Shown here in pieces: positions 1 to 64,000 of a stretch of 64,000 bases of DNA (within the stretch, counting starts at the first letter, position 1; each line of letters starts with the position of its first letter). The notes below the pieces were generated by a model. The model worked only from the letters and a program-made list of their open reading frames with translations, had not been told where the DNA came from and searched no databases. This stretch comes from Gekko japonicus (lineage: Eukaryota). The stretch covers positions 438,702-502,701 of the forward strand of contig NW_015170304.1 in the NCBI RefSeq assembly GCF_001447785.1, read 5' to 3'. Made by a program: the position numbers and the translations under genes.

Positions 1-131
1 TGTTCTCTCCCTCATGGGGAAAGGACAAAGTATCCTAAAATGCCATTGAGCTTGGCTCCTCCACCTCTCCTCTCCCTTATAGGGAGGTCTAAAAATCAAA
101 TAAATAAATATAGACTTTTTCCCCAGGACAT

Positions 132-398
132 GTTTGGTGTTGTGGTTAAATGCATGGAATCTAATCTGGGAGAACTGGGTTTGATTCCCCACTCCTCCAC
201 TTGCAGCTGTTGGATGACCTTGGCCAAGCCATAGTTCTGCCAGAGCTGTTCTTGAAAGACCAATTCTCGAAAGAGCTCTCTCAGCCCCACCCACCTCACT
301 GGGTGTCTGTTGTGGGGAGGGGAAAGGAAAGGAGTTTGTAAGCTGCTCTGAGACTTTGAGTGAAGGGCGGGGTATAAATCCAATCTCCTCTCCTCCTC
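132..398 (+). mobile_element. tRNA-derived squamate SINE (Squam3-like)
   Basis: tRNA-like head (GGTGT..TGGTTAA / GGTTTGATTCCCC), body CCTCAC.GGGTGTCTGTTGTGGGGAGG, tail GGGCGGGGTATAAATCCAATCTC; at least six near-identical copies in the window. Confidence 0.85.
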
Positions 399-469
399 AC
401 CAGTCTACTTTCAAAGGGTCCCCTGAGCCTTAGGAGCAGCCTGGGAAGGGTACAGGCCGCTTCAGCAGG

Positions 470-842
470 NNNNNNNNNNNNNNNNNNNNNNNNNNNNNNN
501 NNNNNNNNNNNNNNNNNNNNNNNNNNNNNNNNNNNNNNNNNNNNNNNNNNNNNNNNNNNNNNNNNNNNNNNNNNNNNNNNNNNNNNNNNNNNNNNNNNNN
601 NNNNNNNNNNNNNNNNNNNNNNNNNNNNNNNNNNNNNNNNNNNNNNNNNNNNNNNNNNNNNNNNNNNNNNNNNNNNNNNNNNNNNNNNNNNNNNNNNNNN
701 NNNNNNNNNNNNNNNNNNNNNNNNNNNNNNNNNNNNNNNNNNNNNNNNNNNNNNNNNNNNNNNNNNNNNNNNNNNNNNNNNNNNNNNNNNNNNNNNNNNN
801 NNNNNNNNNNNNNNNNNNNNNNNNNNNNNNNNNNNNNNNNNN
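470..842. other. assembly gap (N run)
   Basis: Continuous Ns. Confidence 1.
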
Positions 843-1774
843 CCCGCTGTACATTCTCCCTTTAGAGGCCTCTGTAAAACTATGTTGTGGGTTATATTCA
901 TTATCTTTCCCCCTAAACCAAAGTGCACTCTTTGCAAGATTTTAAATGCAATAAACCAATACCTGTTTCTCCCATGATCCAGAGGCTGGAACTCAACATT
1001 CTATCCCCAGGCTCTCTGCTTATTGTTGAAAAATGATCTCTGAATCTTGTGGCATGTGAATCGCCTTTAAAACTTAACAGATTCTGCTCACAGTGTTTGG
1101 CCTGGGGGCTTGGATACAGTGTAGCCAAATAATCTTGTCTGCTTTGCTACCAGAGGGTGATGAAATAAATTCTTCTCTAGCCTTCAAAATTATATAAAGC
1201 CAAGCAGGTTGGCAGGATTGAATGCATTTTTGCACGCTTCCTTTGCAATGCAAAAGTTCTCAGCAAACGCTTGAAGTAGAACAAACTCAGTAGGACATTC
1301 ACAGTCAGGCTGTTTCTACACAAAGCTCTGTGGTTTGCTAAACAACTACATGCCAGTCAGTTAAGTCAAACATTGTGTGTTTGCATTTTCCAGCAGTTTG
1401 GCAGGTTCACAGCAATACTGCAGTTATACCAGTTCAGACAATAAGAAGCTGCCTTATACTGAGTCAGATCATTGGCCCGTACAGCCAGTTTGCTGTTTTC
1501 ATGTGCAGAATGCAGAAGAAGGTAGATCCAGTCCAGTTCAGTTTATTTCGGTGTGTAACCAGCACAAATCAGTTATAAACACAGTTGGATACTATACACA
1601 GCCATTAAATTGGAGATAATTAGACAACAACTTTAAAATACAAGTAATTTTTTTTAAAAAGACAGAATTTTTATACTTTCAAAAATTAAGAACTTCAAAA
1701 GGCTCAGTGCATTGGCCCCAACCCCATATGGCCTGCCACTATCAGTGGCAATGAATTATGTACATACATGCCAT

Positions 1775-1953
1775 CGAGTTGCAACCGGCTTATGGCTACC
1801 CCATCAAGGGCTTTCTAGGCAAGTGAGAAGCAGAGGTGGTTTGCCATTGCCTTGCTCAGCAGAGCCTTCCTTGGCGGTCCCCCCTCCCAGTACTGACCCT
1901 GCTTAGCTTCTGAGATGGGATGAGATCAGGCTGTACCATGCCACTTTCCCTCC
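1775..1953 (-). mobile_element. 5S rRNA-derived SINE, decayed
   Basis: Minus strand CCTGATCTCATCCCATCTCAGAAGCTAAGCAGGGTCAGTACTGGGAGGGGGGACCGCC matches the 5S rRNA A-box/C-box region. Confidence 0.7.
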
Positions 1954-2056
1954 AGGCAATTAATTAGTTAAATTCAACATCTGTATTATGTTGACGTGCT
2001 TATTTGTCTTTGTAAAGGGAAAGAGAAACTGGATAATCTCGCCCCCTCCGCGGCGA

Positions 2057-2575
2057 CAGACGCCAAGGTGCACGGAATGCTGTTACCTTCCCACTGAAGC
2101 AGTACCTATTTATCTACTTGCAGTTTCTTGTTTTCAAACTGCTAGGTTGGCAGGAGCTGGGGCCAGAGACAGGAGCTCACTCCATCATGCTGCACTCGGG
2201 TCTCAAAGAAGTAGAAGAAGAGATTGGATTTATACCCCGCCCTTCACTACCCAATAGTGTCTCAAAGTGGCTTAGAAACTCCTTTCCCTTCCCCTCCCCA
2301 CAACAGACACCCTGTGAGGTAGGTGGGGCTGTGAGAGCTCTGACAGAAACTGCTCTTTTTCAAGAACAGCTCTTATCAGAGCTATGGCTTGCCCAAGGTC
2401 ATCCAGCCAGGTGCAAGTGGAGGAGTGGGGAATCAAACCGGGTTCTCCCAGATTAGAGTCCACGTACTTAACCACTACACCAAACTGGCTCTCAAACCAA
2501 ACTGGCTCTCACACCAAACTACCGACCTTCCAATCTGCAGTTCACCGTCTTAACCACTTGAGCCACTGCAGCCCC
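2057..2575 (-). mobile_element. Sauria-like SINE interrupted by a Squam3-like SINE
   Basis: 2057-2205 and 2515-2575 align with the Sauria-like copy at 28593-28890 (CCTATTTATCTACTTGCA...CAAACTGCTAGGTTGGCAGGAGC...GGAGCTCACTCC). Confidence 0.7.
2206..2493 (-). mobile_element. Squam3-like SINE
   Basis: Reverse complement of the copies at 10386 and 41062. Confidence 0.85.
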
Positions 2576-2694
2576 TAAGAGCATATTACTTAATTCCAAA
2601 TCCGGGAGACCAGAAAATCTCTCCAGTATAGGCTGGATGTACTTAGTACATATTACTTGATAGAAGGTAGATCCTACGCCAAACGACTAGAAAA

Positions 2695-2913
2695 TAGGGC
2701 TGCCAGTTTCCAGGTGGGGCCTGGGGTTTTCCTGGAATTACAGGTGATCACAAACCTACAAAGATCTGTTTCCCTGGAGAAAATGGCATCTTCAGAAGGT
2801 GAACTCTGTGGCATCCGGTCCCCGCTGAACTCCCTCTTCTTCCCAGATTCCACCTTCCCAGGGCTCTGCCCCCAAATCTCCAGGAATTTCCCATTGAAGA
2901 GTTGACAAACCTA
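2695..2913 (-). mobile_element. hAT (Blackjack-like) MITE
   Basis: TAGGGCTGCCA...TTGACAAACCTA termini, degenerate 8-bp TSD CTAGAAAA/CAGGAAAA; same family as 9873, 14643, 22031. Confidence 0.7.
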
Positions 2914-3986
2914 CAGGAAAAGGCTGGAATGAGGTGTTCTCATTATCTGACCAAATACATTTTGCCCTATTTTTTGGAATGCTTCCCCCCACACACACAA
3001 GATCAGTCTTGCCAAGTGGCACACAGGCCCTTGGTAGCTACCACCAGAGTGGATTCTAAATAGGAATGAGACCAAATGTTGCAAGCTTGCTGTTTGATCC
3101 AGATTTCCCTGTTTCAATGTCACTTCTTCATTGTGAAAAACAAACCCATTAATCATTGTTTTTTCCCCAATGTTTGTTTCCTTGGGCTGAATTTCCACCC
3201 ACTTTTCACCATTATTTATGTAACATTTTCATCTAAATGGCATCTAAATGGCAAAATAATGATGATAATGTCTAAATTGTATTTAAAAACCCATAAAAGA
3301 ATAATCAAAAACAGCCATGAAAAGAGAGTAGACCAAAACCAATGACAATGGCAACATATGGAATAAAAATGAAAGAAAAATGGCTGTTATCAGCTCATCA
3401 TTAATTCTAACATCCAATTTGCAAGTACAACTGGATGGTCTCTTTTAGGGGTTCTAGGACTATATACCCTGATTGGCGATGGTAGACCAGAGGTGTCAAA
3501 CTCATTTGTTATGAGGGTCGGATCTGACACAAATGTTACTTTGTTGGGCCAGGCCATGTGTACCACCAGAGATATAAACTTTATAAAGATGATTTCAGAT
3601 CCCAAATGGCTTGTTTGGATTAGGTGTGATATACCTAATCCATTGGTAATGAGACAGGAAACCTAGATCTCAGTTTGGTCCAGGAGGATTCAGTCCAGGA
3701 GGATGAGAAGTAATCATTTAAGATGGAATGCTTCATAATAATTATTTAAGTCTGGAACTCCCCATCCAAGTTCTGACTTATGGCTGTACACTATCCTTTT
3801 ATGAAACCTACATTTTTTATTGCCAAATATCCATTCTTTTAGTGATCTGTTCCATTGTTTCATTTTATTTTCCTTTGAACCATTGGTAATGTTTGAAATA
3901 GGTACATTATTTTAGGTACCCAAAACATTTTAACACTTCTGATTTTAGAGGATATCCCTAATGTTTTATCTTTCCATCTTCTCATA

Positions 3987-4938
3987 TCTATATATCTAAT
4001 AGCCAAGTTGCCCCCTCTGTGTGGATACCTAAATCCACACAACGGGGGCACTTGGGGGGCAGAGAGATTTTCCTGCACATTAGGGGGAATCCCCAGATGT
4101 GCAGAAAAATCTGAAAAGTTTAAAAAAATATATGGGGGATACTTAAATCCCCCCAAAAGGTAAAAGAGTGTTCCCTGCGCATGTGCAGGGAACGCACTTA
4201 CCTCAGGGATCTGTGGCAGAGCTGTTGGTGCTGGCAGCGGCAAGGGGGAGCCTTGGCGGGCCGGCAGCTAGAAGCCATGGCCATTGCTGCTGCTGTTGGC
4301 GGTGGCAGCAGTGGGGGAAAGTCTGGTGGGGGTGGTGGCCTGGCGGCTTGGAGCCATGCAGGGCTCGCCGGTGTTACCGTTGTGGGCAGCGGCAGCAGGG
4401 AAGAGCCTGGCGGGCCTGACAGCTCGGAGCCATGCAGGGCTCGCCAGTGCTTCTGTTGTGGGCTACGGCAGCGGCGGCGGGGAGAAGGCTTGGCAGCTCG
4501 GAGGGAAGGAATGAGGGAGCCGATCCAATGTGGAAAGGGAGCCTCAACCCGCGCCAACGCGATCCTGTTGTCTGCAGAACTGGGGTTTGGGGCCACCACA
4601 GGGGCCCGATTCCGCTTGCACCTGCCGCACGCATTAGTCGAGCCCTTTCAGCCATTTCTCCAGGCACCATCCAGCCACGGTGAAACACTTAAAAGTCCCA
4701 CGGAAGTCAACAGGAAAGAATTAAACTCGCGCCTTAACTTTTTCTACAGGGCTTCGTTTTAAACTGCCATGAAAGTATCTACATTTTCATTACAAATCCC
4801 TAGATTGGGAGCTCTCTGCCCTGAGCAGAAACTTCCTAAGGCTGCAGTCCTTTGCAAATTAGTGGGGAGAAGCCTTGGCAGCTTGGGAGCCGCGGGAAAT
4901 ACTCCCCCCCGCGCGAGTATCGCGGGTCCCGCTTCTTG
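3987..4938 (+). mobile_element. non-autonomous Helitron, long copy (952 bp)
   Basis: 5' TCTATATATCTAATAG, 3' GC-rich hairpin (CGCGAGTATCGCG core) then CTTG; sits between host A3986 and T4939 with no TSD; removing it restores the local L1 reading frame (KIEKD-MRRWK). Confidence 0.85.
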
Positions 4939-6022
4939 TCCTTCTCTATTTTCTTCCATATTTTGTCATAATTGTCCTTTATCATCTTATCCAAAAATTT
5001 TGTATTACTATACCTAAATATTTAAATTTCTTTACTCCTAACCCTATATTTGTACTTCTATTTATTTCCTTCTTTTCTTCTCTACTTACATTTAAATATA
5101 TATTTTCTGATTTTGTCATATTGACGCTTAACCCTGAGCATTTTTCGAAATCCTCTAAAATAATCTTTACTACTTTTACTCCTTCTTTTGGGTTTGTCAT
5201 AATAATTATGTCATCTGCAAATAAATTTATTTTCATTTCCGCCTTACCTATCTTATAACTTTCTATTCTTCCCGAATTTCTGATCCGTTCCGCTAACTGT
5301 TCTCTTGCCATTATAAAAAGCAACGGTGATAATGGGCACCCTTGCCGTAACCCTCTTTGTATAGGAAATGCTTGTGAGTGCTCATTATTTACTCTTACTA
5401 TTGCCTTCCCTTCTTTATAGATTTCCTGTATTGCCTCTAGGAATTCCTTTTCGATTCCCACTTTACTCACTATTTGCCAGAAGTATTCATGAGATAGGGT
5501 ATCAAAGGCTTCGTAGACATCTAGTTTTAATAGACCTATTTTCTTCTTGTGACCATGGTATAAAACATTTAGAATATTTCTTATAGGATGGGTTATGCTT
5601 CTACCTTTTACGAACCCATATTGATCTCCTTTTATTATAGATGGGATAACCTTCTTTAATCTGTTGGCCATTATTTTAGCAAAGATCTTATAGTCTTGGT
5701 TTAGGAGACTTATGGGTCTATATGATCCTACTTCTTTAGGGTCTTTCTGAGGTTTAAGGATGAGTATTATTTCCGTCTTCCTCCAAGAGTCCGGAGCACT
5801 TTTGCCTTTCAGAACTTCATTGAACAATACCTGAAGTTCCGGTACTAAAATGTCCTTCATTTCTTTGTAAAATTCACCCATGAAGCCATCTAGACCTGGT
5901 GATTTACCCCCTTTTAGTTCTATTATTACTTCCCTTATTTCTTGGGCTGTAATTTCGTCCTTTAATTTCCCTCTCTCTGTTTCTTCTATTGTTTGGCTGA
6001 TTTCCTCCTGAAAGTCTACTGT

Positions 6023-6540
6023 GGCCCCAGCCACACGGCCAGGAAAATGTGGGGGGGAAGCGTGGCTGTTTGCCCCGGGGCAAAATACCACACTGCTGCG
6101 GGATCAGACGTCCGGTTGAGGTCCCGTCAAGGTCCCGTGACCAGGGGGGAGGTGCCGATCACACCACAGGCAAAGAAGTGGGGCGGGGTGGCAAACAGGG
6201 TTGTTGTTGTTTTTTACTTTTTAAAACTGAAGTGTGCACATGCTCCGTTGGGTGCTTGTGCGCATCCATAGAGCCTTGGGGAAAAAATGACCTGTTTGCG
6301 AGGGGACATGGGCGGGTGCCGGATGCCACCGGAAACGCGATCAGACACCCGCCCTTGCCCCGCGGTTTCCGGAAACTAATACCTCTGAGGTACTAGTTTT
6401 TTGCCGCGCATCTTCGGAGGGAAGCCTCGGTTGAGCCACGGGAGCTTTACACTTCCCAGAAGTGGTGGTGAGATCGCGCCCGGAAAATCCGCCTATCTTC
6501 CGTCTCTCCAGCTTGGCTACTGTTCCGTGTGACCGCAGCC
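6023..6540. mobile_element. PIF/Harbinger-like MITE inside the L1 ORF2
   Basis: Imperfect TIRs GGCCCCAGCCACACGG / CCGTGTGACCGCAGCC; 3-bp TSD TGT/TGC; removal rejoins the L1 frame (LYKKKN-x-VDFQEE). Confidence 0.7.
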
Positions 6541-6737
6541 TGCATTCTTCTTTTTATACAGGTTTTTGTAAATGTTCTCAAAAGCCTCTGTAATTTCCTT
6601 AGGGTTTTGTGTTAATTTCTTATTATGTATTATGCATTTAACACTTTGCTTTACTCTTTTAATCTTCAGATAGTTTGCCAATCTTTTTGCTGTATTAATA
6701 CTATTCCTCTGAAATTCATTCTTTACCAATAATTTCT

Positions 6738-6808
6738 TTCAGAGCTTTTCTCTCAAGAGCAGTTCTCTCAAGAGCCCTCTCAGCCCCCCCTCCCCACAGG
6801 GTGTCTGT
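6738..6808 (+). mobile_element. internal fragment of a Squam3-like SINE
   Basis: AGAGCAGTTCTCTCAAGAGCCCTCTCAGCCCC...CACAGGGTGTCTGTT, cut off by the poly(T) of L1-B. Confidence 0.7.
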
Positions 6809-8375
6809 TTTTTTTTTTTTTTTGGTAAACAAATTTTATTTTCTCAGGAATACAACATATAAAACATTTCATTCTATCAATTGTCTACCCCATTCCCAGT
6901 TCCTCCCCTCCCTCCAATGGCTTCCCACAATGCTTCCACCCCTGCTCCAAATTACTTCATATCATCAACAATATCAGTTTTTCATCATTACAATCTAAAG
7001 ATAACATCGTTTGACTTAATATTGATCTAAACATATTAAGTTTTGTTTCACATCCCAGTTCTTTTCCAGATAAATTTTAAAGTCATTCCATTCTCCAAAA
7101 AACTCATCGTCTTCTTTGTTATTCAGTTTTTTTGTAATCTTATCCATTTGTGCCATGAACAGAACTTTTTGTATCCATTCTTCAACCTCTGGTACCTTTT
7201 CTGTCTTCCAAAACTGAGCATAAATCATTCTCGCTGTCACTATCAGGTACCAGAGTAAAGTTTTTTTAGTCGTATTGACTTCTTCCATTTTGAGTCCCAA
7301 AAGCAGAATTTCCGGTGCTTTTTTAAAAGAACATTTCAGTATTTTTTGCATTTCATTGTGGACTTTTGTCCAAAAGTCTACAGCTTTCTCACAAGTCCAC
7401 CACATATGATAAAATGAGCCCTCATGCCTCTTACATTTCCAGCATTTGTTTGACATATTTTGATTCATATTTGCAATCTTCTTAGGTGTCATGTACCACC
7501 TATACATCATCTTATAACAATTTTCTTTAACATTAGTACATGTCGAGATCTTAATAGAGTTTTTCCACAAATATTCCCAAGTTTCCATATCTACTTCCTT
7601 ATTCATATTAATAGCCCATTTTAACATTTGTTCTTTAACAGTTTCATCTTCAGTATACCATTTTAACAACACCTTATACATTTTAGAAATATTTTTTCCT
7701 CCTCCACTCTCCCATACCTTTTCAATTTCATTTTTTTCCTCTCTAAAACCATAGTTTTTTTTGTCTGATCTAAAAAGATCATAAATCTGCATATATTTCA
7801 ACCACTCATATTCATATTCAATTTCATTCTGCTTTTTCATTACCCACTCTGTTCCCTCTTTTTTAATTAAATCTCTATATGGCAACCAGTCTCTACCTCG
7901 CTGTCTTGAGTAAGATATCAACACTTCTACTGGTACAATCCACAATGGTCTTAAGTCACTCTGGTACTTCTTATATCTTGTCCATACCATATACAAAGCT
8001 TTTCTCACCAAGTGAAGTTTAAAAAAACTGTCCATTTTTATCTTGTCATACCATAAATATGCATGCCAGCCAAATCTACAATCATGCCCTTCCAACCCCA
8101 ACAATCTGTCATTTTCAAGCTTCACCCATTGATCCATCCATGTTAGACAAACCGCTTCATAATATAGTCTAAGATTTGGCATTTGTAGACCTCCTCTTTC
8201 TTTGGCATCACAAAGTATTTTCATTTTGATCCTTGGTTTCTTGCCTGCCCAAACAAATTTTGACAACTCTTGTTGCCACTTGGCCAACAAATCCGTTTTA
8301 TGCAGAATTGGTATTGTTTGGAACAGGAACATCAAACGTGGTAGGACATTCATTTTTATAACTGATATTCTTCCC
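6808..8375 (-). mobile_element. young 5'-truncated L1 (L1-B): ORF2 C-terminus, 3'UTR, poly(A)
   Basis: Uninterrupted GRISVIKMNVLP...GGLQMPNLRLYYEA...CWKC-x8-HMWWTC (zinc knuckle) to the stop at 7016; AATAAA (TTTATT 6835-6840) and poly(A) (T run from 6808). Confidence 0.9.
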
Positions 8376-9072
8376 TGTTTTTTCTTCTTTATGGTCTCTT
8401 GGCAGTAGTCTTCCCTCACCCAGACCTTTTCCCCCCTAAAGCTCAAATCTGGTTTCTTTTTTAATGCTTTATAAACTTCTTGTTGCAATTTTTCCCTACT
8501 GAATTTAACAATCACATCCCTGGGGCTTCCTCCTCCTCCTCCTCCTCTTCTTCTCTGTAGTCTGTGGGCTCTCTCTATTTCTTCTGGCTTAACTGTTACT
8601 CCATTTTCATCTATCCATGTCCTCAGGGTTTCTTCCAAAGACTTGAATCCTACATCTTCCGTGATCCCTGCCAGAATTAAATTGGCTCTTCTATTTCAGT
8701 AAACTGGTTGGTTAATTGGTCAATCTTTTGTTTATTTTTCTGGGCCTGCTCTTTGGCAGAGGTTGCAGTATATTTTATTGTACTAATTTCCTCTGCCATC
8801 TCCATTACTTTCTCCTTAACTGCTTTAATCTCCTCTCCCATTTTCTCCTGGGAAGCTAACACCCTCTTCTCAAGGTCAGCCAGCTGCTCTGATAACTTTC
8901 GAATGTTTTTCGCCATTTTCCCGGTCCTGGGCATTCCCTCTTTAGGGAGTAATAAACTATTACTATCTTACCACACTTGAAGCTCAAGCTCTAAATTTTC
9001 TGCTTCGTCTGTTTATCCTATGCTGACGCTGCCCCCCCCCCCATAGATAGGACTATTCACATTATTTTGAGC
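8376..9072 (-). mobile_element. L1 5' region and ORF1 (coiled coil plus RRM/CTD), disrupted
   Basis: ORF 8677-8934 is a heptad-rich coiled coil; 8376-8638 carries IERAHRL...PRDVIVKF...VWVREDY, typical of L1 ORF1p. Confidence 0.8.
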
Positions 9073-9872
9073 TATAAAGATAATAATTCCTCTGAGGGGT
9101 CCGGGCTTGCTGCCGGCTTAATCAGCGCATGCGTGCATCTCCTTTCCTTCCCCTTCCCTCCCAAAGGATGAGTGGGATGGGAAGGGAGGCTTGGCTTTCT
9201 TCTCTCCTCTGCAAAACAAAGCAGGAGAGGAGAGAGCTGGGCAAAAGCAAGCTGCAATGCAGGAATAAGGAAGCAGGAACAGGAAGTAGGAAGCAGAAAA
9301 GAGCCAGCTGCCTGTTGGCCGGATAGGAGCCCTACAGGGGTCAGTTCCGGCCCGAAGGCTACATGTTTGACACCCCTGTGGTAGTCGTTTGAGGATGCTT
9401 AGCTGCTGCTGAACAATGTGTGGTGAAAGGTCTGCAGGCTTGTTGGATTTAAACCAAGAGAATCAGATAATCTAGTTCCATTTAGAAGGCTAAATAATTT
9501 AATTTGTCACATGCCCCAAATGAAGAAATTGTTTTTACAAGTGTAAACAGAGCCAAGTAGCAGTACAAAATACTCAATAGTACTACGGAGAATGCTCCTG
9601 ATTGCTTCTGATAGTCTCTGCCCCCTTCCTAACCTGCAAAATGAGGCCACCAGCCAGCCGGTCACCTGACTGGCTGTTGGCTAGTACTATTCCCCACCTT
9701 GCCCACCAGTTCACTCTTCAATGCATTTTATGACCCTTGCAAGTGGCAGCCAGTGACCTGAGCTGGTAGGCAAAGGCAGAACACAATTATGAGTTTCCTT
9801 CCCTGGATATTATTTGATTTGATGTAGTTACTTGAAATGGTTCTATGATGCCTGCTTATGGTAGCTCATAGT

Positions 9873-10066
9873 TAGGGTTGCCAGCTCTGGATTGGAAAAT
9901 ACCTGGAGATTTGTGGGGTGGAGCTTGAGGAAGACAGGGTTTGAGGAGGGGAGGGATTTCAATGGGGTAAATGCCGTAGAATCCACCTTTCCAAAGTGGC
10001 CATTTTATCCAAATCAGCTGTAATTCCAGAAGATTTCCAGCTACTACCTGGAGGTTGGCAACCCTA
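9873..10066 (+). mobile_element. hAT (Blackjack-like) MITE
   Basis: TAGGGTTGCCA ... TGGCAACCCTA perfect 11-bp TIR. Confidence 0.8.
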
Positions 10067-10266
10067 CATCATAGTACCACAGTATAAAAATAGTGAAGAA
10101 CCAAAAGAGCATCAGCAGCTCACAAACATTAAACAACAAGACAATCTGTTTTCAAAGGCCTGGGGAAATAGAATTGTTTTCCCCCAGCAGCTAGATGTCT
10201 CCAGGTGAAGGAATATGAGGCCTGAGTTCCATAGACAAGACAGCCCCTGTCTCTGGGAGACATAAC

Positions 10267-10322
10267 AGCAGCCACAGCAGCCACAGCAGCCACAGCAGCC
10301 ACAGCAGCCACAGCAGCCACAG
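10267..10322 (+). repeat. 9-bp tandem repeat (CAGCAGCCA) x6
   Basis: Direct reading. Confidence 0.95.
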
Positions 10323-10385
10323 GTCTCCTAAAATATCATCAGGCCTAATGGGACATGCCAAGGACTAAACTTGCCATGTCCGGCT

Positions 10386-10670
10386 CCAGTTTGGTGTAGT
10401 GGTTAAGTGCGCAGACTCTAATCTGGGAGAACCGGGTTTGATTCCCCACTCCTCCACTTGCACCTGGTTGGATGACCTTGGGCAAGCCATAGTTCTGATA
10501 AGAGCTGTTATTGAAAAAGAGCAGTTTCTGTCAGAGCTCTCTCAGCCCCATCTACCTCACAGGGTGTCTGTTGTGGGGAGGGGAATGGAAAGGAGTTTGT
10601 AAGCCGCTCTGAGACACCTTTGGGTAGTGAAGGGCGGGGTATAAATCCAATCTCTTCTTCTTCTTCTTCT
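10386..10670 (+). mobile_element. Squam3-like SINE
   Basis: tRNA head, family body, (TTC)n tail. Confidence 0.9.
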
Positions 10671-12413
10671 ATTGGGAAAACCTGAGCAACATGTGCTCCA
10701 GAGGCTCACACACACACACGCACACAATGATTCTCCTCCATTTCATCAGCTCCTCTCTGTATATGTGCACGCATGCCCACATGTATCTTATTGGTCAATA
10801 CCAGCAGGGCTAAAGGGAACCAGAAAGAGTTCATTCCCTCCAGCAACTCTATGACCAGGAATGGAAGATGGTCCTAGAGATCTCTGAGATCATCTCCACT
10901 TTTCTGGAGGGAGTGGAGTCCTGACCCTTTTGTTCTTCTTTTAGCACCTCTTCTGAGTGGGCTTAAAGGAATCTGAAAGAGCTTAAACTGAATGAACCAA
11001 GGAGTCTGAAACACTCTCCACTGCTTACCTCAGGTGCTTCTCTCACCAATAGATGGGAGACTGTCTCACTGGCTCCTGCGGTATCATGGATTGTCCTAAT
11101 GGCTCTTGGGCACTCTCCTATATCCTGATGGGAGCAGATGGGCCAAGCAGCTCTGGTTGGTGCTATTCATGGGCTTCATCAGATCCCCAGCCATGGAACC
11201 TGCCAAATAATCACTCACCCACTCCAAAACTATAATTACATTTTGAAATGAGGAAACATACATACACTATATGTATGTTGGAGATGGAGACAGGAAGAGA
11301 AATACTGACTCACGACATGTTGCTCTGTTATCTGGAAAAGTGGAATGCTTTTTGGACTCCTCTAGCCAGGTCACTCTTGGATGAGTCTGTCAGCAAGATG
11401 ATGCATTCGGAGTCCACAGGGAGGCTTTTTGTGCTGTGCTTTCGCACGTGCCTGGTGGAAGTGGCAGAATCAACATCAAAAAGGAACTCCTGGATCCTTC
11501 AGAGATCTGTCAGAGCAAAAGAGAATCATAGCTTGCTGATGAGCAACTGGGACCCAGGGAAAAGCGAGTGAGGATGGGCCAAAAGAAGCAAACACAAAGC
11601 CTGCAAGGTGGATTTGGGAAAACACTGAGAATCTGTGTGTCAAGATGGCTAAATAAGTGAAACTAGCCGTGTGAATGATGGGCACTGCAAGTGAGACTGG
11701 GGCATTGCCTAAGTTGTATTTATGTGGGTTACTGGCCATGCATCATGTATTCGTTTATTGCAAGAAAAAGTCAGTCCAGGGAAAGATTGCCTCTTTTTCT
11801 ACTTTGGTTTAACAAAGCAGCAACTGCCCATTACAGGCTGAATTAAAGGACGACATTGATTTGCTTTGAAGGTGTCAGGCCTGCAGAGCTGTGTTTAATT
11901 AGGGTTTCTCGTTGAGATAGCCTGTGAGATGTCCCAGACTAGGGCCTTTGGGAGGAAAGATCCTTGATTGCTTGGCCAAATAAATGAATTGTGATCAACT
12001 GCTTGTCACTGCCAACCCTAAACGGGAAACAAATAGCCAGTGAAGAGAGGGGTTGTACTTCGTTGCCCACTTCAGATCTACAAGTTATCCCCAGGTCCAA
12101 TAACATATCCTGGAGGCTTCCACTGGTGTATAAGATACAAGATGTTCCAGTCACCTAACTTGAAGCACAACACTTCTAGAAACTAGATTTTTATTAGACC
12201 ATTACCGATTCGTCCTAATTGTTTGCTTTGCAGAGCTCATTTGTGTGTCTTGCAGCCAGCTCGACATGATAAATGCAGATTTTATTTCTTCTTTCATCCT
12301 GTGTAAACTAACAGTGTACCATCCAGAGGAAAAAAGAAGGCAGAACAGCACCCTGAATCATTAGTTTAATACTAGATAAAGACTAGGAAGGGAAAAAAAT
12401 AAATCTACAAATC

Positions 12414-12441
12414 CACACACACACACACACACACACACACA
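12414..12441 (+). repeat. (CA)n microsatellite
   Basis: Direct reading. Confidence 0.95.
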
Positions 12442-14642
12442 TCTTCCTAAACTTGATTTCTATCTGCTCATTCTAAATTTTATCTTTTTCAAATGGCTTA
12501 GTGATATAATGATGTAAAATAATATAAATATTATAAAGGCACCAAATCATTAAAAACCCACAGAACGTTAGGCCTGCCCCCTCAACTTAAGACAGAATGG
12601 TAGCAACATTACTAAAAACAAGTCAATTCATAGAGAAGAGATCCATCAGTGTCTACAATTCATGATGATTTCCACACACATGGAATCTTGATATTCAGAA
12701 ACAACCTATACCTGAGGTTCAGTTCCGGGAGGGAGGGAGTACTGGGAGTACCTTGGCCCTCTGGTGCACGGGTGAGTCCCCAAAGTTTGACTCTTCCTCT
12801 ACAAGTCTCTGGCGCTGGAGGTATTCGCCTCCTTCCCTCCTGCCTGCTATGGCTGCATAATTGTGTGAGAGATTTCTTAACATAGTGTTCCTGCCAGGGA
12901 AGCTGGGGACCCTGCCCATGAGTCTCCATTTCATCCTCACAACAACCCTGTGGGGTAGGTTAGGTAGAGAAGGGGAGATTTGGCCCGGGGTCACTCAGCC
13001 AGCAGAATGAGAATACAAACATGGGTCTCCCCACATCAATCTGCAACTCTGACCACTGTCCAGTGCTGCCTCTACTGATCTGTCATGTTCCAGAGGTGTT
13101 GTAATGTAATACTCAGTTTCTCAAATGAGTGTATGCCTGTCTGTTGGTCCACTTAGGAAATTTGATCCTGGTTGTGTGGTGGGCTAATTGTGGCAAATGG
13201 TAGGGAAGCTCAGTATTTCTGTATACAATTGTAGGGGCTTTATTGCAATGTGCTATGGCCTGATATTATGTTCTTATTCCAGTGTGGGGTGTGTGTGGGG
13301 CAATGGAAGCGGAGTGATAGGGTCTCTCCAAGTGATTGCCAGAAGAGAGATGCGTCCTGGTCTTGTGTCTTACAGATAATCTTACAAATAGTCCTTTGCA
13401 TTTATATCATGCTTTCAACTTTAAAAGGATCACAATGCTGATTGTGTGAACTTAGGCAAATCACGAGAGGTAGAGCAGGAAGGGTTGCATCAGTGCTTAG
13501 TTCTTGGGAAATGCTGATCGCCACTTTGGGGCCAGAAAGCAATTTTTCTCCAGGCCAGTTTGCCCCCCAGTGATCCTGGAACGCCTGAGATCCTACCCCT
13601 CCCCTTTTCTTTCACCTGGCTTGGAGGCGAAGGGAAGGGAGAGGGGGGGAAAGAATGGATCCCAGGTGCTTCTGCCTGTCAGAGGGGCTGGTGCACACTT
13701 CCAGTGATGTCAGGGGGTGTGGCATATGCTAATAAGTTATGCTAATGAGCTCCTGCAGCTCTTTTTCTACGAAATGACCCCTGCCTGTATGTTGGGAACA
13801 CTATGAACTGGGCCCAGAAATATAGTACTTGGAATCATCAAAGCAGCCCGATCTGGAGTTGTGCCATTTTCTTTGTTTGTAACTGATACCTTCCACTTTC
13901 AGCCTCTACTCCTGTATCAGCTTCTAACAATCAGAGAAAAATAATTAAAATACAAACTCAACAAGAGCAGACTGCAAGTCCAAAATTAAAATGTAACAAA
14001 AGTAAAAAAAAAACAAATTTACTAGAAGCAGCATAAAGTACACTTCTGTCTATCAGATCTTTATCTTACCCCTTCTTTCTCCCATTCAGTGTACCCTACA
14101 CCAATCCTGGGAGGTAGATTAGGAGAAAGGAGGGCAATTAACCCTATGTATCTGTGGAGGGTAGAAGCCAGCTTTTTGCAGCCTTAGTCCAAGATGCAAA
14201 CTATGGTTCTGGTTTTATTAAAAATCAGCATATGATCCATTTAATTAGAAATCCAGTAAAATAAAACTAAAAATATTTGTTTCTCCATTTTCAAAGCCTT
14301 TAGGTGCTCATGGGATGTGTTATGGTTAATGCTTGGCTCGATGCCGTAATAAATGTACTACTACAACACTCCTGTTTTTGGTAGCAAACCTTGGAAAACA
14401 AATATGATTTTTGATCAAAACAGAGACCCTGAAAGTTCAATTTGTCTGATATCGTTCTTCAAGATGGCATTTGATGTTTTATGGTGCTTTATAGACGCCT
14501 CAGACTCTCTAGACCACAGTGTCAAATAAGTTTTCTGTGGAAGAAGAGGTGGAGAAGTGTCAGCTGCCACTTGCACTGTTACAAGAGGGTCTATTGGCAG
14601 GAAATTCCAGAAGCCATTGGTAAAAGACAATCATGTCCACAG

Positions 14643-14882
14643 TTGGGTTGCCAAGTCCTCCCTGGGCACCAGTGAGGGATGAGGGGATAGGGTTGCCAGA
14701 TCCCAGTTGGGAAACTCCTGGAGATTTGGGGATGGAGCCTGGGGAGGACAGGGACCTCAGTGGAGTACAGTGCCATACAGTCTGCTCTCCAAAGAATCCA
14801 TTTTATCTAGGGGAACTGATCTCTGGAGATGAGATGTAATTCCAGAGGATCCCCAAGTCCCACCTGGAGGCTGGCATCCGTA
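14643..14882 (+). mobile_element. hAT (Blackjack-like) MITE with a doubled left end
   Basis: TGGGTTGCCA (14644) and TAGGGTTGCCA (14688), family body, right end CTGGCATCCGTA. Confidence 0.7.
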
Positions 14883-15138
14883 GACAATGGACAGTTCTTT
14901 AGACCTAGCATGCCCTGATAACTAGCCTTCAGCTCCCAGTGACACACACAGTCATCCTCAGAATGTAGAAGTTTTACCCTGCCTAAGAATTCAAACAAAA
15001 AATATTCTGATGTGGCTGTTTCCAGTTAAAGCACAAGAGCTTTCAGGGAAACTTTTAGCACGCCAAAAACAAACTTCCCTTTTGTTACTGTCTGTGACAC
15101 AGTAAGGTGTTTAAAAAGAAACATGAAGCAGGGATGGC

Positions 15139-15850
15139 CAATTTATTATTTAGTTACATTATTTAGAGTCCATCTTTCTCAATGGGACTTATGGTGAATT
15201 ACACAGAGGGACCGATTCTGCAAAAGCAGCTGTTCTGCCCTCGGTCTCCCATTTCCCCTGGTTGTACTGCTCAGTTTCCCACTATTTGTTGCGTGGCCAC
15301 ATTTTGACCTGCATCTCTTCCTGATTTCCCCCACGTCTTCTTGATCCTAAAAAAATAAGGAACAAAAAGACGCGGGGGAAATCGGGGGGAGATGTGGGTC
15401 AAAATGCAGCTGTGGAGCAAATAGTGGAAATTCAGCAGTACAGTTGGGGGAAATGGGAGACCGAGGGTGCAACAACTGCTTTTGCGGAATTGGTCAGTGA
15501 GTCATGACAATCCACAGGATGGGACATTCAATAAACAATGAAATGGGATTTGGGCTGCAGAACCAACCAGAAATTTCATAGAACTGAACTGATGCAAAGC
15601 AGCTTGTTAACAAACCGATTAAATGATGTGAAATTATATTGTCAAATCCACCTTACAGCAAACTGTACACAGTAGAGTAGACCATAGTCCCTAATCATTT
15701 GTCCAAGTAACTTTGTGAATCTTTTTGTACAGTGCTACCCTATTATCTACTTAGACAAGCCCTCTTGAATAATTCTGTTTTGCAAAGTTTGCGGAAAGCC
15801 TGGAGAATGGGAGGCTTCCTGACCTCCTCACACAGGCGGTTCCACAAGTT
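15139..15850 (-). mobile_element. L2-clade LINE 3' fragment interrupted by a foldback MITE
   Basis: Minus strand near 15755-15848 encodes LWNRLCEEVRKPPILQAFRKLCKTELFKRA (L2 ORF2 C-terminus); AT-rich tail near 15140. Confidence 0.65.
15210..15495. mobile_element. foldback MITE (Harbinger-like)
   Basis: Whole element is an imperfect inverted repeat, GACCGATTCTGCAAAAGCAG...CTGCTTTTGCGGAATTGGTC; flanks AGG/AGT. Confidence 0.75.
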
Positions 15851-17251
15851 TAGTGACTGAATGCTCTGCAGCCAAGTTATTTGGACACTAATTCCTTCAG
15901 CTATGACACCAAAGTGGATCTGGTCCTGCCTAGAAAGATCACAGGCCCTACTTAGTGACGGAGGCTAGCTACAGCCCCGCAGGGATCCTTATCTATTCAC
16001 CCTTGAAACCAGTGGCATGGCTGATGAATTTCCCATGAAGACAACTGTTACCATGCTTGACCCAGCACTTTAGTGAATAATACTCAGCTGGGCCAGTGTG
16101 ACCACACCCCTCCCAATCCAAGGCAATCTGTGCCTAGATGTTCTCCATTACATTTCCTTGCACGCGTAGTAAGAGTTGTCCTTCCTGGAACAAAATGCCT
16201 TCTCAGGCAGTAGATCAGCATTATTGGGTGGTAAATTTTCTGCAGGAATAACACAAATGGACACCCAAAAGACCAGGTGCTATAATCACAATTTGTTAAC
16301 AATTAAGCACACCTGCTCAGCCAGTCTAGGAGAATTTGCTCTTCTCTGGGTGAGAATGTCTGCATGAGAGAGACAGTGAGAAAGGAAGAATTATGTATTA
16401 TGATGCAAAGTCATTTCTACTCAGTGTTTATGCAAACAGACATTTGGAGCTAATGTGGTATGTTAGGCTGTTTAACTAGAACTGGGGAGGTGTGAGTTCA
16501 AATCTCCATTTGTGCGTTAAACAGGTAAAAATCATGCATCTTGCAAGCATAATGCAAACTGCAGGCTTAAATTGTCTTCAGGGGCATGATGCAGGGAAGG
16601 GAGAGGGGGCTGAATCCATCCTAGGTGCTAAGCAGGGCAGACTTTCCAAAAAGCCTGTGTTCTACTTCAAAGACCAGAATTTTTGGCTTTAAATATTGAG
16701 AACCATGACTCTTTCCTGAGAAATTTCTCTCTTTTTCATGAAGAAAAAAGAATCCCTCTTGTTTCTCTTTTAAAATCATTTCTTCAGTCTATACATTGCA
16801 GAGTACACAGGCCAGGTCTGGGTTCATACCCTGTGTCCGACATAACACGATCACACATGAGTTATGGCTTCTCTTCAATTCCTGTGTGTGCAGGGCTCCA
16901 TAAGGATCAGGACTGAGGTGCACAGGGAGAAGGAGCTTCAGATCCCCGCCCCCCCAGCTATTTCCCAAACCCAAAACAGTCTGGGGAGGGGGCTTTTTGA
17001 AGAAATCCACACATTCTCTGGGATAGACCCAGATTTCCCTAGCAGGTCAACCCCCCCCTCCCCCGATTATTTCAGTTTGGAAAACTGCTGCAGGGGAAAA
17101 CACTCCATGCACAATGTGCCCCCCCCGATCCAAACTGGGTATTGCACATGCAAGAACTGAGAAACTGCAACTCACTAGTCCTGTTCAAAGTTACAGTGAA
17201 TACATGTAGAATCTGTGTACAGGATTCACCTGATTTTTTTAATACGAGCAA

Positions 17252-17420
17252 GGGGAGCGGTGGCACAGTGGGTATATCCCACTGTCTTAACATCTGAACT
17301 GTGTTAGTTCAAGCCCCGCGCTGGTGTGAGCAGCCAGCCTGTTGTCCCCAGCTCATCATCCACCCAGTGATTCGAAAGCTTTGGCGAGTAGATAAATAGG
17401 GAACCACTTCTTCAGAGAGG
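17252..17420 (+). mobile_element. Sauria-like SINE 5' portion
   Basis: GGAGCGGTGGCACAGTGGGT...GTTCAAGCCCC head and TTCGAAAGC...GAGTAGATAAATAGG core. Confidence 0.6.
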
Positions 17421-18396
17421 GTGGGCATGCCAACCTCCCTTGTGGGAGGGCGTTAGCTGACGGTCAGACGTTCCTGGTCAAGGCTTGAAAAGGCGAAACA
17501 ACTTCCCGTCTACGAAAAGAACGCCTGCAATGGATGTTCCGGCCAGGCGGTGGCAGTGTGGCGATTGACATACGGGTCCTGAGGCCTGGCCAGCAAGCAG
17601 CCATGCGGGAAAATGACGGAGCCAGCCAGAAGACGTCTACACCGGGCAGTGACGGTGCGTGCAATTAAAGTGAATATATGTTGTCTTCCCTATCCCCTAC
17701 AAACATTGTTAGTCCCTTGTCTGTATGTGGAGTAACTGTACATCGCTTTGAGCCCTCATTGAGTAATTCTTATGTTACAATCAATGCATGTACAACAGAA
17801 TGCGTTTTTCAAACCCTGCATTTATCTAGGGACTGGTCCTTGGTTTCATTTGAAAAGTGTGTGTGGGGGGGGTGTTGGTTCTTTCTTACATACAGATTAT
17901 ACATGTACAGGCAGAATGTACATGCCTTCAGTGTAACATATGAACAGGGCTACTGCATTAAGTCTGATACATCGTTGGAAACCAAGACCCTACCAGCATA
18001 CTCTGTAATGTGTCAATCAGCCACCATACTTTGTCTTGCTGTCAGACAGTGTTCTTTGTTGTTGTTGCAAATAGCCATGGAATGTATTTTTTATTATTTT
18101 AAATTTGTAGCATAGGTCAGCCAGCTGCTGTTAAAGGAGAGAATGAAGTAGAGTCTTAAGCAGACTAACTATTTTTTACACTATTTTTACACTCACCACA
18201 AGGGGGCAATAAAACCGCCTTTGAGGAATTTCAGTTGCTCAGGGTCTGGAAACATTCTGGATAAAATATATGATTATAGAAAACAGAAAATAGAAAAGGA
18301 AATCAAAAGATGGAGCATCCCTGCAACCGGGCTTAAGTTTTACCACTTAGAGCTGCTTTGTTTAAAGTTAAGATACTTCCATATCAGTTGATAAGA

Positions 18397-18531
18397 NNNN
18401 NNNNNNNNNNNNNNNNNNNNNNNNNNNNNNNNNNNNNNNNNNNNNNNNNNNNNNNNNNNNNNNNNNNNNNNNNNNNNNNNNNNNNNNNNNNNNNNNNNNN
18501 NNNNNNNNNNNNNNNNNNNNNNNNNNNNNNN
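18397..18531. other. assembly gap (N run)
   Basis: Continuous Ns. Confidence 1.
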
Positions 18532-20021
18532 TAAACAACTTCCTGATCAAGTAGAAAGCTGAAATTTGACACACACACACAGTGTAGTTGGAGGTGCTGG
18601 GGAGTATATTCTGCTGCAAGCCCTTTTTATTGGTTTTATGCCTTACGGTTTTTTTTAAAGAATAATATCAGGTACTTTCAGAGTAAGACATGGCTACTTT
18701 GAATAATTTAAAAGACTCTGAAACTTGAAGTGAAAGTTCTGATTAGTTAGCGAACACAGCTTATTCCTTAAATTGTTTGCATTATGTTCAAACCAAAAGC
18801 TTTAATTTAATTTGAGACCACTCGCGGATGTTCAGACGTTTGCACAGGAGACTGCAGAAAGAGGATGCAAGCTATAAATAGCAACTTCTGATGGAAGGCT
18901 CACTAAACTGGCCGTCGCCCAAACTGAGGAAAGGAAGGCAAGAGATACCTGTTTAAAGTGCTTTAATTTAGAAGCAGATAGGCATCAATTTTAACTTGGA
19001 GTGCTCACTGGCAGACCTTTTGTAGCCACAAGCACAAACTGTAGGAGACACTTAATTGGATTATGGATTTATCTGTTGTTAAAAATTGTCACCTTTTTAA
19101 TTGCCCCTGCTCTTGCACTTTTCACAGCCAATCTGAAATGCAAAAAATTAAGTGGGTGAAGCATTTCTAGGGAGGGAGACAGGAAGTGAAAAGAACTTCA
19201 TCTGCTAATTTTTTGCATATTATGCTGCTGTTTAAAACAAAAATGGTAATAATACAGCAATCCAGGAGGGCCACCAGGTTGGTTGTACATTTTGCGGTCC
19301 TTTAAGAAAAGGAATGCAAGAGGAAATGGGACGTTGGTCCAAAAGCTACAGTGGTGTAGAGGTTTGGGTGTTGGACTAGGATCTGGGTATCTCATGTATC
19401 CCATGGACATTTGCACCAGTCAGATGTGGCCTAGTCCCCAATAACTCAGCAATGGCACACACAGACTGCCCGCAGTAGCACCTTTGAGATCAGTTTGGTC
19501 TTGGGAATCTGAGCTTTCAACTGTCAAAGCTCATCTGTTCAGTCTGAATTTGAATGGAAATCTTTGAGTTGTTATATCCAGATAAAAGGATGCGGGGACT
19601 GTTCAGAGGAAATAAGTCAGAATGCAAAGCTACAATGGACTTTCTAAGTAGCTTGATTGGAACATGGGTGTGGAACATTAGCATCTCTGGTGAGATAACA
19701 ATCCATCCATCCGTGATGGATCCATCATTGTGAACTTGGAATGAATTAAAGTTCAGCAATCTCAGTTTGTTATACCAGTAATTGCAGCTTCTCTGAGGAG
19801 TGTTAATTCTCATTCAGCAAGTGAATGACATTCACCCTAAGGTCTGCCTGTGTGATTGTCCAGCTGGAACCTCACTGAGAGTGGTTCTTTATTCCAAGGT
19901 ACTTGGAAATACAGGACTCTTGGAGGCACACACCCCCTCCCAAAAAGCTTGTGGCGCCAGAACCAGTGCTTTGACCAGGCTATGCTGTATGTCTCCTTGC
20001 AGGGGACAATCCCCAGAGTGT

Positions 20022-20452
20022 GGGCTCCCTCTAAGCTGTGGAATCTAGGGCTGCCAAGCCGTGGCGGGGGATCCATGCATCGTCACAGGATCCCTGCTGT
20101 GGGGGGACAGCAATACACGCTGCACCGGAGTCGTCAGGATGTGACGCTACACGTCGATCTGGCAACGGGGCTCTTTGGAGTCCCGTTGCCAGAGCGATGC
20201 GTAGCGTCACATCCTGGCGACACCGGTGCAGCGCATATCGCTGTTCCCCTGCGGCAGGGATCCTGTGATGACGCACGGATCCCCCGCCGCGGCTTGGCAG
20301 CCCTAGTGGAATCTTGTGAGTGAAAATTCTACTTTGTGAGGTACCGGCATTAAAGTTGTGAGTGAGTGATTTGGCTTCTTCATAAATTAGTTTCCTCTGG
20401 AGCCATCCTTCCTGAGCTAAGACAAAAATGTGTGAGCTGGAGACTAAAAATC
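20022..20452 (-). mobile_element. hAT MITE family A, reverse truncated copy hosting a nested MITE
   Basis: Reverse complement of 32745-32953 and 40497-40702 (CTCCCTCTAAGCTGTGGA...AAAATTCTACTTTGTGAG...). Confidence 0.8.
20046..20305. mobile_element. 260-bp near-perfect palindromic hAT MITE
   Basis: TIR TAGGGCTGCCAAG/CTTGGCAGCCCTA, perfect 8-bp TSD GTGGAATC (20038-20045, 20306-20313), arms pair all the way to the centre. Confidence 0.9.
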
Positions 20453-21071
20453 TAACAAAAAAATAATATTGTCAAGATTATCTTTTTCTTGGGTCTGAAA
20501 GGGAATGTACCCCCTTGTATTTAAACGAAAAGCAACGTCCCCAGTATGGCGGTACCAAACCAGGGAGATTGGGCCATTGGATGAGGAGAATTGACACCTG
20601 TGGAGAGCAGGGAGAGAATCAGCATCAGTGTCTTGGCTTTGCAACAGAGTCCAAATATAGGGAGGCACAAATTCATTATAAAGTGAGATGGGGGTGAGCA
20701 GGGGTGCACCAGGAAGGAAAAAATGGCCCCAGAAAAAGGCTCTGTCCCCCAAAAAGAGGGAAGGAGAGAGGAAGAACCAGCCTAGACTGTGCTACACAGA
20801 GCTTGTCCAGGTGCCTCCATGCTGGGTGGAGGCCAGTCCAGTCCTTCCGTGGGCTGCACAGATGAGGGGAGCTGGGTGTACTCTCCCTGTGCTGTGTGGG
20901 AGAGAGCGGGGCTACAGTCATACTTTCCTGTGCCACAAGGAGGCCACCAGCTTGTGGCAGCAACAGACTGCACCAGCCCCACGCATAGCAAAGGCTGTCT
21001 CTTGTTTGGGCTTTGGGTAGCCCCATTAGGGAAGAGCAGCCCGCCCCCCCCGCTGGGACTTTTCCTGATGG

Positions 21072-21790
21072 CTTTATTTTTATTTATATGTATTTATTAA
21101 AACATTTATATCCCTCCTTTCATCTGGGTTCAATGTGGCTTACAATAATATTTAAAACATCCCCAGCTAAAACCAAAGATAAAATAGCAAGTCCCAATCC
21201 TTCCTCCTCCCAAAAACGATGCCTGTTGTTCAACCCCCTCAAACGCCTTGACAAATAGACAGGCCTTACAGCACCTCCTGAAGACCTCCAAGGAGGGGGT
21301 CCCTCTCACCTCTTCAGGGAACCCATCCCACACAGCCAGAGCCATGATGGAAAAGCCTTGGGCTCTGGCTGATGCCAGGCAGCCCACCCTGAGTGGTGGG
21401 ATGGCCAACAAATGGCTGCCTGTTGACTGTAGTTAGCGTACAGGGACAAATGGAAGGAGACAGCCCTTCAAATATGGGGGTCCCTGGTTGCAAAGGGTGT
21501 TCAAGGTCATAACCAGCCCCTTGAACTGAACTTGGAAACAAACTGGCAACCAGTCACTGTTTCAAAATGGGCAACCTATGTTCCCAGTGGCTAGACCCTG
21601 GTAACAGTTGGGTAGATGAAGTATGATGAAGTAAGCCAACCATGAGGTTACAAAAGCATGGATCAGTGGGGCCAGATCAAATTAGTCTAGGATGCAGCTG
21701 ATAGAAGATGTTCCTGGCCACCATGCCAACCAGCTTTTCAAACAGCAAGGCAGGGTCCATGAACATCCCCAAACTCTTAACCTGCTTTAG
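21072..21790 (-). mobile_element. L2-clade LINE 3' fragment
   Basis: ORF 21130-21411 reads AQGFSIMALAVWDGFPEEVRGTPSLEVFRRCCKACLFVKAF; ORF 21677-21961 reads VKSLGMFMDPALLFE; (TAAA)-like tail. Confidence 0.75.
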
Positions 21791-22030
21791 CACAAGAGGT
21801 TTCAGTCCCTCTGAAATATCAGCCTTCTCGACCAGCATTAACGGCCAGTCCACCCCAGGGGGGTGAGGGGCTCTTTCTTGTTTAGCCTTTGCTGAAACTG
21901 AGCAAATAAGCATTTTTTTTTTAAAAAAAAAGGGGTGTAGAATTATACTGTTCTTGAGCATTGCTATGCATGCATGAAAAGGGTGGATGGAAAATCATGA
22001 TGGTGGTATGACAATGGGGGGGGGTTGAAC

Positions 22031-22247
22031 TAGGCTTGCCAACTCAGGATAGGGAAATACCTGGAGAGTTGGGGGTGGAGCCTAGCAAAGGCAGGGTTTT
22101 GGGAGGGGAAGGACCTAATTGGTATATAATGCCATAGAGTCCACCCTCCAAAGCAGCCATTTTCTCCAGGGGAGCTGATCTCTGTCATCTGGAGATCAAT
22201 TGTATTTCCAGGAGAACTCCAGACCCCACATGAAGGTTGGCACAGTA
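22031..22247 (+). mobile_element. hAT (Blackjack-like) MITE
   Basis: Same body as 9873-10066 with decayed termini. Confidence 0.7.
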
Positions 22248-25200
22248 TGAAAGAGAAACCATGGCTGCCTGGAGTCTCTGTTACAAATGGGAATTGGCCG
22301 ACAATTGTACCGGCAACAAGACCACCACGGAAAACTTCCTCAGACCTGGATACATTTCCACCAAGCTGGTGATGGCACAGAAGATTCTAAATTTGGTTTC
22401 TGCCAGTCTGAAGCTGATTTGTGCATCTGGATTGCAGAAGAGGCAATTACTGGCAGATTAAAACAAAACCTCTGAATACATTTTTTTTTAAAGAAATCGA
22501 GTATATAGCATTATTAGCACCCCAGCAGAATGCGTCAATGTGATGAATGAATAATCATATTTACTCAGCTCATTGGGAATCTTTTCAGCCATCTCTGCAT
22601 CATTCAAAAAAGGAAGCCGGCTTTGAACGTAAAGATTTCAAAGCAGGTTGGGGTGGGGTGCGGTTTACAGCCAGTGATTAGTTCTTTCCCCTCCTTTGCT
22701 TTCTGACATTTATTTCCTGTAAATATTTCACAAGCATAAGATCTGGGAGATGATGAAAGGCGAGTTTGTGATGTGAGCTCATTCAGAAGTCTAATTAAAT
22801 GAAAATAAATATGAGGGGTGGGATAGCCTGGGCCGGTGGAAATGGACAGGTCTTCAGGGAGAGGAAGAGGAATGGATACAGCTCATTTTCTATGTAGATT
22901 CTTATAGTTACTAAGATTAATGTTATGCACATCTGCACAGAAGAACCTGTGGTTTTTAATGGGTCAAGGATGGCCCTTGATGCAATAGTTGTTCATACAT
23001 TCTTCACTTTTCAAAGCTCCTATGACCAGATGATCATGAGTAAAAAAACATAAAACATTATTTACTAAAGGAAAATATGCTAGATGGAAATTTGGCGACC
23101 CAGTAGGTTGTGTTTGGGTCACTGTCTATCATCAGATAGGGAACATTATCCCCTTGAAGTTTATTAAATGAAGAATGTGTTAAAAGCGGTGAGATCCAAT
23201 GGTTCCTAAAAGTGGTAAAAATTATATTCCAATATTTTGTGAGACAGAGGTTGTAGTCAGACATGGTCTTAGCGTGGTCTGGCCGTGTCTCTAATTTATC
23301 CAGGGTTATTTGTTCTGTAGAGTTTCATCCAAACACATCACCCTTATCCCACCTCACTGCATGCTTACCCCGTGGTCAACAGTTCAGATTACTGCTGTGT
23401 GGTAACCATGGGGCGGGGGGGAGTTGGGCGGTATCCGTTTTTTTTTTTAAAAAAATGTTTTCTGGGCATGTGCAGAAGCACTTATTTGAAGCACCGCTCC
23501 TTTTTGACAGCTCCGCAATTCTTTTGCCAAGTACTATGATCATTTTTCGTATACACCTGTTATTCTCAGCCAGAAATCACTCCCTTTCTCACCTGATCTT
23601 ACTCCCTTTCCCACTCATTCCATAGGGAAGTTTCTCCTTTTTCTCTCACCAGAGAGCTTCCCTGCCAGAGCAATATTATGAAGTGGTTTGGAGTAAAGTT
23701 GCAGGGGTGGAATCCTGGCCGTCAATATGGGAGCCTAAATGGGGATTATTTCCACCACCGTCTCACCTCAAGAAACAGCTCAAAAACAACCTCCCCTGGG
23801 GGCTTCCAATCCCAATAGAACATTGTGGTGCATAAACACACAAGCGGTGCCTCATGACCCTGCAGTGGAGATCTGCTTATGCACATATCGCTAACTGATT
23901 TTTTTTTAAGGAGCAAAAATGGAAGGAAAGATTTAGACTTCCCTTCCAGCTTGAGACCACAATGGAGAGTTCAGACATCCAGAAATGCATAGTGAAACTA
24001 GACAATCCATTTGTCCAGTGTCAGAACACACTGATTCTGGGACAGGTGAAAACAGGAGGCCGACGACTGGGGAACGGTATATGGGCAATAATGTCTAATC
24101 ATGCATTTTAAATCCAGAAAGGAACAGCAACATCAGATCAAACAGCTCATCTGACCACAGCCAGAGTGTCGATTTTACCCTGACTGCAAGGGCAGAGACA
24201 ATCTGAAAATGGAATACAACAAAGTCTGCCCTGTAGCGCTTTGGAGGAGATGGCATTTCAAGAGTGAGGCCTAGCAGATACGGATGTCCAGAAACAGACT
24301 GGAAACTAGTGTAGTTGGATCAAGACTAGGGTGATATGGTCCCTATGACCCACTCCAGTCAACAACCTGGCTGCAGTTTTCTAAACAAATTGAAGTTTCT
24401 GAACACTTTTCAAGGCCAGTGTGCTGCTAGGGTTGCCAAAACCCCCCCCAGTGGAGGAGGGGTCCCTCACCACTAGGCCCCTCTGGTCCACTGCCAATCA
24501 GTGGGCTGGCAGAGGGAGGGACTTACAAAGAGAAAGAGGAAGGCCCAGGCCATGTTGCTGGCATTGCACAGGCTTTAATTAGAATACATTGTAAAAACAA
24601 GGTATTTTGTTCCAAAGTTTATTGAATTATACATCATTTTTCAATGCTTACATTTTTTATTCATATTGTACTGGTTAATATGTTTAACTGTTCTTTAGTT
24701 CATTATGGACTTGGCTAATGTTATAAAAAAGTGATTGTTATGTTTTCTTAACACTATTGTATTATACCAATAAAATGTTATTGGAGGAAGTGGCATCACC
24801 ACACCAGTGATTTCTGGGTGACACTCTGGTATTTGGGGGGGAAATCTATGGTAGAAATCATTTTTACCATAGAGTTTTCCCCAAATACCAGAGCATCACT
24901 TGGAAGTTGCTGGTGTGATGACATCACTTGCAGTGTGATGCTGGCAATCGGACCTTCCTTTTTCTCTTTCCCCCACATTCCCCACTGATTGCCAGGAGGC
25001 AACTCAATGTGCTGCAGTAATGTAATACAGATGCAACCAGGGCATGCACCACAGTGGCCAGATCTCTTCTGCCCCCAAAAGGCCACAGTTGGCTAACCAG
25101 TTGAAGGTGGTTAAAGGGACTCCCAGCCATAGCTGCCATCTGCTTATCCAGCAGTAGACCTGGATCCCGGAGCACCCTCAACTATGGCTAGGGTTGCCAG

Positions 25201-26018
25201 GCCCCTACCCGGCCAACGGGGCTGTTTCTTCAAAGGGAGTGCAGTCCCATCCTCCAAGTTACTAGATAATAGAAGACCTAATGTAGCATACCATCACAGA
25301 TCAAATGTACTTTCAGGCCACCGCAAGTACTTGCACCAAGTCTCAGTAACAGTTTCATTATTCAGTGGTGTGAAAATAAAACATCAGCACAGAAAAACAT
25401 GTAGGAAATGTTGCATTCATAAGAGTATTACAAATGTATTATTTTTTTAAAAAATCCTGTCCTTCCTCCCACATGCCCATGTTGGCATACCTGGGTTGTC
25501 AATCCACCCTGTAAAGTAGGTTGAGAGCCTGTGACTTGAGCAATTGCCCCTTTAGCCCCTTCCCATGAGTTTCATAATTCAGTAATACTAGACAGAAATG
25601 TCCCAAGACACTTTGGGAATGGGGTGGAACATCCAGCACTCACCCTTGGTAGGAAAAAAAATACAGCAAACTCAATAATTGGTGGAGGTTTTGCCCTTTA
25701 CTTGTACCTCCAATCCGCTTCCTGCACCCAGCCTACCAAAATATTTGTGCCAAGGATGACTTCAGGATTCTCCGGCCAAACCCAACCTCCTCTTTGGAAA
25801 CTCCCACTGGCTGAAGTGAATAAGGTAGATTGTAAATCTAGCAATTCTTGACCTGGCCCTTAGAAGTCACTGAGAATTCCTGCTTTAAGATTTTGTCATA
25901 ATCATGGCCAAATGGGCATTTTTAAAATTACCAGAGTAGGCATTTTAGAATCTTTTAGAGATCCCCATTTTCGGACTTTTAATTAGAAGATTGCCCAGAG
26001 TTAAAAACAAAACAAATA

Positions 26019-26072
26019 TGTACTTGCCCTTTGGAACTATTGATCCAAAGGCTCCCAGTTAACAATTTGCTG
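26019..26072 (+). promoter_or_regulatory. F9: F9 proximal promoter: HNF4-like DR1, ONECUT/HNF6-like and C/EBP-like sites
   Basis: TGCCCTTTGGAAC (26025-26037), TATTGATCC (26038-26046) and GTTAACAAT (26058-26066), in the same order as the human F9 Leyden region. Confidence 0.6.
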
Positions 26073-26099
26073 GTGAAGCTGTGATGTTGTTTTACGAAT

Positions 26100-26166
26100 A
26101 TGGCAAAAGGCTCCTTCACGTTTGCTGTTTTCCTTCTGGGATACCTCCTTAATGCCGAATGTACAG
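26100..26166 (+). CDS. F9: coagulation factor IX exon 1 (signal peptide MAKGSFTFAVFLLGYLLNAECT)
   Basis: Matches human [22 protein letters not shown]; strong Kozak aatATGg; donor CAG|GTTGGT, phase 1. Confidence 0.92.
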
Positions 26167-26965
26167 GTTGGTTGATTTTAAAGCTAGCCCGTCACCTGTA
26201 TTTCTTTTGACTTGAGATAAGGGCCCCATTCCTATCATGTGGTAAGGAATAAAATAATTTACAAGCAACATGCAAAGCTTCTCTGCCCCCCCTTTCACCC
26301 CCTCCCAGATCATCTAAAGAAAAGAGAAATAGTATTTATGGTCCAACTTCTGTTAACTGAAAGAACTGATTTTTCAGTCTAATTTTTATGTTCTACTAAT
26401 CCATAATGTAGAGTGTAGATTCACTCCCTTAAAAAGATCAAAGGAGTAAGAAAACTGACAGATAGTTGACATGACTATAACAAGATTTTTGTAACACCTT
26501 TAAAATGAATGAATTAATTGCAGCATATGCTCTGGAGCGTGTGAAACAAAACCCAGCACTGGCTCACAAAAGCAATTAGTCTGAAATGTTTTATGACTCT
26601 TAGTTCTTTCGCAGTAGCAAATGCAGCCTAGCTATGTACCTGAAAGTTACACCTAATGCATAGATTAGTAATAAGGAAGAGAAATAAATATAGTTCCTTT
26701 GACAACAGGGTATATGTAATACATAACTGCAACACTGAAGGGGAGTTTACTCAAAAGGTATTAGAGGTGAAGGATGCATAGTATCACTCTTTTATATGTT
26801 TTACAAGAATACTGTGTAATTTTTAAAATTTGGCATTTCCCTTACTTGCCTTGAACTACAAGGAAAGGTGGGGTATAACTGCTTTGATAAATAAATAGAA
26901 TTATTAAGGAGTGGTCTAGGAATATAATGTAATATCTAAATGTATAGATTATATATCCTACTTGG

Positions 26966-27362
26966 TTTATTTATTTATTTATTTATTTATCCTTCGACTT
27001 GATATACCGCCCTAACCCCCGTAGTTAGGGTCTCTGGGCGGTTTACAGTTCTTGGGTGCTAGTCACCTATATCGACCCTAACTACGGCCACACATTGGTA
27101 CAAGGGGGGGGATTTCCCTACCGACACCCTGGTGAGAGCATTCCTCGGCTCGGCTCCTTCTGGCTGCACGATGTCTGGTGCTCAAGCAGACGGGGGGGGG
27201 GGGGGGGGGGGGGGAGGGGGTGCCACCTCTCAGCGTTGCGTCATCTCCTCCAATCGCCACCGCCGGTGCTCTGCTGCCGCCGCTGTTCTCGCCGTCGCCG
27301 CCACCATTGCTGCCGATGCCGCTGCTTCTCCATACACCTCCACAGACGGAGGGGGGGTGTTT
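26966..27362 (-). mobile_element. young CpG-rich LINE/SINE 3' end with (TAAA)n tail (L2-type)
   Basis: (ATTT)n 26966-26990, then a CCGCCC...GGGCGG stem-loop like the SINE/L2 tails in this window; GC-rich body with a 22-nt G run. Confidence 0.5.
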
Positions 27363-27575
27363 AATGTTTAGATACTTTCCTTCTGCCCATTTTAGGAATG
27401 TTCTCATGACTATGTATTTCTGTTGATTAAGGATGTGACTTGGAAAAAAGTAATTACATCTTTTCAATCAAAAACATTGGTTCCTAAAGCAGTTTACAGG
27501 AATTAAAAACAAACACAGTAAACAGAAGTTATAATTCTAATGTTACCTCAGGGCCTAATTATGTGATACATTTCC

Positions 27576-28030
27576 CCAGGGCTATTTTGGGGCAGGAACG
27601 CACAGGAACAGAGTTCCGGCTGGCTTCAGAGTTGGCCACGCCCACTACAGCCAAAACCTCTACGTACGTGGCTACAGAGGGAAGGCCTGGAGAGTGACAC
27701 CACCACCCCCGGCGACTCCGAGGCAGGCGGGCCAGGGAGGGCTCTGGAAGGATCAAGGAGGCATTTAAATGCCTCCCCGTGCCTTCCCCGGCCTGTCCAA
27801 GGGCCGGCTTTCCCAGGCAAGCCAAGGGAAGGCAATTTAAACGGCCTTCCCTTCAAGGGGGGCTTGCCCAGGCTCCCCACAGCCACAGGGCGCCTGGGCA
27901 AGCCAAGGGAAGGCATGGGGTGTGGCCTAATATGCTAATGAGCTGTACTGTTGTGGGTGTAGCCTGATATGCTAATGGATTTCTGCTTTTGAGTGTGGCC
28001 TATTATACTAATGAGTTCCTGCATTTCCCC
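27576..28030. mobile_element. probable non-autonomous DNA transposon with internal inverted repeats
   Basis: CAGGGGCTATTTT start; repeated GGCAAGCCAAGGGAAGGCA; end region shared with 13690-13783. Confidence 0.5.
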
Positions 28031-28409
28031 CAGGTATGGCCCAAGGATGGCTTGGTCAATATCATCTGGGTGTTCCATGCCTCCCAGAAGGATGTGGTCC
28101 TAATTTAGATCTGGAAGAAAGGGCTTCAGCCCCCCCCCCTGCCATTTTCCTGACCTTAAATGACCTAAAGGAGCTGTTATTTGTCTCACTGGGGGACCTT
28201 AATGTTATGGGCTACATGTTAGTTTCCCCAGTGGAATAAATATCAGCTCTGCAGGGCCATTTCAGGTTGAGAAAACAGCATAGGGGAGAAAGGCTCAAGT
28301 TGCCTCTCCTGACACACCAGAGGAAGCAGAAAACTCCCTGACTCTGTCTGTCAACATGGATTGTGAAGTTAGGCCCTCAGTCCAAGCACCGTGGAAGGGT
28401 GCTTGGCCT

Positions 28410-29016
28410 CAGGGCTGGATTGGTGCCCCTCCGCCCTTCCACTGGTGTGTGGGAAAGACTTTAAGACTCAATAAGTGCTGAAGGTGAAATAAGAGATTAA
28501 AACTTCAGTTTTCTTCCAGACCAGACCCAAGGTCAGACCCCACAACTACATTAAATATAAACTTAAATATATATATATTTATTCAACACTAAGTAAAGGT
28601 AAAGGTTTCCCTTGCTCAAAAGCCAGTCGAATCCAACTCTAGGGGGCGGTGCTCATCTCCATTTCCAAGCCAAAGTGCCAGCATTGTCCGAAGACTTCTC
28701 CATGGTCATGTGGCCCACATGACTAAATGCCAAGGTGCACAGAAACCTATTCATCTACTTGCAATTTCTTGCCTTCAAACTGCTATGTTGGCAGGAGCCG
28801 GGGTCAGAGACGGGAGCTCACTCCATCATGCGGCACTAGGGTCTTGAACTCCCAAGCTACAGATCTTCCGGTCTGCGGCTCAGCCACCGTGGCCCTACAG
28901 CACCAAGTAGCAGTAAGCAATATAAGCAAAAACAAAAACAAAACCCTCAGTGGTGCCCCCATTCCCTTGGTGCCCTAAGCACCTGCTTATTTTGCTAAAT
29001 GATTAATCCAGGGCTG
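28410..29016. mobile_element. hAT (Tip100-like) MITE containing a nested Sauria-like SINE
   Basis: CAGGGCTGGATT / AATCCAGGGCTG termini; TSD CTTGGCCT (28402-28409) / CCTGGCCT (29017-29024). Confidence 0.65.
28593..28890 (-). mobile_element. Sauria-like SINE
   Basis: (ACCTTT)n tail seen as AAAGGTAAAGGT; CTCTAGGGGGCGGTGCTCATCTCC; GGTCATGTGGCC..CATGAC. Confidence 0.85.
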
Positions 29017-29300
29017 CCTGGCCTGCTGCCCCTTCCTGTGCTGGCCTCCCTGGGAATGGATGGATAGATGGGTGCAGGTTGCAGACAGGCATGTACAAGG
29101 ATGATGCAAAAGATGGATGCAGAGGGAGACAGATATAAACAGGGTCTGTCCCATCTTGTACTCTGAGCCATTCTCTGTTGCATAACGTGAATTCCAAATA
29201 GCGCACCCGAATACCCGTGGCTTCCAGAAATGGTTTAAAAGGCCAGAGAACACTTGTGTTTGAACAGCTGAGGTTTATTTATGCACCATACTCTCCATAA

Positions 29301-29504
<204 letters not shown>

Positions 29505-29849
29505 TAGGTCCAACTTATCCAGCAACCCTGTTGCCCATGGTGGCCGAGGAAATTGCCCTGAAAGGCCTCCCTTGTTGTTGCTGTCACAGGAACTGGTACA
29601 CTGCCTCTGAATATGGGAGTTCCATTTACCCATCATGTTTATTAACCATTGATGGACCTATCTTCCAATATTTTGTCTAATTGTCTTTTAAATCCATCTA
29701 TGCTATTGACTGTCACTTCATCCTGTGGCAATGAATTCCACAAGCTAATTAAATATGGCACAAATAAAGCCCCTCTTTCTTCCAAAGGCCGTCAACTTTG
29801 CCACCGGATTCTAATTGGGAGGGGGAAAATGCTTGCATTTTATTAAATA

Positions 29850-30162
29850 CAAGACGGGGTCCCGCGATACTCGCGGGGGGGGGGAGAAGAGCTCCGTCTC
29901 CTCCATCCCCCCCGCTCGATCTCCCCGAGGAGGCGGCGGTGAGGTCAGCTACAGAGCGTTCCGTGCGCATGCGCATGGAACGCTCTTGCACTTTCGGGGG
30001 GATTTAAACATCCCCCCGAAATTTTTTCTACTTTTAGCATTTTTGTGCACACGTGGGGACTGGCCCACGTATGCACAAACCTCCCCCTCCCCCCCAAGTG
30101 CCCCCGGAGCACTGATTTAGCGATCCGCACTCCGGGGGCAACTTGGCTATTAGATATATAGA
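29850..30162 (-). mobile_element. non-autonomous Helitron, short copy (313 bp), in F9 intron 2
   Basis: Same 5' TCTATATATCTAATAGCCAAGTTGCCCCC and 3' CCCGCGAGTATCGCGGG...CTTG as 3987-4938; A|T target, no TSD. Confidence 0.85.
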
Positions 30163-30273
30163 TAGCTGCATTCTAGGGGCATGGTTATTATAGTGTCTGT
30201 CCTACTCTATATTGTTGGTTTATTTGTACAGGTGTAGTTAAATTGCACTGGGGAAAAAATATGGTCCTATACC

Positions 30274-30500
30274 CAGGGCAGGCCCCAGCTTATTTTGCAC
30301 CCTAGGTGAGGATCCCTTCTGGCGCCCCCCCCCCTCCTGTGCACCCACCAATTCCCAAAAATAAATGCATTTTAGGAAGAATGAAAAACACAAATAATCA
30401 AGAAACTCCCAGAGTACTGGGCGGGGTGCAGTTTGGCGCTCCTAAGGGCCGGCCCACTCTAGGCGATCACCTAGTTCGCCTAGTGAGTGAGCCGGCCCTG
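30274..30500. mobile_element. hAT (Tip100/MER45-like) MITE
   Basis: CAGGGCAGGC / GCCGGCCCTG TIRs; perfect 8-bp TSD CCTATACC. Confidence 0.85.
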
Positions 30501-30919
30501 CCTATACCTGGATAATGCATATTGTGCAGTATGAAAAACTGAATTATATGACCTGTACACATAGAGCAAATATGCTCAATTTCTCATAGCTTACATTATT
30601 GTGCAGCACAATTTTGTATATTACTGGTTTTGCCAGTCGTGGGGGAGGTCAAGTAATGCTCAATGAACACCCCCCCCCCCGTGGCAGCACTTATTTTCTG
30701 CCAGGGTTTGCACTGCTATGGAACTACTGCACATACATAGTGCTATTTCAGATCTGACCTGTTTACATAGAATCACATAGCAGGAACCAATCCATGCAAT
30801 AAACATACTACACATGTCCACTCTAATTAAGAAACAAGGGAAAAGTTTGGTTTATACTTAATGAGTGGCTTTTCTGCTAGTGTTTACCTTTTAATTCAAT
30901 TCTAATATGTTCCTTGCAG

Positions 30920-30944
30920 GTGGAATTTTGGAATGCATATATTG
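30920..30944 (+). CDS. F9: factor IX exon 3 (aromatic stack VEFWNAYI)
   Basis: 25 bp, TTGCAG| ... |GTAAGT. Confidence 0.95.
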
Positions 30945-31536
30945 GTAAGTGAAAGTTTATCACCTTACTTCAAATACATTATATTGCTGTGTATTCCTTA
31001 CAGAAAATGTGCATTCAGTAGTAGTAATGAAAAGACAACAACCACTATGTGAAAGAAGCTGGCTATATGGTCAAACTTTTGGGACCATCGCTAAGCATAG
31101 GGCTAGCTAAAACAGTACTTTAGAAAACTAGGATGTTGGTTGGTATGTGGCTCTGCCTATAGGGAACAGCCTTGATTTGAATGAATACAGTTTCAGAAAA
31201 CTGTCACAAATAATCATTTCATGTACAACTATACCTTTTGGTTATACTGACATTTTGAAAATTTCATAATTCCTACGAGGATGCTCATTATAGTTGGGTA
31301 TGATGATCTGTGATGCCAAGAGATCAGAAAAAGTAGATTCTCAAGGGCATATTAATTGAATTATAGCCTCCGCCCCTTTACTGTGGGGGCTTTCCATATA
31401 GGGACAAATCCCTGTGTAGAAGTAGCTGGAGACAACAGATTATGAGCAAGTCTATGGGTCTTCTTCAGGGCAAGGATCATGATAATGATACTGCTCATGG
31501 ACTTTCTGAGTTACTATTTAACCATTCATTTCCAAG

Positions 31537-31650
31537 ATGGAGATCAATGCGAGTCAAACCCTTGCACAAATGGAGGGAAATGTGAGGATCAAGTTGGTTA
31601 CTACATCTGTTGGTGCCTAGCTGGTTATGAAGGAAAGAACTGTGAATTAG
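31537..31650 (+). CDS. F9: factor IX exon 4 (EGF1)
   Basis: [38 protein letters not shown]; 114 bp. Confidence 0.97.
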
Positions 31651-31789
31651 GTACGTAAAAGGTGGAATTCAATACTTGTTTGGACTGTCTAGTTATTTTA
31701 AATAACAGGCCCAGCCTACCTAGTTAATTATTTGGGGGGGTCTCATTCAACCTTTTATTTGTGGTAATAAAAAACAACGTTTGTGTGTG

Positions 31790-31945
31790 CTATCAAGTCA
31801 CAGCAAGGGGCTTTTGAGGGAAGTGAGAAGCAGAGCTGGTTTGCCATTGCCTTCCTCCTTGGTGGTCTCCTTTTCAAGTACTGTCCTTGCTTAGTTTCCA
31901 AGATCTGATGAGATAGGGATATAATATGCTGCCTTCCCTCCTCCC
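31790..31945 (-). mobile_element. 5S rRNA-derived SINE, decayed
   Basis: GGTCTCC..TTCAAGTACTG.CC.TGCTTAG.TTCCAAGATCTGATGAGAT, shared with the 1775 and 41828 copies. Confidence 0.65.
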
Positions 31946-32249
31946 CCAGAAAACAATAGACACGTTGCATTTAGTCATATCTGTCTCATTTACAGTCAAC
32001 CTTTCCCACAGAGAAACAACAGGAAAAAAATACAATCCAGTAGCAGAAACCAACATGATTTTGGGGGTATAAGTTTTTGAGAGCCAAAGCTCCCTTCCTC
32101 TGATACAAGTCAACAAAAACAAAAGGAAATATCTGCATGCAAGAAAGACACATGGATTTTGTCCACTCTTCACTGCAGCCCCCTCTGACAACTGGTTTCT
32201 AGGACCTGTGCAGAGGAATAGCTCTAAGGGTTGGCAGGATGGAGGGAGC

Positions 32250-32526
32250 TGTTGTGTCCACTGACCGCCACCGGAGGTCAGGGCATATACCCGAGCTTCA
32301 GTCTGGGAAGACAATGGGGACTAGGATCCTAGTCCCTCCACTGGGGAACCAATGGGAGCCATGGCGGGAGATTCAAACCCACCAATGGTGACCAAGGGGT
32401 GGTCCCCAGGTGTGTATATAGTTGGCCTGCCGGCCGTTTGTCTTTGTCTTGTTGTGTGCCTAATAAAGCGTGCTATGCACCACGTCGTTGTCTGTCGTCG
32501 ATCCATGCGGCTCCCACTACACAATA
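32250..32526 (+). mobile_element. solo LTR (277 bp) in F9 intron 4
   Basis: TGTTGTG...CACAATA termini, perfect 5-bp TSD GGAGC, two CCAAT boxes, TATATA 32415-32420, AATAAA 32462-32467. Confidence 0.8.
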
Positions 32527-32744
32527 GGAGCAAGGAAGGACAAGGGGATAATGTGATCCACACACACACACCCCCAGCAGCCTGTGGAACAGGAAGGAGG
32601 AGTGCTTTTAACTTCCTGTCCCTCCTCAGCACAGCACCTCCAACTCATGAGGCTATTTATCCTCATCCAGTCAGGAAGAAGTGCAGCGAAGGGGAAGAAC
32701 AGAGGGAAACTATACCTTCTGTATGAGGTGTGGTAGGACACCAC

Positions 32745-32953
32745 CGGAGTTCCCTCTAAGCTGAGTTAGTGTGAGCTAGCTCACAGTTTTTTTAGCCTCT
32801 AGCTCATACAGTTTTGTCTTCGCTCAGGAAGGATGGGGCTCCAGAGCAAACTAATTTATGCCGTCGCCAAATCGTTTGCTCACAGCTTTAATGCCAGTAG
32901 CTCACAAAGTAGAATTTTTGCTCAGAAGACTCCACAGCTTAGAAAGAGCATTG
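32745..32953 (+). mobile_element. hAT MITE family A
   Basis: CGGAGTTCCCTCTAAGCTG / CAGCTTAGAAAGAGCATTG; perfect 8-bp TSD GACACCAC. Confidence 0.88.
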
Positions 32954-33675
32954 GACACCACCCTGAGATTTAGAACTCCTGTCCTGTGTATTGGGAAATG
33001 GGTGTCCCATTGCTCAGTACCATGGGTGCAAAGTAACGAGCTATCTTAAAGAACAGCAATGTGTTAAGCATTCAGCATTAGTGTGGAAAGACTATACAGG
33101 ATGTTGGTTAAGGATGAAATAGAATCTGGGTGCTAGAAGCCAAGATCTGGCTCACACATGCAGCTGTGTTTCTTCAAGCTTGAGAAGCAACAGAATGTGT
33201 GAACTAACTATTTAAATATGCCACATTTCCAAAGATCTGAAAGTTCTGTCTTTCATGGAGAGACATACAAATATGCTGGGTTTTGTTTATTTTATTTTAA
33301 TATGGTGTCACTTGTACCTTTTAGCCCCACCCCACCCATTTTCATTGCTGGCATTCCCAACTTTTTTCATTTATATGCAACCAACAATAGCAGCAAAAAA
33401 GCTGTTAACATTGCATACATTTAAAGGGACCAGTTCAGTATTAGGAAATTTAAAAATGGCATGAAATTAGACTCACAGATCCTTTTCATGCAAGGAAGAA
33501 TTGGAACTGAAAAAAAAGATTATATTATAAAAGATTAAAGAAGAGCTAATCCCAATTTTTGAGTTGTTGGCTAATGAGGTGAGTGAAAAAGAGATTCTCA
33601 AATCAAAACAGGAAAGGTGAGAAATTTGATAGCATCCTTACTCTGGTGGTGTTAGATGACCTAAACCACTTACCT

Positions 33676-33958
33676 GAGAGAGCCAGTTTGGTGTAGTGGT
33701 TAGGAGCGTGGACTCTAATCTGGGAGAATGGGTTTGATTCCCCACTCCTCCACATGCAGCTGCTGGTGTGACCTTGGGTCAGTCACAAGTTCTTTCAGAG
33801 CTGTTCTCTCAAGGACAGTTCTAGACAGAGCTCTCTCAGCCCTACCTACCTCACAGGGTGACTGCTGTGGGGAGGGGAAGGGAAAGGGATTGTAAACCAC
33901 TCTGAGACTCCTTCCGGTAGTGAAGGGTGGGGTATAAATCCAATGTCTTCGTCCTCCT
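33676..33958 (+). mobile_element. Squam3-like SINE
   Basis: GAGAGCCAGTTTGGTGTAGTGGTTA head and family body/tail. Confidence 0.9.
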
Positions 33959-34148
33959 CCCCCTACCTGGCTTCATGCAACAGACATACATGAATGAACT
34001 ACTGGACCCAAATCTAACTGTTCTATTGCAGACCAACTAACCCTGCTAGGTGACTGATGGCAGGTCATTTTCCCTGTTCCCAGTTTTCCTTTAAAGATTC
34101 TTAAAGGAGCCATCATCTTTAATTGTATTTAATTCCTCTCCCTGTCAG

Positions 34149-34277
34149 ATGCTACTTGTGCAACAAAGAACGGAGGATGCAAGCAATTCTGCAAGAATAG
34201 CCCATCGGGAGGAGTGATCTGTTCCTGCATCTCTGGTTACAAGCTTGGGGCAGACCAGAAGTCCTGTGAACCAGCAG
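34149..34277 (+). CDS. F9: factor IX exon 5 (EGF2)
   Basis: [43 protein letters not shown]; 129 bp. Confidence 0.97.
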
Positions 34278-36054
34278 GTAAAAGATTAGATGTAGTTTTT
34301 GATAGCAGTTTGTGAATTTTGCAGCAGAATGACCCTTCCAGATAGATACCTCGCTGAGCAAAATTTCCCTTTGAATAAATTTCCCTCTGGAATGACTAAA
34401 AAGTAATTTGCTTTCAGGAAATGCATTTGGGGTTTGCTTCCCAAATAAATATGCCAGGTTGAAATGGACACCATCCAGTAGTTAGCTTCAAATGGCATTC
34501 CAGAATCTGCATCACTGGTGCTGGCGTGAGTGGTTTTGGCTTTTTCTAACAGTAGCTGAAGCACTACAGAACCTGCAAAAGTAGATTGAGCAGCGACTGC
34601 GGCAGGACCAGAGGCAGGCCGGGCAAAGAATGTGAATGGTTGAAGGGAGCAACGCTCACCCCCATGCTGTTATGTCACAGCCAGAAATTTCACTCTGGGG
34701 GATCCCTGTGTGGCCTTAAGTCTCTATCATGCTGCTGTAACCTGTCTTCCAGGCTAGCTTTGACGCTAAACAATATTGAGCGTTGCAAAGCACTTTACAT
34801 GCCGGAAGGTGCTATGGCAATCATTAATAATAATAAATGTCTGGCCAAGCAGAATATTTCTGTGCAATATATTTCCAAGCGCTTTTAATTGCTCCACTTA
34901 CTGACTTACAAGGGTTCCCTGTGGCACCATAATTTTAAGCCTCAGAAATATGAAAGTGTGAAGTCTTGCCACTTTCCATCACCTTGAGAGGAAGATGACT
35001 GTTCCCATAGTTATCCTTCTTCCCTTTTTCCTCTTCGTTTGTCATAACACTGAAGTCTGACATGCAACTCCACCAAAGAACTCAGGTACAGAATGGTATA
35101 ACAAATTCTAGAGATGGCTGTGTTCGTCTGTTGCCTAGAGGCGAGTCTTGTGGTTCACTAAAAGACAGAAGTAGATGAACGCACGAAGCTCCCTTATACC
35201 AAGTCAGACCATTAGTCTATCAAGATCACTATTGTCTACTCTGACTGGTAGCAGCTCTCCGGGGTATCAGGTAGAGGTCTTTTGTGTCACTTACTACATG
35301 CTCCTCGTAACTGGAAAAGCCAGGGATGAACCTGGGACCTCCCACTAAGCCGTGGCCCTCCCCAGATATTGATATAATTAGAATGGGGCTGCCCACCCAG
35401 TGGCAGTCCCCTTTTAAGATCTTTCTCTCCTCCATCCTTATTATTTAGGCATGCATACTTGGGCTGCCACTTGATTAAATATGAACATAGAAGTCAGCCT
35501 TATATCAAGTGAGACGGTTGGTCAACCTAGCACAGTTCTGTCCATTCTGACTGGCAGTAGCTTCCAAGGGTTTCAGGCAGCAAAAGTCCTTCCCTATCCA
35601 ATATCCTTGAGCTGAAGATGCCAGGAATTGAACCTGGTATCTTGTGCACGCAAAACATGCACTCTACAATTGAGCCTCAAAGCTTCTCCCAGTGCTGCAA
35701 AGAAACCTGTTTAACCATTTAAGGGTCAAGTGTCACTGAGAGCCATTAAGAGTGGGAGAGAAGGTCATATCTGGGTTGCTAGCACTGGAGAGCTGGCAGC
35801 CAACTCAGGGTCCTCCAAAGCAGGAAGAGATCCGGAAAGGGCTGCCAAGAGGGGTGGGGGAATTGCCTTTCCTTATCTTAAATATGATGGGGAAGAGGGA
35901 GAACACAACACAGGGCTGCCATTTTTGGCAGCAGGTCAGTGTCCAGCGTGATGTCCGTGTCCTCCCGTAGGCTAATAAACCTACTACAGTGTGAGCTTGC
36001 ATGGGCAGGGGCCGCCTTGTCAGATGAATGAAAGATTTTCTATTCTAATTGCAG

Positions 36055-36257
36055 TGCCCTTTCCTTGTGGAAGGATTACAGCTCCAGAGGCGGTCAACAA
36101 ACTCACCCGTTCCATCAACACATTTGACAACTGGTCCTTCACCAATGATACAGACGGTGTTGTGAAAGACAACAGCACTGAGATCGTTCCCCAGTCAGAA
36201 ACCAAAATTCGAGTGGTTGGGGGCAGAAACAGCAAGAAAGGCGAAGTACCTTGGCAG
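36055..36257 (+). CDS. F9: factor IX exon 6 (activation peptide and start of protease)
   Basis: VPFPCGR...KLTR|SINTF...TKIR|VVGG...VPWQ; 203 bp. Confidence 0.97.
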
Positions 36258-36394
36258 GTAACATGATTAACCACCAGTAGTTTTGTACTACTGAGAGTTG
36301 CAAACGGTCCACATCATAAACTGTTGTTAGCTGCCCTGAGCTATTGGATAGGGCGGGATAGAAATCGCAAAAATAATAAATAAATAAATAAATA

Positions 36395-36790
36395 AACATA
36401 AGATGATCCTTGCTAGACCAGACGAGTGGTCCATCTAGTCCAGCATCCTGTTTCACACAGTAGGCACTGGAGGGACAAAAACACACAGCACAGTGGCCAA
36501 CGCCTTCCCGTGAAGTTGCCTTTCAGCAGTGGGCTTCAGAGGTTTACTGCCTCTGAACTTGAAGGTTCCCTTTACTAACCATGGCTAGGAGCCATTTGTG
36601 GACCTCTCCTCCATGAATTTTCCCAACCCCCTTTAAAGGCATCTATGCTCATGGCCATCACTACCTTCTCTGGCAGTGAATCCCACAATTTAATTACTCA
36701 TTGATTAAAGCTGTGGTTCCTTTTCTTTCTCCTATACCTATTGTCCATTAACTTCATTGGGTGCCCCCAAGTTCTATTAAGGGAGAGAAA
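36395..36790 (-). mobile_element. CR1-like LINE 3' fragment
   Basis: AACATAAG...GGTCCATCTAGTCCAGCATCCTGTTTC type 3' end; related pieces near 29500, 35190, 35484 and 51320. Confidence 0.55.
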
Positions 36791-36897
36791 GAAACAGCTC
36801 CCTCTAGGTCACTGCCACTGCCAGGTCTGCCTTTTTTCATCTGAGGCAGGTCAGGCAGTTGGCCCCATACCTCACCCCCCCCCCTGATCTGGTTGCA

Positions 36898-37872
36898 ACA
36901 GTCACTTCCACATTAGATTATTGTAATTCTCTCTACGTGGGGCTTCCCTTGACTCTGCTCTGGAAGCAGCTAGCGCAGAACGCAGTGGCACGAGTGTTGA
37001 TGTCGCTGCCTGTGCGGGCGTGACCTGCACTGGCTGTCTATTGAATACTGGATCCGTTTCAAGGTGTTGGTGACTACCTTTAAAGCCCTATACAGCCAGG
37101 GACCTGCATATCTTCAAGGCTGCCTCTCCCCATATGAGCCCTGTAGAACAGTGCGTTCTACAAACCTGCACTTCCTGGTAGTCCCTGGCCCTAGTAGGGT
37201 TGCCAAGTCGATCTTCTGCCGGAGCGGGGGGCTCCCGGCCGGCGTCTGGTGTGTGCACGTGCGCCGCATGCACATCACCCAGAAGTGACGTGACGACGGC
37301 AGGGAAGCCGTCTATGGTTTTCCCTCGTATGGCCATGGCCCCGCCCCCAGCGTGCCCGGCGTGGTCGCGTCACTTCCGGGAGACGCGCACGTCGGGGTGG
37401 AGTTCCCCCGGGGACCTGATCGTGGCAGCGGGGAATGGGCCTCTGGGGCGGGGGTTTCCCCACCCCCTGGGGGGACTTGGGAAGCCTAGGCCCTAGGGAT
37501 GTCCGACTTGCTTCAACTAGGGAGCCAGGGCCCTGCCTGGTAGAATGAGCTACCTTATGAGATCAGGGCCCTGTGGGACCTATTACAGTTCTGCAGAGCC
37601 TGCAAGACCGAGCTCTTCCACCAGGCCTTTAGCTGAGGCAGCGGGCATCCACTTTGATTTGTCCTCCCCGCAGATCCTAGAAGCCAGATTGGGACCACAC
37701 TATAATCTGTGAAGTGTGTCGTTGTATGGAATGCTGCTGATTTTATTGGTTTAATGCTGTTGATTTTAATTATTCCAATGGATTAATTGTAGCCCTATGT
37801 GTTGGTACCCGCCCTGAGCCTACAATGTGGGGAAGGCGGGATATAAGTCTAATAAAATATAAATAAATAAAT
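36898..37872 (+). mobile_element. L2-clade LINE 3' fragment interrupted by a hAT MITE
   Basis: Encodes LDYCNSLYVGLP and FKVLVTTFKALY; CCGCCC...GGCGG stem-loop and (TAAA)n tail. Confidence 0.8.
37195..37488. mobile_element. young CpG-rich hAT (Blackjack-like) MITE
   Basis: TAGGGTTGCCAAGTC / GACTTGGGAAGCCTA; perfect 8-bp TSD GGCCCTAG. Confidence 0.88.
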
Positions 37873-40496
37873 ATCCCCTTTCTACATTCCATGCATAATT
37901 TTGTAAACCCTTAAAGATGGATAGCTGTGTTAAAGACTAACAAAATTTGTGGCAGGGTAGGAGCTTTTGTGAGTCACTGCTCACTTCTTCTGATACAGCT
38001 AGACTGACCCACTGTTCTATATAACCCTCCATTCTATCTTGCCTTAGCCTTAAAAATCTCAGACTCGCCAGCCTTTCCTCATCATCTTGGTTACCCTCTT
38101 CTGTAAGTTTTTCCTGGAATACCCTTTTAGAAATATGGCAGCCAAAACTATGCACAGTATTCCAACTGAGGCTGCACCAAGGGCATTACAGTATTTGCCA
38201 TTTTATTCTCAGCCCCCTTCCTGTAATCCCCAACATGGGTTTTACCTTTTTCACTGCCGCTACATACTGGGTTGCCATTTTAATTGAGCTGTCACTATAA
38301 CTCTATCAGGTGGCTGCAGTAGAATGGGTTCTCTAGTGGCTACAGGAAGGCTCCTAAATCCAAGCCTGACTTAAAGCAGCCTCTGGGAAATTAGGTCAAT
38401 GCAAAAGGAAGATATCAACACTAAGCAGGTGGTCTTGTACAATTATATACTGCATCACAATTACAGCTGGCAGTTTCCAGCAGTGTGTGTGTGTGGGGGG
38501 GGTACTACTTTAAATTGTGTGAATAAATGATGAAAGTTAAGAAAAGGTGTGTGCACTTGATTTTGCATAATTTATCCTACTAGCCACAAAGCAAGGAAGG
38601 GATCTTGATGCTGATCACTGAAGGATCGCACTTGGATGCTACAAATCTGCTTCAAAGGGAATCCTCCAGTTCCTGTGATTTCCCCCCCAGGGACCGACCT
38701 CTCTTTATTCCTTGCAAATAAGGAGTGCTAATTCTCTACCATTTTAAACTAATAATAATAAAGCTGAGATTTAGTTGCAGGGTTATGACTCAGTGCTAGA
38801 TCCCAAATGCTACAGACTGGCCAAGTCCACCACTTTATGGTGTCTCCTTACTGTGATTATCATGACATCAAATAACTAATTTTATTATCTTTTGAAATAG
38901 CAATCAATTAATCCTAAATGGATTACCTCAGACTGACAGCTGAAAGTTTGCCGCAGGAGAGTCCATGCAAAAGTGAAAACAAAATTCGAACAAGTTTTTC
39001 AAATACTGAGTTGGTTGGCTGTGGATTTTCAGCACGCATTTATAAATTTCAATAGGGGGGGGGAATCCTTTTTGGCTGAATTATGAGGATTTCCATGCAA
39101 ACAAACAAACCGAAAAATTTACATCCACTGAAATATACAATATTGATGCATAAATTGAAGAGATTAAAAATCTTTGAGCCAGAATTTCTTTGAGTTTCAT
39201 CCCACACCCCCATTTCATACCTACCCTAGTTAAACAACGGTTCCTACCTGGAGGGGGGAGATCTTGTACTTAAACTTTGGGAGAAAAATGCTGAACTTCT
39301 CCTCTGGTGTGTGCCACTCAGCCTCTGCTGCCCTCTAGAGGGCAAATACCACCCAAGCCACTTGATTTCCTCATCTACTGTGATCCACAGTAGCCGTTGT
39401 AGTTGAGTGCAGTAGGTTTGTTTTTTACCCCTTTGTCTCTGAGAAGAGATGAGTTCCTTGGCTTCAGGCCTCATGACTGCTCCATCTCTATCACAACTGT
39501 GAAATCCAAAAGGCTAGTTGCTCCAGAGCTACTGACAGCCACCTGGGCAAATTAATGTATCACCCCAGCTCCCACCACAGGATCACTTGAAATATCACAT
39601 GATTTGCCTGGTGCCATGGGTCTCCCAAATGTTGTCTCTCTCTTTCTCTGCACCTCTTAGTGGCTCCTCTTTTTGTGTATTAGAGGTCGTTGCTCCTACA
39701 CTGATGTCCACGAAGCCCAATCATATACATGTTGACTCAGACGTGAGTCCTGCTGTATTCAGTTATTCTTAGTGCCAAAACAAGTGACATACAAGGAGTC
39801 GTTAACTGGAGGTCCTGTTTCCCCCCCTTTTTTGAACATCAGGCCTGGAATGTTCTCAGAGAGCTGCTCTTGGGCAATCTGCACCCATAAATTTCCCCCA
39901 GTGGGACAAACTGTGGCTCCCCAGGGCTCTTTCAGGTTAAGCAAAAGGTACTGGGGGGGGGGAGCTTAACCCTCCTCTCCCCACATGCTGGCATCACTGA
40001 TCCTAATTGAGTCTCCTTGTTTCTGATTGCTACATTGTTTTTAAAAAAGGTGGAATCTGTTATCATGGAACTTCAAGCACCTTATTTGGTCCGGCCCTTA
40101 GTTCTTCACAGGGTAGCTGGGAATGCCTGAAATGTTGTTCACATTGATGTTTACAAGCCCAGACAAATTTTTGTGAATGTCTAATATACATTTCCCACCT
40201 GTCAACACAGGATTCATGGGCACGAGTATCATATTTTGGTGACTGTCATGACTCACCAATGTATCAGTTTTTGAGGCATTCACAAAATGTATCTGGGATT
40301 GTCAGTGTTCACTTGCAAATAGCATGATTTGGCAAACTGTAGACCTTCACGATAATATGCACAAAACATGTGCTTTACCACCAAGCTGCCATAGATACAG
40401 CCCCCATCCATTATCAGAGTTGCACAACCCCTTTGAAAATGTACCATATCCAACGTTTGACTGCCATTCAGCCTAGTTTTATGACTTGCTCATGAC

Positions 40497-40702
40497 CAGT
40501 GTTCCTTCTAAGCTGAGTTAGTGTGAGCTAGCTCATAGTTTTTTAGCCTCCAGCTCACAGATTTTGGTCTTAGCTCAGGAAGGGTGGCTCTGGAGCAAAC
40601 TAGTTTATGCAGCAGCCAGATTGCTCGCTCACAACTTTAATGCCAGGAGCTCACAAAGTTGACTTTTTGCTCACAAGACTCCACAGCTTAGAGGGAGCAT
40701 TG
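40497..40702 (+). mobile_element. hAT MITE family A, 30 nt upstream of F9 exon 7
   Basis: CAGTGTTCCTTCTAAGCTG / CAGCTTAGAGGGAGCATTG; perfect 8-bp TSD CTCATGAC (40489-40496, 40703-40710). Confidence 0.9.
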
Positions 40703-40732
40703 CTCATGACCTGGTGTGTTCCCTGCTCACAG

Positions 40733-40847
40733 GTTCATGTGCTTAACAATGAGCAGAAGGGATTCTGCGGGGGCTCGATCATCAATGAAAACTGGATCGT
40801 GACTGCAGCGCACTGCATTGCAGCTGGACCACATACTATTGTTGCAG
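40733..40847 (+). CDS. F9: factor IX exon 7 (catalytic His)
   Basis: [38 protein letters not shown]; 115 bp. Confidence 0.97.
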
Positions 40848-41061
40848 GTAAATCAGTGGAATAACTCCAATATCAGGGTCTAGGGCTTTCCCTATGGAGA
40901 AACTGGGGTAAGATGCAAGGGATGCAAGAATCACAATATGGTTTTATGGGCTTTTGAACATGGGACTAGCAGTGGGCTCACCTTTCCCACGTGGCCCTCG
41001 TGTAAAAGAAAAATGTCACTCTTGAGCATGTACAATTCTCCTTAATACTGCATCTCCAAAT

Positions 41062-41323
41062 CCCAGTTTGGTGTAGTGGTTAAGTGTGTGGACTCTAATC
41101 TGGGAGAACCGGGTTTGATTCCCCACTCCTCCACTTGCACCTGCTGGGTGACCGTGGGCAAGCCATAGTTCTGTCAGAGCTGTTCTTGAAAGAGCAGTTC
41201 TTGAAAGAGCTCTCTGAGCCCCACTTACCTCACAGGGTGTCTGTTGTGGGGAGGGGAAAGGCGTTTGTAAGCCACTCTGAGAGTATGAAGAGCCGGGTAT
41301 AAATCCAATCTCTTATCTTCTTC
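41062..41323 (+). mobile_element. Squam3-like SINE
   Basis: Family head, body and tail. Confidence 0.9.
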
Positions 41324-41827
41324 AATTTAAAAACAATCAACAGAAATCTTGGGACCAGTTTTAGCTAGAAGCACAAACTCAGTACACTTGGTGCCAGCCA
41401 AATATTATGTGGGGGAAAGGGGTTCCATAATTACAGTGGCACTATAGGAAAGGATCTGTCTTCTGTGTGTCGCTCCCCCCCCCCCATTCCAGGTAACTGT
41501 GGCACATGATTTGAGACTTCAGGTGATTGCAGAAATTAGGCATGGACATCTGGGACTGGGCAATCCTTTAAAAACGACACCCGTATGTCTCAGAGGTCAC
41601 TGCTGCAGGCATGTAAGGCATTTCATGTGGATTCCCACTTGTGAACTCTCACAGGGAATATGGGGGGACTCAAAAGTTCTGGGGCCCTCAACCATCCCTA
41701 AGCCTTCCCAGCTTCACTTGCTAGCTATTAATACAATGAGGGACCCAATGGATCTTTGCCTGAGAGAGCAAAGCACTTCCAATAATAAACATGGAATGTC
41801 CATTTTTCTCTCTTTTTTGGTATTTGT

Positions 41828-42010
41828 GTCATGGCTGACTTCTGGCAACGCCTAGTGGGCTGGGAGGCAAGGATGTCCAGAGAGGTGGCTTGCTGCCTGC
41901 CTCTGTGTCATGGCCCTGGTATTCCATGGAGGTCTCCCATCCAAGTACTTACCAGCGTTGGCCCTGCTTAGCTTCCAAGATCTGATGAGACTGGGCTTGC
42001 CTGGGCTATC
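41828..42010 (-). mobile_element. 5S rRNA-derived SINE
   Basis: Minus strand TCTCATCAGATCTTGGAAGCTAAGCAGGGCCAACGCTGGTAAGTACTTGGATGGGAGACCTCCATGGAATACCAGG is clearly 5S-like, followed by a non-5S tail. Confidence 0.8.
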
Positions 42011-42062
42011 TAAGTCGCAGCTCTTTCTCTCTTTAATGCAATTGTGATGGCTCACTTACCAG

Positions 42063-42607
42063 GTGAACTCCACACAGAGGAAGATGACCACACTGAACAG
42101 TACCGCAGAGTGGTAAGGATAATCCCTTATCCCGCATACAACAGCAGCCTGAGGTACCACAACGACATTGCCCTCCTTGAACTGGATTCGCCACTAGAGC
42201 TGAATAGTTATGTCACACCTGTTTGCATAGCAGACAAGGATTTCACCAACAGCCTTCTGAAGTTTGGAGCAAGCACTGTGAGCGGCTGGGGAAGGCTGGC
42301 ACACCAAGGGCGGGAGGCAAGCATCCTCCAGGTCCTGAAAGTTCAGTTGATTGACCGGGCCACCTGCTTGAGGAGCACCAGGTTCTCCATCGTGTCCAGC
42401 ATGTTCTGTGCAGGGCATCCGTACGAGGCAAAGGATACATGCCAAGGAGACAGTGGAGGTCCACATGCCACGGAAATGGAAGGCACCTGGTTTCTGACCG
42501 GGATAACCAGCTGGGGGGAGCAGTGTGCCATGAAAGACAAATACGGCATCTACACCAGAGTTGCAAGATATGTCAAGTGGATCAGAGACACAACCAGGCA
42601 TACCTGA
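42063..42607 (+). CDS. F9: factor IX exon 8 (catalytic Asp and Ser, stop)
   Basis: [35 protein letters not shown] at 42605-42607; spliced CDS totals 1362 nt (453 aa). Confidence 0.98.
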
Positions 42608-42704
42608 GGCCAGAGCCAAAGTATTTTTACTCCTTTCCAAAGGATTGTCTGCTTGTGGAGAAGGGAAAATTTAAACAAATCCTAATCTGTATTCTCAAAT
42701 AATT

Positions 42705-42900
42705 CCAGAGGGATAGCTGCACAATCCGGCTGCAGCAAAAATACACAGGAATCTTGTGTCACCTTAAACACATATTTTTGTTCTAGCATTTGTGGGTGCA
42801 CTTCATCAGATGGAAGCAGTCCACATGCATGTGGATTCTAGTCCACAAGAGTTTATGCTAGAATAAAAATTTGCTAGTCTTTAAAGTGCCCCATGACTCC
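42705..42900. mobile_element. inverted pair of Penelope-like fragments in the F9 3'UTR
   Basis: 42750-42795 is the reverse complement of 42842-42898; similar pieces at 32030, 37918 and 58760. Confidence 0.55.
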
Positions 42901-43149
42901 TACTTAACTTCTGAAATAGTTTCACCGATTACTTTTTCTAAACATTGAGAACATCTCTTTTAGAAACAAAGTTTACACATGAGTTTGTACCAACCCCCCC
43001 CCCCCAAAACACAACTTCAGATACCCATCTCTTTAAAAAAAATTAAGGCACCTCCCTCAGACGGCTGTTGTGAGGCTGAACACATTGTAGAGAACTTTGG
43101 AAAATCAGAATTGCAAATGAATCCAGCACTCAATGTATCAATGTGTTGT

Positions 43150-43177
43150 AATAAATGTCAATGAACTCATAAATAAA
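43150..43177 (+). terminator. F9: probable F9 polyadenylation signals (AATAAA x2)
   Basis: AATAAA at 43150-43155 and 43172-43177, with a GT-containing downstream element (GGTTGTGG). Confidence 0.55.
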
Positions 43178-43252
43178 TTGCAACCTGAGAGGTTGTGGAC
43201 TAAGGGCAGCAGCAAACTCGCCACACAAAATGAAACTTCTTATATACATTTC

Positions 43253-43258
43253 TTTATT
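43253..43258 (-). terminator. MCF2: probable MCF2 polyadenylation signal
   Basis: TTTATT on + is AATAAA on -, at the end of about 1.9 kb of repeat-poor AU-rich UTR; T/GT-rich downstream element on the minus strand (TTTTGTGTG). Confidence 0.6.
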
Positions 43259-45172
43259 TACCAATTTGCAATATATATATATATATATATTTAAATATAT
43301 ATTTAACACATTTTTACAGGTACATTTACAGTTTACATAATTTAAATTTATAGACAAGGGAACCTTTGTCCCCCCCCAGTGTAGCTTAAAGTACCATATA
43401 ATATTTGCAGCGCAAGTGGTAAACCTGTCTACTTTAAGATGTCAAACGCTTTGTGCAAATTTTAAAAGTCTAAGACTGTACATTCAGATTTGCAGACCTA
43501 GGCAATTTCATAAATAAAAGATTTTCAGATTCAGAACTAGGAAGATTAAAAGACCAAGATGAGTCAGGATGGGCACAATGTGGTTGTCCAGATAAAATAT
43601 TTCAGTGAGAGGTTAAAAAATGCAGCCTTTGCAGCAGGACCGACTGGCCCTTGTGCCGTGAGCTCTCTACCCCTTTGTTACAAGTCAGACAAGAGAACTG
43701 CTTTTAAAAGGAAATCTGTATAGTTCTAAACACAAAAACAACTGAAATCATCCAACAGGAATCCTTCCGGGCTTAGTGATATTTCAAATGACATATCATA
43801 TAATGGATAAATGGGCTCACATTCACTTTGGGTGGTGTATGAAGTATAACACAGAGCATTGAATTATCTGGGACCCATCAGAATGTGTAAGTGCTTGACT
43901 GCAAAATGTATTACATGATCAACATGAGTTTGCTACTATAAAACCACCCAAAAATATGTTCATGACATAAACAAACTTTGTGGTACCACTTGAAATCTGT
44001 AGTTCACAAACTAAAAGTCAGATTTCTTTTTAAAGTTCTTTTTCTCCTCCGGCCCACAAGTATAATAAAGCAGCCAACTGAGGCTATTTTTGGTTGCTTT
44101 CATGCTACTCATTTTCCATCCTGGATTGTTGTGAGTGGGCTCACCACAACACCTCTCCTATTTATTGATGCCACTGCAAATGAGATTTGTAGACATCCAA
44201 CCACCTTTACATACACACAACAGATACACGCACGCACACACACACACAGAGAAGGAAAAATACACGGGCAAAGCATAAAGACATGATGTAAACTTCATTA
44301 AAAGAAGACCATCCCAATATCAGGCTACTCTCAATAAAGACGGTGAAAAGTACAGTCTTACAACAAGTTCATTATTTTTAGTGCAAAAGTGGACACTAAA
44401 CTCAAGTTATGGCACACATCGTCTAAAAGACCAGAAAGCGTTCAATGTAAACGTGGATTCATTGCTAAATAGCTTAGGAATACTGGTGAACTCAAAGTGA
44501 CCTCTGACAATCCTGAGTTGTCAAATCAATAAGGTCTTGAACCACAGCCCACAGATGACATGGGCTCTGAATCAGACCCCTAGTGCAAAAGGAGAACCCG
44601 CTCCTTCTTAGTGTTATTGCATCACCATGCACCATCCAGCACCTCAAAATAGTCTATATGTAGATGTCATTAGAGTTTATTCGCACCCATTCCAGAAAAA
44701 GAATCAACCCAACTAGAAAATGTAGCTTATTACGACTAGTATTACATTTGTGAACCTAGTCAAGCGCAGTCAACCACACCAGTGTGAGGTTGCGAAATAA
44801 GGTAGAGCTTTTTATGCCTATGAACAGAAGTTATTGGGCATCAGAACAACAAAAAGGGAAATAATTAAATTAGTTGTCAAATGAAATTTAGTGGATGTCA
44901 TGGTGAGGAGGAAAGAAGTCCCATCAGCACGTCAAAACAAAGTGGTTCAGAATTGTCCACTGGTGGGTGAAAAAAAATGAAAACATCAAAAGAATGGCTT
45001 CTGCTGATGGTCACGTTCAATGTTGGTGAAGCTGTGATGTGCAGCGAATGTTGATGGGTGACAGTACAGGGGAACTCCAACCCCTGAATGCTCCCTCTTT
45101 CTCGGAAACAACCATTTCAAACCTCCACTGTAGCATTCAAAAATGACATGACATTAGTTCTCCCTCCAAAGT

Positions 45173-45213
45173 TCAGGGGGAGCTTAATTTTCTCGTCTTA
45201 TAAGGGGCAGCGT
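45173..45213 (-). CDS. MCF2: MCF2 probable terminal coding exon (DAAPYKTRKLSSP*)
   Basis: Strong acceptor CCCTCTTTGTTGCTTTGTAG, phase matches the previous exon, followed by a long 3'UTR. Confidence 0.6.
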
Positions 45214-48205
45214 CTACAAAGCAACAAAGAGGGATGTTAAGATTAGGAGGACCATATCCCAAGAGTACACAGATTCTGATTACCATGCAGCATTCTTATA
45301 TGTCACAACCACACCCTCTGGCCAAAGTGAAAAACCAATAATCATTAGGGAATGGTTCCAAAATTCATCAGATTTTTCCACATGGATTTTGGAGCTCCAA
45401 ATTACCTTTTTTGATTCGCAAAGAACTGAAGCCTCCCTTGTGCAGATTTTTTTTTAAAAAAATTCAAAGTTTATACAGATTACTGCTTGCTATTGTTTCA
45501 AGTCACGAGTGTCTTTGTTCCCCTCTTTGACACTGATGGGTCAGTGTGCTTTCATAAAACACTGAAAACAGGCATACTGATGCCAACATACATGATTCTT
45601 TTACTGATGCATTGGAGTATGCATGCACAAAACACAACATGAAAAGAATCTTGATGCAATCATATGTAAGATCACATCAGGATTCACCAGTGTGAATAAG
45701 TGCACAGGTAGAAAAGGGGATGGGGTGGGGATGCATATCAACAAAAAGAACTGAAAGCTACAGCAGACAGCACATGACTCCAGAATTATTTTTAGAAATT
45801 CTCTATAAGTTAAACCAATATTAAGGCAGAGCAGAAGCAGTGCAAAGAGAAATTCCAGAACATCAGAGGGTGAGAATGGTGGGAAACCCATTCATCCCTA
45901 ATAATCATGGATGTCAAATGGGAGATTTAGCTAAATAAGAACCAGTGTTTCCCAAATGACTCAGTGCTATTGCTTCTCTGTAATCAAAGTATGAGACACG
46001 GAGTGAAGAGAGGAACAAGCCACTAGGATATTTTTCTGTTTCAAAAGCCAGCAAACAACAAGTAAATCCAAACATCTTTGCATTCCATTGATACACTGTA
46101 AGTTAAGGCTACTTTGCAAAAGTTAGTGACTTAAATCTTTAAAGTGCATTAAAAGTGCAATCCACTTTTGCTGTATTTCCGATTGGCTACATATGCCCCC
46201 CCTTGTACTTGCAAATTTTCTCAGTCATGCTTGTGAAAGTTTGAGAGACTTTCCCACTAAAACACAAGGGCAGCTAGCTCTTGTTACTGAAGGCCTGAAT
46301 GTACAAATGTCCAAAAAAACCCACAGCATTGGTCTAAATCCTTTCTAAGAGACAAAGCTATAAAGCCAACAATACGTATCATGATCAGCCCATTAAGCAT
46401 TACTGATTTCTGACAGGGAATGTACACTATGTTCCCACTGGGATGCTGTCCAATGAGGCCATACTTTCTTAGGTGCCTAGGATAGTGGACATATTTTATG
46501 GTGAATACACACACAACACTACAACGCTGAGGCCTTACAAAGAATGCTGTTTACGGACTACAGCTCAACAGGGATTTGATCACCCTTATTTCAGAAACTC
46601 TAGGCAAGGTTTGGCAAATTGCAGCATCTGTGTGATCTTTGGCATAACAGGAGATCATTGTGGGATTCATTCGGACCATGCCAGCTCAGGTCAAAAGTAT
46701 TATTTGGCTTATGTATTGCAACCATAGACAGACACCCAAGCCCATTAACATAGACGAAAGAACAGAATGAGCTTAAAGTGCATCAGTTCATCTAAAACGA
46801 TCTTTGCTTGGGCCACACAATGTTAGCAATGTGTGCCTTACTAAAGTGCAACTTGATGCTCAAATACCATTTCAAACTCCCTACAATTAATACCAAGTTT
46901 CAGAGTGTTCTTTATGGAATGTGTGGAACCTCCACATGAAACAGACGTGAAGTTTGACTAAACCTTTGCTTGTGGAACTTTCACAGGCTCCCAGTGCAAG
47001 GAATGGCCAGAGGACAAAAGGAACTCTGGACACAAAGGGGCAGTGTGGCACAGGATAGCGAAAAAGCTCAGCATTCAAGCACGCTTTTGGCCCTTAGGGC
47101 TAAAGGCAGGAAAAATAACCTTGGAAGCAAGCTGAAAAGGCTCTACTAAAGGCTTAGAAATATGATCCTTGCAAGCAAGGTTTCCAGTGGTCAAAGTCTA
47201 GACATATACATTTCTACTAAATGGGACTCAATGTCACTCTCTGTACCCAGCTATCCTTATGAACCCCAAATTAAAGTGCATCTTGCCTATCACAAAGGAT
47301 GACGACATCATCCATTTTAAAGTAATTCTGACACAGTGGACCAATGTGTGGAGGGGTGTGTTGGTCACTCTGTGTAGGATCCCAACCACAAACCCAAAAT
47401 CAAATTAATCTATATATAACTAAACAAGTTTCAGTTTATTTCTGTTTTTTTGTGGGAGTAAGCCTTCCTGTGCCCCCTACTTATTGTATTTTAAAAGGCA
47501 CTGTTATAATACTGATTTATGGCCATGACGGTATCGTGAGTGACAAAATGTAGCTTTTAAGCACAGTCAGGTCATTCCCATAAAATTCTAGCCGAACACC
47601 TTAGCTTTCAATACCAACAAGCAAGCATGCTTCTTGATCTCATCATTTGCTGAGGAAAGACAGAACCTGTGTGCGGGGGTTCTGCCAAAGGATACAAAAC
47701 CACAAGAGGGTATGAATCTACCATCCATTTAAAGCAAGGAGTGAGGGATCAGTCCCACAGACATGGTCATCATTTGACCATGGAGTGATGATTTGCATGT
47801 GTGAAACAGCCACTGCAGATCAAATGACAGGACAGTGTCCAGATGACCTCCCATCCCTTCAAAGGCAAAATCCCCTTCAGTCTGCAGTTTTACCTACAGG
47901 TAATAAAGTGATATGAACTAATTCTAATTCTTCTGCAACCACTACAACACTTTAGATCCCCGCCCCCAACCAGTGCATTATTTTTTAAGCTATAAGCACA
48001 CTTTTTTTAAAAAGTAGGGGATTGAGTGTATTACTATTCCTAAATTTCTGAAGCAATTTATATTATTGATTTTTCTGCTTATCTTCAAAATTAAAGTGAA
48101 ATCCATGGTTTCCTCTAAGCAAGCAAGTGGGCAAAGCAGCAAACATCTCCATGGGCCCACAGATTGCAGTTCTGAAACAGCTGAGAGAGGCTCATCCCAG
48201 GATAC

Positions 48206-48306
48206 CTGCAACTCTGGCATTCCGAAACCTACAGTCCCCGAGGATTATTTGCAAGCTGTTGACAGGAACCCAGCCTTCCTTCTTTTGATTGAGGTTTTTT
48301 ATCAGC
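48206..48306 (-). CDS. MCF2: MCF2 SH3 domain second half (WLIKNLNQKKEGWVPVNSL)
   Basis: SH3 GWVP motif; phases 2/1 fit; acceptor preceded by (CT)n. Confidence 0.85.
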
Positions 48307-48308
48307 CT

Positions 48309-48311
<3 letters not shown>

Positions 48312-48358
<47 letters not shown>
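48312..48358 (+). repeat. (GA)n microsatellite forming the MCF2 polypyrimidine tract
   Basis: Direct reading; ends 5 nt from the exon boundary at 48306. Confidence 0.95.
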
Positions 48359-48361
<3 letters not shown>

Positions 48362-48575
48362 GAAAAGGACTGCCTTTTTTTTTTTTGAAACACACACGTT
48401 AATCACACAGTGTGAGCAACAGATCCCCCTTTACTTGGTAAGAAAAGCTGTTGCATTTTGATGGGATTCCTACAAAGAACTCAGTGTTTCTCCCTTCAAA
48501 CATTTTATTCTCACAACAAAACCCTTGTCAGGCTGAGACCCCAGCCTGAGTTCACCCAGTTAGCCTTAACTTCTA

Positions 48576-48836
48576 GATACTTGTTCCCAGGTCCATTGCC
48601 AGAAATTCTCTAACTGACACATGCTGGGAATTCCTAGATGGAACTTGATTTCCAAGTGTGCAGAACCCGAGTTTCACGTTGGGGAAATGATGGGGGTGGG
48701 GCTGAAGTCTCCTCTCCTTGTGGTCGCAGTCTGAATCAAGCCCCCACGTGCCTAGGAATAAACTCTCACCCACCTAGGAACTTCCAGCACATGTCTGCTG
48801 GGCAGTTCCTTGGGATGCACCCAGGAGTAACGTATC
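48576..48836. mobile_element. decayed foldback MITE
   Basis: GATACTTGTTCCCAGG...GACACATGCTGGGAATTCCTAGATGG pairs with CCACCTAGGAACTTCCAGCACATGTC...CCCAGGAGTAACGTATC. Confidence 0.6.
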
Positions 48837-48949
48837 ATTCTTTTCAAGCCCTGAATGGTGATTTGAACCCAAGTCTCTCCTGTTCTAGTCTGACACTTTA
48901 GCCACTATACCACACTGACTCTTGGGAGAAGTAGTTCTGGATTACATAC

Positions 48950-49062
48950 CACTGCCCCTCTCCATCTTCATGCAAGAGCTGAATCACGTCTCCATTTTTC
49001 ACCAGCAAATCCTCTGAGTCCCCCTTCTTACAGTCTGCTAAGGCCTTATATTTTCCTGGTGA
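48950..49062 (-). CDS. MCF2: MCF2 SH3 domain first half (SPGKYKALADCKKGDSEDLLVKNGDVIQLLHEDGEGQ)
   Basis: Resembles the MCF2L/Dbs SH3 (PGKYTVVAD...GDVVELVQEGDEGLW); AG/GT sites, phases 0/2. Confidence 0.88.
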
Positions 49063-49387
49063 CTGCGGGATAAAAATTGTGGGCAGGCAAATGTTAGATA
49101 AACCAATGCATTTTAAATGACTGTTTTACCAATGCCTTCAAAACTAGATAATTTGGCAGATGAATTAGAGGTTGACATTTTATTTTTGGCTTTGTTGTTG
49201 GTTTATGTTTTATTTTCCCCATATTAACAGAGTTTTCTATTATTATTATTTTTTGAAAGCTGCTCATTAGCTTTGGAAAACCAGCATTTCCTATTTTAAA
49301 TAAAATAAGTTTGGGAAGAGGGAGAGCAAAGACAGATTGAGATGACAGAGAAAATTAGGACAACGGGTAAACGATCACAGATATTAG

Positions 49388-49672
49388 AAGAGAAGAGAGA
49401 AGAGTTTGGATTTATACCATGCCCTTCACAATCCGAAGGAGTCTCCGAGTGGCTTACAATCCCTTTTCCTTCCCCTCTCCACAACAGACATCCTGTGAGG
49501 TAGGTGGGGCTGAGAGAGTTCTCTTGAGAACTGCCCTTGACAGAACAGCTCTGAAAGAACTTATGAGTGACCCAAGGTCACACTAGCAGCTGCATGTGGA
49601 GAAGTGGGGAATCACACCTGGTTCTCCCAGATTAGAATCTATGCTTTTAACCACTACACCAAACTGGCTCTC
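49388..49672 (-). mobile_element. Squam3-like SINE
   Basis: Reverse complement family copy. Confidence 0.88.
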
Positions 49673-49817
49673 ATATTAGATGCCAATGACGACCCCCACC
49701 CAACACCTATCAACTGAGACCTATTATGGGAAACATGATGGGCATAGAGAGCTGGTACAATTTTACTCAAAATAATTTGGGGGCTATACTAGGTGCACTG
49801 TACAGGATTCAACTAAC

Positions 49818-49930
49818 CAGCTGATTTCCATCTTCTTCTTCGGTATCGGAACAGGTTGAGAAGTAGTTATTGCTAGACCAGTCATCAAGACCTTCACAGA
49901 TCTCCAAAGAATGAGACATTCCTGGCCAAG
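49818..49930 (-). CDS. MCF2: MCF2 exon (SWPGMSHSLEICEGLDDWSSNNYFSTCSDTEEEDGNQL)
   Basis: Matches Dbl WSSNYF...ENEEE and Dbs SHSLE...WSS...DAEEDG; phases 1/0. Confidence 0.9.
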
Positions 49931-50946
49931 CTGCATAGAAACATGGGTGATTATAGAAATTGTTCAAGGACACTGGCATACATCCCTCTACTAAAATAAT
50001 ACCTGCCTTAAAAAAGAGAAAATGAGTCTGTAACACAACCCTCTAGAGCATGCTCACAAAAGATGACATCTGGGACATTCGTAGCCCATGCCTGTCAATT
50101 CTATCGGCCGAAAGTCCCAGGTTCTCAGAATTCTGCCCAGCTTTAACAGCTACTGAATTTTTTGAGCAAGGTTGGCTCAGCACAGCTGCCTAGTTTATTT
50201 TTGTTTGGATGTACTTCGAGGGGAAAGCTGTAACCATCAGATAAAGATGCCCTGGGATCCCTACCAGAAGTCACCAGTAGCTAGAAGGTGTGGGGTGAAA
50301 GTGGAGGACTCAAACTTGGACACTCCCCTAATCATCAGCTCTACTACAGCTTTTTCTCATCCTTTGGCAAGGTCCCAGCACATGCACTTCTACATGTGCT
50401 ATCTCCAGACAATGCAAATAGTGTTCTCCAAGGAGCCTACATTGGGAAAATGGCATGATGGGATGGGGAAGGCTGAAGATCCTCCCGCTGCATCATGAGT
50501 TCCCTTGAAATGAGTTCCCTTGAATTTGACATCTGAACTGCATCATGGTCTCAGTCCAAATCAGAAATGAGTTCCCTTGAATTTGACATCTGACTGTCAG
50601 GGTCAAAGTTGAGTTGGGGGAACCCAGACCCTTCACATTACAAATTGTAATATGTACAGCCCCCAAGCTTCTAATTGTCCACTTGCAGGAAGAGTTTTCC
50701 CCTCCTCACATAGGGGAAGGATTCAAACCTGAAAATCTCTTGTCTCCTTTGAGGGCCACCATATCCTGTCTACTTTTTCCTGTATGTCATCCCTGTCTTT
50801 TTTTTGAGTTCTCAGGAGAAGGTCAAAAATGAGAGCAGTTGACTCAGGTTATGCACAGAAGAAAGAGTTTATAAGGGGGCAACATACAGAAGTCTGAAAA
50901 TTATCTACCCAGACAAAAAAAAAAAGTAAGTTCTAAATTCACATAC

Positions 50947-51050
50947 ATCTGTTTGGCTTGTTCTGGGGAGGGGAGGCACTCTCTAAGGCCACAGGGCTGG
51001 TGCGTTCGGAATCGTTTTCTTCAGAGCTTATAGAAGCTCTTGGCTGTTTT
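50947..51050 (-). CDS. MCF2: MCF2 linker exon (KQPRASISSEENDSERTSPVALESASPPQNKPNR)
   Basis: Resembles Dbl KQQGAFISTEETELEHTS; AG/GTATGT sites, phases 2/1. Confidence 0.85.
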
Positions 51051-51220
51051 CTGAAACGAAAGAACTCACTTCAGAGCAATAGATGAAGCGAGGGGCAGGT
51101 AACATCCACAACACCCCGCTTTCTTTTGAATTCTCTTCTATGCTTCTAGGTGTGTATGCTTGCTGCTATAATATTTTAACACCGCAAGCATGTGTGCATA
51201 TGTAAGTTCATCTAACTTAC

Positions 51221-51284
51221 CCATCACTCAATGGTGGAGAGAGCTGGATTGGGTCTACGCAAGATGGCTGTTGCTGCTTCTCCA
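51221..51284 (-). CDS. MCF2: MCF2 linker exon (VEKQQQPSCVDPIQLSPPLSDG)
   Basis: TTTCAG acceptor, GTAAGT donor, phases 1/2 bridge the neighbouring exons. Confidence 0.8.
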
Positions 51285-52922
51285 CTGAAAGGATGATGCA
51301 ACTGATATTAGTAAAGAAGGTAAGAACAACCCTACTGGTTCAGACCAAGTTCTACTGAGTCCAAGATTCTGTTTCCCACAGTGGCCAACCAGATGCCCCA
51401 GAAGGTAGGCAAGAAATCAAGAAATCAAAAGCCCTTCCGTAGTATCCTCCCACCTCCACAACTGGCATTCAGAGGCAGAATGGATGTCCCATTTAGTCAT
51501 CATGGCCAATAGCCACCCACTGACCTATTCTCCATAAATCTGTCTAATTCCCTTTTCAGAAGGACATCAACACTCATCAAACACTCTGGTTAGATTTCTA
51601 ATGCTGAGCTAGGTGGGATCTTGGTTTGATCTAGCAAGGCCCTCCCTATGAGCTTTATAACAAACCCCTCTGTTGTTGGTTAACATTTACTGGATAACGT
51701 CCAACCGCTCACCAAGCCGATCAACATATGCACATCCCATCAAGCTGGCTATACATTCCTTCATAAACCTTCATCAAGCCATCACAAACCGCAAGCCTTA
51801 TCCACCCAATGGAGCAAAACAATTAATGAATCAACACAATCAATGAATGCAATTAAGCCCAACCCACTGATTTTTTTTTTGCACCATGTGGGTGAAGTGT
51901 CACCTTCTTATTGGGTGGCATACTTGACAACAATAACAGTCCCAGGCATCCGAAGGACACCAAGGCTCCTCAAGGCGTGTGTCTCTGTGTCCCCGAGAAG
52001 CCATCCTCAGTGTTTGCTCACAAAGTTAAGGTGTTTCCTCACCTTTAAGGTGATGTCTGCTGGCCAGCCAGCTACTGGCAGTTGGCCCTTTTATGGCTCA
52101 CTGTCTGATCTGCTGCGAGGTTGTACTGGATGGGGAACAATTGAATGAGTCACACTTGTGCTGTGGGGTTAGCAGCTTCCCATGGGAATTGCCTGGAACG
52201 CAGTGGAATTTAGGAGGGGCGGAAGGGTGAAGTCAGCTGAGGACATGCAGGCTTTTGTTCCTCAGACAAGGAGCCAGGACAGGAAGCAGTAGAAGGACAA
52301 GGGTGAAGAAGCCACTGCCCTCTCAGTCTGAGGCCCATACGAAGGTATATACTGTCCCCTGGTGGTGAGGACCATCCAGGCCCAGGGGGGCATCATACAA
52401 ATAATGACGTATTTGCATAAGAGCTGTCAGTGCTTGAAAGCACTGTATAGTAATTATTTAATTATAATCCTTAGAACATCACTATAAGTTAGTCTTTTGA
52501 TCATTCCAGTACTGCAGATGGGAGGCCTACTTTGAATCAGGCATTTGTAGCTCAATTTCTTAGCCATTCTGCTAAACCTCTGTCTACTGAAATGAGAATA
52601 TCTAAGAAGGAAAGCCCTCAAAAGCAGGCTGGTATTTGGAAAAGCAGAGCTCATGAAAACCAGAGGGGTGATAGCTGGGTGTTTCTGAAAGGCTTGCAAA
52701 GTCTTTTTATTGTTGTCTGCTTGGGGTTAGTTTGGCTTAGAAAACCCTGGATATATGTTGTTTTTATGGATCATTATGCACGAGATTATTTCAATAAGGT
52801 CTTACTGGTGAACCGCCACTGGCATTCGGAAAGGCAGTACAGTTTTCAGCAATGGGAATATACAGAGGATCTGCCTGCAAAGCAAAGCTTGTTAACCTCA
52901 CTCATGACTATTAAGAATGTAC

Positions 52923-53001
52923 CTTTGATAAGTTCTTGCTGCTTGAACAAAATTTTTCTGATTTCATTGAGCCATGCCATCTTCAGGTCAACTGTCTGAG
53001 C
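52923..53001 (-). CDS. MCF2: MCF2 PH domain C-terminal helix (AQTVDLKMAWLNEIRKILFKQQELIK)
   Basis: Matches Dbl ASNVDVKMTWLKEIRNILLKQQELL. Confidence 0.95.
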
Positions 53002-53259
53002 CTGAAAAAGAGAACACTGTCTGCAGTCAAGGTCCAGATAGATAGCCACGTCAGTCTTCTACGGCCAAGTAAGACAGTCTTGTGGCACAAGAAAACTTCC
53101 ACAGACTTCATCAGAGGCATGCGAGAGTCTTCCGCTGACAAGTAACAGCCACCTTGGCTGGTCACTGGGCTTATGCCTTCATAAAATTATCACGGACTGC
53201 AGCAACTGCATTTAATTAACTTTCAGCCCTGGTATATTTCACAGTAAACTGGGTGGCTT

Positions 53260-53450
53260 ACAGAATCATAGAGTTGGAAGGGACCTCCAGGATCATCTAG
53301 TCCAACCTTCTGCACAATGCAGGAAATTCACAAATACCTCCCCCTCCACACCCCCAGTGACCCCTGTTCCATGCCCAGAAAATGGCAAAAAAACCCACAG
53401 GATCCCTGTTCCAACTGGCCTGGAGAAAAATTGCTGCCTAACCCCAATTA
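53260..53450 (-). mobile_element. CR1 LINE 3' end
   Basis: AGAATCATAGAGTTGGAAGGGACC...ATCTAGTCCAACC is the reverse complement of the classic CR1 terminus. Confidence 0.8.
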
Positions 53451-55377
53451 AAATCGTAAAAGCAAGAAAGCCAGACAGAACCTCAGACAAACCTGGGGTA
53501 TCTACCTCTTTGGGAGGACCTCCCAGGTATAGAGAAAAACATAGCATTTTAGATAAACAACAAAAAGGGGGCAGCCCTTCCCACCAAAAACACAAATTCC
53601 CAGCTAAATGAGGATTGAATATGCTTAAAAACACAGCGAGAAGAGGAGAATTGGGGTTTTGTTGTTGTTTTTTTTAAAGGATGGTTGTGTGGAAGGGAAT
53701 TTAGTTAACATTTCACACCTAAGACACCCAAATTTGGTGTCAAGAAAAAAAGTGAGTTCACTAGCCTAAATTTAGCAAGCATGCATAATTTTGAAGAATT
53801 CATTCTGGGTTCAAAGGTCATGGGCTTGGGCAAGGACTTCCATCCTCAGTCACCATACATTCAGTCTCCTAGATCCACCTCATTAAAAGCTAAAAACTTG
53901 ACTTAAAAAAGAAGATTCTCAGGCTGCCAAGTTCTGTACCCATGATAGCATTCTGAGCATGTCATGCACTCTTACAGAACTGCAGCAGCCATATACATGT
54001 GCCATTCTGCTTTCATACTGTTGGATGTTCACCAGATGTGTGAGCCATATAGAGTATTCAGTGGTTAATGGGACTATATACATGCCAGATATGAAGCGGC
54101 AGGCTCAGACTGGAAGATCAACTGCTGGCTCCCTGTGCCTGTGGGGTGAGAACTGAAGGCCATTCCAGCTGCATCAGGCTTTCTTGGTACCAATCAGCTT
54201 CCTTGTTAGAATTCAAGAGATGTTGCAAGACAGCTTTTAAAGTAGGAGCCTTGTGTGCAGGGGTCAAAATAGTTCCTTTTATGGCTCTTGATTCTGGGAA
54301 TGGATGGCTGTTTTGTATGCCACCGATTTGTTTTATTAAGACTGTGAACCATTCAGTCCTACAAAATAAATAGCTGTCCATGAGCCTCTTGGCCTGAGAA
54401 GTCTACTGATGCTGGAGGACAAAACAGGTGCTACCGAGGGAAATGGAGACTAATAGGTCTGCTGATTTCCCTTAGCTTGGGCAGCTCATTGCTCAGGGCG
54501 CCCACCTAGTTCTCCCTCTGCACCCTCAGGTGTCTGGCTTTCAGCTAGTGTATTGTCTAGCTTGCTCTCTGATTGCCTGCCTCCAAGATCCCCATCTGCT
54601 CTTGGCCCAAAGGCCTGACAGTAAGGTTGTGCCACACTTTTCTCAAGCAACTTGAAATCCTTGAGCATGAAGTCAGCCACGAACATATCACACGGCTTGG
54701 GAGACAGATGAGTGATTGCTCATTAAAGTAATGAATATCCCCACAGTAACATTATTAGTTCGGTGACTGGGGTTAATTTTGTCACAGCTATGGCTTTGAT
54801 TGGGAAGTGTAAATGAATTGTGCAGAAAAGTAGCCACAGCTGAAACAGAACACACCACTGATGAATGCTACAGAGTAACCCCGATGTTCCTCAATCCTTT
54901 TCTAGCATGACTATCAATAGCAATGCAGAAATGGAAAGCAATTCGGCCTTTAAGACTTGTTCTTGCAAAGTCACCAGTCACTTTGATTTAAAAACAAAAA
55001 CCCCTACAAAAACCCCATTTTTCATTTCTAGATAAATTATGGAACTTGCTGCCACAAGACATCATGACAGCCATTAGATGCCTTTGTTTTTAAAAACAAG
55101 TGGATGTATCTGGGGATACAACTATTGATGAACATTAACAAAGGCAAGGCAAATGAGGACTCCATGATAAGAGGCAGTGCAAAACTGCATGATGTAGAGT
55201 GGGCTATGTGTGCATATACACATGCATGCCTATGCATGCATGCAAACAACCGAACATCATACACTACCTGCAAGGCATCTGACTGGGCACTGCTCAAGCC
55301 CAAAACTCAACTAAAAGGGCTTAAGACTCTGATCTGACATACCCATATGTTCCAATACAATTTAGATATCAACTAAC

Positions 55378-55470
55378 CTGCACAACATACACTTCTTCCC
55401 GTCCACTGTACCAGATCTCAAACTTCCGATGGTCTCCTTTCACATTTTCAGTGATTCCAACAGCATTCAT
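55378..55470 (-). CDS. MCF2: MCF2 PH domain exon (MNAVGITENVKGDHRKFEIWYSGREEVYVVQ)
   Basis: Matches Dbl/Dbs VGITE.VKGD..KFEIWY; 93 bp, AG/GT. Confidence 0.95.
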
Positions 55471-55937
55471 CTAACACCACAAATGCAGAAATAAAAGAAA
55501 GAAAGAATGCACAACTTTGAGTATAAACTCTCTGTACTGCAGATCATCCTTCCTCCAATTTTTTTGCACAGAATCCTGTCTGGAAAAAAGGACCCCCCTT
55601 TTGAACCAGCAGCTTCAGCCAAAACATTTTGCCTGCAGAAGGCAGCCTCGATGCATTTTCCAAACCTCTCTTTCATACCTTACCAGAGTGGCAAAGGAAA
55701 ACAGCAGCCAGGCATCTCTTGCAGTGCATGAATTAGACTTTTGTCATTTTATCTGAGCTAGTGGGGGTGGGAATGACCAAGCATGAAACACTGGCTTAAA
55801 GTTTAGTGATGGTAGAGGAGACCAATGTTCTCATAAGGACTGTGAAGAGAAGTAGAGGCAGTGCTATATTTACAAGGGGGACACAAAAGTCTTGGGCTTC
55901 TATGAGAGAGCTGCCATCAACCCTGCTTCTTGACTGT

Positions 55938-56069
55938 GGCTGCACTCACACACACTAAATAATCCACTTCCAACCCACTTCCAATCCACTTTCCAATGGG
56001 ATTTTGCCAGTTCACATGGTAAAAATCCAGTTGGAAATTGCACTGACAGTGTGCAGTGTGACTGCAGCC
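55938..56069. mobile_element. Harbinger-like MITE
   Basis: GGCTGCACTCACAC / GTGTGACTGCAGCC TIRs, internal inverted symmetry. Confidence 0.65.
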
Positions 56070-56189
56070 CATAAATGAATGGGGCTGGCTGTGGTGTCTT
56101 TTTCGTAAGGAATGAAACTATGTAATAGTTCGGGGGACTTCATTGCTCAGAAAAGGAGTATGGTTGTCGGAAGCACATGGGACCAAAGA

Positions 56190-56245
56190 CAGGTTGCTTA
56201 CCTGTAACTGGTGATCTTCGAGTGGTCATCTGTGCATTCACACCC
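56190..56245. mobile_element. possible DIRS-type retrotransposon terminal fragment
   Basis: GGTTGCTTACCTGTAACTGGTGATCTTCGAGTGGTCATCTGTGCATTCACAC resembles squamate DIRS termini (recollection only). Confidence 0.35.
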
Positions 56246-58180
56246 TTTTCTTTTGCCCATGGCACCCTTTCTTAGACAGGAGCGGCAATTCATGCCTTAG
56301 TCACAAACTCAAACTTAACTCGTAATGCCTTCTACATAGAGGTGCCTTTGAAGAGTACTCAGAAGTTACAGAACGCAGCAGTCTGGTTGTTAGCTGGGGC
56401 AGTTCTGGTGGAACATATTGTGCATGTGAGGGAAAGAACAGCCTTCAAATGGCTGATGCTAAACGCTGCAGTGTGCCTCCAGGGATTTGGGGAAGGAGAC
56501 AGAACCTCAAATCAACAAGCCCTCCTAAGAATACAAAGGCTGCATTTGTAAATAGATGCTCAATTTATCGTTTGCAGTCTTCTTGGCTAATAGAACATTC
56601 TGTATCTTCTGTGTACACACAAGAATACCTTCTGGCATTATACAAGTCAGGCTACCTGGATACTTCCTTTTCTTTTTTTGGCAGGAATATCAGCAGTGAT
56701 GCAGACTGCCTCAGGACGCAATTTGCAAATTAAGCTTCAGCAGTCCCCCCCCCCTCCATCTGCCAGGTGCTGCAGGGCAAACAAATGGCGAGAAGGCCTT
56801 CCTGCCTGCTTCCAAAGGAAACATTTTCCACTGGATGCGGAAAACCAGTTGAACTGTAGGAACCAAGCAATTTGTGTGTGTTTATCATTTTATTTAGTAA
56901 CTTTTTAATGCCAGTTCTCCAGGGAACCCGCCCAAGGTGGTGTTTAGTGCACTGTTCTCTTGGTTAAACAAATAAAAGAGCTTCCATATTTCAGTTAACT
57001 TAGAACCGAAATAATAGGTGCAAATACATGTCAATGAGATTGCAGAAGGACTGACTGAGGAGGTATTGGGGCAAGCTGGAAAGCATGAAAAGCAGCCAAT
57101 CACTGCCTTTCTTTACCACTAGAGTCCCTGACCACTGCATCTCACGCAGGAAGCTGTCAACTCAAGACTGCCTACTCTGATTGTCATGGGCAGATAAAGA
57201 ACTTCCCCAACACTTGAAGGATCCCAGCTAGCAAGTAGAGATGCTCACGACTGAAATTGGGACCTTCTGCATACGAAGATGCTCTAGCACTGGGCCCTCC
57301 CTACAGCATCATCAATATATTTAATTCTCATCATTACTATATTTAACTGTCAACACGGTCCAGCCTGCAGATATTTAAACCCATGGATCGGGACCATGTG
57401 CAGACTACAAACATTTTTCTACACACTTGGGGGAACCCCCAGTTTGCAGAAAAGCTAGACACTTGGAGGAAAATAGAGGGGGTGGTGGTGAAACCGTTTA
57501 AAATAAAGGAATGATTGTGCACTTGCACACAACACAACTGTGTTGGGGCTGCTGCTGCCTCCCTTTCTCTGAGGGGGAAAAAGGCCACCCACTGTGAGTC
57601 CAAGCGCCCAGTGTTGGCTGGGTCGAGTGCACAGGAGGCAATAATGTCAACGCTCCTCCTTCCTTCTCCACCTCAACAGACCTACATCTGAACAACCTGC
57701 AGGTTGAGCTGAAATGCTGAGCACCTTCTCAGGGACTAAGGAGGCTACAGCACCATGCTGGGCATGGGATAAAGAAGGAGGTGATGTGGAGCAGGTGAGG
57801 AGGGTTGCTTACATGCATGGGGCCTGCAGCAAGGAGGGGCAGTGGGTGGTGGAGAGGTCAGCCTGAGTATAGAGAAGGCAGTAGAAAGGCAAGGGAGAAG
57901 TAGGGACCAGTGTTGGGGGTAAGGGAGGGAGACGTGTAGAAGGGAAAAAGATGGGAGGAGGAAACAAATGCCCTCAGTGGCCATTGCTAGGCAACTACAC
58001 TTGTATTGATAGCCTTCAAGACTTGGTTTCTGTAAATGGCAGGGGGAGGGAGCCTTTCAGGAAAGACTCATTGGGGCCAGACCTGGCAGTGACCACCAGG
58101 CGACTTCCTACCCAACTTGCATGATTAATCCAGGACTGGCTTCTTGCAACTGTTCAACAGGAGACACCCTGCAAAAGTCA

Positions 58181-58410
58181 GTGCGGTGTAGTTGTTAGAG
58201 GTTCAGACTAGGGTCTGGGAGATTCAGGTTTGCATCAACACTCTTCCATGGAAGCTCACTGGGTGAACTTGGGCCAGTTACACATTCTCAGCTTAACTCA
58301 CCTCACAGGGTTGTTTTGGGGATAAAATGGAGGAGGAAAATGATTTAAGCTCTTTTGGGTCTCCATTGCAGAGAAAGATCAGGCATATATGAAGCAAATA
58401 AATAATAAAT
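58181..58410 (+). mobile_element. older tRNA-derived SINE related to the Squam3-like family
   Basis: GGTGTAGTTGTTAGAG head, CCTCACAGGGTTGTT core, (TAAA) tail; paralogue at 60940-61168. Confidence 0.7.
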
Positions 58411-59106
58411 ACAACTGAAGGTGGGAATAATAGGTTGGTTGGCAGGTGGGAAGGAGAGAAGGAAGCAGGGAAAGGTGAGGAGGGGGTTGCCAGAAGGAGG
58501 GAAAGAAGAAACACTGCAGAAAGGGGCTACTGGGGAAAGAGGAAATTTATGTCATTAACTCACTCTATCATTTGTTAGATCTGAGCTTTATTCTACTTTG
58601 CTGTTGTTGACTGGGCATCTTACTCCCACTCTGGGTAAACTGACTGCCCTTTTGATTATATATGGTTTTACACCAGCCTCTCTTTGTCTCTTTGTAACAC
58701 TCCTCCCCATTTCTGCTGGGTATTTAACGAGGCCAAATGGATGTGACACTCTTCTATATCTGACTCATTAAAGCCTATGGTGAAATAAATTTTAAGGTGC
58801 TGTCAGATTCCTGTGTGATCTTCCTGCTGGCATTTTAAAGGAACACATTAGATCTGCCATAACTTTCTTATTGCTCTCTAGGAGTTCTTTTCCCCAGCCC
58901 CCTTGCACCGACAGGCTTTAAAATAGATCTGGTGATAACATCAAACATGTATAAAAGCTTCTGAGTCAAGCTTGCTGGTCTAGGTGACAAAGAAGAGCTG
59001 GCTCTGACACCTGAATCCTGCCTCAACTGATGAATATTACCATCTTGGTTCACAGAGAAAGAGTATTTGTTATACAAAAACGAGTGGGGTGAACCAACAG
59101 ATTCTC

Positions 59107-59189
59107 CTCATGCAGCAGCGCTCATGTAAGCTCTCCAGAACAGGTTTTTGTCTTGAATTATAGATCATCAAAATATTCCACAGGAAGAT
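59107..59189 (+). repeat. 83-bp perfect direct repeat, copy 1
   Basis: Identical to 60225-60307. Confidence 0.95.
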
Positions 59190-60228
59190 TGTGTGTGTGT
59201 GTGTGTGTGTGTGTATAGAAATATGGATTTCTAAAAAACCCCTGCCTTCCCCTGGAATGCCTCTTGCTGATACCCTGCTGTGTTGATTTTCCATTGAAGC
59301 CATATGGCCTCAACAGGCCTGCCATATAACCCTACATTCTTCACACTTCAGTGCTGGCAGAGAACAGATGGCCTAGCAAACAGGCAAAAACACACGTACG
59401 CCATGGGGTGGTTGGAATTTGGGGACCACATGACTGCAGGTGTGGCCTTCAAGACTACTGACCATTCAGAAGTTGTACCCATGGCAACCCAACACTGGAC
59501 ACTCCCATGTCGACTCCAATTGGCCCCTGGCCAGGGGTAATCTGGGGACTGGAATTGCCCTATATCTGGTCAAACCCTATGGAGAGAACTCTCTCTCTCT
59601 TCTGTTCCTGCTATCTCTGCTGCTCTGTGAACTTACCCCTGAAATGCTCTTGTCCTGCCATGTGGTCTGTGGGAGAACAAAGGATCCCCTTGTGCCTTAC
59701 AGCACATGAAGGCAAGGAAGGGATGTTCCTCCTCAAACCCCCCTGGGGGTACCTGGATTATTCCAATGGACAATATTGAACTCTTGGATGCTACCCTGAT
59801 GTTGGTAAATATGCTTCTTACTGTTTACTTAAGGCAAAACTTGCCTAGGCTTGTTAGTTTGAAATCCTTATTAGTCTGTGCTAAGTACTATACTGAATAA
59901 ACTTATTCTGGTTTTCTAATTTGTCTGTACTGTGGTAACTGGACTTCAAGCCTTTTTCCTGTGCCTGCTGCTCGCCAAATGGCGCTACCTTAGTAAGATT
60001 AACTGCACAGCTCTGGATTGAGCTGCTAATGTGTTAAGTCCCAGAGGCCAGTTAAGAGACTGAACCTTGCTCTTGGGCTGGAAAGGGACCCTAGTTAAAA
60101 AAGGTTCTGGTGGCTATTGTCTTGAAATCCAGAGAGCCTACATCTCTGGGTGATTGAGTAATGTATTGAGCCAGTGTAGAGTTCTTCCCCTCATCCCTGG
60201 ACTGGCCTGGGGGGGGGGCAGAATCTCA
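59190..60228 (+). mobile_element. LTR-like insert (about 1 kb) between the 83-bp repeats
   Basis: Starts TG(TG)n, could end ...GAATCTCA; TATA-like motif near 59560, AATAAA 59896-59901; no coding homology seen. Confidence 0.5.
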
Positions 60229-60307
60229 TGCAGCAGCGCTCATGTAAGCTCTCCAGAACAGGTTTTTGTCTTGAATTATAGATCATCAAAATATTCCACA
60301 GGAAGAT
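60225..60307 (+). repeat. 83-bp perfect direct repeat, copy 2
   Basis: Identical to 59107-59189. Confidence 0.95.
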
Positions 60308-60939
60308 GGGAGGGGCGGGAGAGAATGGGACCTTCTGAACAGTACCCACCATCAAACGGTCAGACATCTCCAGAAACCTAATTCAGCCCTCTAGGTCAGC
60401 ATTTATGCAAACAAAACCCTTCATCACAAAACCTGACAAAGTTATAACAAGGAACAGTTGGTAAGCAGGGTATAGCATGATGGCAAGCATGAAGCATGTC
60501 CCCAGGGCCCTCATGAAGCTACAATGCTGTGTTTTAAAAAAAACACTGAAGGTTTAGTTGTAGAATGCTCAGATGGGGAAACTAAGGCTCAGTTCAGCCA
60601 AGTGCTCATCGCATAGTCAAACCATTCCACTTCTGGTTGAGAAATTGTTTTGATTGAATGACCTGCTATCCCCACCTCCTGTATTTAGATAATTTCCTAT
60701 GGGGAAGAAAAGGCCCTGCATACTGAATACTAGGATTCTTAGAGAAAAGCCTAGGCTAGACAAGTAAGCCTAGAGTTGATACCAAAAGAATTAGGAACTG
60801 CCTGGTCTTTAGAATATTTGTGACATGCAACATGAGCACCAATGGCTTTTGGTCTCCCACCAATTCCCCCCCACATTTTTAGTGCAGATTACACAGCATT
60901 TTTACAAGTCTTCTGGACTCTCAACTATATAAAGAAGTG

Positions 60940-61168
60940 AGAGCCAGTGTGATGTAGCGGTTAAGAGTGTCAGGATCTTAGAGACCCAGGTTCAGTGTGA
61001 ATCCCCACTCTGCCATGGTGACCTTGGGCCAGTAATATGTTTTCAAACTAACTTACTGCACAGGGTTGTTGTGCAGATAAAATGGAGGAGAGAAGAATGA
61101 TGTAAGCCACATTGGGTGCCCACTGGGGAGAAAGCCGGGGTATAAATGAATTAGATAAATAATAAATA
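60940..61168 (+). mobile_element. older tRNA-derived SINE
   Basis: GAGAGCCAGTGTGATGTAGCGGTTAAGAG head, CACAGGGTTGTTGTG core, GGGGTATAAATGAA tail. Confidence 0.75.
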
Positions 61169-61479
61169 CCACTGACACAGCAAGACTCTAGTTCTCATGG
61201 CTGAAGTTGCAAGCGGGGACTAAACTGCCCCTTACCCATGTTTCCACTCTCTCCTCCAAGCAACCTTCTAAAGTGGATTAGCTGTGAATGAGAGTTCTCT
61301 ATTGATCTTAGACATTCATCGAGCGGCAGACACTTAAACGCTGGAGGACATACGTTAGAAGAATTCACTTACTATTTAAATTTGTGCAGTGGCCATTATA
61401 TACAGCTATTACTCTTTGCTAGAGTTTATTCTCTGATTTCAATTAAAATGGAAATACTGAAATTCAAGACTTCCCTTAC

Positions 61480-61701
61480 TTTCAGAAAGTGCTTGAAACT
61501 ATATGAGGAGGTTTTCTCGTATCCGTCGCCATGGTCCTCTCTCTTCTTGCAGAACACCAGGGCCTTCTCATACAGAAAGAGATGCCTTTGCATTGGTTTG
61601 AACCTGGCCAAGTCCTTCATCTTTGTCGGGCCCTTCCGGTGCCCCATCCACACACTGAAAGATCCTTGCATCAGTACTTTCCCAAGTTCACTGAGGTCTC
61701 C
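61480..61701 (-). CDS. MCF2: MCF2 PH domain N-terminal exon
   Basis: GDLSELGKVLMQGSFSVWMGHRKGPTKMKDLARFKPMQRHLFLYEKALVFCKKR; TKMKDLARFKPMQRHLFLYEKA is as in Dbl; 222 bp. Confidence 0.97.
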
Positions 61702-62247
61702 CTGTGGGTCATACACACAACAAAAAAGCAATATACATGGCAGCACAGGAAAAAAAAAACCCACGAGGTTGTTGTGAAGTTAACATGGGATGGGAAAATA
61801 TACATTTTACTGAGCTCCTTTGAAAAAAGGGGAGGAGAAAAATCATTGTCATAAGGATGTTCTTGAAAGGTCTCCATGAGGGCAACTGTTCCCCTGATAC
61901 TTCTCAGTTCCCTGGATCAGGCCCTGCATGCACAGCTGTCAGTCAAGTCATAAGAACTGTCCTGCTGCATTACAGCAAAAGTCCACTGAGCTCAATATTT
62001 GACTTCCCAGAGTGGTGCGGACAGCTAGATGCCTCTGGAAAAGTTGACAAACAAGGACTTCAAGGCCTCCCTTCACTTGCTCCAAAAAATCTAGGACTCA
62101 GGGATATGAATGGGGAGGTCCCATTTAGTTAGCACAGCTAACAGCTCTTTGCAGAACTCAACCCTCCCCAATGCATCAGGGTGTGTTTCTGCCTACCATT
62201 CTATTTCCAGTTATGGCGTTTACCTTCCACCCCCAGTAGCTACTTAC

Positions 62248-62373
62248 ATCATAGCCAGTTATTGAAATCTGATGCATGGAGTCATTGACAGATTTCAGCA
62301 GATCCAGCATTGCAACCAAAGCCTCTTGGAGCTCTTGAACACCTTCACAACTTGTACGGTATTTTAGCAGTTC
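62248..62373 (-). CDS. MCF2: MCF2 DH domain C-terminal exon
   Basis: ELLKYRTSCEGVQELQEALVAMLDLLKSVNDSMHQISITGYD; AMLDLLKSVNDSMHQI is as in Dbl; 126 bp. Confidence 0.97.
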
Positions 62374-62783
62374 CTGCAAATCAACAGTTTTTACATTAAA
62401 GGCTGATTCACAGGCACAGCTGATACTTTGGGCTGGTGCACTCATACATGCTCACCAGCTGCTGAATGTAACATTGAGCAATGGGTTGCACATGCGAACA
62501 GGCCAAACTGTTATAGAGGGATGTTTCTATCCTGTACTTTTTAAAAATACAAAAAAAATGGACTTCTACATGCTTTCAACAAAGGAAGAGCTGGGTAGAG
62601 GAGGCATTTAATCATTTCTTTCTGTGCAGCTTTCCTGAGCAAATTCACCTCCTCCATTGCTGCTGGCTACCCAACTCGAGCAACATCCCCGTGATGCACT
62701 GTACTTTCCTCACCATGGTGCAAGCAGCACATCTGAATATATGAAGTTGCCTTATACTGAATATAAGATGCTGGAATCAGTAC

Positions 62784-62876
62784 CTTCAGAAGCAACTGAT
62801 ACTTTGTCAACCGCTGCACTGGTTTGAGCAAGTAGGAATCCAAACTGAGTTTGTGTTCCAGTTTTTTTTGGCATTC
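62784..62876 (-). CDS. MCF2: MCF2 DH domain exon (ECQKKLEHKLSLDSYLLKPVQRLTKYQLLLK); gene continues beyond the window
   Basis: DH CR3 motif LLKPVQR.TKYQLLL; donor GT present; expected acceptor reads GG (see findings). Confidence 0.9.
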
Positions 62877-64000
62877 CCACAACAGAACTTTGAACAACAC
62901 ATACCAAAGGAATGGTTTAAACATATTCCACTTACACTGCCAAAAGAGCACCTATAAGCATATGAGCCTCTAGGAAGAAATTAGTTATCTGTCTTTCTTT
63001 GAATCTTCAAGGCTGCAATTAGATAACGGACTTTACCAGACAACAAATATATTAAATGATAAACATGAACATACAGGGAAGTGTGATATTAATGGAGAAA
63101 TAAAAATTGATCTTATTGAGGAATATACATCACAACCAAGTAAGACATGAATAAATGATTCTGTCTCTGCATTTCTGCATGGACAGGGTCTCTGTTCAAT
63201 ATGACTACTTGAGAATCTACCAAAAAATTGTTAAGGGGTAGAATATTGTGTTGAGCCAAGAAAAATAGTCTTCGATAAATTAGAATTCTTAACAATTTCA
63301 GATAATCTGGAAGCACTGGAAAAGAAGGGGTACTCAATCCCCCAAAAGAGGGTAAACGTTTCCTTTTTGAATCACTGCATAACCCTTTGTTCTAGGCTAA
63401 TAATTATCTTGTTTAGAACTAAATAAAGATCTGTAGGAAAAACTAGGATAAGGAATGCACAGATATGAGAGCCTTTTGTCTACTAACTTTGTCCAGGAGG
63501 ACACAAAAGGATCAAGTTTGGTCCATTTTAGAAGGTCAGGAAGAAAATCCAGGTCTAGCAAATAAAATCAAAATTTCACCATGGCCTTCCAGACCATCAA
63601 AGAGATGGAAATAAGGCCAGCTTCTATATACAAGCTGGAGTGTGAAATTTAATTAGGTGCTTGAAAGATGACGTGGAGAAATACTGACTGTAAAGATTCA
63701 ATTTTGGAAGTAAAGAGCTGGAAATCAAACTGGAGCTCCATAGAGCAGAGAGAATCTAATTTTTGCTTTGTAAGCTTCCAGAGCAAAAGGTACAAATTAC
63801 CCCCCAGAATGATAAAAAATTCTCATGATTGCTCCTAGATAAGCGTAATGAAATTTCCAGTTATTAAAAGAGGAAAAATAAATACTTGAAATTAGATACG
63901 TGCTCAAATGCCCATCCAGGACTCATGAGTCTGCTTTTTTCCGTGTTGGGTACTTCTGGAAAAAACTATTTTAGATTTGGTATAAGTTATAGAGAACAGA

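Follow-up and report, generated by a model that had tools for sequence, protein, structure and literature searches.

What kind of element left two inserts of unequal length in this 64,000-nucleotide stretch of DNA (the window), what moved it, how were its targets chosen, and where did the additional DNA of the longer insert come from? Our analysis makes it highly likely that both inserts belong to a family of non-autonomous Helitrons that ends in CTTG, was probably mobilized by a RepHel protein, strongly prefers to insert between A and T with a TA 7 to 8 bases on, and probably captured, in its long subfamily, a piece of the CpG island upstream of DMRT3.

Two copies and their empty sites

The long copy spans positions 3987-4938 of the forward strand (952 bp) and the short copy positions 29850-30162 of the reverse strand (313 bp). 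Each is flanked by A and T and carries a GC hairpin followed by CTTG at its 3′ end; the preliminary description had placed both copies in this way, and its coordinates and ends proved exact. Nucleotides 1 to 212 are common to the two (76.9% identity, E 2e-39), and their last 35 nt are 88.6% identical. In the long copy, the left terminal sequence (3987-4198, +) consists of an AT-rich 5′ end and four predicted hairpins, and is followed by GC-rich internal repeats (4199-4506, +). The period of about 76 bp that had been noticed in these repeats as a tandem unit is real but weak (4337-4429 against 4413-4503, 77%), and TRF at score 50 did not call it. The right terminal sequence (4904-4938, +) holds the GC hairpin, with a 3-nt loop, and the CTTG end. 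A 212-aa ORF at 4124-4759 had no Pfam match and was dismissed as a gene, being a GC artefact.

The long copy lies at an A|T, antisense to a host L1 ORF2 fragment with a reverse transcriptase (RVT_1) domain (3687-6103, −; the left limit is only that of the stretch examined). In the split frame, the long copy separates ...KIWKKIEK from MRRWK. All 14 L1 paralogs retrieved with the right flank extend across the site into the left flank, 13 of them in register, which bears out the earlier proposal that deleting the long copy restores the host peptide. For the short copy, an orthologous empty site had been suggested as a check. Contigs of a related species, organism B (runs X13 and X16, from two studies), pass without a gap from 29848 to 30162 and skip exactly 313 bp, with flanks about 94% identical to ours. 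This empty site fixes the boundary of the short copy to the base. Beside the short copy, a second high-copy repeat (30274-30500) shows sharp ends in contigs of both organisms. Furthermore, a 559-codon frame at 7019-8695 (−), with an L1 ORF1-like start running into the C-terminal part of ORF2, suggests an internally deleted second L1 adjoining the host L1.

A large family with fixed ends

The exact 5′ 22-mer of the family occurs 1,539 times in the genome (control, 0). A looser 5′ pattern gave 3,222 occurrences on one strand and thus about 6,400 in all, a figure that extends the one-strand count to both, the reverse-strand count being one that multi-counts loci. A 5′ variant shorter by one base adds 781 copies. 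By exact motifs, therefore, the family numbers about 7,000, or roughly one copy per 350 kb; the high copy number expected earlier was right, but the density implied by two copies in 64 kb was not.

The termini were read in the first 100 listed loci of the exact 22-mer. The base before TC was A in 95 and G in 5. A 3′ hairpin was recognizable in 67 and a readable 3′ end followed in 64 of these, which terminated in CTTG in 63 cases and were followed by T in all 64; the other 33 copies yielded no 3′ end (gaps, truncation or out-of-range length), so that other termini may be missed. Homology among copies begins at TC, with unrelated flanks, and the subterminal hairpin sits about 10 nt from the 3′ end. 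Element lengths ranged from 128 to 2,428 bp. In none of the 67 copies did CTRR occur 9 nt or less from the hairpin anchor. Flanking duplications in this sample were no commoner than in shuffled pairs, and neither a terminal inverted repeat between the two ends nor a poly(A) tail was found. The check for target-site duplications (TSDs), inverted repeats, poly(A) or ragged ends thus turned up none of these, the ends being fixed at TC and CTTG, and the proposal of a non-autonomous Helitron inserted at A|T, with no TSD and a CTTG end, is upheld.

The family had been called fairly young and its host a squamate. The first holds only for the short subfamily, whose copies differ by a mean of 5.7% pairwise in a cluster of 40, with the window copy absent in organism B; the long subfamily is older, its members being 82-92% identical to the window copy. 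As for the host, the best matches of the DMRT3 peptide (see below) agree with a squamate, probably a gecko.

A RepHel partner with the same 3′ end

If the family is a Helitron, a RepHel partner with the same ends should be sought. A search of the genome with the PF14214 profile gave 34 matches, the best 20 of which fall into three groups (A, B and C). In the four loci of group B (L113, L116, L124 and L126), the 3′ hairpin is followed by the terminal stretch of the family, complete to CTTG|T in three; the hairpin has a different stem and stands in the same place as in the family. In contrast, CTAG is the end of group A and C elements at 8 of the 9 loci shown, and both groups were rejected as the partner. 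Their CTAG serves as an internal control, indicating that CTTG belongs to one lineage. These nine loci (L111, L112, L114, L117 and L118 in group A; L119, L123, L125 and L127 in group C) make up two further RepHel lineages in their own right; CTAA is seen in some of their 3′ flanks too, at a shorter distance from the junction. Since L111 and L112 keep ORF pieces of 800-980 codons, group A is younger than group B.

Both ends surround a RepHel in one locus only, L116. This element of 7,535 bp has a 5′ end 74.7% like the first 190 nt of the long copy and a 3′ end in CTTG; it also holds a second 5′-like end 2.1 kb inward from the outer one and may be a compound element. Furthermore, in three short copies (L100, L133 and L162) the exact 5′ 22-mer of the family stands together with the 3′ end of group B. 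The Rep region of group B aligns with Helraiser 7LCC (E 1.6e-112), HUH motif included, and its helicase matches PIF1 domains, with the closest protein in the database at 51% identity. All four copies of group B carry stops or frame changes, and an intact ORF was not found among them. The partner that had been called for is thus present in broken form, and the family was likely mobilized by a RepHel whose broken genomic copies share its CTTG end.

TC, the subterminal hairpin, A|T insertion without a TSD and a RepHel partner all agree with a canonical Helitron; the 3′ CTRR does not. CTTG is, however, a published exception: as far as the available parts of these reports go, it is the fixed end of HELPO2 in Pleurotus ostreatus (PMC4289320), and it occurs in maize and in terminator-deleted Helraiser (PMC4778049). 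We have therefore filed the family as a variant of the canonical Helitron, and the terminus, rightly described at first as non-canonical, is not new. The missing CTRR and the hairpins near the 5′ end would also suit Helitron2/Helentron-like elements, as defined in the accessible part of 10.1101/2024.02.08.579435, or cut-and-paste MITEs. We regard such an assignment as extremely improbable, as insertion is at A|T and not T|T, neither a TSD nor a terminal inverted repeat is present, and the linked RepHel is close to Helraiser.

Target choice beyond A|T

From 128 distinct 3′ flanks we set aside 13 at a CR1 site (see below) and 13 scored as head-to-tail. In the remaining 102, the spaced motif T-N6/7-TA was present in 82, against 12.9% of 34,033 background A|T sites, and T-N5/6-CTAA in 24, against 0.7%. 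The T-N6/7-TA motif was chosen post hoc, after inspection of the data; among true ends fetched later, 11 of 15 match T-N6/7-TA (4 further rows were false ends, and one locus overlaps the earlier set). Both window copies conform, with T-N7-TA in the 3′ target flank of the long copy (4939-4952, +) and T-N6-TA in that of the short copy (29836-29849, −). An in-register likeness between the 3′ flank and the element's own 5′ end was rejected (4.07 matches against 4.53 in shuffled pairs; z −3.2), the likeness being seen only at offsets of 2-3 nt (z 3.3 and 5.4). Retained insertions mirror selection as well as targeting.

Among 100 unbiased copies, 10 occupy a single A|T near the C-terminal codons of an ORF2, all in the same orientation, in a repeat that, by its peptide, is of the CR1 type. 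None of the 100 lies at any of the other 85 A|T sites in the 680-nt CR1 piece. Genome-wide, 417 exact junctions fall at this one base, against a background in which the repeat's 16-mer occurs 39,536 times. In 12 of 30 CR1-site copies the element is complete and CR1 resumes exactly to the base, and the site is continuous in most of 30 unoccupied CR1 copies. Four loci with a second CR1 after the element (L257, L266, L273 and L278) were set aside as neighbouring CR1 copies or gaps, with no duplication of unique flank.

Was this site hit repeatedly, or were one or a few old insertions multiplied later, through CR1-Helitron chimeras, gene conversion or Helitron read-through? A flank can indeed travel with the element: L003 and L004 are 99.4% identical through the element and on into about 185 bp of CR1 flank, whereas their 5′ flanks differ. 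A position matrix of the target, moreover, puts the CR1 site in only the 96.7th percentile, with 0.08-0.4% of insertions expected there, against 6.5-10% observed; as a full account of the hotspot the matrix is therefore insufficient, 16- to 80-fold short, which leaves room for later multiplication. However, in a tree of 161 5′ ends, a set enriched for CR1-site copies by design, the 30 CR1-site copies need 27 changes, against a shuffled mean of 28.0. At least 13 of these changes are required by the starred branches, and the CR1-site copies do not group together in any of 200 bootstrap trees. They also have many different 5′ sequences and lengths, and lie in different CR1 subfamilies truncated at different points. 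We consider multiplication of old insertions unlikely; the scatter over the tree argues that the site was hit many times. The hotspot is real and exceeds the motif prediction, which accounts for only a small part of it. At a 2-nt offset, eight bases of the CR1 site are also found in the 5′ end of the element itself. As a separate observation, L003 and L004 hold the same 506-bp element together with the CR1 flank, and the shared stretch does not stop at CTTG; they are a candidate 3′ transduction.

Copies are also found head to tail. The genome holds 170 exact 3′-to-5′ junctions, and in the first 100 of these listed, 76 involve the shorter 5′ variant. This variant is directly preceded by the CTTG of another copy in 6 of 30 loci, the standard end in 3 of 100. 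CTAA is one base nearer in the shorter variant, and its excess of junctions is consistent with the spacing rule. Simple concatemers were rejected: of the 9 pairs of neighbours that could be compared, 5 are 81-85% alike and the others less so (1 of 13 was a false call). Adjoining copies come from different subfamilies, which suggests that one inserted onto the 5′ end of another already present; alternatively, these junctions may stem from compound elements that moved together. Stacks of two to four copies from different subfamilies occur at L034 (G000:C13986), L036 and L033, and several begin with the cargo-bearing subfamily.

Hairpins of the left end

In both window copies, four hairpins are predicted within the first 210 bp. 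Among the 46 of 74 cluster representatives that have all four regions, 89.4% of cells pair, and both-side changes occur in 19 of 55 pairs, against 13.0 ± 2.0 expected; none of 500 shuffles reaches 19, and the value lies above all slid controls. The structure was taken from one member and the shuffle control ignores relatedness. With a chance only a little short of even, these hairpins may be a by-product irrelevant to transposition, which arises when palindromes serve to repair one another while the DNA replicates as a single strand. Many both-side changes could then be single inherited events, and unsupervised folding of the alignment recovered parts of only two of the four hairpins, with a covariation term of −0.22 kcal/mol. 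For a selected structure speak the excess of pairing and of both-side changes over shuffles and slid controls, and the fact that homology across subfamilies with unrelated interiors ends at this block of about 210 bp.

Origin of the cargo

Of the roughly 640 extra bases that had been assigned to the long copy, foreign DNA makes up only 363 (4507-4869, +). The rest is internal sequence present also in cargo-less relatives, including the 76-bp unit, which was thereby excluded as cargo. Searched against the genome, positions 4520-4860 gave 20 matches: 16 within Helitrons, which form the cargo-bearing subfamily of the long copy, one at a locus on C1694 and three partial ones elsewhere. The C1694 locus holds nucleotides 521-883 of the element whole, at 87.7% identity (G000:C1694:878416-878777) and without Helitron ends. 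It is a CpG island of several kilobases (CpG observed/expected mostly 0.6-1.2), and the ORF whose start codon lies 4.3-4.7 kb downstream of the donor segment is DMRT3. A DMRT1 next to the donor was set aside, only one DM domain being found on C1694; by synteny, the donor would lie between DMRT1 and DMRT3. The captured cargo proposed earlier has thus been traced to one locus.

Four relatives of 550-582 bp lack exactly the cargo and hold once the stretch that flanks it twice in the long copy, namely a 23-bp direct repeat of Helitron sequence before (4479-4501, +) and after the cargo (4864-4886, +). A comparison of nine long copies with the donor, which leaves out two rows with no cargo (L054 and L055), shows decay at 102 of 213 donor CpGs and 4 changes the opposite way. 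The cargo-less relatives and the CpG decay together indicate the direction from donor to Helitron. Furthermore, the long copies share indels relative to the donor, which points to one internal capture followed by amplification. The read-through model is at odds with a cargo enclosed by both ends and with a donor at which no Helitron is left; the cargo-less parent, the donor and the flanking duplication record an internal capture that 3′ read-through leaves unexplained.

The segment near DMRT3 could instead be a Helitron remnant that lost its ends and kept its CpGs in an unmethylated island, with the cargo drawn from elsewhere. CpG retention alone would also be expected after insertion into an island, and among outgroups the donor is seen in organism B only, and there only across its 3′ boundary. 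However, no Helitron 5′ end occurs in the 9.9 kb around the donor, and the one loose 3′-like match, 900 bp off, is without hairpin and CTTG. A remnant would also need to have lost both ends exactly at the cargo limits set by the cargo-less relatives, and three unrelated island copies (L309, L310 and L311) overlap these limits and run on with the donor. We therefore find a remnant very unlikely and conclude that the long subfamily likely captured the CpG-island piece from upstream of DMRT3. Since organism B has both the donor and contigs with copy-type variants, the capture likely predates the split from it. Further captures in the family are likely as well: 12 of 58 interiors have at least 100 nt common to no other in the sample. 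In RNA, 3% of one run (X21) contained no donor-like reads; its 22 reads on the donor stretch are all 85-95% alike and on both strands, and hence come from Helitron copies.

The island copies deserve separate mention. Another element, in two copies 85-87% alike (L309:4030-5026 and L310:3970-5015; G000:C7373 and C7836), carries about 740 bp of the DMRT3-upstream island, stopping at the same donor base; its own ends look hAT-like, with no clear TSD. Apparently, two different elements have each copied from this island. A 220-bp stretch (L311:4859-5078; G000:C7823), 97.7% identical to a neighbouring part of the island and with no transposon ends seen, is a third, younger copying event.

Other features of the window

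A 197-codon trypsin-family exon lies at 42014-42604 (+) and resembles the last exon of coagulation factor IX. A 270-bp repeat, probably a SINE, occurs in six copies of 79-94% identity (132-401, 2206-2494, 10386-10671, 33678-33962, 41063-41324 and 49385-49673). Three elements are self-inverted (75-85%) and MITE-like (15210-15495, 20045-20306 and 24788-24929). An exact 83-bp direct repeat (59107-59189 and 60225-60307), 1.1 kb apart and including the start of a TG microsatellite, may be an assembly artefact.

Discussion

By analogy with the biochemistry of Helraiser, the HUH domain of the RepHel would nick the 5′ TC strand and the helicase would peel the nicked strand off. The 3′ hairpin would end this round at CTTG, and a circle would form and be joined into an A|T site. 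RepHel may also read the target strand 3′ of the nick, where T...CTAAT, a motif likewise present in the element's own 5′ end, would be recognized; insertion would then be steered to the CR1 site and to the 5′ ends of copies already in place. As for the cargo, a single entry into a copy, through repair or template switching, would have produced the 23-bp duplication, with amplification afterwards. It is conceivable, though we rate it rather doubtful, that a RepHel pocket for its own 5′ end reads targets and so accounts for hundreds of independent CR1 hits and for stacking, that the hairpins are a selected single-strand structure, and that the family dispersed regulatory DNA from the DMRT3 island. 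If true, this would be sequence-selective, safe-haven integration, undescribed for rolling-circle transposons in the literature searched.

The usual summary of Helitron targeting is 'any AT'. The spaced motif and the single-base hotspot therefore offer a handle on target choice by RepHel, of relevance to Helraiser as a gene-transfer tool. In addition, a CTTG end fixed in thousands of copies means that annotators based on CTRR would miss the family. Squamate Helitrons and capture by vertebrate Helitrons are already known; new here are the target motif, the CR1 hotspot, the cargo traced to the DMRT3 island, and four 5′ hairpins with some compensatory changes. A search of the open literature, including the accessible parts of PMC5876387 and PMC13286980, brought up no account of the family, of a target motif with such spacing, of a hotspot in a LINE or of a DMRT3 capture; subscription journals, Dfam and Repbase lay outside its scope.

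The comparisons that follow are with the available parts of the published reports. The closest system is Helibat/Helraiser with HelibatN3 of vesper bats (PMC4778049, PDB 7LCC), which shares the 5′ TC, the 3′ hairpin, A|T insertion without a TSD and a RepHel partner. Head-to-tail junctions occur there too, and Helraiser targets AT with a preference for AT-richness that is strongest 3′ of the site (PMC4778049). In contrast, CTTG is family-wide here and found in the RepHel partner, whereas in Helraiser it appears only when the terminator is deleted, and neither a spaced T-N6/7-TA motif nor a single-base LINE hotspot is described in the available text on Helibat/Helraiser (PMC4778049). HelibatN3 is likewise a non-autonomous subfamily with captured promoter-region DNA; unlike it, the cargo here lies 4.3-4.7 kb from a start codon, holds no coding sequence and exists in about 16 copies, not thousands (PMC4778049).

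HELPO2 resembles the present family, by description, in its fixed CTTG end, AT insertion and subterminal hairpin, but is fungal, whereas our family is from a lizard (PMC4289320). Among squamates, Helitron-1_AC, Helitron-2_AC and HeligloriaB of Anolis also combine few autonomous with many non-autonomous elements and occasional capture (PMC3014272, PMC2997563). As described there, the non-autonomous Anolis families are internal deletions of autonomous ones and capture is rare and of other repeats; compared by description, the interiors here are unlike theirs in being GC-rich, varied and inclusive of single-locus host DNA. Heli1Xen1 of Xenopus laevis is also a non-autonomous vertebrate Helitron that captured and multiplied host fragments, although of coding sequence, unlike the cargo here (PMC12001565). 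With capture of CpG-island DNA near a DMRT gene, the spread of regulatory DNA known from bats would have a counterpart in lizards, the function of the cargo being putative.
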